Below are positions 1 through 64,000 of a stretch of DNA of 64,000 bases, piece by piece. The stretch lies in IMG/VR virus record IMGVR_UViG_3300025316_001101. The stretch is one strand, 5' to 3'. This DNA is from a virus (Duplodnaviria; Caudoviricetes). How positions within the stretch are numbered: the stretch's first letter is position 1; each line of letters starts with the position of its first letter. Below the pieces are notes generated by a model. It saw nothing but the letters and a program-made list of their open reading frames with translations, searched no databases and was not told the origin of the DNA. The position numbers and the translations under genes were made by a program.

Positions 1-240
1 TCACCACATATCATAATCGGTTAAATCAATAGTATCATTAGTGGCCCCATTGGTCACCTTGACAACACAACCTAGACTTGTCGGAGTAAAACTGTAAGTA
101 TATGCGCCACCAGACGCACCATAATACGCTTCGCCCGAATGCTCAAGATCAGTGCCCTTTTGAGCCTCCATAACCTTGAGATCTTGTTCTTCTCGCCACG
201 CTTTCAGTTTTTCGTACTGGTCTTTATCTAATTGGAACAT
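1..240 (-). CDS. hypothetical phage protein
   Basis: 79-aa ORF abutting metK stop; no family recognised. Confidence 0.6.
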   Translation of the reverse strand: MFQLDKDQYEKLKAWREEQDLKVMEAQKGTDLEHSGEAYYGASGGAYTYSFTPTSLGCVVKVTNGATNDTIDLTDYDMW

Positions 241-1407
241 TTATTCCTCCATAAAGTTTTTGAACATCTGCACAAGTTGCAACTGTTCCCAAGGAAATTC
301 ATTTCGACCAAAATGCCCGCCAGCGGCCGTAGCACGATAAATCGGTCGCCGCAAATCAAATCGGTCAATAATGGCCTGTGGCGTCAAAGGTACATTCTTC
401 CAAATAAACATACCCAATTGCCGATTGAAAGATGACTCGGCCTTGCTAATGACATTACGAGTCGTATCAATTTGTAAAGAAACCGGTTGCGATACACCGA
501 TAGCATAAGCCACTTGAACCCTGGCCTTATTTGCTAACCCGGCTGCCACAATGTTCTTGGCAAGATGTCGAGCAGCATAGGCAGCAGAACGATCCACTTT
601 CGTTGGATCTTTTCCACTAAATGATCCGCCACCAATTGGACAATCTGAACCGTAATTATCCACAACAATCTTACGGCCACTCAATCCAGTATCAGAAGCC
701 GGGCCACCAACATTCCATTCTCCACCAGGATTGATTAGATATTTAGTGTCCAATGAAATCCAAGGACTGCCAGCCAACGCTCTGGGAATCAAATCCTTAG
801 AAAGATATTCAGCTACCTTCTCAACCGAACTGCCCGGTTTGTGCTGAGTGGAGGCAACAATCGTATGAATGAATTCGGGTTCCCCTTCGTCCGAATATTG
901 AATCGTCACTTGACTTTTGGCATCCGGCAACAAAAAAGTGGAATCAGGAAATTCTTTTCGATCCTGTTCTAAAGCATTGATAATTTGAAATGCCAAATTA
1001 TGTGCCAAAGGCATATAACTAGGAGTTTCATTACAAGCAAATCCAAACATCATGCCTTGATCACCTGCGCCAAGCTCTACGCCTGCCGTTACCGCACGGG
1101 CAATTTCCGGCGATTGCTTGTTCATTTTATTCAGAATAGGAACGGTTTTGCCATCAAAACACGCTTCTGGCCGGTCATACCCAATATCACAAATAATGTC
1201 ACGGGCAACCTTTTCAATGTCCACATGACATTCAGAAGATGTTTCTCCCGTCAATAAAACCAAATCCTTCATAACCGTGACTTCGCAAGCCACACGGGCA
1301 GTCGGGTCAACAGCAAGATAGGCATCCAACACACCATCGGCAATTTGATCAGCAACCTTATCAGGATGACCAGCCGCAACTGCTTCGCTTGTCCAGAGAT
1401 AGGACAT
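241..1407 (-). CDS. metK: S-adenosylmethionine synthetase
   Basis: TSEAVAAGHPDK, GAGDQG, GGGSFSGKDPTKVDRSAAYAAR motifs; start moved to ATG 1407 (GGAG SD upstream). Confidence 0.97.
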   Translation of the reverse strand: MSYLWTSEAVAAGHPDKVADQIADGVLDAYLAVDPTARVACEVTVMKDLVLLTGETSSECHVDIEKVARDIICDIGYDRPEACFDGKTVPILNKMNKQSPEIARAVTAGVELGAGDQGMMFGFACNETPSYMPLAHNLAFQIINALEQDRKEFPDSTFLLPDAKSQVTIQYSDEGEPEFIHTIVASTQHKPGSSVEKVAEYLSKDLIPRALAGSPWISLDTKYLINPGGEWNVGGPASDTGLSGRKIVVDNYGSDCPIGGGSFSGKDPTKVDRSAAYAARHLAKNIVAAGLANKARVQVAYAIGVSQPVSLQIDTTRNVISKAESSFNRQLGMFIWKNVPLTPQAIIDRFDLRRPIYRATAAGGHFGRNEFPWEQLQLVQMFKNFMEE

Positions 1408-1511
1408 CTGAAATTCTCCTTGAAAAACTTGGGGTGTAAATAGAGATTGGGCTACCAGATAGCAACTTATCACTCTACCTAAATTATAGCCCAGAAACGA
1501 GTGCATGTAAA

Positions 1512-1550
1512 CACGAAACTCCACCCGGCCACGCCGGGTGGAGTTTCGTG
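1512..1550. terminator. 18-bp perfect hairpin, probable terminator
   Basis: CACGAAACTCCACCCGGC-CAC-GCCGGGTGGAGTTTCGTG. Confidence 0.6.
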
Positions 1551-1569
1551 GAAAAGCAACTGCAAAGAC

Positions 1570-2250
1570 TTAGGCAGTCTTCTTATGCTTGGCCAAATGG
1601 AACATGCGGGTTTCGCTGTCCTTGACAACGATATGAGACTTAACGAGTTTGCTCAACTCATTGCTCACCATCGTGTTCAAGCTGGCCGGTGTAGCATCCG
1701 TTTTGTAACCAGACTTCACGAATGCCTCAACAATGTCGCCGTGCTTACCGCCTTCGGGCAACGTCTTGAAAATATCGATCAGAACTTGGCTCTTGGTCTG
1801 ATCATTTTTTTCAGCCGTTTCCTTTTTGGCCTTTTTGGCGGGCTTGTCCTTCTTGGCGGGCTTGCTCACCGCTTTTGTTGCAACCTTGCCTTTTTTGAAA
1901 GCATAGCCACAAACGCAATTCACAGAACGAGCGGCAACATAAGTTGAACACTCAGGACACTGCTTGCGTCCCTTGCCACTGGTCTTAAATGTGGCAATCT
2001 CACCCTTGGCCTTAGCCTTGACCTTCGACGGCTTGGCCTTGACCACCTCGGCCACTACAGCCTTGGCCACATGAACACCCGCAGGACGCCCACGCTTTAC
2101 ATGGGCTGCTTGGCCATTAGAACTTTGGAATGAAGCAATGTTAGAATCCAATTGCTCCAACTCCTCCTGCAACTCGGCTCGCCGTGTGTACATCTCAGCG
2201 GCCTTACGACACTTTTCCGCAGACATCGGAAATGCAGAAACATTACTCAT
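1570..2250 (-). CDS. Lys/Ala-rich putative DNA-binding protein with Zn ribbon
   Basis: CPEC..CxC motif, basic low-complexity linker, coiled N-terminus; SD before ATG 2250. Confidence 0.6.
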   Translation of the reverse strand: MSNVSAFPMSAEKCRKAAEMYTRRAELQEELEQLDSNIASFQSSNGQAAHVKRGRPAGVHVAKAVVAEVVKAKPSKVKAKAKGEIATFKTSGKGRKQCPECSTYVAARSVNCVCGYAFKKGKVATKAVSKPAKKDKPAKKAKKETAEKNDQTKSQVLIDIFKTLPEGGKHGDIVEAFVKSGYKTDATPASLNTMVSNELSKLVKSHIVVKDSETRMFHLAKHKKTA

Positions 2251-2504
2251 AGAACTAAATTTTCTCCTACCCCGTCCAGGGGAGTCGATGGGCAACCTTA
2301 TGCCCGTAACTTGTAAGTTTCAACTCCCTTTGAAACCAGTAACGTAACAACCAGGACTAGAACTATCCAGATTATACGCAGGAATAGACGAAAGTAAAGG
2401 ACTCAAGAATGGATTCTGTATATGATCGCATCCTAAAGCCTTAATACATAATCAGATAAGACTTATAAAATTTTCTAAGATTTAGACCATTTTGTACGTT
2501 CTAA

Positions 2505-2987
2505 CTATTGATGGATTCCCCATTTCACGGCTTCTATGGCATCAAAACCCTCGTTTAACGATGGCCTTATGTATCGAGCCGCATGCTTATTGGCAACCAT
2601 CAACCAATAGTCATAAGAATGACCTCTTGTATCTGCATTTGTCCTTCTTTGAGCATGAATCTCAGGAGCAAACACTTCGAAAACAACGGCATGCACCGGA
2701 ACATCTAAAGCGTGCCCAATAGCTATCCATCGGGCTCTACTTTTATCATTTATGTCCAACCCACGGTCAATTACCACGTCTCTTCCCATTGCCACAGCCA
2801 TGTGCAAAATATGGTCCTCAACTGACTTGTATAACGGTTTCAAAGATTCGTTATACAGAGTATAGATGCCATTGTGAACTGCGTTCACAATGGCATCATC
2901 GTTCATCACGATCCAGCCATCTGTTGCTCGCTTATTAGCATACGTTGACTTACCACTAGCAATTGCGCCCACCAAAACTTCAATCAT
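2505..2987 (-). CDS. P-loop kinase (AAA_33 / polynucleotide-kinase-like)
   Basis: Walker A GAIASGKST, DD and VVID motifs. Confidence 0.8.
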   Translation of the reverse strand: MIEVLVGAIASGKSTYANKRATDGWIVMNDDAIVNAVHNGIYTLYNESLKPLYKSVEDHILHMAVAMGRDVVIDRGLDINDKSRARWIAIGHALDVPVHAVVFEVFAPEIHAQRRTNADTRGHSYDYWLMVANKHAARYIRPSLNEGFDAIEAVKWGIHQ

Positions 2988-2998
2988 TATACTCTCCC

Positions 2999-3346
2999 TT
3001 ATCTGCACAACTTCCATTCAATGAATTTATCATTTTCTATAATCATCTCATAATATTGCCAAGGATCACAATAGGTTGGACTATATGGATTTGTAGGAAC
3101 TTCTGGAGGGGGAGGAAAAGGTGCTGGTCCAAACCATCGTTGCCACCAAGGTAAATTACTCCATGCATCTTGCAACATTTTGGCTTTTTTAAGATTATCA
3201 TCATATCTCTCTTGAATTTTTGCAAATATCACTTCTATTTTATCTTTTAATTTATTATGTTCTATTTGCCGACGACACCAATTGCAATGTTCTCCCCACT
3301 CGGCAGTTGAAAAAATTCTTCTACAATATGGACATTCTCTTTGCAT
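2999..3346 (-). CDS. hypothetical protein with CxxC motifs
   Basis: ORF overlapping neighbour in operon-like packing. Confidence 0.55.
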   Translation of the reverse strand: MQRECPYCRRIFSTAEWGEHCNWCRRQIEHNKLKDKIEVIFAKIQERYDDNLKKAKMLQDAWSNLPWWQRWFGPAPFPPPPEVPTNPYSPTYCDPWQYYEMIIENDKFIEWKLCR

Positions 3347-3393
3347 GGTTTTACATCATTAAAACGAGCCATTAACTTCTCATTCTATGAAAT

Positions 3394-3681
3394 TTAGGCC
3401 GCACTGTCAACGCAGGAATTCAACAGCTTGACTAAATCATCGTGGCAATAACCTTTGTCCATTACATAATGGACAATTAACTCCATATCACATGCCGATA
3501 TAGTACAGCGGGAACATAAAGAATCGAGATCACACAGATTTTCTCGACGAACCATCCATGCGGCAGACAGAAGTTGATTGCGGTCGCAACTGTCAAAGAC
3601 CCGACCACAATTACTGCATGTTGTTATTCCGTTTATTAATGGGGTGCCTAATCGGCGTCCACAAAATGGGCAGTATATCAT
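3394..3681 (-). CDS. Zn-ribbon protein
   Basis: CPFC..CSNC. Confidence 0.6.
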   Translation of the reverse strand: MIYCPFCGRRLGTPLINGITTCSNCGRVFDSCDRNQLLSAAWMVRRENLCDLDSLCSRCTISACDMELIVHYVMDKGYCHDDLVKLLNSCVDSAA

Positions 3682-3719
3682 TCAAAGATATTTATGCTGC
3701 CCATGTTTAATTTTTAATG

Positions 3720-3816
3720 GCAAGAAAACGATACTAATGACCCCTACAGTCAGAAAAACGTTTACGCAACAAGAAAAACGATCACAAACAGCCCAATAAC
3801 AAGAAAAACGATTACG
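3720..3816. repeat. three short direct repeats CAAGAAAA(A)CGAT(T/C/-)AC
   Basis: copies near 3721, 3768 and 3800, downstream of the ParB-like gene terminator. Confidence 0.55.
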
Positions 3817-3852
3817 AAAAAAGCCCACCCCAGCTTTCGCTGGGGTGGGCTT
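3815..3852 (-). terminator. intrinsic terminator
   Basis: AAGCCCACCCCAGC-TTTC-GCTGGGGTGGGCTT with T-run on minus strand. Confidence 0.8.
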
Positions 3853-3875
3853 CGAAGGAGGACGCCTTCTAGTGA

Positions 3876-5102
3876 CTACTTAGCCGCCCGTCGCTCTTGA
3901 TTTCGGGCAATAATCTTCAAGGGCTTCTCAATGTTTTCCTCACCCTGTAAAAACGCCTTAATTAACGTCTTGGCGCAATGCAGGTGATCAAGATCGTATT
4001 GAGTGCCATCTTCGGCCACACCCTTATTGTCAATCAGGGCAGTAACCGCTTCCAGCCATTCCTTTCGCACCTTAACAGCCGTCAAAGGTTTGACATCGGT
4101 ATCGCCAGTGCTCTTGGCTGCTTTATCCAAATCTTTGGCAATCACCCGATTGGTCCGCTTCTTAGCCGTTTCTTCTTTGGCTTTTTCGTGATGCTCGATA
4201 CGATCCCGAGTTTCCGAAAGTTTTTTACGGACCTTGGTGGAGGGTTGTCCCATTGCGTCGGCCGCACGGGCTTCACCATCCAACTGTTCTTCTTCATCCT
4301 TGGCCTTGTCAATCTGCTCGTCGTGCTTCTTGAGACTAGCCTGGATACGAACGGCAGCTTCTTTAGAAGCATCGCCCAACAATTGCAACCGATGGCCCAC
4401 ATCAGGAATGGCAACTAATCTGATGGCCACCGTCCGATTGATCTGTTCATCGCAAAAAGCGTTGAAACATTTATCGTCCAATTGCAAGATTTCATCCGTC
4501 TGGCGCAGCCAAGCAACGCTTTTGCTGAGCACCCAACGGATATAATCGTCATCTTTCTTACAGTGTCGTAAGTGACGGACCAAAGCAGCCAAAGCACCTT
4601 CCCCAATGGACTTGCTTTCTTCATTGCTGCTAACGGCATGTTTAAGAGCCGTATCGTCGTCCATGTCATTAATATGGCAGACAACGTACTCATACACGTT
4701 TGCAGCCGGTTCCCGCTTGCCAGTAGCCGGATTGTGACAATTGGTATTGTCAGCACGCAATTTATCAATACTGCGTTTGCGGCGACTGCCACCGATCAAT
4801 TGGACCTTCTTACCGTCCTTGATCCATCGACAATCAAGGGGATGTTTTAGACCCTCGGTGCAAATGGCAGCCCGCAAGCTGTCCATTTCATCCCTGGAGC
4901 CACCCAATCCCATTTTTTGAGTGCCATTGGCAATATGACGAGGATTTTGATAAACGAATTCTTTGGCGTTCAGGTCAAACCCATCGTCAGCGAATTCAAC
5001 AAGATCATGTCTCACCTTATACACATCATCAAACATGTGGATGATGCCCTCTGGCAAGATCTTCTTGGACGGCAATTTTACCGTTTCAGTTTCAACAGAC
5101 AT
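3876..5102 (-). CDS. ParB/Srx-like N-terminal domain protein with coiled-coil C-terminus
   Basis: L..I..EGL.HPL...LIGGSRR motif; SD before ATG 5102. Confidence 0.7.
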   Translation of the reverse strand: MSVETETVKLPSKKILPEGIIHMFDDVYKVRHDLVEFADDGFDLNAKEFVYQNPRHIANGTQKMGLGGSRDEMDSLRAAICTEGLKHPLDCRWIKDGKKVQLIGGSRRKRSIDKLRADNTNCHNPATGKREPAANVYEYVVCHINDMDDDTALKHAVSSNEESKSIGEGALAALVRHLRHCKKDDDYIRWVLSKSVAWLRQTDEILQLDDKCFNAFCDEQINRTVAIRLVAIPDVGHRLQLLGDASKEAAVRIQASLKKHDEQIDKAKDEEEQLDGEARAADAMGQPSTKVRKKLSETRDRIEHHEKAKEETAKKRTNRVIAKDLDKAAKSTGDTDVKPLTAVKVRKEWLEAVTALIDNKGVAEDGTQYDLDHLHCAKTLIKAFLQGEENIEKPLKIIARNQERRAAK

Positions 5103-5227
5103 TCCAGATCTCCCTAAATTGATATAAACCTTCCTGAAAAATTCCCGAACATTCTTCGTTTTGAACGGAATGCCCTGGAAGACGATAAACACGCTGCTCG
5201 GACTGAATTGTTAATCCTCACTTTCCG

Positions 5228-5255
5228 AGTATAGCGATTTTTACGATCATGTCAA
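5228..5255 (-). promoter_or_regulatory. sigma70-like promoter
   Basis: TTGACA-N16-TATACT. Confidence 0.6.
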
Positions 5256-5423
5256 GTCGGACTCATGTGGCTTTCCACGTTTGGCATTTGACGCACGTTA
5301 GATAAACTAGGCAAATTGCACAACATGCGTCCTATATTCCTTTGATCGCAAGATACGCCATAAACAAAAGTCCTAGAACAATCACTGAACCCATTAAGAA
5401 ATCCATCGGTCAATCTTTATTTT

Positions 5424-5657
5424 TTAGAAATCCTGAGTGACATATACATTATTAATTAATGTAAACTGTACGTCTCGTCGCATACAAGCTCTTTTCGTTG
5501 ATTCTTGGGCCAATTGTTTGTGATAAAAACTCTTGACAACTCCCTCGATGGTCACTATTGCTTCATCAGTGCCATTCTTATGGATGTATAGTGTAATTTC
5601 CCGCAAGTGAGAATCTTTTTCCATGTCCCTTTGCAGGGCAACTTGGAGTTCGTCCAT
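5424..5657 (-). CDS. BON-domain-like small protein
   Basis: VTIEGVVKSFYHKQLAQE resembles a BON core. Confidence 0.55.
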   Translation of the reverse strand: MDELQVALQRDMEKDSHLREITLYIHKNGTDEAIVTIEGVVKSFYHKQLAQESTKRACMRRDVQFTLINNVYVTQDF

Positions 5658-5844
5658 TACTCCATTTCCTTGATTGATGATATTTCCTATTATTCGTATT
5701 GAAAAATTTTGAAAAAAGCAAAACGCACTCAGTTTCCAGGCCCCCGAACCGGTGCAACGGCGATGGAATTATACTCCAAACATCCGCAAAGCGGTAGTTC
5801 GATCACAAAAGATCTCACCTCAACCAAGATCTGGTCGTACTTCG

Positions 5845-5873
5845 TTTACAAGTGCTAAGTGCCATAGTATAAT
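5845..5873 (+). promoter_or_regulatory. sigma70-like promoter
   Basis: TTTACA-N17-TATAAT. Confidence 0.65.
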
Positions 5874-5934
5874 TCTTGCAACGGGTTTCAGTCAAGCCCA
5901 CAAATTTACAAGTTTACCCAATGGAGTTTACCCA

Positions 5935-7383
5935 ATGTACCTAATGATCCAAAATCCCGGCTTTTCTCCTCCAGAATGCTACACCGTACTAGGTGTTAGT
6001 ACCACCCGAAATGCAGGTGTCGATGGAACGATTGGGAAATTTGGAAGTGGCAGTAAGCATGCTGTCAACTTACTTCTACGACACAAACTTTCTCCGATCA
6101 TCTATTGTTCCAATCTCCGTTTGGAATTCTGTACCGAAAAACAAACCGTCAACGATGGTCTCGGCATCACCGAATTTGGTGGCGTTTTTTGTAAAATGAG
6201 CGGTAAAGATCTAAGCGGTTCTCAAATTAAACGAACCAAAGATCTAGGCTTCGTTCTTGAATACGGCACCTACGACTGGACCGAATTGGCAATGGGCCTA
6301 CGGGAATTTGTTAGCAATGCCATTGATCGCACAATCCGAGAAGATGGCGAATTTCAAGAGGCCATTAAAAGCGGTCGCCTCTGCGTTAAGCTAGTAGAAG
6401 ATAATCAAGTACGAGCCAAAGAAGGCTATACCCGTGTGTTCGTGCCACTCTCGCCAGAAGTCCAGCGATTCTATGGAGAACTGCCACGACGATTCTTGCA
6501 CTTTTCCTCACCGGAACTGCTAGAACAAAAGATCCTGCCCAAGGGTGGCCGCAATCTTAGCACCGGTCGTGGAGCCATGATTTATAAACGTGGTGTTTTT
6601 GTTCGAGAAGTTGTAGATCAAGGACACCCTTCGCTCTTCGATTATAATCTCAACGATTTGGATCTTGATGAATCCCGAAACGTTGATGATTACGTTGTAC
6701 GAACACACGCTGCTTATGCTCTACGTGATGCCGATGCTAATATCTTGGCTACGGTATTTAAGAGCTTGACTGCTATGGAACAAATCTGGGAAGCGACTTT
6801 CAATAAATATGATTTGTCGCCATCTTGGGATAGCACCGCTAAAAAAGAAAAGCGAAAGGAGACCTGGAAAGCGGCTTGGAAACAAGCAGTTGGAGAAGGT
6901 ATTCTTTGCGGTGACTCGCAATTTGAAGCCGAAATGGTTTCTAAAAAGGGTTACGAAGCTAAAGTCATCAAGGCCACCAGTTGGGTAACTGCTGCCGAAG
7001 ATCACGAAGTAAACAGCAGCGTTTCAATCATGTCGGCCTTTGAAAAGGAAGGTCGAGAAATCATTCCTGCCACGCCCGATGCAACGAAAGCCGTAGATGC
7101 TGTATGGAGTTGGTTGGAAAAGCACAGCTTTACTTTCAACAAAACCAAACCGTATGTCAAGTGCTTCCGTGATAAAATGGAAGGCGGTGGTCGTGTCCTT
7201 GGATACTACTCGCCCGGTAGCGATACCGTGATGATCAACGAACAGCACGCCAGCGATGGCCAAAATAAAATGCTGCTCAAAACGGCCTTGGAAGAGATTA
7301 CACATTACGTAACCAATGCCACCGATATGTCACGGGACATGCAAGATTTCATTCTACGACTTGTTGTAGAGCAAAACGTGTAG
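5935..7383 (+). CDS. GHKL/HSP90-like ATPase, apparently circularly permuted
   Basis: IQNPG, GKFGSG, then LREFVSNAIDR; SD GGAG before ATG 5935. Confidence 0.7.
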   Translation: MYLMIQNPGFSPPECYTVLGVSTTRNAGVDGTIGKFGSGSKHAVNLLLRHKLSPIIYCSNLRLEFCTEKQTVNDGLGITEFGGVFCKMSGKDLSGSQIKRTKDLGFVLEYGTYDWTELAMGLREFVSNAIDRTIREDGEFQEAIKSGRLCVKLVEDNQVRAKEGYTRVFVPLSPEVQRFYGELPRRFLHFSSPELLEQKILPKGGRNLSTGRGAMIYKRGVFVREVVDQGHPSLFDYNLNDLDLDESRNVDDYVVRTHAAYALRDADANILATVFKSLTAMEQIWEATFNKYDLSPSWDSTAKKEKRKETWKAAWKQAVGEGILCGDSQFEAEMVSKKGYEAKVIKATSWVTAAEDHEVNSSVSIMSAFEKEGREIIPATPDATKAVDAVWSWLEKHSFTFNKTKPYVKCFRDKMEGGGRVLGYYSPGSDTVMINEQHASDGQNKMLLKTALEEITHYVTNATDMSRDMQDFILRLVVEQNV

Positions 7384-7390
7384 ATTAAAT

Positions 7391-7425
7391 AAACCGCCCG
7401 GCCAAAGGCCGGGCGGTTTCGTTTT
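7391..7425. terminator. bidirectional terminator
   Basis: AAACCGCCCGGCC-AAA-GGCCGGGCGGTTT between convergent genes. Confidence 0.8.
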
Positions 7426-7979
7426 TACATCCCATATCTTCTTCGCTGTTCTTCTTCTCTTGCAACCAACATAGCTTTGGGCATCCACATCCCGTCATAT
7501 TCTTCCTCGTATCCAGCAGACTTCATAATACTAGAATACCATCGTTCTCGACGTTCTCCCATAGCGATATAAGAGACTCCAATTGCATATTGAGAAAGGC
7601 GTCTAAGAAAATCTCTAAATCGTTGAGCAAATTGAAGAGTACCTGCTCCCACTTGTTTACGAGTAGAGATTGATGTATCCATATCTCGGGAGCTAACGTC
7701 GGTTGGATAATATCCTCGTCGCCATCCAAATTCTATTTCTAATTGCGGGCTAGCACCCAAATATGGATCTTGTACTGAATAAGCAACTATGTGCAAATAG
7801 CGATCTGCCGCCATAATTTGTATTCCTTCTTCATCCACGTTAATGGCATGTTGAGGGAATGTTTGTTGTAATATGCGACCAGCTATTTGAATTGCTTCTT
7901 TAGAATCTTGCACAGACACCGCACGTGTGGGTGGGGTAAACTTTGCTTCGTCTAATTCAATTAAATCTCTAAATCTCAT
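7425..7979 (-). CDS. hypothetical protein, paralog of 54642-55208
   Basis: shared RKQV..G..QF...RDF and R..(W/L)Y.S(I/M)...GYE motifs. Confidence 0.65.
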   Translation of the reverse strand: MRFRDLIELDEAKFTPPTRAVSVQDSKEAIQIAGRILQQTFPQHAINVDEEGIQIMAADRYLHIVAYSVQDPYLGASPQLEIEFGWRRGYYPTDVSSRDMDTSISTRKQVGAGTLQFAQRFRDFLRRLSQYAIGVSYIAMGERRERWYSSIMKSAGYEEEYDGMWMPKAMLVAREEEQRRRYGM

Positions 7980-8023
7980 GCCGTTTCCATAAATACATAG
8001 TATAATATCTATGGAGTCGGTCT

Positions 8024-8437
8024 ATGAAAAGTTTCTATGAAATGAGTCAACAAGTGAATAACAAACGTGTTTCTTATACAGCGGTCGTTTTAAGCACAGC
8101 CGAACAAGCTAGATTGGTGGATCAATACCGGCATTTAATTCCAGCCGATTGGGAGGTTGTTGCACACCACATGACTATTAATATGGGACCAGCGGTTAAT
8201 GGACCGGCAGCTACTTTAGTAGATGAACCATTTACTTTGAAAGTACATTCATTTGCTAGTGACAATAAAGTAATGGCTGTTGGAGTAGAAACAGATGCTC
8301 CCAGCACAAATGCAACTAAACACATCACCTTAGCTGTAAATAGAAAAGGTGGTGGAAAACCGTTCCACAGTAACCAATTGGTAAAATGGGAACCTGTTGC
8401 TCCATTTGAAATCCACGGAAGCGTACAAGAGGTATAG
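8024..8437 (+). CDS. 2H phosphoesterase (RNA-repair type)
   Basis: two HxT motifs (HHMT, HIT). Confidence 0.8.
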   Translation: MKSFYEMSQQVNNKRVSYTAVVLSTAEQARLVDQYRHLIPADWEVVAHHMTINMGPAVNGPAATLVDEPFTLKVHSFASDNKVMAVGVETDAPSTNATKHITLAVNRKGGGKPFHSNQLVKWEPVAPFEIHGSVQEV

Positions 8438-8469
8438 AAAATCAGCCCGTTCAACACAGGCTGATTTTT
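8438..8469. terminator. terminator
   Basis: AAAATCAGCC..GGCTGATTTT. Confidence 0.7.
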
Positions 8470-8489
8470 CTACTTTCTATTATACAATC

Positions 8490-8711
8490 TTAGCCCCAAA
8501 GATTTTGCGAACACACTGTCACTGCGGGCACATATGCCCCAGCAATTGGGTTGCACAAGAAGTTAATCTTCGGACATTGTGGATAGAATAATCTCCAGCA
8601 TACGTATTTTTGAATTACGACATCGCCATGCATGTTTCTGTGAACGCATTTGAAAACTTTATTTGTTCTACAAACATAGCCGCCTTCGTCAATTTGAGGA
8701 TTATAAGACAT
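8490..8711 (-). CDS. hypothetical protein
   Basis: 73-aa ORF with SD. Confidence 0.5.
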   Translation of the reverse strand: MSYNPQIDEGGYVCRTNKVFKCVHRNMHGDVVIQKYVCWRLFYPQCPKINFLCNPIAGAYVPAVTVCSQNLWG

Positions 8712-8778
8712 GTGTGTTCTCCTTAAAGTAGCAAGATTTGCTTCTATTGTATATATTTACTACTAAAGGATTTTTTAA

Positions 8779-9576
8779 CTAAATTTTTCCTAAACGACCA
8801 ATATCAGCCACACATCGATCATGATTGCTTTCCATGATCCCTTTTGCTTTAGGATTAGTCTTCCAAACCTCCATTAGAGTAGCCTCTCCTATATGTCGAA
8901 TCCAACTATTACCAGAAATACCTTGTGTGTATCCACATTTTTTCATACGGGCTGCCAACTCTTCGCTTTCATACCACGCAAACGGATACGCTTTAATAAA
9001 TCCCCCTATGCGTTTGAAAAGTGTTCTAGGACAAAAAGCGCAATACAGTGGTAAAACCCCTTCTCGTAAAATAACATCTTGAGTTGGTTGATTTTTTGAC
9101 CCTTTTAATAATGTATTATAGCCTTCACCTGGATTGTCCGTCCTTGCAGACACCATTGCCACCTTTTGCGGCTGTAGAGCATTAAAAGAATCGATTAACT
9201 GTCCTAACCATAATGGAGTTTCTGGAACCGTATCTGAATGCATAATCACCATCCACGGAGCTTTGGTTTGCAAAAATCCCGCTTCCAGTGCGCCCCCAAA
9301 ACCCAATTGTGATTTATTACGGATACACATAGTTTTTGGAGCTTTGGCGAACCCATTAATAAAATGTGTGTTGGGAGAATGATCATCAATCAAACAGATT
9401 TGATAATTGAATCTTGACCCCAAGCTTCTCCAAATACCTTGACAAAGCTGATATACTCTTTGATATTGCCCATGAAAGGGAATGAGAATGTCTATCGGAT
9501 ATTGAGAATATGCATCCTCTTTAACCATTGGTGTTTGAAAAATTTTTGCGCCACCTGCATCTTCAGATTCTACCAT
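8779..9576 (-). CDS. glycosyltransferase family 2
   Basis: ILIPFH, LIDDHS, HSD (DxD-like). Confidence 0.85.
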   Translation of the reverse strand: MVESEDAGGAKIFQTPMVKEDAYSQYPIDILIPFHGQYQRVYQLCQGIWRSLGSRFNYQICLIDDHSPNTHFINGFAKAPKTMCIRNKSQLGFGGALEAGFLQTKAPWMVIMHSDTVPETPLWLGQLIDSFNALQPQKVAMVSARTDNPGEGYNTLLKGSKNQPTQDVILREGVLPLYCAFCPRTLFKRIGGFIKAYPFAWYESEELAARMKKCGYTQGISGNSWIRHIGEATLMEVWKTNPKAKGIMESNHDRCVADIGRLGKI

Positions 9577-10215
9577 TTATTCCTCTGTTGTAAATTCGCT
9601 TGTCGCTGAGGACTCCAATACATCTAAAGGAGGTTTCGATAAATCTGGATGAGGTTCTAAAGCAATACAAATTTTGAAATATTCATATCCTGCCGTATCA
9701 AACTTTTGCATTTGATCTGCTAATTTCAAAGCCAATTCATTTGTATTAACAACGTTACAATATGTCAATTGTGGGGTGGTGGCTGCTATTTGTTCTAACT
9801 CTTCATTGGCCTCTTCACCAATCGTACAAACTACATAACGAATATCTAAATGTCTTCGTTTACTTTCTGCTGTTGCAAATCGTATACTACCCACATTAAT
9901 GATGGATGGTTGATCTAAGATAATAAACATCATCTTTTCTAACTGATTTTCTAGTTCAAGTTTCTCAAGTGCTTCAATTGAATGAATTACACCCTTTCCA
10001 ATGTCAACCCTTCCACGTCTAACCATACTAACAACAGAGGCCGCTCCATACCTTTCGTGTGATGATGTTGTATCGGATTGATACCAATAACACCTATCTC
10101 CAGGCTCCATTGCATAAACGATCTTTTGAATTTGTCTTTTAACTTGACCGAATAGTGTTGAGCTTACATCCACCACGAAAGCCAAAGTTATGGGCACTAA
10201 ATTTATTTTTTTCAT
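9577..10215 (-). CDS. vWA-like hypothetical protein
   Basis: FVVDVSST MIDAS-like start. Confidence 0.45.
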   Translation of the reverse strand: MKKINLVPITLAFVVDVSSTLFGQVKRQIQKIVYAMEPGDRCYWYQSDTTSSHERYGAASVVSMVRRGRVDIGKGVIHSIEALEKLELENQLEKMMFIILDQPSIINVGSIRFATAESKRRHLDIRYVVCTIGEEANEELEQIAATTPQLTYCNVVNTNELALKLADQMQKFDTAGYEYFKICIALEPHPDLSKPPLDVLESSATSEFTTEE

Positions 10216-11038
10216 ATCTACCTTTATTGATTCTTTGTCTTTTTATTTTATTAAACTGACGAATAGGGTGGCTACAATCTTTCAATGGATGAAAAATAGT
10301 GGCCTCTGGAAAATGTTCTGTCTCTGGATCGATCTCTGGAATCCATCTCATGGGATATTTTCTGTATCTGCCTGCCCAATATGGACCAAGAAACGAATAT
10401 CGTTCATAGTGTGCAAACTCTTCCACCTTACCACCAAAATGATGGGCTAGCGTTGGATATAAATGCTCTACTATATCGTAACCACCCTGTATATCATAAT
10501 CTGGGAAGAATCCGCCCGAAAATGAATTGGTCCAAGTTAAGAATCTATCAAAGAAATTGATTTCTGCAAGCTTTCTAAGAAAATCACCTCGATGGAACAG
10601 GCACGCCCCCAATAGGTATTTACTGCCATCGAACTTAGTTTTCATCATAGCTTCTAATAAAGGAAACTTGATTTTCCCTTCTCGATAATCATTGCCCAAC
10701 ATCCATACGCCTCGTTGAGCGGCACTCTCCAAATCTTCTTTGAACGCCGACGACGTAAAAAGAACATCATATTCGCAAAAACAATACCAATCCATATTGG
10801 GCCATAGTTTCTGAGCATTCATCAAGCCAAACGTAACATTACGATATGGACTCTTTGGTAAATTATGATAAAACCCCTGTAATTTAGCAGCGGGCATTTC
10901 CATATTAGCCGCCCAATCCCAGTGAGCGCCATCCACCATTACCATCACCCTATCGCCCACCCATGTTCTAATAGAATCAAGGGTATCCATGACCACTTCT
11001 GGACCAGTGTGTACGCTTAAAATAGTTGCAATCTTCAT
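10190..11038 (-). CDS. glycosyltransferase-like protein
   Basis: MVDG and EYD motifs, inside glycan island; long ORF 10139-11038 in track. Confidence 0.5.
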
Positions 11039-11071
11039 AGTGTAATAGAGTATAACATACTCAATTACAGT

Positions 11072-12052
11072 ATGAAATATGATATCCTAATGGTAGGTGC
11101 CGGTATTACGACTGCCACCCTTTGCGCCAAACTAAAGCATAAATACAAAATACTTGTAATCGAAACACGTCCATACATAGGAGGTAATTGTGCCGATTCG
11201 AAAATAGGCAATAACTACATCCAATTACACGGATGCCATAATTTCCATACACCTGACGTGTCCATTATAGACTTTCTATCGAAATTTACCACATGGGATG
11301 ATGTCACGTGCTTTAGCGTAACAGGAGAAATAAAACAAAATGGTCAAATCAAAAGAGTGCCGTTTCCATACAGCCAAGAAACAGAAGCGATTACCGGCAC
11401 TCTCAATGAACAAGAAATTATAAACATATTTTTCAAAAGCTATTCACAAAAAATGTGGGGGGCACCATTCGAAATGCTCCCTGAGGTTATACGAAAAAAG
11501 GTTCCAAAGAAAACTGGAGAAAAATCGATATACTTCCCAGGACACATTCGAGTACATCCAACAGATGGATATACAAGAATGATGGAAAAAATGTTCGATG
11601 GCGTAGACATGCTATTAAACGCAGATCCAGATTATTGGAAACACATTCCCGCTGATCATATTTTTTATTCCGGTAGGCCCGATTTGATCGTTGGTGAAAA
11701 ACTGCGATTCCGCAGCGTTAAATTCGAGTGGAGAAACGAAGAATGGGATGCAGATACCATATGCGTCAATTTCTGCCATGATGGCACGCCATATACCAGA
11801 AAAACTAGTTATGGCATGCAATACGGCATAAAATCTAGAATCGTTTCCTATGAAACGCCATACGAAGCCGATGACGAAGTAGATCCGTACTACCCGTATC
11901 CAGAACAAGACTTTGAATCCATAAAGGCCAAAGTGCAGTCCCAATGGCCCAATCTGCGTTTGGTTGGTAGATTAGGCACTATGGAATATATGGATATTTG
12001 GCAGGCAGTATCGGAAACATTGAATATTTCTAAAAATTATCTGCAAAAATGA
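11072..12052 (+). CDS. glf: UDP-galactopyranose mutase
   Basis: VGAG FAD motif, GGNC, HG.H.FH, PYYP, GRLGT.EY.D. Confidence 0.88.
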   Translation: MKYDILMVGAGITTATLCAKLKHKYKILVIETRPYIGGNCADSKIGNNYIQLHGCHNFHTPDVSIIDFLSKFTTWDDVTCFSVTGEIKQNGQIKRVPFPYSQETEAITGTLNEQEIINIFFKSYSQKMWGAPFEMLPEVIRKKVPKKTGEKSIYFPGHIRVHPTDGYTRMMEKMFDGVDMLLNADPDYWKHIPADHIFYSGRPDLIVGEKLRFRSVKFEWRNEEWDADTICVNFCHDGTPYTRKTSYGMQYGIKSRIVSYETPYEADDEVDPYYPYPEQDFESIKAKVQSQWPNLRLVGRLGTMEYMDIWQAVSETLNISKNYLQK

Positions 12053-12085
12053 TCCAATCCTTCCATTATCAAATGGATCAGGTAA

Positions 12086-12835
12086 TTGGCTGTACATTAC
12101 AAGATGCGAGAAAAGAACTCCTGCAATCATACATATTGCATGATTTTATCTCACACAACTCGACAAAAACTACGGGAACAACTTACGCCCACAGCAACGC
12201 CCACCACAAATGGATTTGTCACATTCATTATTCCGTCACTTAATAGACCATCTCTTCACACAGCAATACAATCTCTTTTGCACCAAACAGATCAAAATTG
12301 GAAGTGCATAGTAATTTTCGATGGATTAGATCATGAATTAAAAATATCAGATGCCTTAAAAGATAAAATAAAATTTGTAAATCACGAAAAAATTGGAATT
12401 GCTGGACCGGTAAGAAACGCAGGCTTGCCACTTGTCAATACCGCATGGACTGCATTTCTTGATGATGATGATGTCTTAAAACCAACATATGTATCTTTTC
12501 TCAAACAATATGCAAATGCCGATCCGCAATTAGAAGTAATACATTTTACTATTGAATGGCCTAATGGTTCATTAGAACCAAACCCAAACCAAAGTGTGGA
12601 CATAAATTGTGGAGGAGTGTCTTTCGCTGTCAAAACTTCTTTGATTATAAAACACAATTTACAATTCAACTCTAATCGTTTTGGAGAAGATAGATATTTT
12701 TTCGTACAATGTAGGGATTTGGGAAAATGCCTCGTTACTTATAATCCCCAATATCTTGCTCTAAAAAGATCCGAATGGCGTACCGCTGATAATGCTACCA
12801 CATTACAAATCCATACCCCAATTAAACTTATATGA
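12086..12835 (+). CDS. glycosyltransferase family 2
   Basis: FIIPS, IFDG, FLDDDD; true start may be downstream. Confidence 0.8.
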   Translation: MAVHYKMREKNSCNHTYCMILSHTTRQKLREQLTPTATPTTNGFVTFIIPSLNRPSLHTAIQSLLHQTDQNWKCIVIFDGLDHELKISDALKDKIKFVNHEKIGIAGPVRNAGLPLVNTAWTAFLDDDDVLKPTYVSFLKQYANADPQLEVIHFTIEWPNGSLEPNPNQSVDINCGGVSFAVKTSLIIKHNLQFNSNRFGEDRYFFVQCRDLGKCLVTYNPQYLALKRSEWRTADNATTLQIHTPIKLI

Positions 12836-12844
12836 TTTAGAGAT

Positions 12845-13435
12845 TTATTTATTCGTTCTAAAATAATAATAATAAATTGGTCGTTCTATAAAAGTTTCTT
12901 TTTTCAAAAACGGTAATAGGCGACTAGAATAGTTTTGATCTTCTCCAAATGACACATCTGGAAACCTGACTGCATTGACAAATTCTCTTTTGACCGGATT
13001 CAAATGATTCGGATTTCTGTAATATCTCATCAATTGTGTGGTATCATCATGTTCTTGCCACCAATGATCATACTGAATACTATGTGTAGCATGACCATTA
13101 AAAATATTATCCATATAATACTCTAAAGTAATACCCACCACATCCGGTCTATCTTCTATGGCCTTCAAAATTGATTCTACATAATCGTTTGATACCACAT
13201 CATCATCATCTACATAACAAACATATCTGCCTGTAGATTGACTTAGTAATTTATTTCTTTTGGCTCCTATGCTTATTTTTCTATCATCGCTGTTAACAAT
13301 CAACTCCACACTGGAATGAAGCTGCGGTCTTAAACACTCTTCCAACTTTTGCAAACACGGCTTTCTATCTTCCACCGTACATACTAAAATAGATAATTTT
13401 TTATTACTTATCTTCAACATGGATATTGTTCCCAT
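12845..13435 (-). CDS. glycosyltransferase family 2
   Basis: GAKRN, YVDDDD, GED. Confidence 0.85.
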   Translation of the reverse strand: MGTISMLKISNKKLSILVCTVEDRKPCLQKLEECLRPQLHSSVELIVNSDDRKISIGAKRNKLLSQSTGRYVCYVDDDDVVSNDYVESILKAIEDRPDVVGITLEYYMDNIFNGHATHSIQYDHWWQEHDDTTQLMRYYRNPNHLNPVKREFVNAVRFPDVSFGEDQNYSSRLLPFLKKETFIERPIYYYYFRTNK

Positions 13436-14265
13436 GATTCTAACTTGCGATGCAACCCATCTTCAAATTCTGGCATTACCCATATCTTTGCCCCTTGAGA
13501 TAAAAAGGCTGCCCACATGGCAAAAGTAGATTTCGATAATAATTGCAATTTGAATTTAGACATAAGATATAATGACGTAAGACAACATGACTCATTAATA
13601 ATGAGAATTGTCGCACGTGGCTTTGGTGATAGGGTATTGAAAAATTCACATGCTGCCGTATAGTTATCTGATAAGACATACGCCTTGCTACTCAAGTTGC
13701 ATAAGTATCTAGCAATAATATCTTTATTGCTTTTTCTATTGGTTATATCTACAAAATCTCCACTTGATCCCAATCTTAAATGCATGCAAGGACACGAAAA
13801 ATCTAACGACTCATATTTTTCATCAATGCTGGCTGCAATCTTGCTATTGATTGAAAATGATTTTATTATATTTGGCAATTGCTCCACAAAATCAAAATTC
13901 CAAAACCCACAATTGTATATGTTACGACTATGTTTTTGAAATGAATCAAAATTATAATGACAAACACCATGCTCTATATGTTTATCAAACGGAATTTGAT
14001 ACACAAACTTAATGTTTGGGAAAAACTCTTCAATTGGATATTTTGGAAATAAGTGGCCACCGAACGGCTGATAAATTTTAGGGAAAAATGCCGCTCCTCG
14101 ATACGCCATTAAACCATCGTGAGCTTTGCCCATATCTATAAATGCAACTTCAACTTTGCACCCATTCTGATTGGCTATGTGTATACCATTAGCGATAAGA
14201 CACAAGATGTTGCCAATACCACAATTAAGTATAATAGATACAGACGATTTGACAATTTTTAGCAT
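13414..14265 (-). CDS. GT11-like (alpha-1,2-fucosyltransferase-like) protein
   Basis: GIGN, HLRLG, SD, STFAMWAAFLS. Confidence 0.7.
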   Translation of the reverse strand: MLKIVKSSVSIILNCGIGNILCLIANGIHIANQNGCKVEVAFIDMGKAHDGLMAYRGAAFFPKIYQPFGGHLFPKYPIEEFFPNIKFVYQIPFDKHIEHGVCHYNFDSFQKHSRNIYNCGFWNFDFVEQLPNIIKSFSINSKIAASIDEKYESLDFSCPCMHLRLGSSGDFVDITNRKSNKDIIARYLCNLSSKAYVLSDNYTAACEFFNTLSPKPRATILIINESCCLTSLYLMSKFKLQLLSKSTFAMWAAFLSQGAKIWVMPEFEDGLHRKLESWEQYPC

Positions 14266-14278
14266 ACATATATGTATG
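14263..14278. promoter_or_regulatory. palindromic divergent promoter/start element
   Basis: CATACATATATGTATG is a perfect palindrome containing both start codons. Confidence 0.6.
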
Positions 14279-14944
14279 TATGCCATATCATTCTGCTTGT
14301 GGGGAAACCAATCAAAATATACCGTAGGAGCCATTCGCAATGCCCAATTAGTCTCTAAAATCTATCCTGGTTGGGTTGCCATATTCTACATAGATGATAG
14401 CGTTGACACAACTGTCGTCAACGCCTTAAAAAACCTTAGTGCGCAAGTAATATACGTCCCCATCACGGCTAAGGAAATGATGCCTCCGATGCTATGGAGA
14501 ATATTACCAGCCAATACTCCTGATATAGAAATATTTGTGGTTAGGGATTGTGATTCAAGACTTACCAAAAGAGAAAAGGCTGCGGTGGATGAGTGGTTGG
14601 CATCCAGCAAAGGATTTCATAGTATGCGAGATCATCCTTTGCATACCGCAAAAATAATGGGTGGCATGTGGGGCATGAAACACAATTGCGTTCCCAACAT
14701 CGTAGAATTAGCTATTCAAGCCAATCTTCCTCATCGTCGTAATGCCGACCAGGAGTTCTTAGAAAATCAAATATACCCACTCATCAAAGACAACGTAATG
14801 ATACATGATGAGTTTCACGAAACCAACAAGCCATTTCCCACCAAAAGAATAGGCCGTGCATTCGTAGGAGAGGTAATTGACGAATTTGAACAACCCAGAG
14901 AAGAATCCAGAGCACTAATAAAACCAAAATACATATTGTTATGA
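14276..14944 (+). CDS. conserved glycan-island protein (GT-like)
   Basis: ISFCLWG..KY..GA, RDCDSR, MRDHP.H, GGMWG, DQ.FL. Confidence 0.7.
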   Translation: MYAISFCLWGNQSKYTVGAIRNAQLVSKIYPGWVAIFYIDDSVDTTVVNALKNLSAQVIYVPITAKEMMPPMLWRILPANTPDIEIFVVRDCDSRLTKREKAAVDEWLASSKGFHSMRDHPLHTAKIMGGMWGMKHNCVPNIVELAIQANLPHRRNADQEFLENQIYPLIKDNVMIHDEFHETNKPFPTKRIGRAFVGEVIDEFEQPREESRALIKPKYILL

Positions 14945-15561
14945 TAATATATCATCATCTTGGATTGGGCGACCATTTCATGTGTTACGGATTGGTACGA
15001 CATTTTGCAGAACAAGAAACCATTCAATTGCTTTGTAAAACTCACAATTTACCAACCGTACAACAAATGTATAGCGGTCACAATATAGAACTCATTCCTG
15101 TTGCTGGAGACCAAGAGGCCAATGAACTATTACAAAATTGTTCTGCCATTAAACGAATAGGATTTACAGATACATGCAACACAGGAGATTTTGGAAAAGA
15201 ATTTTATAGACAAGCAGGAATACCATATGACACTAGATGGAAATACAAAATCAACATTTCTCCACCCAAGCTTATTCCGGGCGTAAAAGGTAAAATTATC
15301 ATACATGATAAAAACGAGTTCACAATACACGTAGCAGGCACAAGAATACATCACATTAGTGGCTGGACTCTATTGGATTGGTCGTACTATGTTGAAAACG
15401 CAGAAAAAATATATTGCATCGAAAGCTCAGTAAGACAAATGATAGAGTTCCTAAACCCAAAAGGCGTGCTTTATTTGTATAGCCATAGTGGACCTAAAAA
15501 CATTGCTAGCCGACATGTTTGGAATACATACGCTAACGGCTCCAAACGATTATTTATTTGA
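14941..15561 (+). CDS. hypothetical glycan-island protein
   Basis: HHLGLGD motif. Confidence 0.6.
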   Translation: MIIYHHLGLGDHFMCYGLVRHFAEQETIQLLCKTHNLPTVQQMYSGHNIELIPVAGDQEANELLQNCSAIKRIGFTDTCNTGDFGKEFYRQAGIPYDTRWKYKINISPPKLIPGVKGKIIIHDKNEFTIHVAGTRIHHISGWTLLDWSYYVENAEKIYCIESSVRQMIEFLNPKGVLYLYSHSGPKNIASRHVWNTYANGSKRLFI

Positions 15562-15567
15562 TCGTCA

Positions 15568-16701
15568 CTATGAAACCACCCCTAACCTAAAATCTATAAA
15601 TGAAATCTCTGCTTCTGATTTTTCCACATTGCTTGCTTTCAAACGCTTTCTAATTATGGGATCATTAAATAACACCTTATCCATTTCTTCCGTAATCACG
15701 TCTTGTTGCAATATTTTTAATCCCGCCTGTTCAAACAGCGACTTATACTCCTTCGAAGGATGGGCTATCTTAATCCCATTATCAACCACGCATTGCATTG
15801 ATGCCAACTCTTCGCTGGTGAAAACCATATGCGAATAAGCCTTGTTGAGTTGTTTGTATAAATGACCGCCATGACGTGAGCACCACGGATGACATCGCAT
15901 AATCACAATGGTATTAAATTTCACAACACTTTTTATTTTTAACAGAACATCCTGAACATCGATAACATGATCTATCACATCATATAATAAAATCAAATCA
16001 TATGGAGCTTGCTTCAATACGTCTTCCCAAGAAGTGGTGGCCACATATGCTCCCTCACTAGGCACCCCTGGTGTAACAATATCATATCCCATTGATATTT
16101 GCGCACCGCTTTCAGCCATTTTTTTAGCCACGTGACCCTCTCCACATCCAAAGTCTAAGACTTTCAAATGGGTCAACAGATTCGAATCTCCAACAAACTC
16201 CTCAATAATTGCTATCGCTCTCTCTGTTTTATCTTGCTCAGATGTATCATCACAAATCATGGCAGAGGCTACCGCTTCTGGCCAATCTGATAATTTACTT
16301 TCCAAATATTCTATTTCCTCTATTGCCGATAATGTCTTTCTGCTGTCTTGTGTTCTTATTACTACCGGATCTCCATCGGCAAATTTTATAATTAACTCTA
16401 ATGGAGCACAATCTTCAGAAGAAAACGCCCCCCAAATCCCCTTGGCCTCCTCCGGGACGGGGAAGTTTATCAATACTTTTGCTGGATCATCTGTTGGCAC
16501 CACTACTGCCGACCAACATCTGCCGTGAGGCCATTCATACCACCATCCTGCGGTTCGTTGATCATCAACCGCTCTAATAGTCACCATCCTCGGAAAAGAT
16601 GATATTCCTTCTAATCTTATTTGATAATCTTGCAAATGACCAGTGTCGAGATTATTGGGATTAGTTAATTTTTCGGCTGGTCCTAAAAATAATGCCTGCA
16701 T
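15568..16701 (-). CDS. class I SAM-dependent methyltransferase
   Basis: VLDFGCGEG, YDLILLYDVIDH. Confidence 0.85.
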   Translation of the reverse strand: MQALFLGPAEKLTNPNNLDTGHLQDYQIRLEGISSFPRMVTIRAVDDQRTAGWWYEWPHGRCWSAVVVPTDDPAKVLINFPVPEEAKGIWGAFSSEDCAPLELIIKFADGDPVVIRTQDSRKTLSAIEEIEYLESKLSDWPEAVASAMICDDTSEQDKTERAIAIIEEFVGDSNLLTHLKVLDFGCGEGHVAKKMAESGAQISMGYDIVTPGVPSEGAYVATTSWEDVLKQAPYDLILLYDVIDHVIDVQDVLLKIKSVVKFNTIVIMRCHPWCSRHGGHLYKQLNKAYSHMVFTSEELASMQCVVDNGIKIAHPSKEYKSLFEQAGLKILQQDVITEEMDKVLFNDPIIRKRLKASNVEKSEAEISFIDFRLGVVS

Positions 16702-16757
16702 AATGGTGATCTCCTTATATAACTATATAAAGAATCTAACTCATTTTTTAGTAACAC

Positions 16758-17345
16758 ATGGAAAGAACTCTCCTGGGCGAGGCTCAACATAGCGTAATCG
16801 AGCGATCCATTGCCGATGTTAACCACCTAACTGGCAATACGGCAGAAGTGGGGGTTTACATGGGTGGAGTAAGCAAGTTTATTGCAAATCATTTACCACA
16901 TAAAAAACACTACTGTTTCGATACTTTTACTGGTATACCGAATGCCCAAATAGGAATAGATTCCGACTTACGCAATGGAGAATTTTTTTGCCCTTCTATA
17001 AAAGAAGTCATATCATATCTTTCCGCATCCACCAATATTGTGATTTGCCAAGGTTATTTCCCTAAAACAGCGATTGATATTAAAGACAAATTTTGTTTAG
17101 TTCATATCGATGGCGACACACATCAAACCACAAAGGATAGCTTAGAATTCTTCTATCCAAAAATGGTTGTTGGAGGACTGCTCATTTTTGATGATTGGCA
17201 TGGACCACGTTGCCTCGGTGTGGCAAAAGCGATTACTAAATTTATGGTGAATAAACCCGAACAAATCGTAACATCCGTACCTGCCAGCTTGGGCGGTCAA
17301 TGTATTATTAAAAAGTCCATTAACGTCTCTAAATTCTTCCTATAA
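16758..17345 (+). CDS. TylF/MycF-family O-methyltransferase
   Basis: EVGVY.GG, FDTF.G, HIDGD, FDDW. Confidence 0.85.
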   Translation: MERTLLGEAQHSVIERSIADVNHLTGNTAEVGVYMGGVSKFIANHLPHKKHYCFDTFTGIPNAQIGIDSDLRNGEFFCPSIKEVISYLSASTNIVICQGYFPKTAIDIKDKFCLVHIDGDTHQTTKDSLEFFYPKMVVGGLLIFDDWHGPRCLGVAKAITKFMVNKPEQIVTSVPASLGGQCIIKKSINVSKFFL

Positions 17346-17348
17346 ATA

Positions 17349-17382
17349 AAAAAGCCCACCGGCCGAAGGCCGGTGGGCTTTC
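17349..17382. terminator. bidirectional terminator
   Basis: AAAGCCCACCGGCC-GAA-GGCCGGTGGGCTTT. Confidence 0.8.
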
Positions 17383-17395
17383 ACTAAAGTTTTAC

Positions 17396-18502
17396 CTAGC
17401 TATTGAAAAGACCTTGGTTGCGATCCAAAACTTCTTGGATTTGCCGCAAAGCAACTGTAGCTGCATCGGGATTAATGATGCATTTATCCAAACTGCCATA
17501 ATGGTGCTCAAGACATTCTAAAAGCAGTTGTTTAATTGCATCTTCGTCGGGTGTGTATGGAATAGGCGACGACTCTCGATTATACAAAACTTCCAATTCA
17601 CGCTCCTTCTCCGTGGCCCACTTCATAATGTCATCTTCGGTCACTTCACCACGACGAATGGCCTTGAGATGTTCTCGATTGAGTCGTAAATCAACATCAC
17701 CGGTAGACATAATCTGACCAACTTCGTCTAGCAAACGAACCAAATGATAAGCAAACTTCGTATCAAATTTCTGAGTTTTGACTCGTTCGGCACGTTTAGA
17801 GCCTTCCACCATCTGCTGGTAAAGACTGTGATATTCAGCCAACTCCTCGCCGGTCAAAACACGCAATTCAGAGTCTCCTGTTCTATGACCACCTAAAGCA
17901 CGAAACTCAACTTCAGCTTGAACATCAGTCAGCTTCATCTCATGGGAAATACCATGTTCCTTTTCCCAAGCACGAACCTCATCCAAACCAACATGGCTCT
18001 TGGTCTTGATTTTCCCCATTTGCGCAAATGCATACCCTCGAAAAGTATGCCACACCTTCTTGCTGAGAAAAATCTTGCGACGATCACGAACCATCGTACC
18101 AATTTGCGTTGTGTGTAGAATGCAATCTTGCGGCACATAGAGACTATCAACCATATTTGGATTTCCCCCCATAACCAACTGGAAATATTTTATGATTGAA
18201 TAGATTTGCAAATCGTAATTGCGACCTTTGCCACCCATTTCATCCGGGCAGTCGATGTGGTGCTGTTGAAATTGTTCAAACCGCTTTTTCTGCGTTCCGA
18301 AGCCAAAAATTTCCCCGGCCAAATGCGGGAACACCATACTTTTTGGGGGTACACACCAGCCATAAATATCCATATCAGACGTATCACTAGATACACCGTA
18401 GGCAACCGAACCCATAATCACTTCAAAGTGAACATTATCCGCTAAAAAAGTAGGCGGTCTGATCAACCCCTTATCTTCTAATTTTTTCACTACGCTTGGC
18501 AT
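17396..18502 (-). CDS. pol-beta-type nucleotidyltransferase (Nuc-transf/RlaP-like)
   Basis: GSVAYG..SD.D, NPN, HL.RL motifs. Confidence 0.85.
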   Translation of the reverse strand: MPSVVKKLEDKGLIRPPTFLADNVHFEVIMGSVAYGVSSDTSDMDIYGWCVPPKSMVFPHLAGEIFGFGTQKKRFEQFQQHHIDCPDEMGGKGRNYDLQIYSIIKYFQLVMGGNPNMVDSLYVPQDCILHTTQIGTMVRDRRKIFLSKKVWHTFRGYAFAQMGKIKTKSHVGLDEVRAWEKEHGISHEMKLTDVQAEVEFRALGGHRTGDSELRVLTGEELAEYHSLYQQMVEGSKRAERVKTQKFDTKFAYHLVRLLDEVGQIMSTGDVDLRLNREHLKAIRRGEVTEDDIMKWATEKERELEVLYNRESSPIPYTPDEDAIKQLLLECLEHHYGSLDKCIINPDAATVALRQIQEVLDRNQGLFNS

Positions 18503-18545
18503 TTTGCCTCCTTCAAAACTTTACCATACTGAGACATTCGTATCA

Positions 18546-18575
18546 CATTATACGACAATCCCCGCCGCTTGTAAA
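18546..18575 (-). promoter_or_regulatory. sigma70-like promoter
   Basis: TTTACA-N17-TATAAT. Confidence 0.6.
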
Positions 18576-18578
18576 GCA

Positions 18579-19430
18579 CTAATCTTCCAAGTGCCCCACA
18601 AGCCTTGTAGCATATTCATTGATCTCATTTATGCCCATAAGTAAAAAATCTATTTTGTTCATTTGGCAATAGTTCTTGAGGCCAACTATTTTTTCTTTAT
18701 TATTGCCATAATCCCACAGACTCTTGGGCTTCACCTCAATCATTCGTGGACTTTGCTCACGATAGTACACCATGAAATCTATACGTGTAAATCGCTCAAT
18801 GCCCTCTTTGGTTTTGTATGACACATAGAATTCCTCTAAAGTAAATCTAAAAACACCTTCGTCACTAACTAACAATTCACACAATCTCTTTTCCCAAGAA
18901 GAACGATAAAACACCCTTCCGCACTTATCGCTTTCAAAAAAACCATGCATATGATATTTGTATCGATTACAAGTATTTTTCGAACCCGCTAAACCCCTAC
19001 TCACGTTCTTTCTGAATACTTCTCTATACGCCTCATCTCTTCCATCCCATTGCTGTTGACATCTCAATTTGTGTGCCGCTCGTTTTTTATCATCTGATAA
19101 CAGCGATTGACGAAATGGATTTTTGTCTCCGTTAAAATCAGCATGATTTTCCGACATCACATCCCTAGTCTCTTGATTATGAGCCTTTCCATAGAATGGA
19201 TTATTATCTCCAAGCATACGATCACGATGCTGTAATTTCCACTCCTCCGTATGTTTGAACCCCTTCGGCCTTCCTATAGTCTTTCCAGTAGAATAAAACC
19301 CCTTAAATGTCGTTATTCCCAATTGCTTGATATAATTCCTAATGGTATTTTTGGAACAATCCATTATCTGCATAATTTCAAAAATTGTCTTTTTCTCACC
19401 TACCAGCTTTTTCAACATATTAGTGTCCAT
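18579..19430 (-). CDS. putative homing endonuclease (NUMOD3-like repeats + TnsA-like PD-(D/E)xK)
   Basis: HTEE/HNQE repeats, YRSSWE, IDF..IEVKP. Confidence 0.75.
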   Translation of the reverse strand: MDTNMLKKLVGEKKTIFEIMQIMDCSKNTIRNYIKQLGITTFKGFYSTGKTIGRPKGFKHTEEWKLQHRDRMLGDNNPFYGKAHNQETRDVMSENHADFNGDKNPFRQSLLSDDKKRAAHKLRCQQQWDGRDEAYREVFRKNVSRGLAGSKNTCNRYKYHMHGFFESDKCGRVFYRSSWEKRLCELLVSDEGVFRFTLEEFYVSYKTKEGIERFTRIDFMVYYREQSPRMIEVKPKSLWDYGNNKEKIVGLKNYCQMNKIDFLLMGINEINEYATRLVGHLED

Positions 19431-19516
19431 ACTAATATATAAGCGTAACCATTAAATTTTTCACAATAATTTCCCATCCATTCATATAAATCATACGTAA
19501 CGCACATCCATTGAAC

Positions 19517-19545
19517 TTGACACAAGATTTGAATCATGCTACAAT
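19517..19545 (+). promoter_or_regulatory. sigma70-like promoter
   Basis: TTGACA-N17-TACAAT with TGn. Confidence 0.7.
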
Positions 19546-19551
19546 ATCGTC

Positions 19552-19815
19552 ATGCACCAAATACAAGAAGAACTATTGGAACAACTGGCAGACGAGAATC
19601 CTGAAGCCTTATTAGCCGATGGATTCGAGAATGCTATTCTCGGCATTTGCGAACGATTCGGGCAGCCACCTTTAATAGCTTACGACTACGGCAAATGTAT
19701 TCAAATCCTCATGAAAGACATGACCGAAGAAGAGGCCGTCGAGTATTTTGAATACAATACTCTGGGAGCCTGGGTTGGTGAAAATACACCTGTCTTCGTC
19801 AGAACAATGCCATGA
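19552..19815 (+). CDS. conserved phage hypothetical protein
   Basis: ADGF.AILG...YD..K...A.EYFEYN..GAWVGE.TP. Confidence 0.75.
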   Translation: MHQIQEELLEQLADENPEALLADGFENAILGICERFGQPPLIAYDYGKCIQILMKDMTEEEAVEYFEYNTLGAWVGENTPVFVRTMP

Positions 19816-19952
19816 AAAGACCACCATGTTCTCATCGATGCCGATGGAGATCAGGCCGTAACTGCCAAGCATTTAGCACATTTGGTTTTTCTGCTTGGAT
19901 TAATTTTGCAAGCGGATCAGAGGCGTTTGCCCATTTTTTGTATTTTTCCGAA

Positions 19953-20339
19953 TCATCTAATATCTGGGGATGATTCAGATTCGTAAGAATTTGCAAAAGC
20001 GTCTTTCCAAGACGCTTTTGCCTTTTCCAATGGCTGCCCCCACAGATCATATTTGGGCGGTGGTGGACTCCACCATTTGCCAAAATTAGGATCAATCGGC
20101 TTTTCATCTTTCTTGGGTGGTAGCTTTGGTGCTGGATGGTGAACATCATATCCGTGTCTCAACGCCAAATCGCTTAATGTCCTAAAAGCTTCCGTTATTT
20201 CTTTGAACTTTTTAACGGCTTCTTCAGGATTTTCTGGTCTGCGATCTGGGTGATATCGAAACACCAGATGACGATATGCAGCAGCGACTTCCTCTTGCGT
20301 TGCCGTTCGAGGAATTTCTAATGATTCATAATAGTCCAT
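19953..20339 (-). CDS. DnaJ (J-domain) protein
   Basis: DYY..L, HPD, F.EITEAF..LSD..R..YD. Confidence 0.9.
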   Translation of the reverse strand: MDYYESLEIPRTATQEEVAAAYRHLVFRYHPDRRPENPEEAVKKFKEITEAFRTLSDLALRHGYDVHHPAPKLPPKKDEKPIDPNFGKWWSPPPPKYDLWGQPLEKAKASWKDAFANSYESESSPDIR

Positions 20340-20380
20340 ACAACCTCTCCATGTTTATTTATGGAGAGATTATGTGGAAA

Positions 20381-20569
20381 TTACGCAGCCGGTGTATCAT
20401 CTATTGGAATGATCTTCACTTGAGGGAAGTTACCTTTTTCAGTAACTAAGACTGCCACGCTTAATGTGCAGTTTTCCTCTTTGAGAATTTCATTAATTTT
20501 TTGAATGGTTCGATCCACTCGATTTTGCTGTTCTTCCAACAATAATTTTTTTGCTTCTGATGTATCCAT
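20381..20569 (-). CDS. hypothetical protein
   Basis: 62-aa ORF with late-promoter-like motif. Confidence 0.55.
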   Translation of the reverse strand: MDTSEAKKLLLEEQQNRVDRTIQKINEILKEENCTLSVAVLVTEKGNFPQVKIIPIDDTPAA

Positions 20570-20585
20570 GCCATTATTATAGTGA

Positions 20586-21293
20586 TTATCTCACAATTTT
20601 TATCCTACTGCGAATAATTTTCATTAAATCTTTTTTAGATCCATTACGGAATTTATGTACAGCCAATTGCGTGGCTCTTTGTCTCAACCAAAATGATGGT
20701 CCACCAGAAAGTGGAGATGGACCAAAATAACAATTAAATGTAATATCAAATGGACCGGTACAAGGTGACAAATATCCAAAAGACACCATTGGAATCTTTA
20801 AGTTTGTGCTACAAAGTATTCCTGAATCGTTAATTGATATTTTCCCCATGTAGGTTGGTGACAACGGATCAGAATCTATTATTAATGGCAATGCTGTTTG
20901 ATATTTACACACTTCATCGCACTTGAGATTACTAAAATAAAACCTCCAATTACAAGAATCATATTCACATGACAAATACATTAATGTGCCCGCATAAGAA
21001 GACGTGAAGCTCATATATGCATCTGTTATAAATGTTGAAGGATTGGCTAAAGTAAAAGTTGGCAAGGTTGACCAACATCCCTCTCCGGGCATGGGATCAA
21101 TTGATGTCGCTGTCATTTGCACGCTAGCTCCATCGATGGCAGACCACGCACTTGTGCAACACGACAAATCTTTAGGTGAGCAACACGTAGGACAACATTG
21201 TGCCCAACAGCTATCTGGCGTAACAATTGTCGGACAATCAGCCTGATCAATAAACCCTGAATCGAAACCACAATCAAATCCTGTTAACGCCAT
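20586..21293 (-). CDS. Cys-rich hypothetical (possibly virion) protein
   Basis: GFD.GFD.GF start, many Cys; divergent from tail-fibre gene. Confidence 0.55.
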   Translation of the reverse strand: MALTGFDCGFDSGFIDQADCPTIVTPDSCWAQCCPTCCSPKDLSCCTSAWSAIDGASVQMTATSIDPMPGEGCWSTLPTFTLANPSTFITDAYMSFTSSYAGTLMYLSCEYDSCNWRFYFSNLKCDEVCKYQTALPLIIDSDPLSPTYMGKISINDSGILCSTNLKIPMVSFGYLSPCTGPFDITFNCYFGPSPLSGGPSFWLRQRATQLAVHKFRNGSKKDLMKIIRSRIKIVR

Positions 21294-21344
21294 AATAGTA
21301 TGTAGAGACGATAATTCCAGGATTTAAGGTGATACATAGTCTTT

Positions 21345-24300
21345 ATGGGACAAACTGCAAGAACTCAAACTGATTTATATGCTCACCTGCCGGATCAACA
21401 AACGCAAGACATATCTCCAGAAGATGTAAGAGATATTGTCGCTTCTTGGGGGTATGATAATAGTGGCACACCACCCAAACAAGCTATAAGTGCGGCCGAT
21501 AGAAAATTATATGCCACAGGCGGTACTACAGTTGCAGCCAAATGGGACAACGCTGATGGCGATTTGAAAAATGGCGATGGCAATTATTTTATTGCTACAT
21601 ACGGGTCCGGTGGATTTGGTACATATACAACTTTACCTGCTGGAACCAATCCTGCCGGTCTACTGTATGCAACAGATGTTAATGCAGCAAACACCAGCGC
21701 TAATCTTACTTGGATTCCCAACACAAATACTTTATCTACAACCAACCTTAACGTAACTGGCTTAACAGCAAACACTTTTATATTTGCTGGGGCAGGCGGA
21801 GCACTCACTTCTGTGGCTGATAGTCGTGTCACCTGGAACCCCATCTCTTACACACTCACTATTAACAATTCGTCTTTAGCTATTACTACTGGCAATCTTA
21901 CTGTTACAGGCGGAACCATATCTGGACAAACAGTATTTACTAATACTGCTGGCACTCCTTTCTCTCCGGGATCAGTTATTTTTGTAGGAAGCAGCGGATA
22001 TGCAACAGAAAATCATGATAACTTCCATTGGAATAACTCGGGTGGCAGCTATGGTTTAAGCATTGCCACTGGTAACCATCCAAATCCCTCTACTAATGCT
22101 TTAACCATAGGCTACATAGCTTCCTCCACTGTGCCCGCTGGAGCTACCAATCTGTTTACGGTTGCTCAAAATGGTGACATAACCTTTATGGGTGACATGA
22201 CTGGAATAGTTCGTGGCACATATTCTGCCGATAAAGACAAAACAACATTTTCTTGGAATGGCCAGTATTTAGGCATTGGAAATTTTGCTGCTGGTAATAG
22301 CCCTGTTTCTCCAGGCAAACAATTAGACATATTCTGGGACTGTAAAGATCCAGGAGATTGGCCTGATAACGACCTAAACGCCCCTTACTACGATGGCTCG
22401 AATGGTTGCTTGAACTCCGCTTCTGTGCGAATCACAGGCAATCGAGACGACCTTCTGCCCGTTGCAATAGAGGTAAAGAATCTTAACGATTGTGATCCAG
22501 CCGAAACTAGACCCGATGATGATATTGCTGATTGGGGAACCGCACATGAAGCCTTTGTCCGGGCTGGCATTTATTTATCTGTTGGTAGAAGTACGCATGG
22601 TGGCCAAATATTTGCCACAAAAGACTACAATGTAAACTACGGAATAGCAAATGGATTAAACATTAGACCAAATCTTGGGGGACAAGACGTAAGCATTTGT
22701 GCGGGTTACCCAGTAGATGGTGCTGCCTCTGAACCCACATTACTCGTTCACCATAATCAGTTTGTTGGAGTTAGAACCAACACTCCAAGTCAAGTCTTTT
22801 CGATAGGAGATTATGCTACCGCATATGGAGCCCCAGAATCTTATCTTACAAATAAACTAACTGTTGATTTAGATGGAAATCTTCTCACCATATCGTCAAT
22901 TACAATTGGTGATAAATCCTTTGCTGGAAACAAGACTGGATCTAGAATAGGTATCGGATATTCATACGTTTACGGTGGCGGCAAACTTCTAGATATTTAT
23001 CAACCACGGGATAATAGCATCAATGATGAAGGAGATCCTCGTTGGCCTTTAAGTGACGATAACCCTCCTGCATATGATGACGCCTGTGGGTGTTCGTCTT
23101 CTGCTTCGGTTAGAATAACTGGCAATAGAGAAGATAAAAAACCAGTTTTCTTGGAAATCAAAAATCTAAACAAGACAGACCCACTTAGCACCAGAGACAG
23201 CCATGACAAAACCATAGATCTACACACAACACAAGAAGCTTTTGTGCGTGCTGGTATCTACATGTCTGTCGGGATCGACACCGATGGCGGTCAATTATTT
23301 GCCACAATGGACACCAACACTCCCTACGGAATAGTTAATGGACTAAATATTAGACCAAATAAAGGCGCACAAGATGTCAGTATTTGTGCGGGCACATTAG
23401 TAGAAAGTGGTGGAGGAACCGAACCCACCCTAATGATTTACCATAATGGAGGAGATAGTCTTCTCAATGGAAATGTGGCCGTAAGAGGATTAGCTCCACC
23501 CCAACGATTTACAGTAAATCCAACATATTCATTTACTGTCAATCTCAATGGCGACACAACCACGCCTCACCTGTTAGATGATTTTGGAGTTATTTTAGGC
23601 ACTCCTGCGGGCAATGCTTCTATTTCACCAAATCGCCTTAGAACATTAACAGCCAATGACGGAAACACTGCTATTGGAGGCAAAACAGCATTGGATTGGC
23701 ACGTTCCAAATGCTGCTATTATGCGAAACACATCTCTGGCTACAAATAACATTTTGCCCGTTACTGAATCGCATTATTCAACAGAAAATTCCTACATTGC
23801 ATCTATTTGGAATCTCAGTGACTCACTTAACGATAGTAAAGCCTCAAATCACTTTACCATGAAAAATGGAGTAAATGCAAGCTGTAGTCACTGGAGTACA
23901 AATACCCGTATTAATCCAGACGAAAATCCAACCTCCTCTACTGGTTCACAAATGAAATGTGCTGGAGCTAGTTTAGACTTTGTACCAGTTAATCCCGATG
24001 ATAAAAAAACTTGGCTATATGCCACATTGCCTGACGCTGATATGATAGCAGCAGGTAACACCAACAGTGCAAGTTATACACATTGGTGTTGGTCTGTTAT
24101 GGGTTGGGCCTACATACCAACTAATAATGCCAGTTGTCCAATATTTTATCTTGGTGGCGTACCCACATATACTCCTCCGTGGGCCTATAGCAGTAAAATA
24201 TACGTAGATGTAGTAAATGGAAATCCAAGATACAATATGGAAAGTTATACATCTACTAGTAGCACAACACTTACAGCAGGATGGCATCATTTTTGTCTAT

Positions 24301-26009
24301 GTTATGGATTTGAAAAATGGATAGCTGGTTCGCCCAACTACGCCTATTATAATGCAGCATTATATGTTGATGGTGTAATAGTGTCAGATCCAACCAAAGT
24401 AAACTCGCAAGGCTTACCCGCATTACACACTGCTCTTGCGGGCGATTGGGGAACAGGGGCGGGTGCTGCTACGCACATAATCGTTGGCAATGGACCTATG
24501 GTTAACGGACCCGTTGACAACATGCTGTTTGAAGAATGGGCTATTTATATTGATAAAACCACCGGCCCTCCTAGTCATAACGGATACGACCTTGGTGTAT
24601 ATCCCATATCAAATGATTACATTGCTAGTTTTGCAGCTAATCCCACAGTGCAACATAGCCAATCAAAACAAGTGTATGATCCGTCCAACAGTAGAATTAT
24701 ATTGGGACCATATAGTGCTACTAATCCAAATGGCGGCACACTATCATTCAAACATCCCTATCCCATTCCTGGATTTGGTTTAATATCAACCATAACATTT
24801 GCCAATGCGGGTTCTGGCTATGCAGTCGGAAATTTACTTTCTGTTGTTGATGGCACGGGTGTGGGCGGATTTGTAAAAGTCGCTTCTATCAGCGGTGGTG
24901 GAGGAACCGGTCCCGTTACCAGCGTAACAATAGATCATGCAGGCATAAACTATTTGGCAGGAGCAACATACTCAACAACCGGTGGTGCAGAAACGGGCTG
25001 TCAAATTATATTGCCAAGCACTACTGCAACCACCATCAATTGGGACACTGGCGGCAATATTCAAACCATTACGCTAACCAGCAATACAACATTTGCCTTC
25101 ATCAATCCAAGTGATCCTCGTAACTCTACAACTACCGCTGCTAATCTACAAATTATTATAAAGCAAGATGGAACAGGTAGTAGACTAGTTACTTGGCCAA
25201 CCATTACTTGGGCTGGTGGATCGGCTCCAACGCTATCTACTACAGCCGGGGCTGTTGATATAATCGATTTGTTGTATGATGGAACAACTTACTATGGAAG
25301 TGGAAAATTAAGTTCTTCAAATTTACTATATGAAGATTTAACATTGACATCAACACATAAAGTGATTTTCAATGCCGCCACCGAATATATCAACAGTGCT
25401 AATACTGGATATTTAGATTTACATAGTGCGTCAGATTTACGCATCACAACCGGGGCAAACAAAACCCTGGCACTTCAAGTCCCTGTTTATAATGATTTAC
25501 CGCCATTCCCACTCAGCATGGCAAGAACAACCGGAAGCACTAAACCAGATTTAGTCGCCTTCAACGGGACCACATTATATCAACAGGAATTTGCATTAAA
25601 TGCTGAAGTACATGGAAACACAGAAATAACCCATGAATATAAAGAAGGAACAGATATTGAAGTTCACATTCATTGGGCTCCTGGAGGGACCAATAATAAT
25701 GCCCGTGGAGTAAAGTGGCAGTTTGATTATCAAATAGCAAATATAAATGGAACTTTTACTGCGGGTTCTACCCTGTCTGTAGACGTAACCTTGGATGCTA
25801 ATGTCACTGCTTTTACACACCACGTTTCTGCCATGACTGCAAAGATTCCCGGAAGTGGCGTAACCATTGGAACACATATCCTGTGGCGAATAAAACGAGT
25901 GGCCACTACACACGTTAACGGCGCACCATCAACCGCCCCATTTGGAATCGCATTGGGAATGCACGTGGAAATAGACACGATGGGTTCAAGAAATTGGTAT
26001 TCAAAATAA
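21345..26009 (+). CDS. large tail-fibre/adhesin-like structural protein
   Basis: 1554 aa, G/T/N-rich beta repeats, internal duplicated module, LamG/ConA-like LTAGWHHF..YVDG segment. Confidence 0.75.
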   Translation: MGQTARTQTDLYAHLPDQQTQDISPEDVRDIVASWGYDNSGTPPKQAISAADRKLYATGGTTVAAKWDNADGDLKNGDGNYFIATYGSGGFGTYTTLPAGTNPAGLLYATDVNAANTSANLTWIPNTNTLSTTNLNVTGLTANTFIFAGAGGALTSVADSRVTWNPISYTLTINNSSLAITTGNLTVTGGTISGQTVFTNTAGTPFSPGSVIFVGSSGYATENHDNFHWNNSGGSYGLSIATGNHPNPSTNALTIGYIASSTVPAGATNLFTVAQNGDITFMGDMTGIVRGTYSADKDKTTFSWNGQYLGIGNFAAGNSPVSPGKQLDIFWDCKDPGDWPDNDLNAPYYDGSNGCLNSASVRITGNRDDLLPVAIEVKNLNDCDPAETRPDDDIADWGTAHEAFVRAGIYLSVGRSTHGGQIFATKDYNVNYGIANGLNIRPNLGGQDVSICAGYPVDGAASEPTLLVHHNQFVGVRTNTPSQVFSIGDYATAYGAPESYLTNKLTVDLDGNLLTISSITIGDKSFAGNKTGSRIGIGYSYVYGGGKLLDIYQPRDNSINDEGDPRWPLSDDNPPAYDDACGCSSSASVRITGNREDKKPVFLEIKNLNKTDPLSTRDSHDKTIDLHTTQEAFVRAGIYMSVGIDTDGGQLFATMDTNTPYGIVNGLNIRPNKGAQDVSICAGTLVESGGGTEPTLMIYHNGGDSLLNGNVAVRGLAPPQRFTVNPTYSFTVNLNGDTTTPHLLDDFGVILGTPAGNASISPNRLRTLTANDGNTAIGGKTALDWHVPNAAIMRNTSLATNNILPVTESHYSTENSYIASIWNLSDSLNDSKASNHFTMKNGVNASCSHWSTNTRINPDENPTSSTGSQMKCAGASLDFVPVNPDDKKTWLYATLPDADMIAAGNTNSASYTHWCWSVMGWAYIPTNNASCPIFYLGGVPTYTPPWAYSSKIYVDVVNGNPRYNMESYTSTSSTTLTAGWHHFCLCYGFEKWIAGSPNYAYYNAALYVDGVIVSDPTKVNSQGLPALHTALAGDWGTGAGAATHIIVGNGPMVNGPVDNMLFEEWAIYIDKTTGPPSHNGYDLGVYPISNDYIASFAANPTVQHSQSKQVYDPSNSRIILGPYSATNPNGGTLSFKHPYPIPGFGLISTITFANAGSGYAVGNLLSVVDGTGVGGFVKVASISGGGGTGPVTSVTIDHAGINYLAGATYSTTGGAETGCQIILPSTTATTINWDTGGNIQTITLTSNTTFAFINPSDPRNSTTTAANLQIIIKQDGTGSRLVTWPTITWAGGSAPTLSTTAGAVDIIDLLYDGTTYYGSGKLSSSNLLYEDLTLTSTHKVIFNAATEYINSANTGYLDLHSASDLRITTGANKTLALQVPVYNDLPPFPLSMARTTGSTKPDLVAFNGTTLYQQEFALNAEVHGNTEITHEYKEGTDIEVHIHWAPGGTNNNARGVKWQFDYQIANINGTFTAGSTLSVDVTLDANVTAFTHHVSAMTAKIPGSGVTIGTHILWRIKRVATTHVNGAPSTAPFGIALGMHVEIDTMGSRNWYSK

Positions 26010-26010
26010 A

Positions 26011-26523
26011 CTAAAAGCCAGGAGCTTCCCATTTATCTTGGGCAGGGGATCGCCTGCGAAGCGGCGATCCCCGCTTCGTTGAATCAATAAACTTTGGATT
26101 CTCAATAATGAAATACTTGCCCTCTCTCTTATTGGGATATCCATCCCTCAAAAACCTTTTCATTAAAGTGGCATAAAGTCCCTGTCTATTCGGCTCGGAT
26201 GCTGTGAAATATAATGACTTCCAACTATTCTTGTTACAAAACTCTTTGATTATTTTTATCACCGTAGAAAAGACAGCAAATGCATCCCCAGTTCCAGTAA
26301 CCATCGTGTCGCAATAACCATCATCATTCCATAAACAGAAATCTACATGATAATCATGCATACTCCATTCTCTTTTGAAATCTGATATGGCCCCAAGATG
26401 CTCCATACTGGTAAAACTCACCTGATACTCTTTGTCATCAATATTAAACATCGCCTCATGGTCATTTACCCATCGAGATGCTCGTACCGCCGTCATTGTT
26501 TCAAAAAAGTCTTTGAAGTTCAT
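26011..26523 (-). CDS. hypothetical protein, paralog of 42016-42450
   Basis: shared TGTGD..VF.TV and EP.R..LY motifs. Confidence 0.65.
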   Translation of the reverse strand: MNFKDFFETMTAVRASRWVNDHEAMFNIDDKEYQVSFTSMEHLGAISDFKREWSMHDYHVDFCLWNDDGYCDTMVTGTGDAFAVFSTVIKIIKEFCNKNSWKSLYFTASEPNRQGLYATLMKRFLRDGYPNKREGKYFIIENPKFIDSTKRGSPLRRRSPAQDKWEAPGF

Positions 26524-26550
26524 ACCCTATTTAGCAACCGCTAAAGAAAA

Positions 26551-26579
26551 AGCCCCACCCGGCTTTGCCGGGTGGGGCT
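26551..26579 (-). terminator. terminator hairpin
   Basis: AGCCCCACCCGGC-TTT-GCCGGGTGGGGCT with T-run on minus strand. Confidence 0.7.
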
Positions 26580-26653
26580 AATTAGAGAAATGCTTTTCCT
26601 CATAAAACTTTATTTTGTTTTTGAATTTTTGAATTCAGAAACTATATAAGGTT

Positions 26654-27685
26654 ATGGACAAATTAATCATATTAGATAAAATACAATTTGAATCTGCACG
26701 GGCATCGCAATTGGTGGATGTGCAGTGCCCTGAATGCAGTAAAAAGTTTCAAAGAAGAAAGAACTACATCAAAAGATCCAACAGTAGTTTCTGCTCACAT
26801 GAATGTGCTAACAAGCATAGAAGCAACAAAATAAAAATTTACTGCAAACTATGCGGCAAAGAAATTATGTTATACCCCAAGCGAATAAAAGCGAACGGTA
26901 ATTTTTGCTCGCAATCATGTATTGCTAAATTCTATCAATTACGCAACCCAAATCCACGAACCATAAACCCCATTACAAAATCGCAATATGACAAACTAAA
27001 AACACCAATGAATCTTGACGAATTTAACATATTGAAAGGCAATGATCCCGTGCCACTTGTGTGCATTGCTTGCTACAAACCATTCACACAAAAGAAACAA
27101 CTTATATGCAGAGCCATCGAACAATACTCCAATGTTGGCTATTGTTCCAGACGATGTTGCAATGCCGATAAAAGCACATTAGTGCAAATTAATTGCGAAG
27201 AATGCAATAAAAAAATATTAAAATACCCAAGCCAAATCATAAAAAACAAACACTGCTTTTGTTCTTACACATGTGCTGCAAAATTTAGAAATAAAAACAA
27301 AACAACTGGATGCCGCAGATCAAAACTAGAAGCCTTTTTAGAAGCCGAAATAAAAAGCCGCTACCCGTCGCTCAATATGGTTTGTAATGAAGTACACCTT
27401 CTTGGTGGATTAGAACTAGATTTCTATTTCCCCGATTTGAAATTAGGAATAGAATTAAATGGTATAACTCATTACGAACCGATTTATGGCATAGATCGCC
27501 TTACTCGCTCAAAAGACAGCGATAAGAGAAAAATGATTTTGTGTTATGAAAAAGGAATTGAATTAGCAGTAATTGATACATCGTCTGCTAAAAACATGAC
27601 TGTTAAAAATGGAGAAAAATTTTGGAATGAAGTAAATAACATTTTATCGCCATTAATAAAAACAGCCACGTCATGTCGCACATGA
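26654..27685 (+). CDS. putative homing endonuclease (Zn-finger repeats + Vsr/DUF559-like nuclease)
   Basis: repeated C..C/FCS..C units; ELDFYFPDLKLGIELNG..HY. Confidence 0.8.
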   Translation: MDKLIILDKIQFESARASQLVDVQCPECSKKFQRRKNYIKRSNSSFCSHECANKHRSNKIKIYCKLCGKEIMLYPKRIKANGNFCSQSCIAKFYQLRNPNPRTINPITKSQYDKLKTPMNLDEFNILKGNDPVPLVCIACYKPFTQKKQLICRAIEQYSNVGYCSRRCCNADKSTLVQINCEECNKKILKYPSQIIKNKHCFCSYTCAAKFRNKNKTTGCRRSKLEAFLEAEIKSRYPSLNMVCNEVHLLGGLELDFYFPDLKLGIELNGITHYEPIYGIDRLTRSKDSDKRKMILCYEKGIELAVIDTSSAKNMTVKNGEKFWNEVNNILSPLIKTATSCRT

Positions 27686-27694
27686 CGTGGCTGT
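27662..27694. terminator. 15-bp perfect hairpin between convergent genes
   Basis: ACAGCCACGTCATGT-CGC-ACATGACGTGGCTGT. Confidence 0.65.
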
Positions 27695-27706
27695 TCATTT
27701 CGACTA

Positions 27707-28479
27707 TTACAAAATCAACCTCAATTCACCCTTCATAACAGCCTTAATGTTACTAGTCTTCTTGCCAGTATTATGGTCTGTCACTCTGGAATCAATGAAA
27801 TTATATGTTCTGGTCTTATCTCCTCTACCAGCGTTTGCAAGTGATTGCTTGCGATTGGCATCGTATTTAGCAGCCATCTCTTTCAATCGTTTCTCATTTA
27901 CACGGGCTGTGATAATTCGCAACGCATGTTTGCGATTCTGGTGTTGATCACGTCCATCGATGACAACCGTGATGCCGGTTGGCTTGTGTTTAATACGAAC
28001 GCAAGATGCCGTCTTTTGGCGATGCTGTCCACCGGGGCCAGTGCCTATCATAGTGGTTACTTCCAATTCTGAATCTGGCAATGGCATACAATCCTGCTCT
28101 GGTGGCAAAGGAAGAACCGCTACTGCTACTACGCTAGTATGCCTTCTACCCTTGGTTTCTGTAGGCGGCACCCTCTGACAGATGTGCTTGCCAGATTCGT
28201 TCTTGAAACTTTTACCAATACCTTTGCCAGACATTTGCACTATTTTATGCCCAAATGAAGAATGTAAAATCTCTGCTTTGAAATTAAGAGACTGAACATA
28301 CCTAGCATACATGACAAGAAGCTCGTCCACGAATATTTTTGAGTCCTCTCCTCCTTCGCCAAATTGTATTTCAACGACGATCTCATGGGCACTGTCTAAG
28401 CTAAAGACAGCCCGGCAATCCCTTCAATTCTGCTTGTGGTCTTTCATTGCTAAAGTAACCTCCGATTGTGCTTGCTCAT
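27707..28479 (-). CDS. class I peptide chain release factor, RF1-type, lacking most of domain 1; predicted expression via two +1 frameshifts
   Basis: VPPT (PxT), RRHTS, GPGGQ, RTYNF..RVTDH; RF homology (EIVVEIQFGEGGED) continues upstream of track start 28330; SD-ATG at 28479 joins by CTT-TAG-C slips at 28449-28455 and 28400-28406 (256 aa). Confidence 0.88.
28400..28406 (-). promoter_or_regulatory. +1 programmed frameshift site 2
   Basis: CCG GGC TGT CTT TAG C; +1 enters RF frame. Confidence 0.7.
28449..28463 (-). promoter_or_regulatory. +1 programmed frameshift site 1
   Basis: CGG AGG TTA CTT TAG C: internal SD GGAGG 3 nt before CTT-stop-C, as in prfB. Confidence 0.78.
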
Positions 28480-28505
28480 GGTTTTTCTCCTTTTGGTTAG
28501 AGCAA

Positions 28506-28544
28506 ATAAAAAGCCCACCTTCTGCGCAGCAGAAGGTGGGCTTG
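28506..28544 (-). terminator. terminator after HNH gene
   Basis: AAGCCCACCTTCTGC-GCA-GCAGAAGGTGGGCTT plus T-run on minus strand. Confidence 0.8.
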
Positions 28545-28548
28545 GGTT

Positions 28549-29220
28549 TCAGCTATCACTCGGCATATCATTTTCTAAAGGGACTTCCCAATACATTTCT
28601 GATACTACCGCATCAAGATCTGTGATCCAGGTTTTCCAAGAACTCAGAATCTTGCCATTTGTCTTGAACAATTCAAACCGAGGCTTGAATGGTTCACGCA
28701 TCAGCTTCATGTGTGCCTGCTGCGGAGTACGATTGTCCTTGCGTTGATTGCAACGAATGCAACTAACAACACAGTTCTTCCAAGTCGTTTCTCCCCCGTG
28801 AGAGCGAGGAGTGATATGGTCGATGGTCAATTCTTCCGTACCCGGCTTTGAACCGCAGTATTGACAAGTGTAATCGTCTCGACGATGAATTGCACGCCGA
28901 GAAAACTTCACACGCTGATTTGGCAGCTTGTTGAAACTAGTCAATAATACGACTTCAGGCACACGATATGCTTCACGCACACCATGCAGAGCCAGTTCGC
29001 CCTCTTGCGGACGCAACTTACTCCAATCTTCCCAAGTGTAAGTCTGGAAGTTGGCAAACGGATCAATGATCCTAGCTTCTGGCTCTCCATCGTCCTCACG
29101 AAATAGCAATCCCATCGCCTCTTTAACCGTATCAATACGGTGAGGTGCCCAGGACTTGTTCAACACAAGTACCGGCCGTTGCAGTGATCGTGAATTCTTT
29201 CGAGCTAAAGTTACTGTCAT
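28549..29220 (-). CDS. HNH endonuclease (McrA-like)
   Basis: VLVLN, RD.YTCQYCG, TIDHI.PRS.GG..TW.N.V.SC..CN..K. Confidence 0.9.
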   Translation of the reverse strand: MTVTLARKNSRSLQRPVLVLNKSWAPHRIDTVKEAMGLLFREDDGEPEARIIDPFANFQTYTWEDWSKLRPQEGELALHGVREAYRVPEVVLLTSFNKLPNQRVKFSRRAIHRRDDYTCQYCGSKPGTEELTIDHITPRSHGGETTWKNCVVSCIRCNQRKDNRTPQQAHMKLMREPFKPRFELFKTNGKILSSWKTWITDLDAVVSEMYWEVPLENDMPSDS

Positions 29221-29292
29221 GATCTTTCTCCTTCCATCTTATTTACACCTAGTATCCTCCTTTTACCTGTCCATCGGTGCTTAGTGAACAAG

Positions 29293-29365
29293 TAGCGGCG
29301 GGTGGAGTTGAACCACCTTAAACTCGCTTATGAAACGAGCCCCTAAACCGTTCGGGCACGCCGCC
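29293..29365 (-). tRNA. tRNA-Met(CAT) (Ile2 not excluded)
   Basis: cloverleaf, loop TT-CAT-AA. Confidence 0.85.
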
Positions 29366-29565
29366 ATATTATTTGGTTATATTGTCGCCTTCGATTTTAT
29401 CAATCGAAAGTTTGTATAGTTCTGGAAAGAATCTATGAAGCCACGGATATGGCCCAGCCTTTCCAGCACGGATACAAAACAAACACAGGCAACCACTTTC
29501 ATGTTTTGAATCATTCATAATCATGCTTTTTATTATACTACAAGTCATTCATCTTGTAAAGGTAT

Positions 29566-29832
29566 TTATTGACTCCACACTCGATAAATTCCCTTCAATT
29601 CTTTTCTCGTCTGACATCTCGGTGTCGCTTGCTCACCTAAAATGCCATCTATCACCTCTGCCAACTCGGCTAATCCACTGTTTCTATTAAGATCCTCCTG
29701 TGTTAATAATAAAGTGTTGGCCGAATCTATAAAGTCAAGAAACTGCTGATGTATCGCTTCCGGCACCTCTATGACTTTAGTCTTTTTATCGCAAGGGAAG
29801 ATGCTTAGTAACTGGATCAATTTTGTCCACAT
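29566..29832 (-). CDS. hypothetical protein
   Basis: ORF overlapping Pth2 end. Confidence 0.5.
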   Translation of the reverse strand: MWTKLIQLLSIFPCDKKTKVIEVPEAIHQQFLDFIDSANTLLLTQEDLNRNSGLAELAEVIDGILGEQATPRCQTRKELKGIYRVWSQ

Positions 29833-30190
29833 AGTCTGGTCCTATCGCCAAAGCTGTCGCCGTTGGCACTCCGCTAAATTCCGTCCTACCACTGTCAATG
29901 ATTAAATGAGTTTCCAGGCCAGCTTCTTTAGCCTTTAATTCCAAAGCTTTTAACTCTTCCTCATTTTCTACCTGACAAACAACCTTGGCATAGGATGCAG
30001 CAATCCAGTCCTGTTGGGCTGGCGTAAGCTTCACTATGAATTCATCTTTTTGATTTGCTAGAATCTGTGCCTGAATTTGCCTACCGATAAACGCACAAGC
30101 GGCGTGAGCCGCTTGTGCGTCTTCCTTACCTCGGCGCACTTTCAGATCACGTCGTACCACTATCACTTGTTTTGTATCTTTTTCGCTCAT
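29786..30190 (-). CDS. peptidyl-tRNA hydrolase type 2 (Pth2)
   Basis: VIVVRRDL..R.GK..AQAAHA, KVV, DSGRTE, IGP. Confidence 0.92.
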   Translation of the reverse strand: MSEKDTKQVIVVRRDLKVRRGKEDAQAAHAACAFIGRQIQAQILANQKDEFIVKLTPAQQDWIAASYAKVVCQVENEEELKALELKAKEAGLETHLIIDSGRTEFSGVPTATALAIGPDYVDKIDPVTKHLPLR

Positions 30191-30253
30191 GATTTAACCT
30201 ATAGACACAGTATGGCCTAACAAGGTTCAGATGGAAAGTAAAGATTTCAGCAC

Positions 30254-30580
30254 CTATTTGTCAGAAGGTGGTGCTAATATCAAGAAATCCCTCACAGGAT
30301 GACCCCCACCATTGAAGTGTCGAAACAACGCTTCTACAGAATCATAGTCGTCTATGTCCTGCATCCGTTGTTCCAAATCTGCATCTGGCAGCAGTGAGAA
30401 AATTCTATTGAAGAAATCAAGCATGATTCGCTTATTTGTTCTTTTGGCAAAAAGATCCGTTATTTGTTCGGGATCATCTTGCAATGCCTGCACCTGACGA
30501 ATAATCTTGGCAACCTTATCCTTCATGGCAGATGCACTATTAGCTTGCTTGCTTTCCAGAAATTCTATAAAACGCTTCAT
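30254..30580 (-). CDS. hypothetical protein
   Basis: MKRFIEFLE N-terminus; late-type motif upstream. Confidence 0.6.
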   Translation of the reverse strand: MKRFIEFLESKQANSASAMKDKVAKIIRQVQALQDDPEQITDLFAKRTNKRIMLDFFNRIFSLLPDADLEQRMQDIDDYDSVEALFRHFNGGGHPVRDFLILAPPSDK

Positions 30581-30594
30581 GCATTTATATAGAG

Positions 30595-30668
30595 TGGGCG
30601 TGACAGGATTCGAACCTGTGACCTTTGGTACGTGAAACCAACACTCTAGCCAACTGAGCTAAACGCCC
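30595..30668 (-). tRNA. tRNA-Val(CAC)
   Basis: TTGGT-TTCACGT-ACCAA. Confidence 0.9.
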
Positions 30669-30928
30669 TAAGCACCCCTCTTAAACGAGGGTTTGGCAAC
30701 AGGCTTAGGATTCGCCGCCAAGAACGTGGGATTCACATGATCTACCACATCTTCTTGAGCTAGCTTGTCAATAAAGCTCTGCTCTTTCCCGATTGGAACT
30801 TCTACGGCATATCTCATGCCCATTGTGGACACTTTTACACCCCAGATTCCCAAATCTTGCAAACACTCTCTCACAACTGATTCGCTTATGGTGCTTTTGA
30901 ATTTAACAAAAATTGTACTGTAAGCCAT
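30668..30928 (-). CDS. hypothetical protein
   Basis: 86-aa ORF. Confidence 0.55.
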   Translation of the reverse strand: MAYSTIFVKFKSTISESVVRECLQDLGIWGVKVSTMGMRYAVEVPIGKEQSFIDKLAQEDVVDHVNPTFLAANPKPVAKPSFKRGA

Positions 30929-30929
30929 A

Positions 30930-31163
30930 TTATGAAAACATTCCTTTAATAAGATCGTAGAATACTACGGGCCACTGTAAAGAATACTTAGTAGCGAGCG
31001 GTATTGCCGCCCACTCTTTAGCAACTATCATCAACATGAAGAAACATGTAATGTATCCAACTCCATAAATGCCAGCTATCCAAGCCAAAATATATAACGT
31101 ACTATGCATAAGTGGTTTTTGTTCCGTCCCCATTGCTATGGGTTCGGCAAGCGTGGCCTCCAC
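30930..31163 (-). CDS. small membrane protein
   Basis: one hydrophobic helix. Confidence 0.5.
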   Translation of the reverse strand: MEATLAEPIAMGTEQKPLMHSTLYILAWIAGIYGVGYITCFFMLMIVAKEWAAIPLATKYSLQWPVVFYDLIKGMFS

Positions 31164-32163
31164 TGCCCATTGGAGGCTTGGGCCTCTGATGCTCTATATA
31201 CCCGTCCCAACATACATTTTTCTTCAACTCTTGTGCCGCCCTTTCCGCAGATGTCCTATCATAGAAGTATCCTATAATAGTATAACCACTCCACCAATGG
31301 CCGGTCACATGCGAATGAACATATTCAACTTCTGTGTCAAACGATGCTAAAACATTTTTGACTGCTCGCCTGGGAAACCACAATGGCTGAACCGTTACCG
31401 TCACCCAACTTAAATTCGATAACTCTAATCCATCCACATTCACATGCTGCTTATACATAAGCTCATTAGCACGTTCAACAGCCTGTGCCTTTCTCTCATT
31501 CTCATAGTCGTCCATAGTGACTATTTTGGAAGACACCCTCACATTTTCCAGTGGCGTGGGTTTGAGCGGAATATACGGAACATGTATGGGTGAAGCAGTC
31601 CACGGTCGTAAGTAATCTAAGGTGCCTGCCCTCTCATCAGTTTTAATCCTTAAAGCCATTTCCTCGACCGTTATCTTATTCGTATTGGCCCATTCACGCA
31701 TTTCCTCATCCGAAAAGGTGGTGGGCTTAGGCTGCCTAAGACCGCTTATGATATTTTCAATTTGATCATTTGAAAAAATATCTTTTTTAGATTGAGCAAC
31801 TGCTTGCATCCTTCGCAGCATCTCTTTATTACCAACCTTGCCAATCACTTCTGATAACTGTTTTCTTGCTGGCTCTTTACCAATTCCAGCAAGTTGCATC
31901 CAAACTTGTAAAGTTTGAGAATCAACCTCTGTAGTGACAGAAGGACGTGGCTCCGAATAATCCCTCATTCGAGTGACAGGCACAATGTAATCTTTTATAT
32001 CTGTATGATCCGCAGCGGCATACTCGGCTGCCAATCTAGCCCGATGCAATTTAACAGCCTCTTCTACATCTTGAGCATAGTCAGGATGTTTGGCCTTCAT
32101 AACACGGTCAAATATCTTTTCGGCTTCTGCGACTACTCTAAATGTTGCTTCGTTAGAGGCCAT
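31102..32163 (-). CDS. hypothetical protein
   Basis: long ORF, start moved to ATG 32163. Confidence 0.6.
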   Translation of the reverse strand: MASNEATFRVVAEAEKIFDRVMKAKHPDYAQDVEEAVKLHRARLAAEYAAADHTDIKDYIVPVTRMRDYSEPRPSVTTEVDSQTLQVWMQLAGIGKEPARKQLSEVIGKVGNKEMLRRMQAVAQSKKDIFSNDQIENIISGLRQPKPTTFSDEEMREWANTNKITVEEMALRIKTDERAGTLDYLRPWTASPIHVPYIPLKPTPLENVRVSSKIVTMDDYENERKAQAVERANELMYKQHVNVDGLELSNLSWVTVTVQPLWFPRRAVKNVLASFDTEVEYVHSHVTGHWWSGYTIIGYFYDRTSAERAAQELKKNVCWDGYIEHQRPKPPMGSGGHACRTHSNGDGTKTTYA

Positions 32164-32175
32164 AATTATTTCCAG

Positions 32176-32270
32176 TACGCCCAGTAGGAATTGCACCTAC
32201 GACCCTCGGTTTAGATTATGGGGCTGACTTGCCCCTAAGACCGATGCTCTATCTCCTGAGCTATGGGCGC
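32176..32270 (-). tRNA. tRNA-Arg(TCT)-like with 22-nt hairpin insertion in the anticodon loop
   Basis: Arg-type body; 29-nt loop CT[TAGGGGCAAGTCAGCCCCATAA]TCTAA. Confidence 0.7.
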
Positions 32271-32284
32271 ATTAATAAAACTCA

Positions 32285-32845
32285 TCAACTGATACGCAAT
32301 CTTTTATTCAATTTATCGATTAACCGGCATGTATAAACATCTACTTTAGATTTTATCGAATTGATATCCCACATGTTTTCATGCAATTCTATATGACATG
32401 TATGACAAAGCAAAATACATTTTTTTAATTCAGTGATAATTTCTGACCATTTTTTATAATGTATGTTTGTCATTTCAAACATTTTCGTTTCGCAATCTAT
32501 GTGATGAAAACACATCCCCTTATCACATCTATTGTAACCACACTTAATACACTTGCCACCTTTAATAGAAACACATTTTGCTTTCAAAGCGTATCTACGT
32601 CTTTTAGTATGACAAGAATTACATATCTTACTGGTTCCTCCGTGCCGCCTTTTATAGGTAAATTGCCTTCCGCAAATATCACATTCACAACCAAGTTCCT
32701 TGTGTGGAATTTCTAATTTTTTTGTATTATGCGTTTTGAATGGAGAACATTCAAAACAATATTTTCGTCTTTGCAGATTACGTTCTTTACCATCAATCTT
32801 CATCCTAAATGGAAATCGATCTCCACATTTTTTGCATATTGGCAT
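32285..32845 (-). CDS. HNH homing endonuclease
   Basis: C..CG..C..FHH..K...KC.LLC.TCH.E.H. Confidence 0.85.
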   Translation of the reverse strand: MPICKKCGDRFPFRMKIDGKERNLQRRKYCFECSPFKTHNTKKLEIPHKELGCECDICGRQFTYKRRHGGTSKICNSCHTKRRRYALKAKCVSIKGGKCIKCGYNRCDKGMCFHHIDCETKMFEMTNIHYKKWSEIITELKKCILLCHTCHIELHENMWDINSIKSKVDVYTCRLIDKLNKRLRIS

Positions 32846-32908
32846 ACAACTCCTTAGCGTAGATGTTAGTACATACTCTACATATGCATCTACGCTATAT
32901 TTTACTAA

Positions 32909-32982
32909 TAGGCTCGGCAGGACTCGGACCTGCGACCCCCAAATTATGAGTTTGACGCTCTAACCAACTGAGCTACGAGCCC
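32909..32982 (-). tRNA. tRNA-Ile2(CAT) (Met not excluded)
   Basis: GGGCTCG acceptor, loop CT-CAT-AA. Confidence 0.85.
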
Positions 32983-33038
32983 GTAACTTCTCACACCAGC
33001 ATACCAAAAAATTAATCTCAAGTCAACTCTTTTAGAAT

Positions 33039-34052
33039 ATGCTAGTTCATACAATCAGTCACGACCATCCCGCTATCATTGGCGGGGTATGTGTTCACGC
33101 ATGTAACTTCTTTAATGCTCTAGAAAAACTCATGCCTTTGGTGCGAACCAAATTCGTTCCTGGTATGCGTTTTGAGCTTACCGCTCAAAACGCCGATGTA
33201 CACATTAATCTAACGCTAAAAGACTATTGGGATCTTCTCAACAATCCACAATTCAAAGGCAAGAAAATTGCCTATCCTGTATTTGAATGGACGAACACTG
33301 AAAATTTTCCTAAATTATTCGAACAACACGATCAATTGTGGGTGCCATCGCAATGGCAAAAAGACAATATTATTAAAAGCGGATATGATGCTAATAAAGT
33401 TAAAGTCATTCCTGAAGGGGTAGACCCGACCGTATTTAATCCACAGATTAAACCTAATCGAGAAGTGACCAAAGTCAACAAGTTTAAGTTTTTGTGTGTT
33501 GCCCGATTAGACGTTAGAAAAAGCTTAGACACTCTTCTTGAAGCATTCATAGAAGAATTTACATATCAGCCAAATGTCATGTTAATGTTAGCTCCTATAA
33601 CGCCCAACACTAAAATCATTTCACACCCTCAAATTGCACATATCAACACAGTGGTACATCACGAACAACTTAATAGTTTGTATACGGCCTGTGACGCATT
33701 TGTATTACCGTCTAAAGCCGAAGGCTGGGGACTTCCCATCTGTGAAGCAATGGCGTGTGGACTTCCTACCATTACTACGAATTATAGTGCCATGACTGAA
33801 TTCTGTAATGAAGACACCACCTATTTTGTCAATCATGAGCTAAAAGAAATGCCAGATGATTGGAATGGATTAAAAAATCCTGGTATGTGGGCAATAGCAG
33901 ATAAGGCTCATCTCAAACATCTCATGCGACATATTTATGAAAATCGTGAGGAGGCCAAAGAAAAAGGACTAAAGGCGTCTAAGCACATTCTTGAAAATTT
34001 CACTTGGGGTATGGCTGCTCAAAAGGCAAAGCAAGCCTTAGATGCGATTTGA
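33039..34052 (+). CDS. glycosyltransferase family 4
   Basis: RK, FVLPSKAEGWGLPICEAMACGLP. Confidence 0.92.
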   Translation: MLVHTISHDHPAIIGGVCVHACNFFNALEKLMPLVRTKFVPGMRFELTAQNADVHINLTLKDYWDLLNNPQFKGKKIAYPVFEWTNTENFPKLFEQHDQLWVPSQWQKDNIIKSGYDANKVKVIPEGVDPTVFNPQIKPNREVTKVNKFKFLCVARLDVRKSLDTLLEAFIEEFTYQPNVMLMLAPITPNTKIISHPQIAHINTVVHHEQLNSLYTACDAFVLPSKAEGWGLPICEAMACGLPTITTNYSAMTEFCNEDTTYFVNHELKEMPDDWNGLKNPGMWAIADKAHLKHLMRHIYENREEAKEKGLKASKHILENFTWGMAAQKAKQALDAI

Positions 34053-34292
34053 CCAAATCCTAATATTGTAATACCAATAAGTCCCATCCTTATATTGATT
34101 GGCATCCCAATCCATTTCGATATCACCCTCGAATTCAGAAAACTGTGGATTCTGAGTGAAGAACTCGTCCCACAAATCAATAATAGCCGTATCAGATACA
34201 AAAGCGGCCCCTTGAGTCCAAGTTTCTAGCCATTCCTGCAACTGCTTCACCGCACCGTCTATCGTATAGTTGTCTATCCAGTAATTCTTCAT
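34038..34292 (-). CDS. hypothetical protein
   Basis: 84-aa acidic ORF. Confidence 0.5.
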   Translation of the reverse strand: MKNYWIDNYTIDGAVKQLQEWLETWTQGAAFVSDTAIIDLWDEFFTQNPQFSEFEGDIEMDWDANQYKDGTYWYYNIRIWSNRI

Positions 34293-34312
34293 ACTCTAGA
34301 TATGCATATTAC

Positions 34313-34747
34313 TCACAACTCATGTGTTCTAGTAGAACAAAATGGATCTAATCCCTCGGCTATTAGCATTGCTATTCCAGGCATAATTGGTTGAGGCAAT
34401 TCGTCCCAAGGAGCCCAAATCCACTCAACACACTTAGTCGGCTCGATTACTTTGGGCTTCCCCTTCTCCCAATCCACTACCATGAAAATGGTTAAATAAT
34501 GTTTCTTTTCTTTTGGAAAAACCACATTTTCTAACCACCAAAAAGCGGGGTTGGATATGTTCAATCCCGTTTCTTCTAAAGTCTCACGAATTGCCGTTTG
34601 TTCGAAAGTTTCCCCATACTCCAAATGCCCACCCGGAAAACCCCAAAACCCACAAGCGTGCTTGCTTTTACGCTTCCCAATTAAAACTTTACCTTCTTTT
34701 TTTATAATCGCAGCAACCCCAATCATTGGGCGAGGGATAGAAGCCAT
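34313..34747 (-). CDS. NUDIX hydrolase
   Basis: GGHLEYGETFEQTAIRETLEETGL. Confidence 0.93.
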   Translation of the reverse strand: MASIPRPMIGVAAIIKKEGKVLIGKRKSKHACGFWGFPGGHLEYGETFEQTAIRETLEETGLNISNPAFWWLENVVFPKEKKHYLTIFMVVDWEKGKPKVIEPTKCVEWIWAPWDELPQPIMPGIAMLIAEGLDPFCSTRTHEL

Positions 34748-34757
34748 TTTATTCTCC

Positions 34758-35000
34758 TTACAATGCAGAAGCCTTTAATATTTTACGACATTCCGCTACC
34801 GTTAATGTAATCTGAACTGTACATTCAGGTGGCCAATCTGCATTTGTGCAATTTGCCGCCTTGTACTTAATAGCCTGAGCAGTAATTGCCAAAGCCTCAT
34901 CTCGTAACGTCTTCTTGGTTACCTTTTGCAGCTTTACCGCTGTTTTCTTAGGAACCTTTGTACTTTTGCGAACTTTTGTCGCAACTGCTGACTTTCTCAT
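34758..35000 (-). CDS. basic hypothetical protein
   Basis: SD plus K-rich ORF. Confidence 0.5.
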   Translation of the reverse strand: MRKSAVATKVRKSTKVPKKTAVKLQKVTKKTLRDEALAITAQAIKYKAANCTNADWPPECTVQITLTVAECRKILKASAL

Positions 35001-35065
35001 GATATGCTCCTATAAATGGTCTACATACATAATAGCATAGTGAAAGTTGATCAACAACAGGAAAG

Positions 35066-35138
35066 TAGGGCGTGGTGGAATCGGACCACCTTCTGTACCT
35101 TATAAGAGTACGGTCCTGGACCATTGAACGAACGCCCC
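35066..35138 (-). tRNA. tRNA-Ile(TAT)
   Basis: GTACT-CTTATAA-GGTAC. Confidence 0.88.
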
Positions 35139-35180
35139 AAATGAAGTAGATTCTACTCCAGAGTAGAATTCCACTACAGA

Positions 35181-35516
35181 CTAGAACGCCACGTCTTTGG
35201 GTTCTATCAATTCTGGTGGCTTGGCCAGCATGCCTTTACCCCATACAAATTCAAGAGAAGTGTCTATTCGAGGCAAAAAATCTTTGCCAAAGTTTAATGG
35301 CTCGCCAGGATTGGGATTAGAAAGAATGCCCTTACCCCACTTAAACTCTAAGTGGCGATTCTTCGCAGACATATACGTAATGGCATCAGAGGCCCAATTA
35401 ATTACGTCAGAAGATGGATATAAACCCATGCCTCCATACCCCATTGGATATAAACCCACTCTAGATCCAGGAGCAGATGCACGTTCGACTAATTGCAACC
35501 ATTCTTTGAAGTTCAT
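35181..35516 (-). CDS. hypothetical protein
   Basis: MNFKEWL start after CTAAATA motif; YP.GY motif. Confidence 0.6.
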   Translation of the reverse strand: MNFKEWLQLVERASAPGSRVGLYPMGYGGMGLYPSSDVINWASDAITYMSAKNRHLEFKWGKGILSNPNPGEPLNFGKDFLPRIDTSLEFVWGKGMLAKPPELIEPKDVAF

Positions 35517-35531
35517 GCTATTATTTAGCAT

Positions 35532-36131
35532 TTATTTCTTCAATTTAGCAATCAAGTCTTCCATTACTTTCTGTAATTGAGCCAATTCTTGATTCATGGC
35601 CGCTACCAATTCATCAGCCATAACCTCTCCCCTCTGCTCAACTTCTTGTGCTTTCTTCAAAAACGCATCCATCGTTTCATGCAAGTGATTGAGTTGATCG
35701 CTTACCTTGATAGTAAGTTGATCCGCCACCTCTAAAACCTGCTCGATTTTACTCGCAGCAGTAGTTTCAAACTGACTTGCAATTTCCTTGATTTTGGCAA
35801 ATAAATTGTCGAAAAGTTGTCTTTGATCGTTCATAATAGCCTCCTGTTTTATATATGCTGATGGCTCCTTGCTTTTGCCTAAATACGCACTAGACCAATC
35901 CAGCTTATTCTCTACATCTTCATCTTTATTTTCACGTTCATACAATGAAAGGTGATCTCCACTAATAATCTCCACCTTTATATCCTCAGCCGCCAACCGA
36001 TAGTCCGTATGCTTCCCGTGATCATAAACACGGAAAAAATACTCATGGTCGAAAATATTGTAGAGAATATAACCCTTCACACCATTAGCTGGCTTTTCAG
36101 TCACGATAATCTCCCATGTAAATAGAGCCAT
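35532..36131 (-). CDS. hypothetical protein with helical C-terminus
   Basis: 199-aa ORF. Confidence 0.55.
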   Translation of the reverse strand: MALFTWEIIVTEKPANGVKGYILYNIFDHEYFFRVYDHGKHTDYRLAAEDIKVEIISGDHLSLYERENKDEDVENKLDWSSAYLGKSKEPSAYIKQEAIMNDQRQLFDNLFAKIKEIASQFETTAASKIEQVLEVADQLTIKVSDQLNHLHETMDAFLKKAQEVEQRGEVMADELVAAMNQELAQLQKVMEDLIAKLKK

Positions 36132-36174
36132 CCTGCCGCAAGCGGCAGGATGGCTCCCCCAACAAGAAAGGAAC

Positions 36175-36414
36175 CTACTTCTTCTCTACCCCAACCGTTT
36201 TTTGTTCAGGCTTGCCGTCTTCCCCTATCGCACAAAGCTGTCCCGGCCCCGTGTATACAACGTAAATTATATTATTGACTACCACCTCTCTGAAATACTC
36301 TGGCTTCACTTCAATCAACTGTGTGTTCCACTTTGATGTCCATTCCACTCTAAACATTATACACAAAATTGCAACTAATACAAGAGTCTGTATAGACGAC
36401 AATATCTTTTGCAT
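36175..36414 (-). CDS. small membrane-anchored protein
   Basis: N-terminal hydrophobic helix. Confidence 0.5.
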   Translation of the reverse strand: MQKILSSIQTLVLVAILCIMFRVEWTSKWNTQLIEVKPEYFREVVVNNIIYVVYTGPGQLCAIGEDGKPEQKTVGVEKK

Positions 36415-36483
36415 GATTATTCCTTTATTTTCTTACTGGCCCCGCATATATACCTATACAATGCCAGTATGAGGAGACTAAAA

Positions 36484-36909
36484 ATGATATGCAGACAATG
36501 CCAGGAAGATCTACCAACCGAAAAATTCTCAAAATGGAGAAGAGTGTGTAAACGATGCCGACATAAAAACCAATGGCCTCGCCACTATGCTAAAAACAAA
36601 GATCAGATTCTTGAAAAAGGTAAAAAACGAACCAAAGCAAACAAACTCCAAGTGATTGATTATTACAGCAATGGAACTATGAAATGTAACAGATGTAACA
36701 TGAATGATATAAGAGTGCTAACCTTGGATCATATTAACGGTGGCGGCAATGCGCATCGTAAACAAGTTGGAAACTCTACTTATTTTCGCTTAATTCAACA
36801 ATACAAAAAAACTAATCAATGGGAAGATGGATATCAAGTATTGTGTATGAACTGCCAATTCATTAAAAGATGTGAAAATAACGAATTGAGAAAACGCAAA
36901 ACCGATTGA
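36484..36909 (+). CDS. HNH-like endonuclease
   Basis: C..C, LTLDHINGGG..HR, QVLCMNCQ. Confidence 0.8.
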   Translation: MICRQCQEDLPTEKFSKWRRVCKRCRHKNQWPRHYAKNKDQILEKGKKRTKANKLQVIDYYSNGTMKCNRCNMNDIRVLTLDHINGGGNAHRKQVGNSTYFRLIQQYKKTNQWEDGYQVLCMNCQFIKRCENNELRKRKTD

Positions 36910-36922
36910 TCAACTCCAAGAA

Positions 36923-36952
36923 GCCCCATCCCGGCGAAAGCCGGGATGGGGC
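36923..36952. terminator. terminator hairpin
   Basis: GCCCCATCCCGGC-GAAA-GCCGGGATGGGGC. Confidence 0.7.
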
Positions 36953-36970
36953 AATCGGATCACTCCCCAC

Positions 36971-37369
36971 TTACTTTACACAACAAGTATCACCATCGCC
37001 ATCACAACACTTCTCTTTATCGCTATGGTGATCGCCATCTTTATCTTCTGGCGGTTCACGACCTTCGGCCATTGCCTCGATCTTATTGAGGATCTTACCA
37101 AGTTCCTTTTCGAACTTTTTCTGTTGACCCTCGAATTGTTTGCGAGCCGCTTCCATCTTGGATCGCAATTCAATAGCCTTGAGGATTTGCTCCTTGGCCT
37201 TTGCCTTGTTTTCCTTAACTCGCTCTTCATTAATTTCCTTGAGTGCTTCACTCAACACAGTCCTGTCAAGAACGGACTTGGCAGGATCAAACCCCAGCAC
37301 ACTTTCAAGTCTCTCTGCTTGCGTTGCCATTACACAGTCTCCTAATGTGGTAAGATTGGTATTAACCAA
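36971..37369 (-). CDS. coiled-coil hypothetical protein
   Basis: K/E-rich heptads. Confidence 0.6.
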   Translation of the reverse strand: MVNTNLTTLGDCVMATQAERLESVLGFDPAKSVLDRTVLSEALKEINEERVKENKAKAKEQILKAIELRSKMEAARKQFEGQQKKFEKELGKILNKIEAMAEGREPPEDKDGDHHSDKEKCCDGDGDTCCVK

Positions 37370-37381
37370 AGCCTTACTATA

Positions 37382-37981
37382 TCATTCCGTCTTGAAGATG
37401 TCAATAAGGGAATTCAAAACTTGATCAGCCTGTTCATTAAGATGAGTTGCCTGTTCAATCGGCACCTTAAATCCAGGCAAGCTCTTTTCCAATTCGGCCA
37501 AATCTTCATCAATTTCTTCAGCTAAATTCCGCTCGCCAGTCTGGAGATTGGCTTCATAAACCCAACTCTTTAGATTCATTGTAGTGACCCTTATTTCGCC
37601 TTGAGGTTCGTATTGTGCCCCCTTGTATGAAACGGCAGGAAGCTGCACGGGTTCATTTAATTCACCAATATCATACCACAGCCGCTTCTCGCATAGTTTG
37701 CCAACATAATAATCACGACATCTGCTAATAAAAGTGCTTCGCAAACTGGTAACAAAGATACCCACACGTTCGTGTCGGTCGGCCTTCTTGTGTTCCCGTT
37801 TAGCCACAGAACGAGCATGTTTAATTGCTCTGGCAATCGAGTCTACAAGCTCTCTACGGGTTGGCATTTCAATTTCTCCCATCTGGGGTTGAGATTTTTC
37901 AATAAATTTTGTTGCTGAAATAACCATAGAATGTTTGTTATTGAAAGCCATAGTTATTTTATCGTAATCTGTTAAGCTCAT
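37382..37981 (-). CDS. hypothetical protein
   Basis: 199-aa ORF. Confidence 0.55.
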   Translation of the reverse strand: MSLTDYDKITMAFNNKHSMVISATKFIEKSQPQMGEIEMPTRRELVDSIARAIKHARSVAKREHKKADRHERVGIFVTSLRSTFISRCRDYYVGKLCEKRLWYDIGELNEPVQLPAVSYKGAQYEPQGEIRVTTMNLKSWVYEANLQTGERNLAEEIDEDLAELEKSLPGFKVPIEQATHLNEQADQVLNSLIDIFKTE

Positions 37982-37995
37982 GCCTATATAATTCT

Positions 37996-38295
37996 ATGGA
38001 ATTCAAACAGTGGTTAATACTTCAAGAAAAAGCAGAGCGCACTTCATCAAGGGTGCCATTATATCCACCACAATACCATACGAAGCAGTACAGCCCATTA
38101 TATCATGCTCCCTATACTGCTGATTATGCTTATTGGCTGCATGCTAAGATTGCTCCCTACACCTACACTGATTATCAAAAGCATTTTGGAGGCACAGACG
38201 AGCCACCCAAACCCACTTGGGATGTACACAATCATGACACTCCTGCACATGGGCATACCGTTACCGATAAATTCAAGTGGTCTATAGCCAATTAA
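37996..38295 (+). CDS. Tyr/Pro-rich hypothetical protein
   Basis: MEFKQWL start, LYPP.Y motif. Confidence 0.6.
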   Translation: MEFKQWLILQEKAERTSSRVPLYPPQYHTKQYSPLYHAPYTADYAYWLHAKIAPYTYTDYQKHFGGTDEPPKPTWDVHNHDTPAHGHTVTDKFKWSIAN

Positions 38296-38513
38296 GCGTT
38301 ACAAAATCAAAGCTAGCACAATCATCTCTTGGTCCAGATCGGGACCAAAAGAAACATTGATCGCAATGGCAACTCCAAGAGTAATTTAACCAAGACGATT
38401 GTTTTTCAGGAATTGCACGCCGAATGATTTTCATCTTGTTAAAACAAAAATGATTATCAAAATAGAAAGCAACACAATGATTACATCAATGGTATGATTG
38501 AGAATGAAAGATT

Positions 38514-38834
38514 TCATAAATTTCCATGCCTTGCCAGTTCTTGATCAAATCGAGATAACAAGCGATGAACCATCAATCTCTTACACTCTTTATCCTGTTC
38601 GTTTCGACCCCACCACATTAGAACATCTGGACGCAAATTTTGCAAGTCCTCTGATTTCACCTTAGCAAAGACCGCTCGTTGCACATCAGAAAGTGGATAT
38701 TGACCAGGACCAAGATGTCGTTTGCATCTCCACTCGTCACCAGAAAACCACCACTGCAACCCTTGTAAAATGTCATTTGGGTCCATGATTATCTCCCTGG
38801 TTTTTTCGCCAACACCCAGACTTGTGCTTGACAT
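38514..38834 (-). CDS. hypothetical protein
   Basis: 106-aa ORF. Confidence 0.45.
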   Translation of the reverse strand: MSSTSLGVGEKTREIIMDPNDILQGLQWWFSGDEWRCKRHLGPGQYPLSDVQRAVFAKVKSEDLQNLRPDVLMWWGRNEQDKECKRLMVHRLLSRFDQELARHGNL

Positions 38835-39478
38835 ACAGGATTGTACGTAATTTTACCATCCTCTGCAACCTCCAAATGATCTGGCCACCAATGCTTATTG
38901 AACATGTACTCCATATATTTGAAATTTCCCCAAAATCCACATTCGCAAATTTCAAATCCACATGATGTCATGATGGCGCACAAACCAATAGGTGTAATCC
39001 CCCAAAAATGAAACGGCATTAAATGTGGAATACAAACAGTCGGTACACTCGTATATAAATGCCCACCCGGCTTGAGATGCTCAAACAATCTAGTAATAGC
39101 AACAAATGGATCATATAAATGTTCTAGCGTCTGATTAAAAACAACTAAATTATAATTTTTCTTATCTAAAGATAAGGTGTGCAGATCGTGTGCTGGGTAT
39201 GATGCAACGGTGGTCATTCGATAATCAAGATACTTAATTTCTGGATCTTCGTCGCACGTACACAACAAACCTTCACCATGTTGAATATTGTGTTTTACAA
39301 TCCATTCTTTGAAATCACAAATAGATATAAAACGACAGGCATCTCTCCCCTTCCAATAAGTTCGCTCTTCATCCGTTAGAGTTGACGAAAGTAATTCAAA
39401 TCTTTCGAAATAAGCAGAATCCTTTATAATATGCTTTTGATAAAGATTATAAATTTCTTCGTTTGATAATAATCTCAT
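38789..39478 (-). CDS. methyltransferase-like protein
   Basis: NQTLEHLYDP..A....LKPGG.LY..VP. Confidence 0.75.
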   Translation of the reverse strand: MRLLSNEEIYNLYQKHIIKDSAYFERFELLSSTLTDEERTYWKGRDACRFISICDFKEWIVKHNIQHGEGLLCTCDEDPEIKYLDYRMTTVASYPAHDLHTLSLDKKNYNLVVFNQTLEHLYDPFVAITRLFEHLKPGGHLYTSVPTVCIPHLMPFHFWGITPIGLCAIMTSCGFEICECGFWGNFKYMEYMFNKHWWPDHLEVAEDGKITYNPVCQAQVWVLAKKPGR

Positions 39479-39550
39479 AAGTACCCTCCCCTAAAATCGA
39501 AAAAATTTTCTATTATTTTACGATTTCGACTCATTTATAGGATAACAAGG

Positions 39551-39627
39551 CAACCGTGGAGGGAGTCGAACCCACATGCGTCCAATTACTCTTTCAACGC
39601 TTTAGGAAAGCGAGGAGATACACGGTC
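39551..39627 (-). ncRNA. rearranged tRNA-like RNA, anticodon CCT (Arg), D-arm displaced
   Basis: acceptor GACCGTG/CACGGTT, T-arm with TTCGACT loop, CGCT-TTCCTAA-AGCG arm nested in TATCTC/GAGTA stem, then ATTGG. Confidence 0.7.
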
Positions 39628-40377
39628 ATGATTACTAAAGTACAAATCATAGAAGATATCCGCAAGATCAAAACCAAAACTGGCAAAATACCATCTAAAG
39701 TTACATATGAAAAAATCGGCTCACATTCTTTGAAAACAATCAAGAAATTATTTGGAAACTGGTCAAGTGCTGTCTATGAATCGTTGGGAGTAAAACCCCT
39801 CATATACGCTCGCCGCCCGGTCGTGACATGTGCGACATGTGGTAAAGCCACCAAAAATTCAAAGTTTTGTTCGAGTTCATGTGCGGCGTCCTATGGAAAT
39901 AGAAACGCCAACGGACGAAAAATTGGCAAAAAACGCAAACCAGGATTTTGCCGCCTTTGTGGTGAACCGTGCCATTATCGCAAAAAACGTTGTGAATTAT
40001 GCAAAACAAAAATCAAAACAGTCGATGGTACATACGCCGTCATTGAAACTCTTACTAAACAACAAGCATCCACCAATGATACGCAAAAATACAGAAGAAT
40101 CAGAAACCATGCTCGTATCATCGCCAAAGCCAACCACCTGTTAATAGAATGTTTCAAATGCGGCTACAACACGCATGTCGAATGTTGTCACAAAAAGTCT
40201 ATCAAGAGTTTCGACAAAGACACACCAGTAATAGAAATAAATGATCCACAAAACCTACTGGGTCTCTGTAGGAACCATCATTGGGAATTCGATAATTTAA
40301 CAGAATTCCACAAACACGTGCTGGCTATGTGTGATGTTTTGAAAATGCCTCTGTTATCGACATCGGCATCCTGTTAA
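39628..40377 (+). CDS. HNH homing endonuclease
   Basis: FCSSSC, C.KCG...VECCH...N...LCRNHHWEFD; real start ATG 39628. Confidence 0.8.
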   Translation: MITKVQIIEDIRKIKTKTGKIPSKVTYEKIGSHSLKTIKKLFGNWSSAVYESLGVKPLIYARRPVVTCATCGKATKNSKFCSSSCAASYGNRNANGRKIGKKRKPGFCRLCGEPCHYRKKRCELCKTKIKTVDGTYAVIETLTKQQASTNDTQKYRRIRNHARIIAKANHLLIECFKCGYNTHVECCHKKSIKSFDKDTPVIEINDPQNLLGLCRNHHWEFDNLTEFHKHVLAMCDVLKMPLLSTSASC

Positions 40378-40402
40378 CGCATTGGCTACACCGCATGCCT
40401 TC

Positions 40403-40612
40403 TCAATTACCCAGCAATATAATAACAAAAATTATCACTCCTATTACCATCACAAGACAGCCTAGTGATTTACACTGTTGTGCGGCCACAATGTTTTGCA
40501 CTTCTTTATTAAACTCGTCTTCTGGAATAGCATTAATGTGTAACCAATACGTAAGTTGCGTTTCGGTTAAATCACCTTGCAAATATTTAATTGCCAAATC
40601 ATATGCTGTCAT
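40403..40612 (-). CDS. small membrane protein
   Basis: C-terminal hydrophobic helix. Confidence 0.5.
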   Translation of the reverse strand: MTAYDLAIKYLQGDLTETQLTYWLHINAIPEDEFNKEVQNIVAAQQCKSLGCLVMVIGVIIFVIILLGN

Positions 40613-40710
40613 TTTTTACCTAATGCCCCCCCCTCTTTATTCCCTTGCTTTCTCTTCCATTTCCACGGTTTCTACCAGCAAACGTTCGAAATCAGATCAT
40701 ATTTTTTAAG

Positions 40711-40781
40711 AGCCGCTACTGGGAATCGAACCCAGGTATCTACATTACCAATGTAGCACATTTCCACTATGTTATATCGGC
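40711..40781 (-). tRNA. tRNA-Thr(GGT)
   Basis: CTACA-TTGGTAA-TGTAG. Confidence 0.88.
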
Positions 40782-40785
40782 AACA

Positions 40786-41265
40786 TTACGGCAACATTGT
40801 AATATTTAATGTTGTTTCTTCACCTTTTGCTGGTTCCGGTTCTTTCTTATCTTCTTCAACACGAACCAATCGCCACGGAAATATCCATCTCCATAATTTC
40901 CTCAATCGCATACTCAACGGCAAACTTTCAGGACCAGCAACGCCTTTCATTACCAACCACACCAAAAACAATATAACAGAAATCAAAATGAAGCTTATAC
41001 AAGCCGCAAAGAATTTGCCCACTTCCATCTTGAGCCCCGGCATAGGCTGCCACAACAGTTGTTCCCAATTCTGACCAGTGGAAGTAAGAGTAAAACTAAC
41101 AAACGGCATAATCAAATTTTCAGAAATTGATTTTGCCACATTATTCAATGCAGCACCGAGAATAAAGGCCACAATGAAATCAACCATTTGGCCTTTGAAT
41201 ACAAGTTGTTTATACTCTTTGATCTCTTTTTCAAAATCTTCTACGCTGATAAAACCCTTAGCCAT
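40786..41265 (-). CDS. mscL: large-conductance mechanosensitive channel-like protein
   Basis: EYKQLVFKGQMVDFIVAFILGAAL..VAKSI.ENLIMP, ...GKFFAACISFILI; start ATG 41265. Confidence 0.75.
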   Translation of the reverse strand: MAKGFISVEDFEKEIKEYKQLVFKGQMVDFIVAFILGAALNNVAKSISENLIMPFVSFTLTSTGQNWEQLLWQPMPGLKMEVGKFFAACISFILISVILFLVWLVMKGVAGPESLPLSMRLRKLWRWIFPWRLVRVEEDKKEPEPAKGEETTLNITMLP

Positions 41266-41266
41266 A

Positions 41267-41479
41267 CTAACATCCCCTAACTCCGACTCCTCCGCCTCTT
41301 TTATATGATAGTCTACCATTGCTAGAAGCTCGTCGATAACAACCTGTTTTTGGTGGTTTTGGGGGTGGCGTTGGACAATTCTTACCACAGCCACAACCGC
41401 AACCACCACATTGATTATCTGGCTTGTATTGACCGTGTGACATTCCAAGCCCCTTCCCCGTCACTGATGTTGCACTCAT
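41267..41479 (-). CDS. small Cys/Gly-rich protein
   Basis: CGGCGCGCG. Confidence 0.4.
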   Translation of the reverse strand: MSATSVTGKGLGMSHGQYKPDNQCGGCGCGCGKNCPTPPPKPPKTGCYRRASSNGRLSYKRGGGVGVRGC

Positions 41480-41519
41480 ATATACCTCCTACAGTATATA
41501 TGAATTGTTATCCTCAAAG

Positions 41520-41747
41520 CTAACCCCCTCCGTATGGCGTCCCATCCGGGTTCATCAGTTGCACCGGATAGATATTAGCTTTCAACTCCTTGACTTCTCC
41601 CAAAACTACACCCTCAGCACGAATGTAACCGCCAGGGCAAAGACTGGTAAGTTCATTTTCCAAAAGAGCCTTGATCCGTTCTACTTCGACCGGATTGGTG
41701 GGCACCAATGTAAAACTTATTCTAAGATATTTTGCATTCGAGTCCAT
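41520..41747 (-). CDS. hypothetical protein
   Basis: SD GGAG before ATG 41747; upstream extension overlaps ncRNA. Confidence 0.5.
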   Translation of the reverse strand: MDSNAKYLRISFTLVPTNPVEVERIKALLENELTSLCPGGYIRAEGVVLGEVKELKANIYPVQLMNPDGTPYGGG

Positions 41748-41762
41748 GTAATTCTCCAATAA

Positions 41763-41997
41763 AAAGTCCTCGGCCGACAAGAAGCGTAGAGACGCCATTC
41801 CCTTTCGGGAAGTTATAGCCTTCACGCACGGACCCTTTCAGGTTACCGCCGTTCGAAACGCAATTAGATCTCCCCTTCGAGAGATCACCGGATTCAGTCG
41901 AAACTTACCGGCTTGTGCTGTCGCTTGCAGGTCGCCCTGTTTTGCTACCTTAGGACCATCATTGATGTAGTCCCCACTACATTCGGCCGAGGACTTT
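41763..41997 (-). ncRNA. structured ncRNA A with 23S rRNA H69-H71-like segments
   Basis: 15-bp terminal stem AAAGTCCTCGGCCGA/TCGGCCGAGGACTTT, then TTATT; several internal hairpins; GGTCCTAAGGTAGC; TTGCAA-N16-TATATT promoter upstream. Confidence 0.7.
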
Positions 41998-42015
41998 GTA
42001 TAATATAGCAGATTG

Positions 42016-42450
42016 TCAACGTTTTGCAAGAGGAGATGATGCAATAGCAACGAATTCTTGCCCGAACATCGTATCTTCAAGGGTGTACCGATATCCTTTA
42101 GGCTTCACGTATCGATCAAGCATCGCTCGATACAATCGTACTCGACTCGGTTCCTTGGCCAAGAATTTGATTATCCTGGGATATACTTTGTCTACGTATT
42201 CTCCCACCGCATTTGCTACTGTAGCGAATACTGGAATTTCGTCCCCCGTACCCGTAATACCATGTGAAGAAAGCTCTTTCGGTTTCATCAGTGTAAAACT
42301 CACATCTGTGACGCCATCATGGTGATCGAAATCGATATCATATTCTTTCCGATTGATCTTAAAGCTTCCAGCCCAATGTCCACCACTTTTTATTTGCCAT
42401 TGAATCGGCAAAGGATTATCAAACAATTCTAAGAATAATGTGAAATTCAT
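42016..42450 (-). CDS. hypothetical protein, paralog of 26011-26523
   Basis: TGTGD..VFATV, EPSRVRLY. Confidence 0.65.
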   Translation of the reverse strand: MNFTLFLELFDNPLPIQWQIKSGGHWAGSFKINRKEYDIDFDHHDGVTDVSFTLMKPKELSSHGITGTGDEIPVFATVANAVGEYVDKVYPRIIKFLAKEPSRVRLYRAMLDRYVKPKGYRYTLEDTMFGQEFVAIASSPLAKR

Positions 42451-42971
42451 CTTCTCACCAACTTCCCTTCCTTCTCAAGCTTTGGCACCAATGTGGGCTG
42501 CTTTTTATATCCCGTCCAAAGAGCCCATATAGGATTGTCTTTAGGAGGTCGAGAAGATTCATCGTCTGACAATTTTTCTAAATATGGTTCGGCCCACTTT
42601 CCAGCATACCATTGGCCAACCGATAACGGAACTTGTGTTACATCAGGACGTTTGAAATAATAATACTTCCAAACCCCAAACGCATCTGGCGAGACGTTCT
42701 TTCTATCAGACACGGCATAACCACCATTCGCTGTAATCTCTTCAATCATAATATCATAAATCAATGGACCATATCCTTTGGTGGCATCTGATTTCTCTAT
42801 GACATACATTGACTCGCCACTAAGATTTTTAGACTTATAGGCTTCAGCAGCACCATGAACTGGATCTCCGTCTAATAGAACGGTAATCTTGCTGCCTTTG
42901 TTTGATACTATGATGACTTGCCCTTGTGGGGGTTCATTCATCATCGCTTCTAGCCACTGTCTGAATTCCAT
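42447..42971 (-). CDS. GNAT-like protein
   Basis: KGYGPLIY..., S.DAFGVW. Confidence 0.55.
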   Translation of the reverse strand: MEFRQWLEAMMNEPPQGQVIIVSNKGSKITVLLDGDPVHGAAEAYKSKNLSGESMYVIEKSDATKGYGPLIYDIMIEEITANGGYAVSDRKNVSPDAFGVWKYYYFKRPDVTQVPLSVGQWYAGKWAEPYLEKLSDDESSRPPKDNPIWALWTGYKKQPTLVPKLEKEGKLVRR

Positions 42972-43000
42972 AGAAGTATTTAGCTTCTATAGAATAAAAG

Positions 43001-43071
43001 TGGGCGTTAGTGGAATCGAACCACTTTTTCCACCTTGTCACGGTGGTGTCTTGCCACTAGACCAAACACCC
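43001..43071 (-). tRNA. tRNA-Val(GAC)
   Basis: CCACC-GTGACAA-GGTGG. Confidence 0.88.
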
Positions 43072-43739
43072 TAAAAACATAAACTTTCGATTCCGCCTTC
43101 TATCATTTGTCTCAATCGAGTATTACATACATAAATCGTGCCCGTTCCATAAAGCATTTTACCTTTTTGCTTACCTCTCCAAACACCCTCTCTTGGTTTA
43201 TAACAAGTAAACTTTCTAAAATGATCATCTGTAAGCTGAACGATTTTTTCCTTCCACCATAACTTCAAATCACTCTCCGTCAGTTCATTTGCTGGATGGT
43301 AACCCACGGTAAATGTCATCTTAGCTAAATAACCGCCCTCTGCCAACCATCTTACTATCAACCTAATCATACGATAATCAGCATTTGCAATTGCAAACAC
43401 GTTCTTGTTTTTAGTACCCTCTCCCCAATACAAAGCACATATCACTCGAAAGTCAGCATCAATTTTTGCACGTTCTCTACCCTCTTGTCTGTATTGCTCA
43501 ATGCGAATTACAGAGTCTAAATGGTTGCGGTTATTGGCAGTGGCAAATTTAGCAGAAAACTTTTCTCTATTCAATTTAGCATTAGACTTTAGCAATGCAA
43601 TTTGTTTATCACTTAATTTAACATTCCTCACCCATGTAGAAATGGAACTTTTTGGACATCTCAAAATTTGAGAAATTTCTCTAACAGATTTGCCTTCTGA
43701 TCTTAATGCTATGGCTTGATTTTTTTCGTTTAATCTCAT
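43071..43739 (-). CDS. HTH protein, possible homing-endonuclease-like
   Basis: N-terminal HTH (SVREISQIL..SISTW), LYWGEGTK. Confidence 0.6.
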   Translation of the reverse strand: MRLNEKNQAIALRSEGKSVREISQILRCPKSSISTWVRNVKLSDKQIALLKSNAKLNREKFSAKFATANNRNHLDSVIRIEQYRQEGRERAKIDADFRVICALYWGEGTKNKNVFAIANADYRMIRLIVRWLAEGGYLAKMTFTVGYHPANELTESDLKLWWKEKIVQLTDDHFRKFTCYKPREGVWRGKQKGKMLYGTGTIYVCNTRLRQMIEGGIESLCF

Positions 43740-43800
43740 TTTGAACCTCCGATTAACTACATTTATATAGTATCGGAAGTTCAAAAAAATATTTCAATAA

Positions 43801-44046
43801 TTAAATACCCGCAAAATAATACCACACGCCTTTAATGTCCATCAGTTCCACATCAGAACCTACTGAAGGAATTGCATATTCACAACACCCCGTTGATCCG
43901 CAATCGCAACCACAGCTTAAAGGATACACCCAATCGGCCATCCCCTCTACTTTTATTCCACCTTTGTGATCCGGGTCATGATTATCAATGACTTTCATTA
44001 TTCCACTCCAATTCCGTCTTTTTACAAACTGTACAATATTTAACAC
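43801..44046 (-). CDS. hypothetical protein
   Basis: 81-aa ORF. Confidence 0.45.
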   Translation of the reverse strand: MLNIVQFVKRRNWSGIMKVIDNHDPDHKGGIKVEGMADWVYPLSCGCDCGSTGCCEYAIPSVGSDVELMDIKGVWYYFAGI

Positions 44047-44275
44047 CTTCCATGCTCGGTTTACTACTGGTAACTAGCGTACCAGGATCTCCGCACTTCT
44101 TGTTTCGTTCTCTTGCGGCTAATTGCTCAATAAATTCCCGCAATTCTTTAACCGGCCCATCAACTAAAACAGGTTCGGAAATTTGTATTGCCAATTGGCT
44201 ATTAACATGAGCTTGAATCTGCTCTATCATTGAATCAATTGCCGGAATACCCGGTGCTGCCATATTTTTATCCAT
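43985..44275 (-). CDS. hypothetical protein
   Basis: 96-aa ORF. Confidence 0.45.
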   Translation of the reverse strand: MDKNMAAPGIPAIDSMIEQIQAHVNSQLAIQISEPVLVDGPVKELREFIEQLAARERNKKCGDPGTLVTSSKPSMEGVKYCTVCKKTELEWNNESH

Positions 44276-44546
44276 AACATTCCTCTAAAATCTGAATCCA
44301 CTTCCGAATACCCTTTGATGTCTGCTCCATTGGATGTAAAAATCCGGCCGCATGACAGGCTTGCTTGTGAAAATCTAAATCACTTTTCACAGCTTCATTC
44401 TTAGCATATTCTTTTAATAACAAAGAATGATTACCATTCCAACCCTCGGCTGCTGCTATCGATTGGAACTCTAAAATGTCTTGTTTTGCATATTGTTCTT
44501 GAAATTGCCACATAATTGTCTCCCACTTAATATAGTGGAAAGACAA
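44268..44546 (-). CDS. hypothetical protein
   Basis: 92-aa ORF. Confidence 0.45.
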   Translation of the reverse strand: MSFHYIKWETIMWQFQEQYAKQDILEFQSIAAAEGWNGNHSLLLKEYAKNEAVKSDLDFHKQACHAAGFLHPMEQTSKGIRKWIQILEECYG

Positions 44547-44552
44547 TAAAAG

Positions 44553-44625
44553 AGCCCCCTGTCGGAATCGAACCGATACATTTTCACGTTACGAGGGTGA
44601 TGTACTGCCATTGTACGAAGGGGGC
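44553..44625 (-). tRNA. tRNA-Thr(CGT)
   Basis: loop CT-CGT-AA, GCCCCCT/AGGGGGC. Confidence 0.85.
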
Positions 44626-44626
44626 A

Positions 44627-45067
44627 TTAGAAACGTGGCATAGATGGTTGCCTGGGCATCTTCGGAGCCTTTGGTGCCTCTGGAGTTTTTAATAATTTAT
44701 CGATTTCCGTTTCATTTTTCAAAACGTAAACATAACAGGCATAAATGGGTAAATCATTAGGATCTCCCTGTTTGCCCTGAATTTGTCGATATTCTACATC
44801 CAACTTCGTTCTTGGATCTGTGTCAAATCTAAGAAAATCCTTCAAATTACTCATAACCGAATTAACAAATCCCGAACTGCCTGTAATACGAAGACCATCT
44901 TCACGGAAACGAGTGCCTGTGTGATGCTTAGAAATAGGGGATGGTTGCAAAGGTAAATTCGTCTGCAACCCGCTCCAGAATGTAAGAACATCCTTTCGAC
45001 GTGCCTTCCACGGCTTTGGCATGCCGTCACGCATTTCTTGTTCTTCTAAGTAATCACTGAATGTCAT
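44627..45067 (-). CDS. hypothetical protein
   Basis: MTFSDYLEE start after CTATATA motif. Confidence 0.6.
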   Translation of the reverse strand: MTFSDYLEEQEMRDGMPKPWKARRKDVLTFWSGLQTNLPLQPSPISKHHTGTRFREDGLRITGSSGFVNSVMSNLKDFLRFDTDPRTKLDVEYRQIQGKQGDPNDLPIYACYVYVLKNETEIDKLLKTPEAPKAPKMPRQPSMPRF

Positions 45068-45113
45068 GCAAATATATAGAGACTCAATTCGTAAAAATGA
45101 CCTATATAACAAT

Positions 45114-45275
45114 ATGGCACTTATGACATTCAAAGAATATTGGTCTCAACAAGCGATTATCAACGCTCAACATAAGAAAATACCGCCATGTGCAATTTGC
45201 CATAAAAGAAAAGGCGAACGCACCATTCATGGCGAATGGGTCTGTCTCAAATGTCGCCCATTCAATAAAAAGTAG
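45114..45275 (+). CDS. small Zn-finger protein
   Basis: CAIC..CLKC. Confidence 0.5.
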   Translation: MALMTFKEYWSQQAIINAQHKKIPPCAICHKRKGERTIHGEWVCLKCRPFNKK

Positions 45276-45343
45276 GCCGTACAAGAATTGAACTTGTTCC
45301 TGCGGTTTCGAAGACCGTTATGCATCCGGCACACCCACAGCCC
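45273..45343 (-). tRNA. tRNA-Arg(TCG)
   Basis: ACGGT-CTTCGAA-ACCGC. Confidence 0.82.
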
Positions 45344-45345
45344 AT

Positions 45346-46005
45346 TTATTTTCTAAATTGCCAACTAACTATCGTTCCCCTATGCTCATTTACTACCTGC
45401 CTAATACCCCTCTCTAGTTTTAATATGGCTATTTTACAAGATTCGTCTACATGGTCTTGAATCATCGGCTGGTATTTTTCCTTATAAGGAATCCTCATCA
45501 TTACACAGATGCCAACACTAATGTCAACTCTGGTCCTATTCCCCTCTCTAACCATAATCAGAGCCGTATCATATTGTTTAAGCATTCGTACTGGTTTGGT
45601 CAAACCAGTACGAATGACCATGCTTTCTTGATCGATACGAATCTTATTGTTGAGCGCAATAACCGATTTGCTAAGCTCTGGATCATAAGGACGAATTTTC
45701 ATTAATACGTCCGTATGCACACACCATTGCAACGGCCTAACTTTCTTTAACTCAAAATTGGGCTTCGCCATCTCTTGAGATATGACCTTCCCAGAGGTAA
45801 TCTCCACCAATTCCGTTGAAGCATTGCTACGCACAAATACCTTGCGTACCGTATCATAATCATCATTCAAATAAAACGATGCCGACCGATTGGCCGTAAC
45901 CGCACATTCAGATGATACTAAGTCTAAGAAGGGTTTCGGACATATAATGGCCGAAACCCCTATGATACACAATAACACAACAGTTGATAATACAAAATAT
46001 CTCAT
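45346..46005 (-). CDS. membrane-anchored/secreted hypothetical protein
   Basis: signal-like N-terminus from ATG 46005. Confidence 0.6.
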   Translation of the reverse strand: MRYFVLSTVVLLCIIGVSAIICPKPFLDLVSSECAVTANRSASFYLNDDYDTVRKVFVRSNASTELVEITSGKVISQEMAKPNFELKKVRPLQWCVHTDVLMKIRPYDPELSKSVIALNNKIRIDQESMVIRTGLTKPVRMLKQYDTALIMVREGNRTRVDISVGICVMMRIPYKEKYQPMIQDHVDESCKIAILKLERGIRQVVNEHRGTIVSWQFRK

Positions 46006-46008
46006 AAG

Positions 46009-46079
46009 AGCGCCTAATCGGAGTCGAACCGATACGTGAACCTTGGCAAGGTTCCAGGCTACCGCTACATCATAGGCGC
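46009..46079 (-). tRNA. tRNA-Gly(GCC)
   Basis: GAACC-TTGCCAA-GGTTC, U73. Confidence 0.9.
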
Positions 46080-46116
46080 AAATGTTCTTTTTATGTATGC
46101 ACGTTTTATTAAAAAG

Positions 46117-46192
46117 TGCGAGGGACGGGACTCGAACCCGCAACCGTCTGGTTGGAAGCCAGATGCTCTAGTACCAATTGAGCTACCCTCGC
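46117..46192 (-). tRNA. tRNA-Gly(TCC)
   Basis: TCTGG-CTTCCAA-CCAGA; A73 is atypical. Confidence 0.85.
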
Positions 46193-46249
46193 TTATTAAA
46201 GACCCTTTAGCATCCCACGAAAAATTCAATTACGAATGTATATAATTAC

Positions 46250-46639
46250 ATGAAAACATTAAGCGAATACATCAATTCTTCGGACCCCTCGGATTTAATC
46301 AATAAGTTGTTCGAAGCTCGTCAAACAACACATGTACTTCACCTTAAAACCAAATCCTATGCTCAACATATGGCCCTGGATTCGTTTTATGGAGACATTC
46401 TTGGCTTAATAGATGAATTCGTAGAAGTCTATCAAGGCCAATATGGCATAATCGATCAAGCTAGCAGCATTTCCGTAGACAAGAGTGCTGATCCGGTTAA
46501 ATACCTTGAAGAACTATGTGCGTTTGTTAAAAAGGCCCGTAAAGCATTAGCAGAAGAAGATACTCATCTACAGAACATTGTGGATGAAATTACTGCCACA
46601 ACTTACAGAACCCTATACAAACTGAAGTTCCTTAAATAG
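46250..46639 (+). CDS. ferritin/Dps-like four-helix protein
   Basis: H..HL.T.SYA.H.AL..FY..D.F.E.YQG.YG..TLYKL.FL. Confidence 0.75.
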   Translation: MKTLSEYINSSDPSDLINKLFEARQTTHVLHLKTKSYAQHMALDSFYGDILGLIDEFVEVYQGQYGIIDQASSISVDKSADPVKYLEELCAFVKKARKALAEEDTHLQNIVDEITATTYRTLYKLKFLK

Positions 46640-47468
46640 CCAACCGTTTGAAGATATATTCACATACCGCTTCGGCAGTGAAATAGTGATGATATAGTTT
46701 TCTAATCTTCTTTTGCTTTGCAGCAATCATCTCTGGCGTATGACTGTCTAAAATCTCAGGAAGACGATCTATATCTCGAACATTAATGCTTACAGCCAAT
46801 CCAGACCAATCCAATATTTCTTTATACGGCAACCATTCAATATCATCCCATACATACACCGGAATTGCACCCATTCCCAAAGATTCATACAATCGGAAAG
46901 ATGTTCTCCCGTAACCCCGTGGACATAAAGAAAACACAGATTCATTCAATTGTTTGAAAAATGATTCGTAAGGAAGCTTTTCACTAAACGACCAGTTGGG
47001 CCGCATCATGGTCATTAATTTACCAACCGCATGACCCCTGGCACTTTCACATGCCATTATCGATCCCGTAAAACACAATTGAATTGGTCGTTCAATGTCT
47101 TTCCTTTGATAAGGCTGTAAATCCTCTTTCAACAATGGAATTGGAATGTTACCCACTCCACCAGCCGCAAATACCAACACGTCAGCCCACTTGGGAATAG
47201 ACTCAAGAATCCCATCGTCATTCTGAACAACTGTGAAATACTTCTTGTCTTGTCTCAATGTCTGATTGAGCCATAACGTAGTCCACAGAGGAGCCCTAAA
47301 ACCATTGGCAAGATAATTGTCGGTCCAACAAATAGGAATGTAGATCCTATCGGTTTTTACGCCATGCTCCGCATAATATTTCTGAAAAGCATTCTCAATC
47401 CACGGGCCAGAATAGCCAGCCCACGTATGCGGCGGAGCCTGTGTTGGAACTTGCAATTTTTCTACCAT
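46632..47468 (-). CDS. exostosin-like glycosyltransferase (GT47-like)
   Basis: FSLCPRGYGRTSFRLYESL..GAIPV. Confidence 0.85.
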   Translation of the reverse strand: MVEKLQVPTQAPPHTWAGYSGPWIENAFQKYYAEHGVKTDRIYIPICWTDNYLANGFRAPLWTTLWLNQTLRQDKKYFTVVQNDDGILESIPKWADVLVFAAGGVGNIPIPLLKEDLQPYQRKDIERPIQLCFTGSIMACESARGHAVGKLMTMMRPNWSFSEKLPYESFFKQLNESVFSLCPRGYGRTSFRLYESLGMGAIPVYVWDDIEWLPYKEILDWSGLAVSINVRDIDRLPEILDSHTPEMIAAKQKKIRKLYHHYFTAEAVCEYIFKRLAI

Positions 47469-47470
47469 AG

Positions 47471-47541
47471 AGCGGCTAGGGGGAATCGAACCCCCGTCAT
47501 CAGATTGGAAATCTGAGGTAATACCATTATACGACAGCCGC
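47471..47541 (-). tRNA. tRNA-Gly(TCC)
   Basis: TCAGA-TTTCCAA-TCTGA. Confidence 0.9.
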
Positions 47542-47600
47542 AATGGACCTCGCCCGGAGGGCGAGGTCATCTTTTTCCACTCATGGTGGATAAGTCTAAG

Positions 47601-47672
47601 AGCTAGCGGTGGGTACTGCCCCCACTTGATCTTGTTTACAAAACAAGCCCATGACTTTTCTGGCACGCTAGC
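47601..47672 (-). tRNA. tRNA-Thr(TGT)
   Basis: CTTGT-TTTGTAA-ACAAG; atypical T-loop GGCAGTA. Confidence 0.75.
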
Positions 47673-47673
47673 A

Positions 47674-48273
47674 TTAGCCCAATATAATCTTCAACATCTT
47701 TGCCATAATATCGGCCTGTTGAATCAACAAAGGCTTCAAATCTTCAATCATCTGTTCGTAATTCTTTTCACAATTAAGATGAATCTCTTCGCCTTTATAT
47801 ACAACCTTTAGTTCTTTAACTTCTTCAGACGGTCCTTTATGACCCAACAGATCTTTAACAGCCATACGAACCTCATCTAACTGCAATCCCAAGTTGACCA
47901 ACACCTGGGCTGCCACGCCTTCGCTCTCTCGTACCAATCCTAACAAAAGATGTTCCGTGCCCACATGATTGTCATTCAAAAGACGAGCCTCTTCCATTGA
48001 ATATTCAACCACCTTTTTTACTCTTGGTGTGTGTGGCAACTTGCCCATTGTGACCATATCTGGCCCTTGTTGGATTAATTTTTCTACTTCTAGTCTAACT
48101 TTGCGAAGATCGATATCAAACTGCTCCAACACATGAGCAGCAATACCCGATCCTTCTTTTATTAGACCCAAAAGAAGATGTTCGGTTCCAATATATTCGT
48201 GATTGAAACGCTGGGCCTCTTGATTGGCCAGCATCATAACTTTTCTAGCTCTATCTGTAAATCGTTCGTACAT
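47674..48273 (-). CDS. ClpC N-terminal (Clp repeat) domain-only protein
   Basis: MYERFTDRARKVM.LANQEAQRFNHEYIGTEHLLLGL, second EHLLLGL repeat, no AAA+ domain. Confidence 0.92.
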   Translation of the reverse strand: MYERFTDRARKVMMLANQEAQRFNHEYIGTEHLLLGLIKEGSGIAAHVLEQFDIDLRKVRLEVEKLIQQGPDMVTMGKLPHTPRVKKVVEYSMEEARLLNDNHVGTEHLLLGLVRESEGVAAQVLVNLGLQLDEVRMAVKDLLGHKGPSEEVKELKVVYKGEEIHLNCEKNYEQMIEDLKPLLIQQADIMAKMLKIILG

Positions 48274-48288
48274 AAAAAATCTCCTTAA

Positions 48289-48362
48289 TAGGTCACGTGG
48301 GAATCGAACCCACATTTACACTTTTAGAGAGTGTTGCTCTGAGCCAATTGAACTAGTGACCC
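48289..48362 (-). tRNA. amber suppressor tRNA (anticodon CTA)
   Basis: ACACT-CTCTAAA-AGTGT, intact D/T arms, G1.U72, A73. Confidence 0.88.
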
Positions 48363-48366
48363 TCAG

Positions 48367-48439
48367 TGGGCGATACAGGACTCGAACCTGTAACCCCCTC
48401 GGTGTAAACGAGGTGCGCTAACCATTGCGCCAATCGCCC
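48367..48439 (-). tRNA. tRNA-Val(TAC)
   Basis: CCTCG-TTTACAC-CGAGG. Confidence 0.92.
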
Positions 48440-48443
48440 TCAA

Positions 48444-48737
48444 TTATCCCTCTAGCATCCGTCTACAGTGATTGCTTATCTCTATAACTTCTGTCATTTC
48501 TTGCGGAGTCAACTCTATCCCGTTTTCGGCTGCCTCCATTCGTAAGCCACTCACTGTCGCCGTTGACATGTCTCCATGTTTCCACTCGCCACGCTCTAGT
48601 GATTCACTCACTTGTTTCAATAGCCGTATCATAGCTATGACACCCTTGGCAGCTTGCATCCTATTTGGGTATGCATTGCGAAACTTTTCATTATGGAGTA
48701 TTCTTCGTATTTTTCTTTTGTCAGTTGATGATAACAT
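48444..48737 (-). CDS. hypothetical protein
   Basis: ORF between tRNAs. Confidence 0.55.
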   Translation of the reverse strand: MLSSTDKRKIRRILHNEKFRNAYPNRMQAAKGVIAMIRLLKQVSESLERGEWKHGDMSTATVSGLRMEAAENGIELTPQEMTEVIEISNHCRRMLEG

Positions 48738-48759
48738 ATTGTTCTCCACATTATAATAG

Positions 48760-48831
48760 TGACCCTACGGGGAATCGAACCCCGATTTACAGATTGAAGG
48801 TCTGTCGTCCTAACCGTTAGACGATAGGGCC
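48760..48831 (-). tRNA. tRNA-Glu(TTC)
   Basis: ACAGA-CCTTCAA-TCTGT. Confidence 0.9.
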
Positions 48832-48835
48832 ATAA

Positions 48836-48928
48836 TGGGCAACCCGGCTCTGAGACCGATCTACTCAGGGAACGTATTTTTTATCGTGGTTTCGCTGACC
48901 ACCGGTTTTCAAACATTTTTGGTTGCCC
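48836..48928 (-). ncRNA. tRNA-like structured RNA of unknown class
   Basis: GGGCAACC/GGTTGCCC-A termini; internal GTGGT-CAGCGAA-ACCAC and CTGAG-N9-CTCAG arms. Confidence 0.4.
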
Positions 48929-48931
48929 AAG

Positions 48932-49026
48932 TGGGCGGGGCAGGGCTCGAACCTGCGACATTCGGAGCGTAATCAAGCATACACCTGATCCGTTTTCCGA
49001 TGCTCTGCCAACTGAGCTACCCGCCC
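48932..49026 (-). tRNA. tRNA (probably Val, TAC) with 22-nt hairpin insertion in the anticodon loop
   Basis: perfect acceptor, D and T arms; 29-nt loop with GATCAGG-TGTATG-CTTGATT. Confidence 0.65.
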
Positions 49027-49202
49027 TAACGCATTGTACTCCAATAATTATTTCCATCAAAACACAATGGAAGCTTTAAGGCAATACTAAAAGCCCCACT
49101 TCCTGAAAAATTTGATGACCAATAGTATTGCACACGAAATCCGACACTTGATCTAGAAGAATTTGTGCCAATACTCACTCCACTCAAAGACCATATTTTC
49201 AT

Positions 49203-49421
49203 TTAATCGTCTGCACATTCGTATTCTGTTCCACAACTTTGGCACATTACTCCACTCGGCATTCCCAAGAACTCGCCATCATCGTCTTCTTCAATGCCTA
49301 AATCGCTTCTCATCTCTGCCATTTCTTCTTCTGTTTTTTCAATGCGTATCGCACGTACAAAGTTTTCCTCTCCGCACGCATCGCAGTCCCATACAAATGC
49401 TGGGTGTAAATATGCTTCCAT
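49203..49421 (-). CDS. small Zn-binding protein
   Basis: CDAC..CQSC. Confidence 0.55.
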   Translation of the reverse strand: MEAYLHPAFVWDCDACGEENFVRAIRIEKTEEEMAEMRSDLGIEEDDDGEFLGMPSGVMCQSCGTEYECADD

Positions 49422-49631
49422 TGTTATCCTCCCCGTTTGGCCACACTACAATAGTATGATACATTCACACTATAGCTGCCAAGTTGTGCCTTTATACTGC
49501 AATGACCGTTACTACCAAATGCTGCTGAACCAAAACAATTGCCAGCACTATTCACAAAAGCCACTGCACACCATTTATATCTTGATTTAACACCTAAAGG
49601 ATGTACCATCATTCTCATGTTATTACCTTAG

Positions 49632-49704
49632 TGGAGACTACGGGAGTCGAACCCGTGCTCTTCTGATTGCGAACCAGACGCTTTCCCAATTAAGCTAAGT
49701 CCCC
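49632..49704 (-). tRNA. tRNA-Ala(CGC)
   Basis: G3.U70, loop TT-CGC-AA. Confidence 0.9.
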
Positions 49705-49960
49705 ATGAGATTTATGTATAATATATTTAGATAAATCAGTCAATGACAAACCTATATTATTCTTCTTATACTAGCTTGATGTCGATCATTCAACCATGCA
49801 GATTGTAAATTGCTACCGGCACTCCCCCATAATATAGACCTTTTAGAAAATCCAGAATGGACCCTATTAAGCCCATAAGCCCAACCTGCTGGAAAATGTT
49901 TTACGGACCACGGTACACGCCATCGAGAAGACCGCAAGGACCACATGGAAGGTCTAAATT

Positions 49961-50188
49961 TCATCCCCACAGCCTTCTTTTTATAGATGTGTGTTGACCC
50001 GGAGTGAACCCGGATGAGTGTGTGGCCTCGGCCGCTTCATAAATTTTATGGATTGCAGTGCTGCCACTATGAGCAAATCTTGAATTCCAAGAATAGCCGG
50101 GCATGTGGTTTCCAACTGACCAGCAAGCTCGCCCACGTGCCCAATATGAATTATGAAATTGCCACAGCGGTCGATGAAATGGTTTCAA
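49961..50188 (-). CDS. hypothetical protein
   Basis: 75-aa ORF with TTG start. Confidence 0.35.
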   Translation of the reverse strand: MKPFHRPLWQFHNSYWARGRACWSVGNHMPGYSWNSRFAHSGSTAIHKIYEAAEATHSSGFTPGQHTSIKRRLWG

Positions 50189-50212
50189 TATTTGTTACCG
50201 CCTCTCCATTAT

Positions 50213-50340
50213 GTGAATTACCCCGCCCCTAAAGAGGGCGGGGCTTCCGTTCCAATCAGCAGCCCACTCAAAGCGGGTCTTATGCCAAGACAAACGGCTC
50301 TCCCTGTATTCCAACAGGGGTTTATACCTTCATGTGAATA
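50213..50340 (-). ncRNA. putative TnpB omega/reRNA scaffold
   Basis: structured 3' region from tnpB end to the TCAC boundary; 5' end unknown. Confidence 0.6.
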
Positions 50341-51461
50341 TTAGTTGCTGCGTTTTCATCCCTATCGTGATTAGTGAAGCAGTTCCAACAAGTCCAAGTC
50401 CTATCAGTAAGTTCCAAGTCCTTGTTCTGCCAACCACATACGGAGCATAATTGCGAACTTGGATACCATTTATCCACTTGTCGCAACTCACGACCATACC
50501 ACTCGGCTTTGTATTTTAACTTTTGGAAGAACGAGGAGAAGCAAGCATCGGCTTGCTTCCTGTGATACACCTTCTCCCTCCATCGCTCAATTTTACGAAC
50601 CTCTGGGTCTGCGTTCCTCAACATATCACTTACACAAAGAGTTTCAACGACAATGACTTGGTTCTCGTCAATTATTTTTCTACTTACTTTGTGTTGAAAA
50701 TCCTCACGAATGTTGTGAATGTGCTGCTCCAACTTGTTTAATTTAAGGTATGCTTTCGCTCTACCTTTGCTGTCTTTCTGTGTTCTATTCTTTGCTTTCG
50801 TCAAGAACTTCAATCTGTTTCTATATTTTGTTTTTGGTAGTGGGTTCTCATACTTTGTTCCATCGCTGCCCACTATTCCATGAACATTCATGTCCAATCC
50901 AATAGTCTTATCAGTAGTTGGAAGTGGAGTCATTACCTTGTTGGCTGTAATGCTCACGAAGTATTGTCCTGCTTTATTCTTGGAAATGGTGGCAAACTCA
51001 ATCTCGCCTTCAAGTGGTCGGTGGAGGATGATGGGGATGCCTTGCTTGAACTTAGGAATGCTCAACTTACCATCAATGACTTTGATATTCTGTAATACCT
51101 TGAATGATTGTTTGCCGTGTTTTTTCTTGAAACGAGGGAAGCCACATTTACCTTTATGTTTGCCTTGTGCTTTTAATTTAACCTTACGGAAGAAGTTGTC
51201 ATATCCATTTTGTAGTGCTTTGGCTGAGTATTGTAATGCTTGACTTCCTGCTTCCTTCAACCAGTCGTATGTTTTCTTTAACTCTGGGATAGATGTAGCA
51301 TTGTCATAGTAGTTCAATGATTTGTTCTCACCTTTATAAGCATTGATGCGTTGTTCAAGGAAATGGTTATACAAAAACCTCACACAACCAAAATGTTTGG
51401 CGAGTAGAACTTGTTGTTCCTCGGTGGGCATCAACCTATATTTGTAAGAAATTAAGGTCAT
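50322..51461 (-). CDS. tnpB: RNA-guided endonuclease TnpB
   Basis: YKYRLMPT..FG..RF.YN HTH, RuvC GLD / VVE / DRD, C4 Zn finger. Confidence 0.93.
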   Translation of the reverse strand: MTLISYKYRLMPTEEQQVLLAKHFGCVRFLYNHFLEQRINAYKGENKSLNYYDNATSIPELKKTYDWLKEAGSQALQYSAKALQNGYDNFFRKVKLKAQGKHKGKCGFPRFKKKHGKQSFKVLQNIKVIDGKLSIPKFKQGIPIILHRPLEGEIEFATISKNKAGQYFVSITANKVMTPLPTTDKTIGLDMNVHGIVGSDGTKYENPLPKTKYRNRLKFLTKAKNRTQKDSKGRAKAYLKLNKLEQHIHNIREDFQHKVSRKIIDENQVIVVETLCVSDMLRNADPEVRKIERWREKVYHRKQADACFSSFFQKLKYKAEWYGRELRQVDKWYPSSQLCSVCGWQNKDLELTDRTWTCWNCFTNHDRDENAATNIHMKV

Positions 51462-51637
51462 TTTGCTCCTGCGGGCATTAATGTTTTGTTCGTTTGATTT
51501 TCAACCCAATCGTGTATTAACAGTCGTATCGCTTCGCTCATATTGAGGTAATTACCATCGCACTTATCCTTGAACTTCTTGAATAATGTCGGATGGACAC
51601 GAATAGTCAAACTATGTTCAGCATTTTCTTTTGTCAT
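51458..51637 (-). CDS. ribbon-helix-helix protein (not in ORF track)
   Basis: 59 aa: LTIRVHPTLFKKFK..C..NMSEAIRLLI; stop overlaps tnpB ATG. Confidence 0.75.
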   Translation of the reverse strand: MTKENAEHSLTIRVHPTLFKKFKDKCDGNYLNMSEAIRLLIHDWVENQTNKTLMPAGAK

Positions 51638-51911
51638 ACACTTTATATAGTGTTGCCTTACAATTTTTTCACAACAAAATCAAAATTATTTTTTCAAGCC
51701 GTTTTCAATGGCTTTTATGCCGTTTTAGAGGGGAAGGCATTAGACCAAAGTTATTCAGCGTATGTCTAACTAAATTACATTATGACGCCTTACATCCCGC
51801 TACCCTAAAGAGGTTTGCCCTGTTCATTCGGTCGCTCGCTGACGCTCGCTTCCTCACTCACAGAGCAAACATTCCTTCGGAATGTAGGGGTTTTACGGCG
51901 TCCCAGATAAA

Positions 51912-52212
51912 TTTCGGCCCGACAAGGATGAATGCATGATGTTTTCTCAGGCTCTACCGGCATCGACCAGTGTGTTGTTACACCAAAGGGCGACTATCCG
52001 ATGTGGTCGGCTTCCCAGCATCATCCTCATTCTAGAAATGAGGGAGAGGCTGCACACCCACTCTTTGAATGATGGCTACTTCTAGGCCAACATCCTGGTT
52101 GTCTTAGCCTTTTGCAAAGCCCTTACTTCCCACTAAAACACCAAACAACTGCAAACGCAGATGAGACGAACTTCACTTCTGTTATGTAGTCCCACTCGCA
52201 TTCGAGCCGAAA
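51912..52212 (-). ncRNA. structured ncRNA B containing a 23S rRNA GTPase-associated-centre (H42-H44) mimic
   Basis: terminal stem TTTCGGCTCGA/TCGGGCCGAAA; ACCAGGATGTTGGCCTAGAAGTAGCCATCATTCAAAGAGT-[76 nt]-GTGTAACAACACACTGGT. Confidence 0.8.
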
Positions 52213-52213
52213 G

Positions 52214-52284
52214 TGGAGCCACGGGGAATCGAACCCCGACTTCAGCCTTGCAAAGGCTGCACACTCCCGTTATGTTATGGCCCC
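52214..52284 (-). tRNA. tRNA-Ala(TGC)
   Basis: G3.U70, CAGCC-TTTGCAA-GGCTG. Confidence 0.92.
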
Positions 52285-52796
52285 AATTTTATTGCATCCA
52301 TTGCATCGTGTGCTTCTCCATGACAATTTCTGCACAGCAAATCGCACTTGTCTAATTCCTTTTTTACTCGTTCAAAATTCCACTGCTTCACCCAATTGCT
52401 GTTAAATTTAACATCCTTCTCGCCAGGATCTCTATGATGAAAATCCAATGACCTCAACGATTTATTGTATCCACAGACTTGACACTTGCCACCCTTATAA
52501 TCTACCGCACGCTGTTTGTGTTTCCTAAATCTTGCCACACTGCGTCTTGAATGACACCTTTTACATAACACATGCGATAATCTTCCATCTCCTACACTGA
52601 CAAACTTACTCTTCTTTGTTTCTCCACAATCCTCACACAAATACCCGTATTTTTTGTTACCTACATGTTTATTGGTTTTAATGCCATGTTTTTTCAACCA
52701 ATGTTTTATAGTGCTTTGACTTTTGCCACATTCACTGGCTATTTCACGCTGGCTTAAATTACGATCTATGCAGTTTTGTAAAAATGTTTTATCCAT
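52275..52796 (-). CDS. HNH homing endonuclease with N-terminal HTH
   Basis: GGKCQVCGY..LDFHH.DP..K..KCDLLCRNCH.E.H. Confidence 0.85.
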   Translation of the reverse strand: MDKTFLQNCIDRNLSQREIASECGKSQSTIKHWLKKHGIKTNKHVGNKKYGYLCEDCGETKKSKFVSVGDGRLSHVLCKRCHSRRSVARFRKHKQRAVDYKGGKCQVCGYNKSLRSLDFHHRDPGEKDVKFNSNWVKQWNFERVKKELDKCDLLCRNCHGEAHDAMDAIKLGP

Positions 52797-52861
52797 GACA
52801 TTATATAGTGTCATGGCTCATTTTTTACAAATTATTTTATCCCAAATGAGCTAAGGCCCCA

Positions 52862-53287
52862 TTATTGCTTTGAATCACTTACATCCACTTCAATCAAACT
52901 CTCTGCCACAATTCCATTGTTCTGTGCAGAACCAACAATTACTACTTTCTTGTTTAACATGTCTCGTAAATATTTGCAAGTTGTATTCTGTGCAAATTGA
53001 ATCTTTGTAGGCGGCGTTGAATTAGGCCAACCAACAATAGCTACATTGATTTGTTTGCCACCACACGTTACTTCAATACTGCCATCACCATTCTTTGTCC
53101 AAGGATTCGAGTCCCTAGTAAATGTACCAACCCATGCATTGGATTGCGACACCATTGTCTGTTGTACCACAGGCTGAGTTGGAGGAATCGTCCTATGCTT
53201 CTTGTGCTTATAGATAGCAACCACAAGAATGGTTAACAAAAGTGATGTCGCTACCATGAAAACCCAAAACTTCACTTGATTCAACAT
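52862..53287 (-). CDS. membrane-anchored hypothetical protein
   Basis: N-terminal TM helix. Confidence 0.55.
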   Translation of the reverse strand: MLNQVKFWVFMVATSLLLTILVVAIYKHKKHRTIPPTQPVVQQTMVSQSNAWVGTFTRDSNPWTKNGDGSIEVTCGGKQINVAIVGWPNSTPPTKIQFAQNTTCKYLRDMLNKKVVIVGSAQNNGIVAESLIEVDVSDSKQ

Positions 53288-53294
53288 GTTTCAC

Positions 53295-53480
53295 CTATTT
53301 CAAAAAATATGCAATCATGAAATATACTAACCAAATCACCAACATGGGAATCACCCAAAGCAATCTAAATGCAGGGGTGATATCAAAATAAGTTGATGCC
53401 CGATACGGTCGGAACATAACTCCCAACAGTATAAGAGTTAAAATGATCGGAATTGCTATCGCACTCACAGTAATCGTCAT
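53295..53480 (-). CDS. small membrane protein
   Basis: two hydrophobic helices. Confidence 0.55.
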   Translation of the reverse strand: MTITVSAIAIPIILTLILLGVMFRPYRASTYFDITPAFRLLWVIPMLVIWLVYFMIAYFLK

Positions 53481-53508
53481 TTATCGCTTTCCTGTGCTGG
53501 TAAAAAAG

Positions 53509-53579
53509 TGGAGCCGAAGGGAGTCGAACCCTTAACTTAACAATGCCATTGTTACGTGATCCCGCTTCACCACGGCCCC
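53509..53579 (-). tRNA. tRNA-Ala(GGC)
   Basis: G3.U70, loop AT-GGC-AT. Confidence 0.9.
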
Positions 53580-53719
53580 GTTAGCTGTCCACTGTATCGA
53601 AATGTGTCCCAAGCCCGACGCCCAGCTAGGCAGCCGTTAGGTAAGTATCGTACAATGGAGACTTGTTCATGACCAAGCCTATCCTACTAAGCCGGTGCCG
53701 AAACACCGTCGTTCGTTCC

Positions 53720-54532
53720 TTATTTATCCTCTTCCGTCGTTTTTGATTCCGACGTTGTTCCCTCTCGCATTGCAGTATACATGGCTGCTTCACCACGCAA
53801 CATACTAGTACGAGCCCGAATATCATCCGAATCAGCAGAAAAACCCATCACAGATGAACAAGCCATCAATTTCGATTCATACATGTCGAATGCTTCGGCT
53901 CCACCTGCCGCATAAGTTACACCCTGAAGTGTAATAGCGGTTTCACAGAACTCATTAAGCAACATTCGCTTGCCTCCGCCACGCTCGGCAAGCTCACCCC
54001 AAAAGGCATTTTCAGAAATTTTGTGTTCGCCGCCTAAACATTGAAGAGAATAAACATTTACGCCCATTTCCTTCAACGCCCCAACTTCAACCCGCCAATC
54101 CAGGTTTTCAGTATTTTCACAATAATTAGGTTCATGCGGAACATCGTCACCGATCATAACCAGCACTCGACCAGTTTTCGCACCATCCGTCCAACCCAAA
54201 TTGCGGGCCACATGCAGTGCCAATTCATAGCACTCAGGGGCATCACCACCACTTGTATTTGGAGCATTGCGAATAAAATCAAAGATTGCTGCACGATTAT
54301 CTGTTAGAGACAACGAAACAATCTTGTTTTCTCCATCGCAATAATCGCCGTGGGCAATCAATCCGATCTTCAAGCCCGGAATGTCTTGAAGCATTGCTTC
54401 ACAAGTTTCTTCCAAGTGTTTTCGCACATCGGCAATTGCTGGACGCATACTCCCAGTGGTATCGAAACAAAATGCCACTTCTGTAGCATTACCAACACGA
54501 TCCGCTACTCTGTCTTTCTTTTCTTCACTCAT
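53720..54532 (-). CDS. vWA domain protein
   Basis: FDTTGSM MIDAS, GGD.PE, IGDD.PH. Confidence 0.88.
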   Translation of the reverse strand: MSEEKKDRVADRVGNATEVAFCFDTTGSMRPAIADVRKHLEETCEAMLQDIPGLKIGLIAHGDYCDGENKIVSLSLTDNRAAIFDFIRNAPNTSGGDAPECYELALHVARNLGWTDGAKTGRVLVMIGDDVPHEPNYCENTENLDWRVEVGALKEMGVNVYSLQCLGGEHKISENAFWGELAERGGGKRMLLNEFCETAITLQGVTYAAGGAEAFDMYESKLMACSSVMGFSADSDDIRARTSMLRGEAAMYTAMREGTTSESKTTEEDK

Positions 54533-54551
54533 TTCTATTTCCTTGTAAAAG

Positions 54552-54623
54552 TGACCCTACGGGGATTCGAACCCCGATCTTAGCGCTGAGAACGCTATGT
54601 CCTGACCATTAGACGATAGGGCC
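54552..54623 (-). tRNA. tRNA-Glu(CTC)
   Basis: TAGCG-TTCTCAG-CGCTA. Confidence 0.9.
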
Positions 54624-54641
54624 ATTATACTGCGAAAGATG

Positions 54642-55208
54642 TTACTTGGCAAGAGCAGGCGTGCGAAGTGCCGCCAAAGCCTTGGAAGGGAACCACTGCT
54701 GAATTCCTTCGTCCTCTTCAATCTTCTCGTAACCTAATGATTGAAGCATACTTTGATATAAACCGTCTCTTCTTGGACCAACAGGATGGTAAATTACAAT
54801 AACTGAATAACTCACCAATTCTTTGAAGAAATCTCGCATAACATGCATGAATTGGATGGAACTTCTAGATACCTGTTTCCGAACAAGATAATTAGATTTT
54901 TCCTTGTCACTTACATCTTCATCATCTACAAAATCTGGATCTGCCCAATCAAACATCACCATTAAAGCAGGGACTTCTATTTCACCCACCCATTCAGCTT
55001 GTATGACAAAATGCAACTCTCTTCCATCATCTACGTCTACACGATAAACACTGCCACGATTGGCCTTAGCTGTGGGATTATGCCATTTACTGAAATATTT
55101 GTTCAGCAAAGATTTTACAATTCCCATGCCACGGGCATCTGGATGAATGATTTGTGCAGCCGGGGCAGCAAAAGCTTCTGTCAATGTATACCAATATGAG
55201 AATCTCAT
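54642..55208 (-). CDS. hypothetical protein, paralog of 7425-7979
   Basis: shared RKQV..QF..RDF, R..LY.SM..LGYE. Confidence 0.65.
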   Translation of the reverse strand: MRFSYWYTLTEAFAAPAAQIIHPDARGMGIVKSLLNKYFSKWHNPTAKANRGSVYRVDVDDGRELHFVIQAEWVGEIEVPALMVMFDWADPDFVDDEDVSDKEKSNYLVRKQVSRSSIQFMHVMRDFFKELVSYSVIVIYHPVGPRRDGLYQSMLQSLGYEKIEEDEGIQQWFPSKALAALRTPALAK

Positions 55209-55237
55209 AAATGTATTTAGCCTTACTTATATAAAAT

Positions 55238-56017
55238 ATGGCTACAATGCACATCCCTAACGGATATTCCGGCTATACAGAAGACTGCGTAGTAGGTGAC
55301 AAACGAAGAATGGGCAATCAAATGCACATGATAGCAGCAACTTATGCTCTATCACTAAATGTGGGGGAACCCTGTGAACTCCCACCCTGGGCATTTGCTC
55401 AATACTTCCCCAATTTTAACAGTTGTATAACTACAACCGATAACCCATCCATTGAATTCATTTACAATGAACCACCTTTGTGCAAACTCAAACTCACGCC
55501 CGAAACCTTTCAATACATTCCAAAAGTGAAAAAATTGAAAATTTGCGGTGGCTTTGAATCAGCCAAATTCTTTGAAGGTAGAGAAAAAGAAATTAAACAC
55601 CTATTCTGGATGCCTACCCAAGAACACAATGCTTGCGGTATCCATGTCCGTCGTAATGATTACTTGCAACACGATTTTATCATTAAACTCACAATGGATT
55701 ATTACACCGATGCGATAAATCGCATCGGTGCCTCCAAATATATCGTGTGTTCCGATGATGTAGAATGGTGCAAACAAAACTTTGTAGGACCACAATTTGA
55801 ATTCCCCAACGGAACTCAAATGGAAGACTTCGCAACCCTCATGGGCTGCGAACATTTAATCAATGCCAATTCAACATTTAGCTGGTGGGCTGCCCTTCTC
55901 ATGAAACATGAGAAGGGTACTGTGATTGCACCTAGACACAGTTATCTTGGATTCACTGGCACCAATGATTGGTACAAAACAATTAATACCAATTGGACAT
56001 TGATTAACACAATATGA
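55238..56017 (+). CDS. alpha-1,2-fucosyltransferase (GT11)
   Basis: GNQ, HVRRNDY, SDD..WC, NSTFSWWAALL. Confidence 0.9.
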   Translation: MATMHIPNGYSGYTEDCVVGDKRRMGNQMHMIAATYALSLNVGEPCELPPWAFAQYFPNFNSCITTTDNPSIEFIYNEPPLCKLKLTPETFQYIPKVKKLKICGGFESAKFFEGREKEIKHLFWMPTQEHNACGIHVRRNDYLQHDFIIKLTMDYYTDAINRIGASKYIVCSDDVEWCKQNFVGPQFEFPNGTQMEDFATLMGCEHLINANSTFSWWAALLMKHEKGTVIAPRHSYLGFTGTNDWYKTINTNWTLINTI

Positions 56018-56020
56018 GAG

Positions 56021-56092
56021 TCAGAGTGACAGGAATCGCACCTGCGGCCTCTTCCACCCCAAGGAAGCGCTCTCCTCCTGAGCTACACTCTG
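56021..56092 (-). tRNA. tRNA-Pro(GGG)
   Basis: C1-G72, CTTCC-TTGGGGT-GGAAG. Confidence 0.88.
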
Positions 56093-56096
56093 ATAA

Positions 56097-56171
56097 TCGG
56101 AACGATTGGATTTGAACCAACGACCTTCTTCCCCAACGGAAGACGCTCTAATCTGGCTGAGCTACGTCCCG
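56097..56171 (-). tRNA. Pro-body tRNA with atypical anticodon loop CGTTGGG
   Basis: CGGGACG/CGTTCCG-A; TCTTC-CGTTGGG-GAAGA gives TTG at 34-36 and G33. Confidence 0.6.
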
Positions 56172-56630
56172 AAGTTTTGTCTCTAACTTCGTTACTTGAT
56201 CGTGAATAGCTTGAGACATAAGATATTGAGCATCTAATGCTGCTTCTAATTCTTTTTCCCTTGATACGTCCCTTTGAATTGCTATCCACCCCACAAGATT
56301 GCCATCATCATCTTTTGCTGGATAAATAGAAAGTTGTACCCAATACGTTGATCCGTCTTTTTTATAATTTTCAATGACGCTCGTTACAGATGCGCCAGCT
56401 TTCAAACGATTTTTCATTTCTGTACGTTCAACGTGATCTGTACGGTCTCCCTGTAAAACTCTAGGTGTTTTACCGATCAATTCTTCACGTGTATATCCCG
56501 TTAAACGAGACATCGCATCATTAACAAAAATGATCTCTGGTTCAGTTGGTTCATCCAATCCAGATTTTGTTACTACAACGCCTTCTGCGGCATGCTGAAT
56601 CGCTTGAAATAAAATATCTTTGATGTCCAT
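56148..56630 (-). CDS. stand-alone PAS domain protein (LOV-like, no photoactive Cys)
   Basis: FVN..TGY..E.IGKTPRVLQG..NYKKDGS.YW..WIAIQRDVS. Confidence 0.85.
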   Translation of the reverse strand: MDIKDILFQAIQHAAEGVVVTKSGLDEPTEPEIIFVNDAMSRLTGYTREELIGKTPRVLQGDRTDHVERTEMKNRLKAGASVTSVIENYKKDGSTYWVQLSIYPAKDDDGNLVGWIAIQRDVSREKELEAALDAQYLMSQAIHDQVTKLETKLRDVAQPD

Positions 56631-56703
56631 ACTGTATGTATCGTTGATAAATGAAAATCAGGTGCAGAAGCCGCATGCCACACTCACTCCGCCCTAAAGA
56701 AAT

Positions 56704-56768
56704 CATCGTAACCATTTTCTTGCACGATAACAAAATAAATGTTATCGTGCAAGAAAATGGTTACGATG
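56704..56768. repeat. 29-bp perfect inverted repeat, 7-nt spacer
   Basis: CATCGTAACCATTTTCTTGCACGATAACA-AAATAAA-reverse complement. Confidence 0.85.
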
Positions 56769-56813
56769 GAGTTTTTACACAGAAACTCTAACTGTGTTCC
56801 GACCGTCGTACAG

Positions 56814-56889
56814 TCGAGGTGAGAGGATTTGAACCTCCGAAACCTTCCGGTCCCAAACCGGACGCTCTGCCAGACTGAGCTACACCCCG
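56814..56889 (-). tRNA. tRNA-Pro(TGG)
   Basis: TCCGG-TTTGGGA-CCGGA. Confidence 0.92.
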
Positions 56890-56894
56890 ATAAA

Positions 56895-57437
56895 CTATAC
56901 TAGTGCTTTACGCACCGCTTTTCTTTCTTCATAGTGAAGAATTCTATGGCAGTTTGCGCACAACACCTCACACTTTGCTATTTCGGCAAGAATTGTTTCT
57001 TTTGACAAGCCATGTAACACACCTTCCGAAATATTGAATTCTTTATTATCTTCGTGATGATGAAATTCAAATGTTCTGAAATCCTCATTGGGACATCTAA
57101 CACACTTCAATCCCTTCTTCAATTCTTCAAACCACTCTGCAATATCACGCTTCCTAGCAGTCTTCATTGCGACGTAGCATTTATTACACTTCCACCTGCG
57201 ATACGTCTGACCATTGGAAATTGCAGCAATTGGAAATTCTCCTATTTTCTTCTTATCTCCGCAATATCTACAAATCCTAGTCTTGGCATCAGGACGATGA
57301 TCACAATAGTGCTTTGTCCTCAATCCAAATTTTTTCAATAATCTGCTGACCGACGATACGCTTATTCCTAAGTTTACCGCCATCTGCGGAGCCGTCATCT
57401 TCTCTTCTATCAGTTTTTCAATAATTGCTTTATCCAT
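56895..57437 (-). CDS. HNH homing endonuclease with N-terminal HTH
   Basis: C..C..FEFHH..K.FNIS..KCEVLCANCHRILH. Confidence 0.85.
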   Translation of the reverse strand: MDKAIIEKLIEEKMTAPQMAVNLGISVSSVSRLLKKFGLRTKHYCDHRPDAKTRICRYCGDKKKIGEFPIAAISNGQTYRRWKCNKCYVAMKTARKRDIAEWFEELKKGLKCVRCPNEDFRTFEFHHHEDNKEFNISEGVLHGLSKETILAEIAKCEVLCANCHRILHYEERKAVRKALV

Positions 57438-57497
57438 ACCATTATATAGTAAGGACATCGCAATTTTCGGGACCAAGAAAATTGGTCCCGAATAAAA

Positions 57498-57569
57498 TCA
57501 GGGCAATGGGAATCGAACCCATAACTCAGCCTTCCAAAAGCCGCATGTTACCGCACACACTCTGCCCTA
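57498..57569 (-). tRNA. tRNA-Pro(TGG), divergent
   Basis: loop TT-TGG-AA, several G.U pairs. Confidence 0.7.
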
Positions 57570-57577
57570 GCAAACAG

Positions 57578-57653
57578 TCGGAGTTGCAGGATTCGAACCT
57601 GCGAAACCTCTGCGTCCCGAACGCAGCGCTCTGCCAGACTGAGCTAAACTCCG
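57578..57653 (-). tRNA. tRNA-Pro(CGG)
   Basis: CTGCG-TTCGGGA-CGCAG. Confidence 0.92.
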
Positions 57654-57662
57654 AACAAACAG

Positions 57663-57737
57663 TGGACCTTATGGGAATCGCACCCATCTGGATTTCTCGG
57701 TGCAAGCGAGACGACCACCCTAGCAGTCCCAAGGCCC
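57663..57737 (-). tRNA. tRNA-Ala(TGC)
   Basis: G3.U70, TCTCG-CTTGCAC-CGAGA. Confidence 0.85.
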
Positions 57738-57785
57738 AAATTTCTAAAAATTCTGAATCCGATAAGGATTCCCAACGAATACGAG

Positions 57786-57878
57786 TGCGAGTGACAGGAT
57801 TTGAACCTGCGACCTCCATAGCGTTCCCGGCTACCACGCCGGTGCTTTGGTGTTCCAATCGGGCAGAACTTCACTCAC
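57786..57878 (-). tRNA. tRNA-like gene with hairpin insertion in the anticodon loop (possible Val AAC)
   Basis: GTGAGTG/CACTCGC-A, T-arm; 25-nt loop containing CCGGC-GTGGTA-GCCGG. Confidence 0.55.
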
Positions 57879-57901
57879 AAAAAATTTTTTACCAACTGGC
57901 C

Positions 57902-58033
57902 TTGACGCCATTCTCTGGAAAGTTACAATGTTTGCAGTCGGGAGATTTTACGAAAAGCGGTTCCGCTCGGCGGGAAGGCTTATCGAGGGAATAGACCGGC
58001 GTTTGGCCTTGCGGCCGAACGCCGGTCTTTTTT
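57902..58033 (+). ncRNA. putative sRNA gene (promoter + terminator, no ORF)
   Basis: TTGACG-N16-TACAAT, about 100 nt, 16-bp hairpin plus T-run. Confidence 0.55.
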
Positions 58034-58231
58034 GTTTAATACACCACCCAAAAGATGTGTTTGAGCCCCCAAATTTACCACTTTGTTGATAGTCTAACTA
58101 GGGAATTGATTCTGACAGCGAATGCTGTTATAATTATTTTGTCAATGACCACTAGATTTTACCCCTATGAACCGATAGAATGTCATGTTGAGTCATGACA
58201 TCCTAGTTCTCTTTTATGAAAGGAATTCGTC

Positions 58232-58465
58232 ATGGCCGCTCTAGGAAAGGACGACCGGAAGCGAATGGTCCTGCAAACCATGCAGGGAATTGTCAACGAG
58301 ATTGAGTCCAAAAGACTTCTTCTTGAGGCCATTTTGGAAAATCGACCGGAGCTTGCCGATGAAGTTTACGGCAAAATGCATACGCTTCAGTCGAATCTCG
58401 ATAGCATCTTTTTGATGCTTGAGTACGTAGAAGCTGAATGTCCTTGTACGCAAGGTTCGGCTTAA
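58232..58465 (+). CDS. hypothetical protein
   Basis: SD AGGA, 77 aa. Confidence 0.5.
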   Translation: MAALGKDDRKRMVLQTMQGIVNEIESKRLLLEAILENRPELADEVYGKMHTLQSNLDSIFLMLEYVEAECPCTQGSA

Positions 58466-58902
58466 AAATTATCGAAACTGTTAGGGCCACAACCATTGGG
58501 TCCGCAGTTTCCCTTATTGCCATGAACTGGGCAATTGGGGTTACCGCATCCCTGCACTCCTTGTGCTCCTATTCCTGGTCGTAAAATTTGTCGTCCTGGC
58601 AAGATATATCCAGGTCTCTTAATAGGAGTCGGTTCCGGTTTCACGCCAATAATAGGCTTACGTCCAGGCTTTACTGGTTGCACACCTTGATTATCTGGAG
58701 AAAGTGGCTCTTCCAATTTAGATGGATCTTTTGGATCAACAGGCTTAACATCTGGCCTATAATCGCCAATGGGTTGTTGTCCTTCCATTCTTGGTTGTTG
58801 CCAATCTGCGTTTGCAGCTTTTGTTTTGTAGTTATAAGCTCCAAAAATTGCCACAAACAAAACTAACACCGCACACACTAAACCAACAGTAAGCTTTTGC
58901 AT
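58462..58902 (-). CDS. secreted/membrane-anchored Pro/Gly-rich protein
   Basis: signal-like N-terminus. Confidence 0.55.
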   Translation of the reverse strand: MQKLTVGLVCAVLVLFVAIFGAYNYKTKAANADWQQPRMEGQQPIGDYRPDVKPVDPKDPSKLEEPLSPDNQGVQPVKPGRKPIIGVKPEPTPIKRPGYILPGRQILRPGIGAQGVQGCGNPNCPVHGNKGNCGPNGCGPNSFDNF

Positions 58903-58957
58903 AAAACCCCCTTAATTTTTTCCATATGTATATAGGTATACAATTTTATTTTTCAAG

Positions 58958-59032
58958 TGACCCCAGGCGGATTTGAACCGCACATTCTCACCGTGAAAGG
59001 GTGATGTCCTGACCAGATTAGACGATGGGGCC
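58958..59032 (-). tRNA. tRNA-Glu(TTC)
   Basis: TCACC-CTTTCAC-GGTGA. Confidence 0.88.
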
Positions 59033-59037
59033 AAAAT

Positions 59038-59124
59038 CGGGCGTTTTATTCGTGTGGGGGTCGAACCCACATGTCCCGGCTGAACGCCGAGAATCCTATC
59101 CATTAGATCAACGATTCAACGCCC
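59038..59124 (-). ncRNA. tRNA-like RNA with extended acceptor stem and atypical loop CGTTCAG
   Basis: GGGCGTT-GAA-TCGT / ACGA-ATAA-AACGCCC; normal D and T arms. Confidence 0.55.
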
Positions 59125-59170
59125 TGATACAAAATTCGTGTACTTTGAATTTTGCATGTATCAAATTGTT

Positions 59171-59213
59171 TTAGAATGCCCACCCATCCCTTCGGGATGG
59201 GTGGGCATTCTAA
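59171..59213. repeat. 20-bp perfect hairpin, GAA triloop on minus strand
   Basis: TTAGAATGCCCACCCATCCC-TTC-GGGATGGGTGGGCATTCTAA. Confidence 0.8.
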
Positions 59214-59214
59214 G

Positions 59215-59285
59215 TAGGCAATGAAGGAATCGGACCTTCGCTTCCACCTTGTAAGGATGGCACACTTCCATTATGTTAATCGCCC
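59215..59285 (-). tRNA. tRNA-Val(TAC)
   Basis: CCATC-CTTACAA-GGTGG. Confidence 0.87.
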
Positions 59286-59352
59286 ATGCGGCTATTTCAT
59301 TTTGTAGAGGATTCGAACCTCTCCCTCCCGGCCAGCGGGCGCACCGAGACCA
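59286..59352 (-). pseudogene. degenerate tRNA-like element
   Basis: intact T-arm AGAGG-TTCGAAT-CCTCT; CATGCG/CGCATG closing stem; no proper acceptor or D arm. Confidence 0.35.
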
Positions 59353-59388
59353 CGCATGCACACGAAACTTCCTAGCCTAACGTAACGT

Positions 59389-60123
59389 TTACCTTTTTAA
59401 TTTTTGCCAATAACCTCTTGGCGGTTTGTCTATTTTGTATCCACGACACCATTTTTCAATAGACTTATCTGAAACTCCGAACTTGTTTGCAAGCTGTACA
59501 GTTGGTATCTCCCACACCAATTTACACAACTCTTCTCGGCTCGGTCTTTCTACTCTGCGACAGGCAAATTGCGCACATGATTGAGAGCAATATATTTGAT
59601 CTTCACTTTTCGTATTGTATTCTCGACCACATGAAACACATCTCAATGTTAATATCGGTTTAACCAACTGTTGCAGCGCTTCTATTTTGTGTTGTCCAAA
59701 ATGAATTTCCCGATGACACCTACAACACACTAAGATACACTTACTAATTTCGTCAACAATTTTATCCCAACTCCATTGATAAATCATCTTTCCTGGATCT
59801 CCACTTTTTTTGCTACCTGGATCAATATGATGAAAATCCATTGCTGCAAAACATTTGTTATACCCACACATGCAACACTTGCCACCGAAATATTCTACTG
59901 CCCTCTGCTTTTTCCTCCGTCGTGAATTTATTCTAGATATACTAGATTTTGGTTGCTCCCGTCCATCTATCACCGCAAATGGCTTGGTTAAATTCCTAGT
60001 GTTGTGTTGCCCAAATGGCGAGCACTTTAAGCAAAACATTCTACCCTTGAGATTATGTTTTTTGCCATCTAAAACAATCCAATAGGGAATGTACTCACCA
60101 CATTTTTTACAAAGTCTTTTCAT
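59389..60123 (-). CDS. HNH homing endonuclease with C-terminal HTH
   Basis: GGKCCMCGYNKC.AAMDFHH.DP..KCILVC..CH.E.H. Confidence 0.85.
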   Translation of the reverse strand: MKRLCKKCGEYIPYWIVLDGKKHNLKGRMFCLKCSPFGQHNTRNLTKPFAVIDGREQPKSSISRINSRRRKKQRAVEYFGGKCCMCGYNKCFAAMDFHHIDPGSKKSGDPGKMIYQWSWDKIVDEISKCILVCCRCHREIHFGQHKIEALQQLVKPILTLRCVSCGREYNTKSEDQIYCSQSCAQFACRRVERPSREELCKLVWEIPTVQLANKFGVSDKSIEKWCRGYKIDKPPRGYWQKLKR

Positions 60124-60195
60124 AATTAAACCTCCATTACTTATATAGTAATGCGAGGCTTAATTTACGCTACAATTTATAAAAATGCCGAAAAA

Positions 60196-60267
60196 CAGCG
60201 ACGACGAGAATCGAACTCGCCCCTTCAATTAGACAGATTGAAATGCTAACCAATACACCACGCCGCT
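60196..60267 (-). tRNA. tRNA-Asp(GTC)
   Basis: TCAAT-CTGTCTA-ATTGA, G73. Confidence 0.87.
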
Positions 60268-60334
60268 ATTATCGACCCAGGGGACTTGCGTCCCCTGGGT
60301 CGTTCACAGACATAGGGCATACAATATAACCAAA

Positions 60335-60346
60335 TTGTCAAAGATC
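60335..60346 (-). promoter_or_regulatory. boxA-like antitermination element
   Basis: GATCTTTGACAA resembles rrn boxA (TGCTCTTTAACA). Confidence 0.5.
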
Positions 60347-60417
60347 GAGGGGTCTGCGAGGTCTTCCCGCCAAGGTCGAGCAATCGCTTAAACCATAACC
60401 CGATGGTTTTTATTTAG

Positions 60418-60492
60418 TATCCCCGGTTGGACTCGAACCAACGACTTCTGCCTTCGCAGGGCAGCACTCTTATTCCACTGAGCTACGGGGAC
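60418..60492 (-). tRNA. tRNA-Arg(GCG)
   Basis: CTGCC-CTGCGAA-GGCAG, A20-containing D-loop. Confidence 0.9.
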
Positions 60493-60513
60493 AAATATAT
60501 TCAAAACTCCAAT

Positions 60514-60621
60514 AAAAAAGCCTTCCTTAAATTCCTTTTGGGAACTTGAGGAAGGCTTTTTCTTCTCACTCAGGTTCCCTTTTTGGGGGCTCCTGAGTGC
60601 TATTTCTGCGATCTCAGGAGC
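60514..60621 (-). promoter_or_regulatory. attenuator: alternative hairpins plus intrinsic terminator
   Basis: seg1 GCTCCTGAG pairs seg2 CTCAGGAGC; seg2 CACTCAGG pairs seg3 CCTGAGTG; seg3 GGGAACCTGAG pairs terminator arm CTCAAGTTCCC; terminator 60514-60561 with T6. Confidence 0.75.
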
Positions 60622-60727
60622 AAGTGGTATCGACGGTCTCCGGGCGTTCTGGGCGCACGGCGGCGGGTCGTCCGTTTCCGGCGACTGTCGCTACTGCTCG
60701 CTCTATCGTCCTGAACATCGACATCAT
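60614..60727 (-). CDS. 37-aa leader peptide MMSMFRTIERAVATVAGNGRPAAVRPERPETVDTTCS (not in ORF track)
   Basis: SD GGAG, ATG 60727, TGA 60614-60616 within attenuator segment 1. Confidence 0.75.
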   Translation of the reverse strand: MMSMFRTIERAVATVAGNGRPAAVRPERPETVDTTCS

Positions 60728-60808
60728 TTTGCTCCGTTTACCCTTAGACGCACCATGCGGCCAAAAGGTTCACTAAATTTTTAGGCAGAACATCTGCCTC
60801 GTAACAGT

Positions 60809-60837
60809 ATTATACGCTCGCCAATCCAAATTGTAAA
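60809..60837 (-). promoter_or_regulatory. sigma70-like promoter of the tRNA array leader
   Basis: TTTACA-N17-TATAAT. Confidence 0.8.
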
Positions 60838-60857
60838 GGGGCTGAAAAATTTTTTTC

Positions 60858-61259
60858 TTAGCCTAACCTACGGGCAGCCTCAAGAGCCGCCACGCAATTA
60901 GAGCTAATTACAGCAAATAGATCATCTGGATGGTAGCCCGGCGTCCAGACTGTTTTGCCGCTAGAGTGCCAGACTTCGGCTTTTATGTGACATCCTGCGC
61001 ATAGGCTAATGCCATTCTCTGGCACGTAACCGCCATTTATAATTTCGTGCCGATTGATAATGTGGTGTGCGTCTCCAGCCCGCACACCACACATACGACA
61101 ACGATTATTATCTCGTTTGAAAACAGCATTAACAAATTGCTGTCGAACGAGTTTTTTATTTGCTTTTGCCATTGAGTTCACCATTGAGCTTAGACACACG
61201 CTCTTTGAAACGACCGATCTCTCCATTGATCCATTCCAATCGTTTGGCTTCTTCTTCAA
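60858..61259 (-). CDS. HNH endonuclease
   Basis: VFKRD..C..CG..DAHHI..NGISLCAGCH. Confidence 0.8.
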   Translation of the reverse strand: MKKKPNDWNGSMERSVVSKSVCLSSMVNSMAKANKKLVRQQFVNAVFKRDNNRCRMCGVRAGDAHHIINRHEIINGGYVPENGISLCAGCHIKAEVWHSSGKTVWTPGYHPDDLFAVISSNCVAALEAARRLG

Positions 61260-61530
61260 GCTGCCCTGGAGTCAAGGAACACCACTTGGCTTCATCCTCT
61301 TGCTGTACACGGGCGGATTGAACAGCCAATTGATCTTCAACGGCTCGATTGGCAAGCTGCTGTCTCAACTCAACATTCTTGCGTTGCAAATTCTGCAATG
61401 CTTCGCTTTGCACACGCACGGTATGCTTCGACGTTTTGATTTCAATAGGCTGCCAGTAATGAAAATACACAAAACAGGCAATAGAACTAAAAACAAGATA
61501 CACCAACGTTCCAGAAAATAGACGCTTCAT
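61156..61530 (-). CDS. membrane-anchored coiled-coil protein
   Basis: TM helix then heptads. Confidence 0.55.
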   Translation of the reverse strand: MKRLFSGTLVYLVFSSIACFVYFHYWQPIEIKTSKHTVRVQSEALQNLQRKNVELRQQLANRAVEDQLAVQSARVQQEDEAKWCSLTPGQLEEEAKRLEWINGEIGRFKERVSKLNGELNGKSK

Positions 61531-61602
61531 CTTATCGCTTTCTTACAAATGGGTGAGAAATTACCAAAACCAAACACATTTTACTAGAGATTCAAAACCA
61601 TG

Positions 61603-62187
61603 TCAAGTATGGGCACAACTAACCTCTCGTTGCAAAAATTCTAGTGCCTGCTCTTTATGCTGCCGTGCCCGTTCACGACTAATGCCTAATTCACTTGCTA
61701 TTTGTTTCAGATTCTTACCTTGTAAAAACCAACCAATCAACGCTTGTTTACTCCTAGCTTTAGCTGGCGGGATTTTATCAAGCAACTCATGCAAATCCAT
61801 ACGAGCCTCTTGTTGTCTTCTATCTCGTTCTGAATCGGAATATCGCAATAGACATTCAATAGATTCATTTGGCATAGCGTATATGTTATGCGATCCTCGT
61901 CTTGTGCGATTTCCTCGTTGCTTTAAGATGTAACCCCTTATGCAATAATATGCATAAGTAGAAAACTGCAACCCACGACTGGGATCAAACCGATCAATGG
62001 CATGATAGAGTCCCTGAACGCCGTCGCTAAACTCTTCTGTTTCTTCCAACGCCTGACCTGGGCGTAGTGACGCATGTTTGATCACTATTTTTGCCACAAG
62101 CCCAAGATGATCGACAGGATTAATTTGCGGATTATGCCTTACTTGGGTTACCACGGAATAGTTCCTTTCTATATTTCTACAACCCAC
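61603..62187 (-). CDS. sigma70-family RNA polymerase sigma factor (regions 2 and 4)
   Basis: GL..AIDRFDPSRGLQFSTYAYY.IRG; IASELGISRERARQ. Confidence 0.88.
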   Translation of the reverse strand: MGCRNIERNYSVVTQVRHNPQINPVDHLGLVAKIVIKHASLRPGQALEETEEFSDGVQGLYHAIDRFDPSRGLQFSTYAYYCIRGYILKQRGNRTRRGSHNIYAMPNESIECLLRYSDSERDRRQQEARMDLHELLDKIPPAKARSKQALIGWFLQGKNLKQIASELGISRERARQHKEQALEFLQREVSCAHT

Positions 62188-62795
62188 GGCTGATGAACCA
62201 TTTTGTATGATTCATTCAATATTGACACATTGGTTAAGATAGAATGTGCATTTCTCCATTCTCCACGGGCACAATGAATGTGTCCAAACACTACCAACTT
62301 CGGTTTTATTTGTTCAATTCTCCAAGTCAAAGATTCCGAACCACAAGCCTCTCCTTGTTGATTCCGGTCGCCATAGTATTTCGGTGGACTATGACAAACA
62401 ATGACATCGACATCATCGGGAATCAAGTTCCATTTCCCCATCAATTGATGCTCATCTAAATTAAATGCCCAATCATAAAATTTCTTCTGCCAAGGTGTGC
62501 CATATATCTTCAACCCATTAAACATTGCAAACTCGTCTTGCAAATAAGTCCAAGGAAGTTTAAGTCGCATTACGTCTTGAGGCACTTCATACATCGGCCA
62601 ATCATGATTGCCAGCACATGCGAATACTGGTTTATTGATTCTATTAAGCCAACGACGAAAATCTTGGTCAAGCCAAGCAAGTTGTCGTGTGTACGCACCA
62701 TGATTGCAAATATCGCCAGCAATTAAGACGGCATCACATTCGGGTAATGGTTCTGGAAGATGTCCGTGCATATCGGACATACACGCAAATTTCAT
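62169..62795 (-). CDS. calcineurin-like metallophosphoesterase
   Basis: SDMH, AGD, GNHD, HSPP, GHIH. Confidence 0.92.
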   Translation of the reverse strand: MKFACMSDMHGHLPEPLPECDAVLIAGDICNHGAYTRQLAWLDQDFRRWLNRINKPVFACAGNHDWPMYEVPQDVMRLKLPWTYLQDEFAMFNGLKIYGTPWQKKFYDWAFNLDEHQLMGKWNLIPDDVDVIVCHSPPKYYGDRNQQGEACGSESLTWRIEQIKPKLVVFGHIHCARGEWRNAHSILTNVSILNESYKMVHQPWVVEI

Positions 62796-63103
62796 ATATC
62801 ACTCTCTAAAAGTTCGTGCAGGCATGGCCAACTCTTTCTGTTCTCTAACAGCCATTTGTGAATACTATTTTTAGTATTCTTGCCTTTTAGGCTATGACCG
62901 CTTGCCAATATTTCATCTACAACTTTTACTATATCGGCATCCGTCTTAGCATCCATGAGCTTATCTTTCAAACGGCTTTTTTCAGTAATTTTGCTGGTAG
63001 ATGTGCCATTAAAAATACGACTGCCGTCACGTAATTTAATACGAGAAACGTCTGAAGGCTCTCCCTCAGCAATCAGCCAACCTTTGAAATTTAGTCCGTT
63101 CAT
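62792..63103 (-). CDS. hypothetical protein
   Basis: 103-aa ORF with SD. Confidence 0.55.
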   Translation of the reverse strand: MNGLNFKGWLIAEGEPSDVSRIKLRDGSRIFNGTSTSKITEKSRLKDKLMDAKTDADIVKVVDEILASGHSLKGKNTKNSIHKWLLENRKSWPCLHELLESDI

Positions 63104-63238
63104 ACAGCCCTTCTCAAAGTAATGAAATGGGTTTTAGGGGACTGTTTAGTGATGCTTGCGAACCCACAAAACCTCGGTCAATATGGACGTACACCGGAGA
63201 ACCGATCTCCACATCCCTCTTTTCAAATTCATTACAAG

Positions 63239-63311
63239 AGCGGGTGAAGGGATTTGAACCCTCGACATTCACGTTGGGAACGTGACGCTCTGCCAACTGA
63301 GCTACACCCGC
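63239..63311 (-). tRNA. tRNA-Gly(CCC)
   Basis: TCACG-TTCCCAA-CGTGA, U73. Confidence 0.92.
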
Positions 63312-63709
63312 AAAATTCCAGCGTGGATTTTAGCATGACAATTCCTACACACCACAACACACTTATCTATTTCTTTTTGCACTCTTTCCCAAGAAAGGTT
63401 TTTACCACAACTGCCTAAACCAAACTCTTTATTATCACTGGGATGATGAAAATCTAAACAACACGCTTCTTTTTCAAAACAAAATTTACACCCTACGGAT
63501 GATTTTATCTTATCTACTTTTTCTTTCCTATCACGCTTAAACAATCTCGCTTTTTCTATGTAACCACTCTTATCGGCTAAATAATACTGATGGTTTGCTA
63601 CTGTCTTACAAGATTTACACCTAGATTGCAGTCCATCACTATGCCGAACGTTTACATAAAACTCGCTTGCATCTTTTTCTTCTTGGCACTTAAAGCATGT
63701 TTTTCTCAT
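63302..63709 (-). CDS. HNH homing endonuclease
   Basis: CKFC..CLDFHH..K..KCVVVCRNCHAKIH. Confidence 0.85.
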   Translation of the reverse strand: MRKTCFKCQEEKDASEFYVNVRHSDGLQSRCKSCKTVANHQYYLADKSGYIEKARLFKRDRKEKVDKIKSSVGCKFCFEKEACCLDFHHPSDNKEFGLGSCGKNLSWERVQKEIDKCVVVCRNCHAKIHAGILRV

Positions 63710-63786
63710 GCTTTATATATGCTTCCCAAATCAACATTGTTTGGGAATCACGCCCGCATTTCACTATTTATGATAGTATGCAAAAT

Positions 63787-63919
63787 AAAAAAGGCCCTTG
63801 GAATTGCTGCCAACGCTGGCAGCTTGCAGAACGGAAGGGCAAGTTACCGTCCTGCGAATAAAAATTCCAAGGGCCAAGAGCCAGCCACTTAATATACTAC
63901 AATCGCCACCATTTGTCAA
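63787..63919 (-). ncRNA. putative sRNA gene: promoter plus three-way-junction RNA ending in a T-run
   Basis: TTGACA-N17-TATATT; GGCCCTTGGAATT/AATTCCAAGGGCC enclosing two hairpins, then T6. Confidence 0.55.
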
Positions 63920-64000
63920 GTGAGTGATTCCAACTCGTCTTCGCATATTTCTCCACCCTGATACGGGCCATCACCATCTAGGTCTTGTTGCTCAGAATCA

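Follow-up and report, generated by a model that had tools for sequence, protein, structure and literature searches.

A probable leader-peptide transcription attenuator precedes the tRNA genes of a giant freshwater phage

The stretch of DNA analyzed here (the window, 64,000 nucleotides) is part of the 259-kb contig of a giant freshwater phage whose genome has a GC content of 42%. A tRNA array occupies positions 29292 to 60492; its roughly 29 tRNA genes, from tRNA-Arg(GCG) as the first to tRNA-Met as the last, are all encoded on the minus strand and are interspersed with small ORFs (HTH, PAS, and others). Ahead of the array, on the same strand, a sigma-70-type promoter (TTTACA-17 nt-TATAAT, 60809 to 60837) that matches 11 of 12 consensus positions is followed by a Shine-Dalgarno GGAG (60732 to 60735) and by an ORF of 37 codons plus TGA (60614 to 60727), termed leader 1. 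The spacing of the GGAG is 4 nt to the first ATG and 7 nt to the second one; the short distance to the first ATG is a point against the attenuator reading proposed below. An intrinsic terminator, comprising a hairpin at 60556 to 60520 (about -20 kcal/mol) and a T6 run at 60519 to 60514, separates the ORF from the tRNA genes. The tRNA-Arg(GCG) gene starts at 60492, 21 nt past the T-run, and therefore no space for a promoter remains between them. The promoter, ORF, terminator, and first tRNA were all found on the minus strand at the coordinates given by a previous sequence-only reading of this DNA. The next strong intrinsic terminator on this strand is positioned at 28511 to 28543, 0.75 kb past the last tRNA, and no terminator of comparable strength was detected on the minus strand between 60514 and 28543. 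The leader 1 region is GC-rich compared to the genome. Four DNA sequencing runs from lakes or freshwater yielded contigs in which leader 1 was essentially identical; a single low-depth third-position change at 60695 (GCA to GCC) provided no usable natural variation.

A second promoter-like motif, TTAGTGAACCTTTT-N10-TGCGTCTA, is located at 60745 to 60776 on the minus strand. It resembles a promoter of ECF sigma factors (GAAC ... CGTC) and, judged by this likeness, may act as one. The 259-kb contig contains exactly three copies of the motif, all of them at the tRNA leaders (two further leaders are described below). At leader 3, it is found upstream of the sigma-70-type promoter and thus fits a promoter rather than an RNA element. 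An exact-pattern search of IMG/VR for this shared 5′ motif gave no match. The phage encodes a sigma factor with regions 2 and 4 only (ECF-like; 61603 to 62187, minus strand; Sigma70_r2, 2e-8; Sigma70_r4, 5e-9), which constitutes a candidate reader of the second motif. Neither this protein nor the 493-amino-acid cluster A neighbor had relatives in IMG/VR.

The codons of leader 1 corresponded to the anticodons of the downstream tRNAs more often than expected by chance. Exact Watson-Crick cognates made up 27 of the 36 post-start codons, whereas shuffles of matched composition had 17.6 on average (P = 1.5e-4); a match no better than that of random GC-rich ORFs, named in the sequence-only reading as a refutation, was thus not observed. 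Among all stop-free 36-codon windows of the genome, a fraction of 5e-5 matched as well as leader 1. Exact matching in the other two frames yielded 18/35 and 16/35, and the antisense frames gave 10 to 17 matches. For the three leaders of this genome (leaders 2 and 3 are described below), the match also exceeded the coding codon usage of the genome (binomial P of 5e-7, 3e-5, and 8e-3). In total, 19 of the 22 tRNA species of the array are covered; those without a codon in leader 1 are Gln-UUG, Gly-GCC, and a 96-nt "Leu-UAG" gene. The nine unmatched codons are TCG, TTC, AGG, ACA, AAC, GAT, ACT, TGC, and TCC, of which GAT and ACT are read by G:U wobble alone and AAC has no cognate tRNA in the array. 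Some details of the sequence-only reading had to be corrected. It had counted 27 exact matches within the 30 codons 6 to 35; most of these codons are indeed matched, but the count is 25/30 for standard tRNAs (ARAGORN or Rfam). ACA was listed as a matched codon, while tRNA-Thr(UGU) is absent from the window, also when the ARAGORN threshold was set low, and the assignment of AGG hangs on an odd tRNA-like gene (39552 to 39627) with a UUCCUAA loop and an Rfam score of just 15.8 bits. Its statement that the phage has no standard tRNA for Gln was wrong, since tRNA-Gln(UUG) is encoded at 56096 to 56172, but the leader does lack Gln codons. GGG is likewise missing from the leader, and tRNA-Gly(CCC) is placed upstream of it (63238 to 63311), as described before.

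Two further leaders are found in the same 259-kb contig beyond the window, each ahead of another tRNA cluster. Compared to composition-matched shuffles, leader 2 (contig positions 139630 to 139707) showed 11/24 matches covering 6/6 tRNA species (joint P = 2.5e-4), and leader 3 (161126 to 161161) showed 7/10 matches covering 5/5 species (P of about 5e-5). At all three sites (60837 to 60614 in the window, contig 139630, and contig 161126), a promoter is followed by a short ORF that is preceded by a ribosome binding site. Each of the three leaders matched the cluster behind it, but none matched the clusters of the other two. In three related uncultured phage contigs, homologous leaders followed their own tRNA sets, with 20/22, 4/4, and 8/9 species covered. 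When the six leaders were combined with the six clusters in all 720 permutations, the true pairing received the top score. Species represented at least once amounted to 62/68 over the six elements, and a frame control yielded 103/175 matches in frame versus 67/169 and 62/169 out of frame. Element G001 displayed a weak match by count (8/28, z = 1.7). Three more leader ORFs are present in the cultured Caulobacter phage CcrBL9. Their codons represent 12/12, 7/7, and 2/2 tRNA species, with joint P values of 5e-5, 1.5e-4, and 4e-3; no terminator was visible in the two-Arg unit of this phage. The covariation of leader codons with anticodon sets, suggested earlier as a check, was therefore observed in two same-genome, three related-phage, and three CcrBL9 leaders, so that the match spans nine elements. 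These share a short ORF and a terminator directly before a block of phage tRNA genes, and their codons cover most of the tRNA species and differ between blocks. In known attenuators, the regulatory codons correspond to the product of the genes under control; this applies here in a modified sense, the leader codons being cognate to the encoded tRNAs.

The RNA of leader 1 is much more structured than its shuffles (z = -7.8). Five segments on the minus strand can form a chain of helices. Segment 1 (GCTCCTGAG, 60613 to 60621) begins 5 nt upstream of the stop codon, which it overlaps, and pairs with segment 2 (CACTCAGGAGC, 60589 to 60599; 1:2 duplex, -16.3 kcal/mol). Segment 2 can alternatively pair with segment 3 (60562 to 60579; 2:3 duplex, -14.4 kcal/mol). 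Segment 3, in turn, may form an antiterminator (3:4 duplex, -17.1 kcal/mol) with segment 4 (60540 to 60556), which is the 5′ arm of the terminator. Segment 5 (60514 to 60535) consists of the 3′ arm of the terminator (60535 to 60520) and the T-run (60519 to 60514). The helices 1:2, 2:3, 3:4, and 4:5 are mutually exclusive, with energies of -14 to -22 kcal/mol each (4:5, the terminator, -22 kcal/mol). The same chain was present in all elements that were delimited by hand, with segment 1 starting between -5 and +5 nt from the stop codon. None of 2,000 shuffles contained an equal chain for leader 1, G002, and G007, and 9 of 2,000 did so for leader 2; the combined probability over six elements was 9e-9 (Fisher). 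For leader 3 and G001, the segments were chosen manually, the automated chain search having failed on both due to its trimming heuristic. These results agree with the pairing logic put forward in the sequence-only reading. Since segment 1 covers part of the stop codon or directly adjoins it in every element, a ribosome that terminates there is predicted to favor the terminator and a stalled ribosome the antiterminator.

Full-length minimum free energy folding retained the terminator at every masked ribosome position and did not discriminate between the states; the switch would therefore have to be kinetic. Because of this, we used helix energies and truncated folds, in which the RNA ended before the 3′ arm of the terminator and the ribosome was placed either at the stop codon or stalled upstream. 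In these folds, the 5′ arm was largely free with the ribosome at the stop codon and sequestered with a stalled ribosome. Its mean pairing probability was 0.33 (stop) versus 0.82 (stalled) for leader 3 and 0.34 versus 0.86 for leader 2. For leader 1, the contrast was moderate (0.53 versus 0.70 to 0.78), and in G002 and G001 it was absent at equilibrium.

Taken together, we consider it likely, with a probability of roughly 80%, that the locus constitutes a ribosome-mediated (leader-peptide) transcription attenuator that precedes phage tRNA genes and provides their products on demand. Leader translation, the kinetic character of the switch, and the identity of the signal are what we infer here. 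In the proposed mechanism, transcription would start from the promoter or promoters, and a ribosome would translate the 37-codon leader, most of whose codons are cognate to the tRNAs of the downstream array. If decoding is fast, the ribosome would reach the stop codon and cover segment 1, so that segments 2 and 3 pair, the 4:5 terminator forms, and RNA polymerase halts 21 nt before the first tRNA. If any of the sampled codons is read slowly, the ribosome would stall upstream, 1:2 would pair, and segment 3 would capture the 5′ arm of the terminator; with this antiterminator formed, transcription would continue into the tRNA array. The tRNAs are thus probably made only when ribosomes read the leader codons slowly. 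The net effect would be a negative feedback, by which tRNAs are produced when the charged cognate pool (host plus phage) is limiting and production is halted when it is sufficient. The signal could be the depletion of host tRNAs by anticodon nucleases or, alternatively, a simple feedback on the supply of the phage's own tRNAs.

An attenuator could also sense translation in general, such as ribosome availability, the global elongation rate, or coupling, with the codon match arising as a by-product of co-adaptation from preferences shared by phage ORFs and tRNAs. Ribosome-free truncated folds of leaders 1 to 3 led to the antiterminator, and any failure of translation would therefore turn the array on; moreover, each codon is present only one to three times. 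However, the match is cluster specific rather than genome-wide; it did not extend to the other clusters of the same genome, exceeded the genomic coding codon usage at the probabilities stated above, and included nearly all tRNA species of the clusters (62/68 over six elements). We therefore regard a general sensor as unlikely.

The ORFs might instead be independent small-peptide genes with their own terminators, with the tRNAs being transcribed from other promoters or by constitutive leak-through and no switch being involved. One leader ORF of CcrBL9 is in fact annotated as a hypothetical protein (HOU02_gp552), a good sigma-70-type promoter is located directly after the terminator of leader 2, and the peptide ends of leader 2 and G002 are weakly alike (ML..L.T at the start and S before the stop). 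The middle parts of the peptides, however, are not conserved between homologous elements, while the codon content follows the local tRNA set. A plain peptide gene has no use for a chain of exclusive helices anchored at its stop codon, and at leader 1 the space before tRNA-Arg does not accommodate a promoter. Plain peptide genes are thus quite improbable.

We see very little probability that the region encodes a structured noncoding RNA, such as an sRNA or an element that serves the processing or stability of the tRNA precursor, in which the ORF is fortuitous. The very stable fold (z = -7.8), the GC-rich leader region in a 42% GC genome, and a promoter-to-terminator unit without an ORF near leader 1 (63919 to 63787) would suit such an RNA, but the codon match is frame specific and was replicated in nine elements with unrelated ORF sequences, most of the leader ORFs are preceded by Shine-Dalgarno sites, and no Rfam family was matched. 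Rho-dependent polarity following ribosome stalling is a well-established general phenomenon and could suggest an inverse logic, in which stalling in the leader uncouples the ribosome from the polymerase, Rho or the intrinsic terminator stops transcription, and slow decoding lowers tRNA synthesis; this is equally hard to credit, as in all elements the number and order of the helices connect the terminator with a ribosome at the stop codon and the antiterminator with a stalled one, and as a shortage of tRNAs would become self-reinforcing.

For the preferred attenuator reading, the closest comparison is provided by the amino-acid operon attenuators of enterobacteria (ilvGMEDA with Ile, Leu, and Val codons; thrL with Thr and Ile codons; and trpL, hisL, pheL, and leuL). 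The shared features are a promoter, a short ORF with regulatory codons that is translated (in the phage, as predicted), an intrinsic terminator, and exclusive helices that depend on the ribosome position, the last as modeled here; the proposed outcome is also the same, with fast decoding leading to termination and stalling leading to read-through. In contrast to the enterobacterial systems, the phage element precedes tRNAs together with small HTH, PAS, and other ORFs instead of amino-acid biosynthesis enzymes, and we therefore assign it as a variant of leader-peptide attenuators rather than a classical member. The phage leader samples up to about 20 codons once or a few times each, whereas classical leaders contain runs for one to three amino acids. 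It has five helix segments and not four, and therefore read-through, not termination, is predicted for a phage leader that is left untranslated. Finally, the element is phage-borne, and neither its sequence nor its structure matches the Rfam leader families. Between 60100 and 61000, the leader families (Thr_leader RF00506, Phe_leader RF01859, and others) reached at best 16 to 18 bits compared to thresholds of 55, mostly on the wrong strand. At the gathering threshold, only tRNA passed in the whole window, and no leader, T-box, or sRNA family was found.

T-box riboswitches resemble the phage element in that transcription attenuation is used, a specific tRNA pool is the input, and the translation apparatus is the output. 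They bind one uncharged tRNA each directly via a specifier codon and the T-box sequence, require no translation, and control aminoacyl-tRNA synthetase and amino-acid genes, while the phage element would sense through the ribosome. The T-box family (RF00230) gave no match between 60100 and 61000 even at E values of up to 10. In mycobacteria, polycysteine leaderless short ORFs have been described as attenuators (bioRxiv 10.1101/834739), and short ORFs with cysteine codons respond to the cleavage of tRNA-Cys by the toxin VapC4 (Barth et al. 2021, cited in PMC10264068). In the portions of these sources considered here, a short ORF likewise converts the loss of one tRNA into stalling and altered downstream expression, but a single amino acid or tRNA is sensed, cellular stress and cysteine genes are controlled, and neither the sampling of many codons nor the control of tRNA genes is described. 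Phage tRNAs have been reported to substitute for host tRNAs lost by depletion or cleavage in infection (van den Berg et al. 2023, eLife, PMC10264068). That study offers a biological rationale for phage tRNA arrays and deals with the tRNA sequences themselves; a search of its text showed no mention of regulatory leaders, promoters, or terminators of phage tRNAs. We found no published leader-peptide control of tRNA genes in the literature covered by our search, outside of which most subscription journals lie, and its absence is thus not proven. When the locus was compared with 50,697 phage records by blastn, the tRNA-Arg gene was the sole match.

The reason why phages carry tRNAs has been debated for about fifty years, with codon compensation, the replacement of degraded host tRNAs, and the escape from anticodon nucleases as suggested functions. 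To our knowledge, the regulation of phage tRNA genes has hardly been addressed. If the attenuator reading holds true, the phage would gauge decoding capacity and supply tRNAs on demand, the debated functions would become directly testable, and it could be asked which tRNA depletion opens which attenuator. Textbook trp/his attenuation would then also include target genes of a new class and an OR-gate design that samples many codons. Annotators would gain a rule for locating such small ORFs, and the element would offer a compact, naturally occurring sensor of how fast specific codons are translated. The same design is found in the cultured phage CcrBL9, and the idea can therefore be tested at the bench now. 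More tentatively, and with the odds rather against it, large phages may possess a modular, multiplexed homeostat of tRNA supply, in which an OR-gate sensor at each block would probe for every codon whether the cell is still able to decode what the block provides and would answer the loss of any host tRNA with the exact replacement set. Anticodon nucleases, host shut-off, or late-gene demand that cleaves or depletes any one host tRNA could serve as triggers. In the present phage, the three sensors would in addition have a dedicated ECF-type promoter in common, and this promoter and the phage sigma factor encoded beside the array would define a small tRNA regulon.

Promoter-like sites were also detected within the array (54652, 37404, and 29560). 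Together with the promoter after the leader 2 terminator, they indicate that the attenuators are not the sole control, and the attenuator control over the 31-kb array is, given the internal sites, probably partial. No leader was found behind the internal promoters at 29560 and 37404 of the window, and further leaders were absent at 183.2 to 183.7 kb, 187.6 to 188.1 kb, and 194.85 to 195.7 kb of the contig, the last region lying before tRNA-Gly(CCC). The unit at 195.1 kb of the contig is a promoter-to-terminator RNA without a convincing ORF. Stop-codon recoding was considered owing to the presence of tRNA(CUA) genes, but the ORF statistics do not require it. The promoter at 29560 is followed by a 50-codon ORF that reaches tRNA-Met, with no terminator. 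In cluster B, a terminator closes the cluster just past its last tRNA.

The window constitutes the last 64 kb, on the reverse strand, of a 259,024-bp IMG/VR virus record (completeness ~50% by the CheckV estimate; GC content ~42%), which carries a DnaE-type polymerase, PrkA, an NAD-dependent ligase, a tmRNA, and ~50 tRNA genes. Due to this size and gene content, and because near-identical DNA is present in freshwater and lake metagenomes of several studies, we assign the record to a very large uncultured freshwater phage. ARAGORN predicts the tag peptide ANTFAVAA for the phage-encoded tmRNA gene (contig 84822-85173, plus strand; contig positions refer to the whole record). Two amber-suppressor-type tRNAs (anticodon CUA) were found (window 48289-48362, minus strand; contig 183724-183798, plus strand); the ORF statistics nonetheless fit the standard genetic code.

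Leader 1, the element in front of the tRNA array of the window, lies on the minus strand. Inspection of the sequence revealed a promoter (TTTACA-17-TATAAT, 60837-60809), a GGAG (60735-60732), and a 37-codon ORF (60727-60614), and folding placed a terminator hairpin of ~-20 kcal/mol at 60556-60520 with a T6 run at 60519-60514. The 318-nt leader RNA folds far more stably than shuffled sequences (z = -7.8), and no Rfam family besides tRNA matched leader 1 or the window. ARAGORN and Rfam detected ~29 tRNA genes on the same strand, from tRNA-Arg(GCG), which starts at 60492, down to 29292, interspersed with small ORFs that include HTH and PAS-domain ORFs. An HNH endonuclease gene (60858-61259, minus strand) is located directly upstream of the leader 1 promoter.

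The sequence-only reading had interpreted leader 1 as a codon-sampling leader peptide with an attenuator controlling the array and had counted 27 exact Watson-Crick matches among the 30 codons from 6 to 35. We recovered 25 of these: a tRNA-Thr(UGU) for ACA was not found in the window even at a low detection threshold, and the match of AGG hangs on an atypical tRNA-like gene (39552-39627, minus strand), which would be the sole reader of this codon. The acceptor and T arms of this gene are normal, while its D arm is displaced or abnormal; the anticodon loop reads UUCCUAA (CCU, Arg), and Rfam assigned only 15.8 bits (tRNA-Sec model). Gln had also been listed as lacking a standard tRNA; this was incorrect, since the array includes one, tRNA-Gln(UUG), although leader 1 contains no Gln codon. 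Over all codons after the start, exact cognates exist for 27/36. Shuffling the leader 1 nucleotides gave a mean of 17.6 matches and reached 27 in 0.015% of trials, so that the match is better than expected of random GC-rich ORFs. Among all stop-free windows of 36 codons in the genome, a fraction of only 5e-5 matched as well, and the other two frames of the leader 1 DNA yielded 18/35 and 16/35 matches (antisense frames, 10 to 17). For Ala, Pro, and Val, the array encodes three tRNAs per family, and leader 1 uses only the three exact cognates of each and never the T-ending codon (P ~0.009), which genome-wide is the commonest or second commonest of these families. The codons of leader 1 sample both ends of the array; Val-CAC at 30594, for example, is represented by GTG, and Ile-UAU at 35065 by ATA. 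One lake-metagenome contig of low depth displayed a T>G exchange at window position 60695 (plus strand), a synonymous third-position change of GCA to GCC in codon 11; phage tRNAs exist for both codons.

The genome holds three paralogous cassettes of this kind with disjoint codon sets. Part of the leader 1 5' region has copies elsewhere in the contig, a 53-nt stretch at 139.6 kb and the core of this stretch at 161.0 kb. Both copies sit at a short ORF that precedes another tRNA cluster, with hairpins and a strong terminator in between. Leader 2 (25 codons, contig 139630-139707) precedes a cluster of Lys-UUU, Ile-GAU, His-GUG, Gly-GCC, Trp-CCA, and Arg-UCU; its codons AAA (twice), ATT (twice), CAC (twice), CAT, GGT (twice), TGG, and AGA account for 11/24 codons and 6/6 tRNA species (joint P = 2.5e-4). 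Leader 3 (11 codons, contig 161126-161161) precedes a cluster with two Lys-CUU, Gln-CUG, two Gln-UUG, Arg-CCG, and Asn-GUU, and matches it with 7/10 codons (AAG, CAA, CGG, AAT, AAT, CAG, and AAG) and 5/5 species (P ~5e-5). The cross-table of the three leaders and clusters was diagonal: leader 1 matched the clusters of the other two leaders, A and B, with 0/36 and 1/36 codons, and leaders 2 and 3 matched foreign clusters poorly.

Leaders were also found beyond this genome. The DnaE-like protein identified ~10 related IMG/VR contigs (42-54% identity), three of which contain tRNA clusters, and every such cluster has a leader. G002 (L097 8817-8945) comprises 42 codons in front of ~30 tRNAs and matches 30/41 codons and 20/22 tRNA species, including three Cys codons for its own tRNA-Cys. 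G007 (L100, minus strand; 37 codons, ~10 tRNAs) covers 8/9 species, and G001 (L099, minus strand; 29 codons) covers 4/4 species (Pro, Gly, Asn, and Glu) with a weak codon count (8/28). When the six leaders were scored against the six clusters in all 720 pairings, the true pairing gave the highest summed z-score (18.4), compared to 6.8 for the best derangement, in which no leader is paired with its own cluster. Summed over the six leaders, the match was 59% in frame versus 40% and 37% out of frame. The codon content of orthologous leaders thus tracks their own tRNA sets, bearing out the covariation expected from the sequence-only reading. The regions after the stop codon align with 56% mean column identity, and all share a T-run followed by ATTGGAG; therefore, the six elements belong to a single family, and the middles of their ORFs were rewritten as the local tRNA content changed. 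ATTGGAG is conserved just after the terminator T-run (window 60507-60519, minus strand, and homologous sites in L005, L097, L099, and L100). In the elements other than leader 1, a small ORF between terminator and tRNAs uses it as its ribosome-binding site; in leader 1 this ORF is missing and tRNA-Arg comes directly.

Similarity of tRNA-Arg further led to the cultured Caulobacter phage CcrBL9 (NC_048047.1), in which three leader-like ORFs precede tRNA blocks. A 39-codon ORF annotated as "hypothetical protein" (HOU02_gp552; L102 3508-3627) covers 12/12 tRNA species of the block behind it, and a 32-codon ORF (L102, about 11009-11107) with a clear terminator and with an antiterminator inside the ORF covers 7/7 species of a 7-tRNA block. 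The third, with 15 codons ending in four Arg codons (L101, about 8861-8908), precedes two tRNA-Arg genes (2/2 species); no terminator was visible in this unit.

The alternative pairing proposed from sequence was recovered in leader 1 as a chain of mutually exclusive helices formed by five segments: 1:2 (-16.3 kcal/mol), 2:3 (-14.4), the antiterminator 3:4 (-17.1), and the terminator 4:5 (-21.8). Segment 1 (60621-60613) overlaps the TGA stop codon. The other leaders display the same chain, with segment 1 starting -5 to +5 nt from the stop codon; in essence, CCUGAG-like and CUCAGG-like words alternate. When the sequence spanning stop codon to terminator was shuffled (2000 trials per element), an equally strong chain arose in 0/2000 trials for leader 1, G002, and G007 and in 9/2000 for leader 2 (Fisher's combined P over all six elements, 9e-9, although the automated heuristic failed on leader 3 and G001). 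In the full-length equilibrium fold the terminator always wins, as expected for a kinetic switch, and thermodynamics alone is no proof. We therefore consider truncated folds, representing the RNA before synthesis of the terminator 3' arm, with ribosome positions masked. With a ribosome at the stop codon, the terminator 5' arm was mostly free (mean pairing probability 0.33 for leader 3, 0.34 for leader 2, and 0.53 for leader 1), while it was captured with a ribosome stalled earlier or absent (0.82, 0.86, and 0.70 to 0.78, in the same order). According to this model, a ribosome reaching the stop codon would leave the 5' arm free for the terminator, and a ribosome stalled upstream, or none, would allow its capture by the antiterminator and read-through into the tRNAs.

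We estimate a probability of about 80% for this computationally predicted translation-coupled attenuator gating phage tRNA transcription. The original observation was confirmed, with codon counts slightly off, and its interpretation gained computational support. The predicted element resembles the multivalent leader-peptide attenuators of amino-acid operons; however, its target is tRNA genes, many codons are sampled about once each, and an extra helix makes read-through the predicted default of an untranslated leader. It matches neither Rfam leader families nor the T-box, and we found no account of tRNA genes controlled by a leader peptide in the literature searched, coverage of which was incomplete. 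Physiologically, the element may respond to host tRNAs being lost to defence nucleases, or it may simply autoregulate the tRNA supply.

As the gap between the T-run and tRNA-Arg measures only 21 nt, read-through is needed for the first tRNAs at least. After the leader 1 terminator, no strong minus-strand terminator was found until 28543-28511, 0.75 kb past the last tRNA. Within the array, promoter-like sites were located at 54652, 37404, and 29560, of which the site at 29560 drives a 50-codon ORF abutting tRNA-Met, and a good promoter directly follows the leader 2 terminator. Thus, the attenuators are probably one layer of control among others rather than the sole one.

In the 259-kb contig, the motif TTAGTGAACCTTTT-N10-TGCGTCTA has exactly three occurrences, one at each of the three tRNA leaders and none elsewhere (window 60745-60776, minus strand; contig 139578-139613; contig 161017-161050). 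Its position relative to the sigma-70-type promoter, downstream at leader 1 and upstream at leader 3, speaks for a DNA signal rather than an RNA element. Its GAAC ... CGTC pattern resembles ECF-sigma promoters, and a sigma factor with regions 2 and 4 only is encoded 0.8 kb upstream of the leader 1 promoter (61603-62187, minus strand). The motif could possibly serve as a second promoter for a dedicated phage sigma factor.

Three tRNA genes of 94-96 nt contain a 21-22-nt insert in or beside the anticodon loop (window 48931-49026 and 32175-32270, minus strand; contig 139350-139443, plus strand), called by ARAGORN as Val-UAC, Arg-UCU (or Leu-UAG without intron), and Lys-CUU or Met-like; a similar gene accompanies G002 (L097, about 8484-8580). 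We know of no bacterial splicing route that fits such mini-inserts. A candidate small RNA, located upstream of tRNA-Gly(CCC) and an HNH-like ORF, maps to window 63787-63919 (minus strand; contig 195107-195238), where a strong promoter (TTGACA-17-TATATT) and a strong terminator enclose ~100 nt of structured RNA in which no ORF is convincing. At contig 188112-188336 (plus strand), back-to-back tRNA-like cloverleafs with two-base or undecodable anticodon loops flank a doubtful tRNA-Val(AAC).
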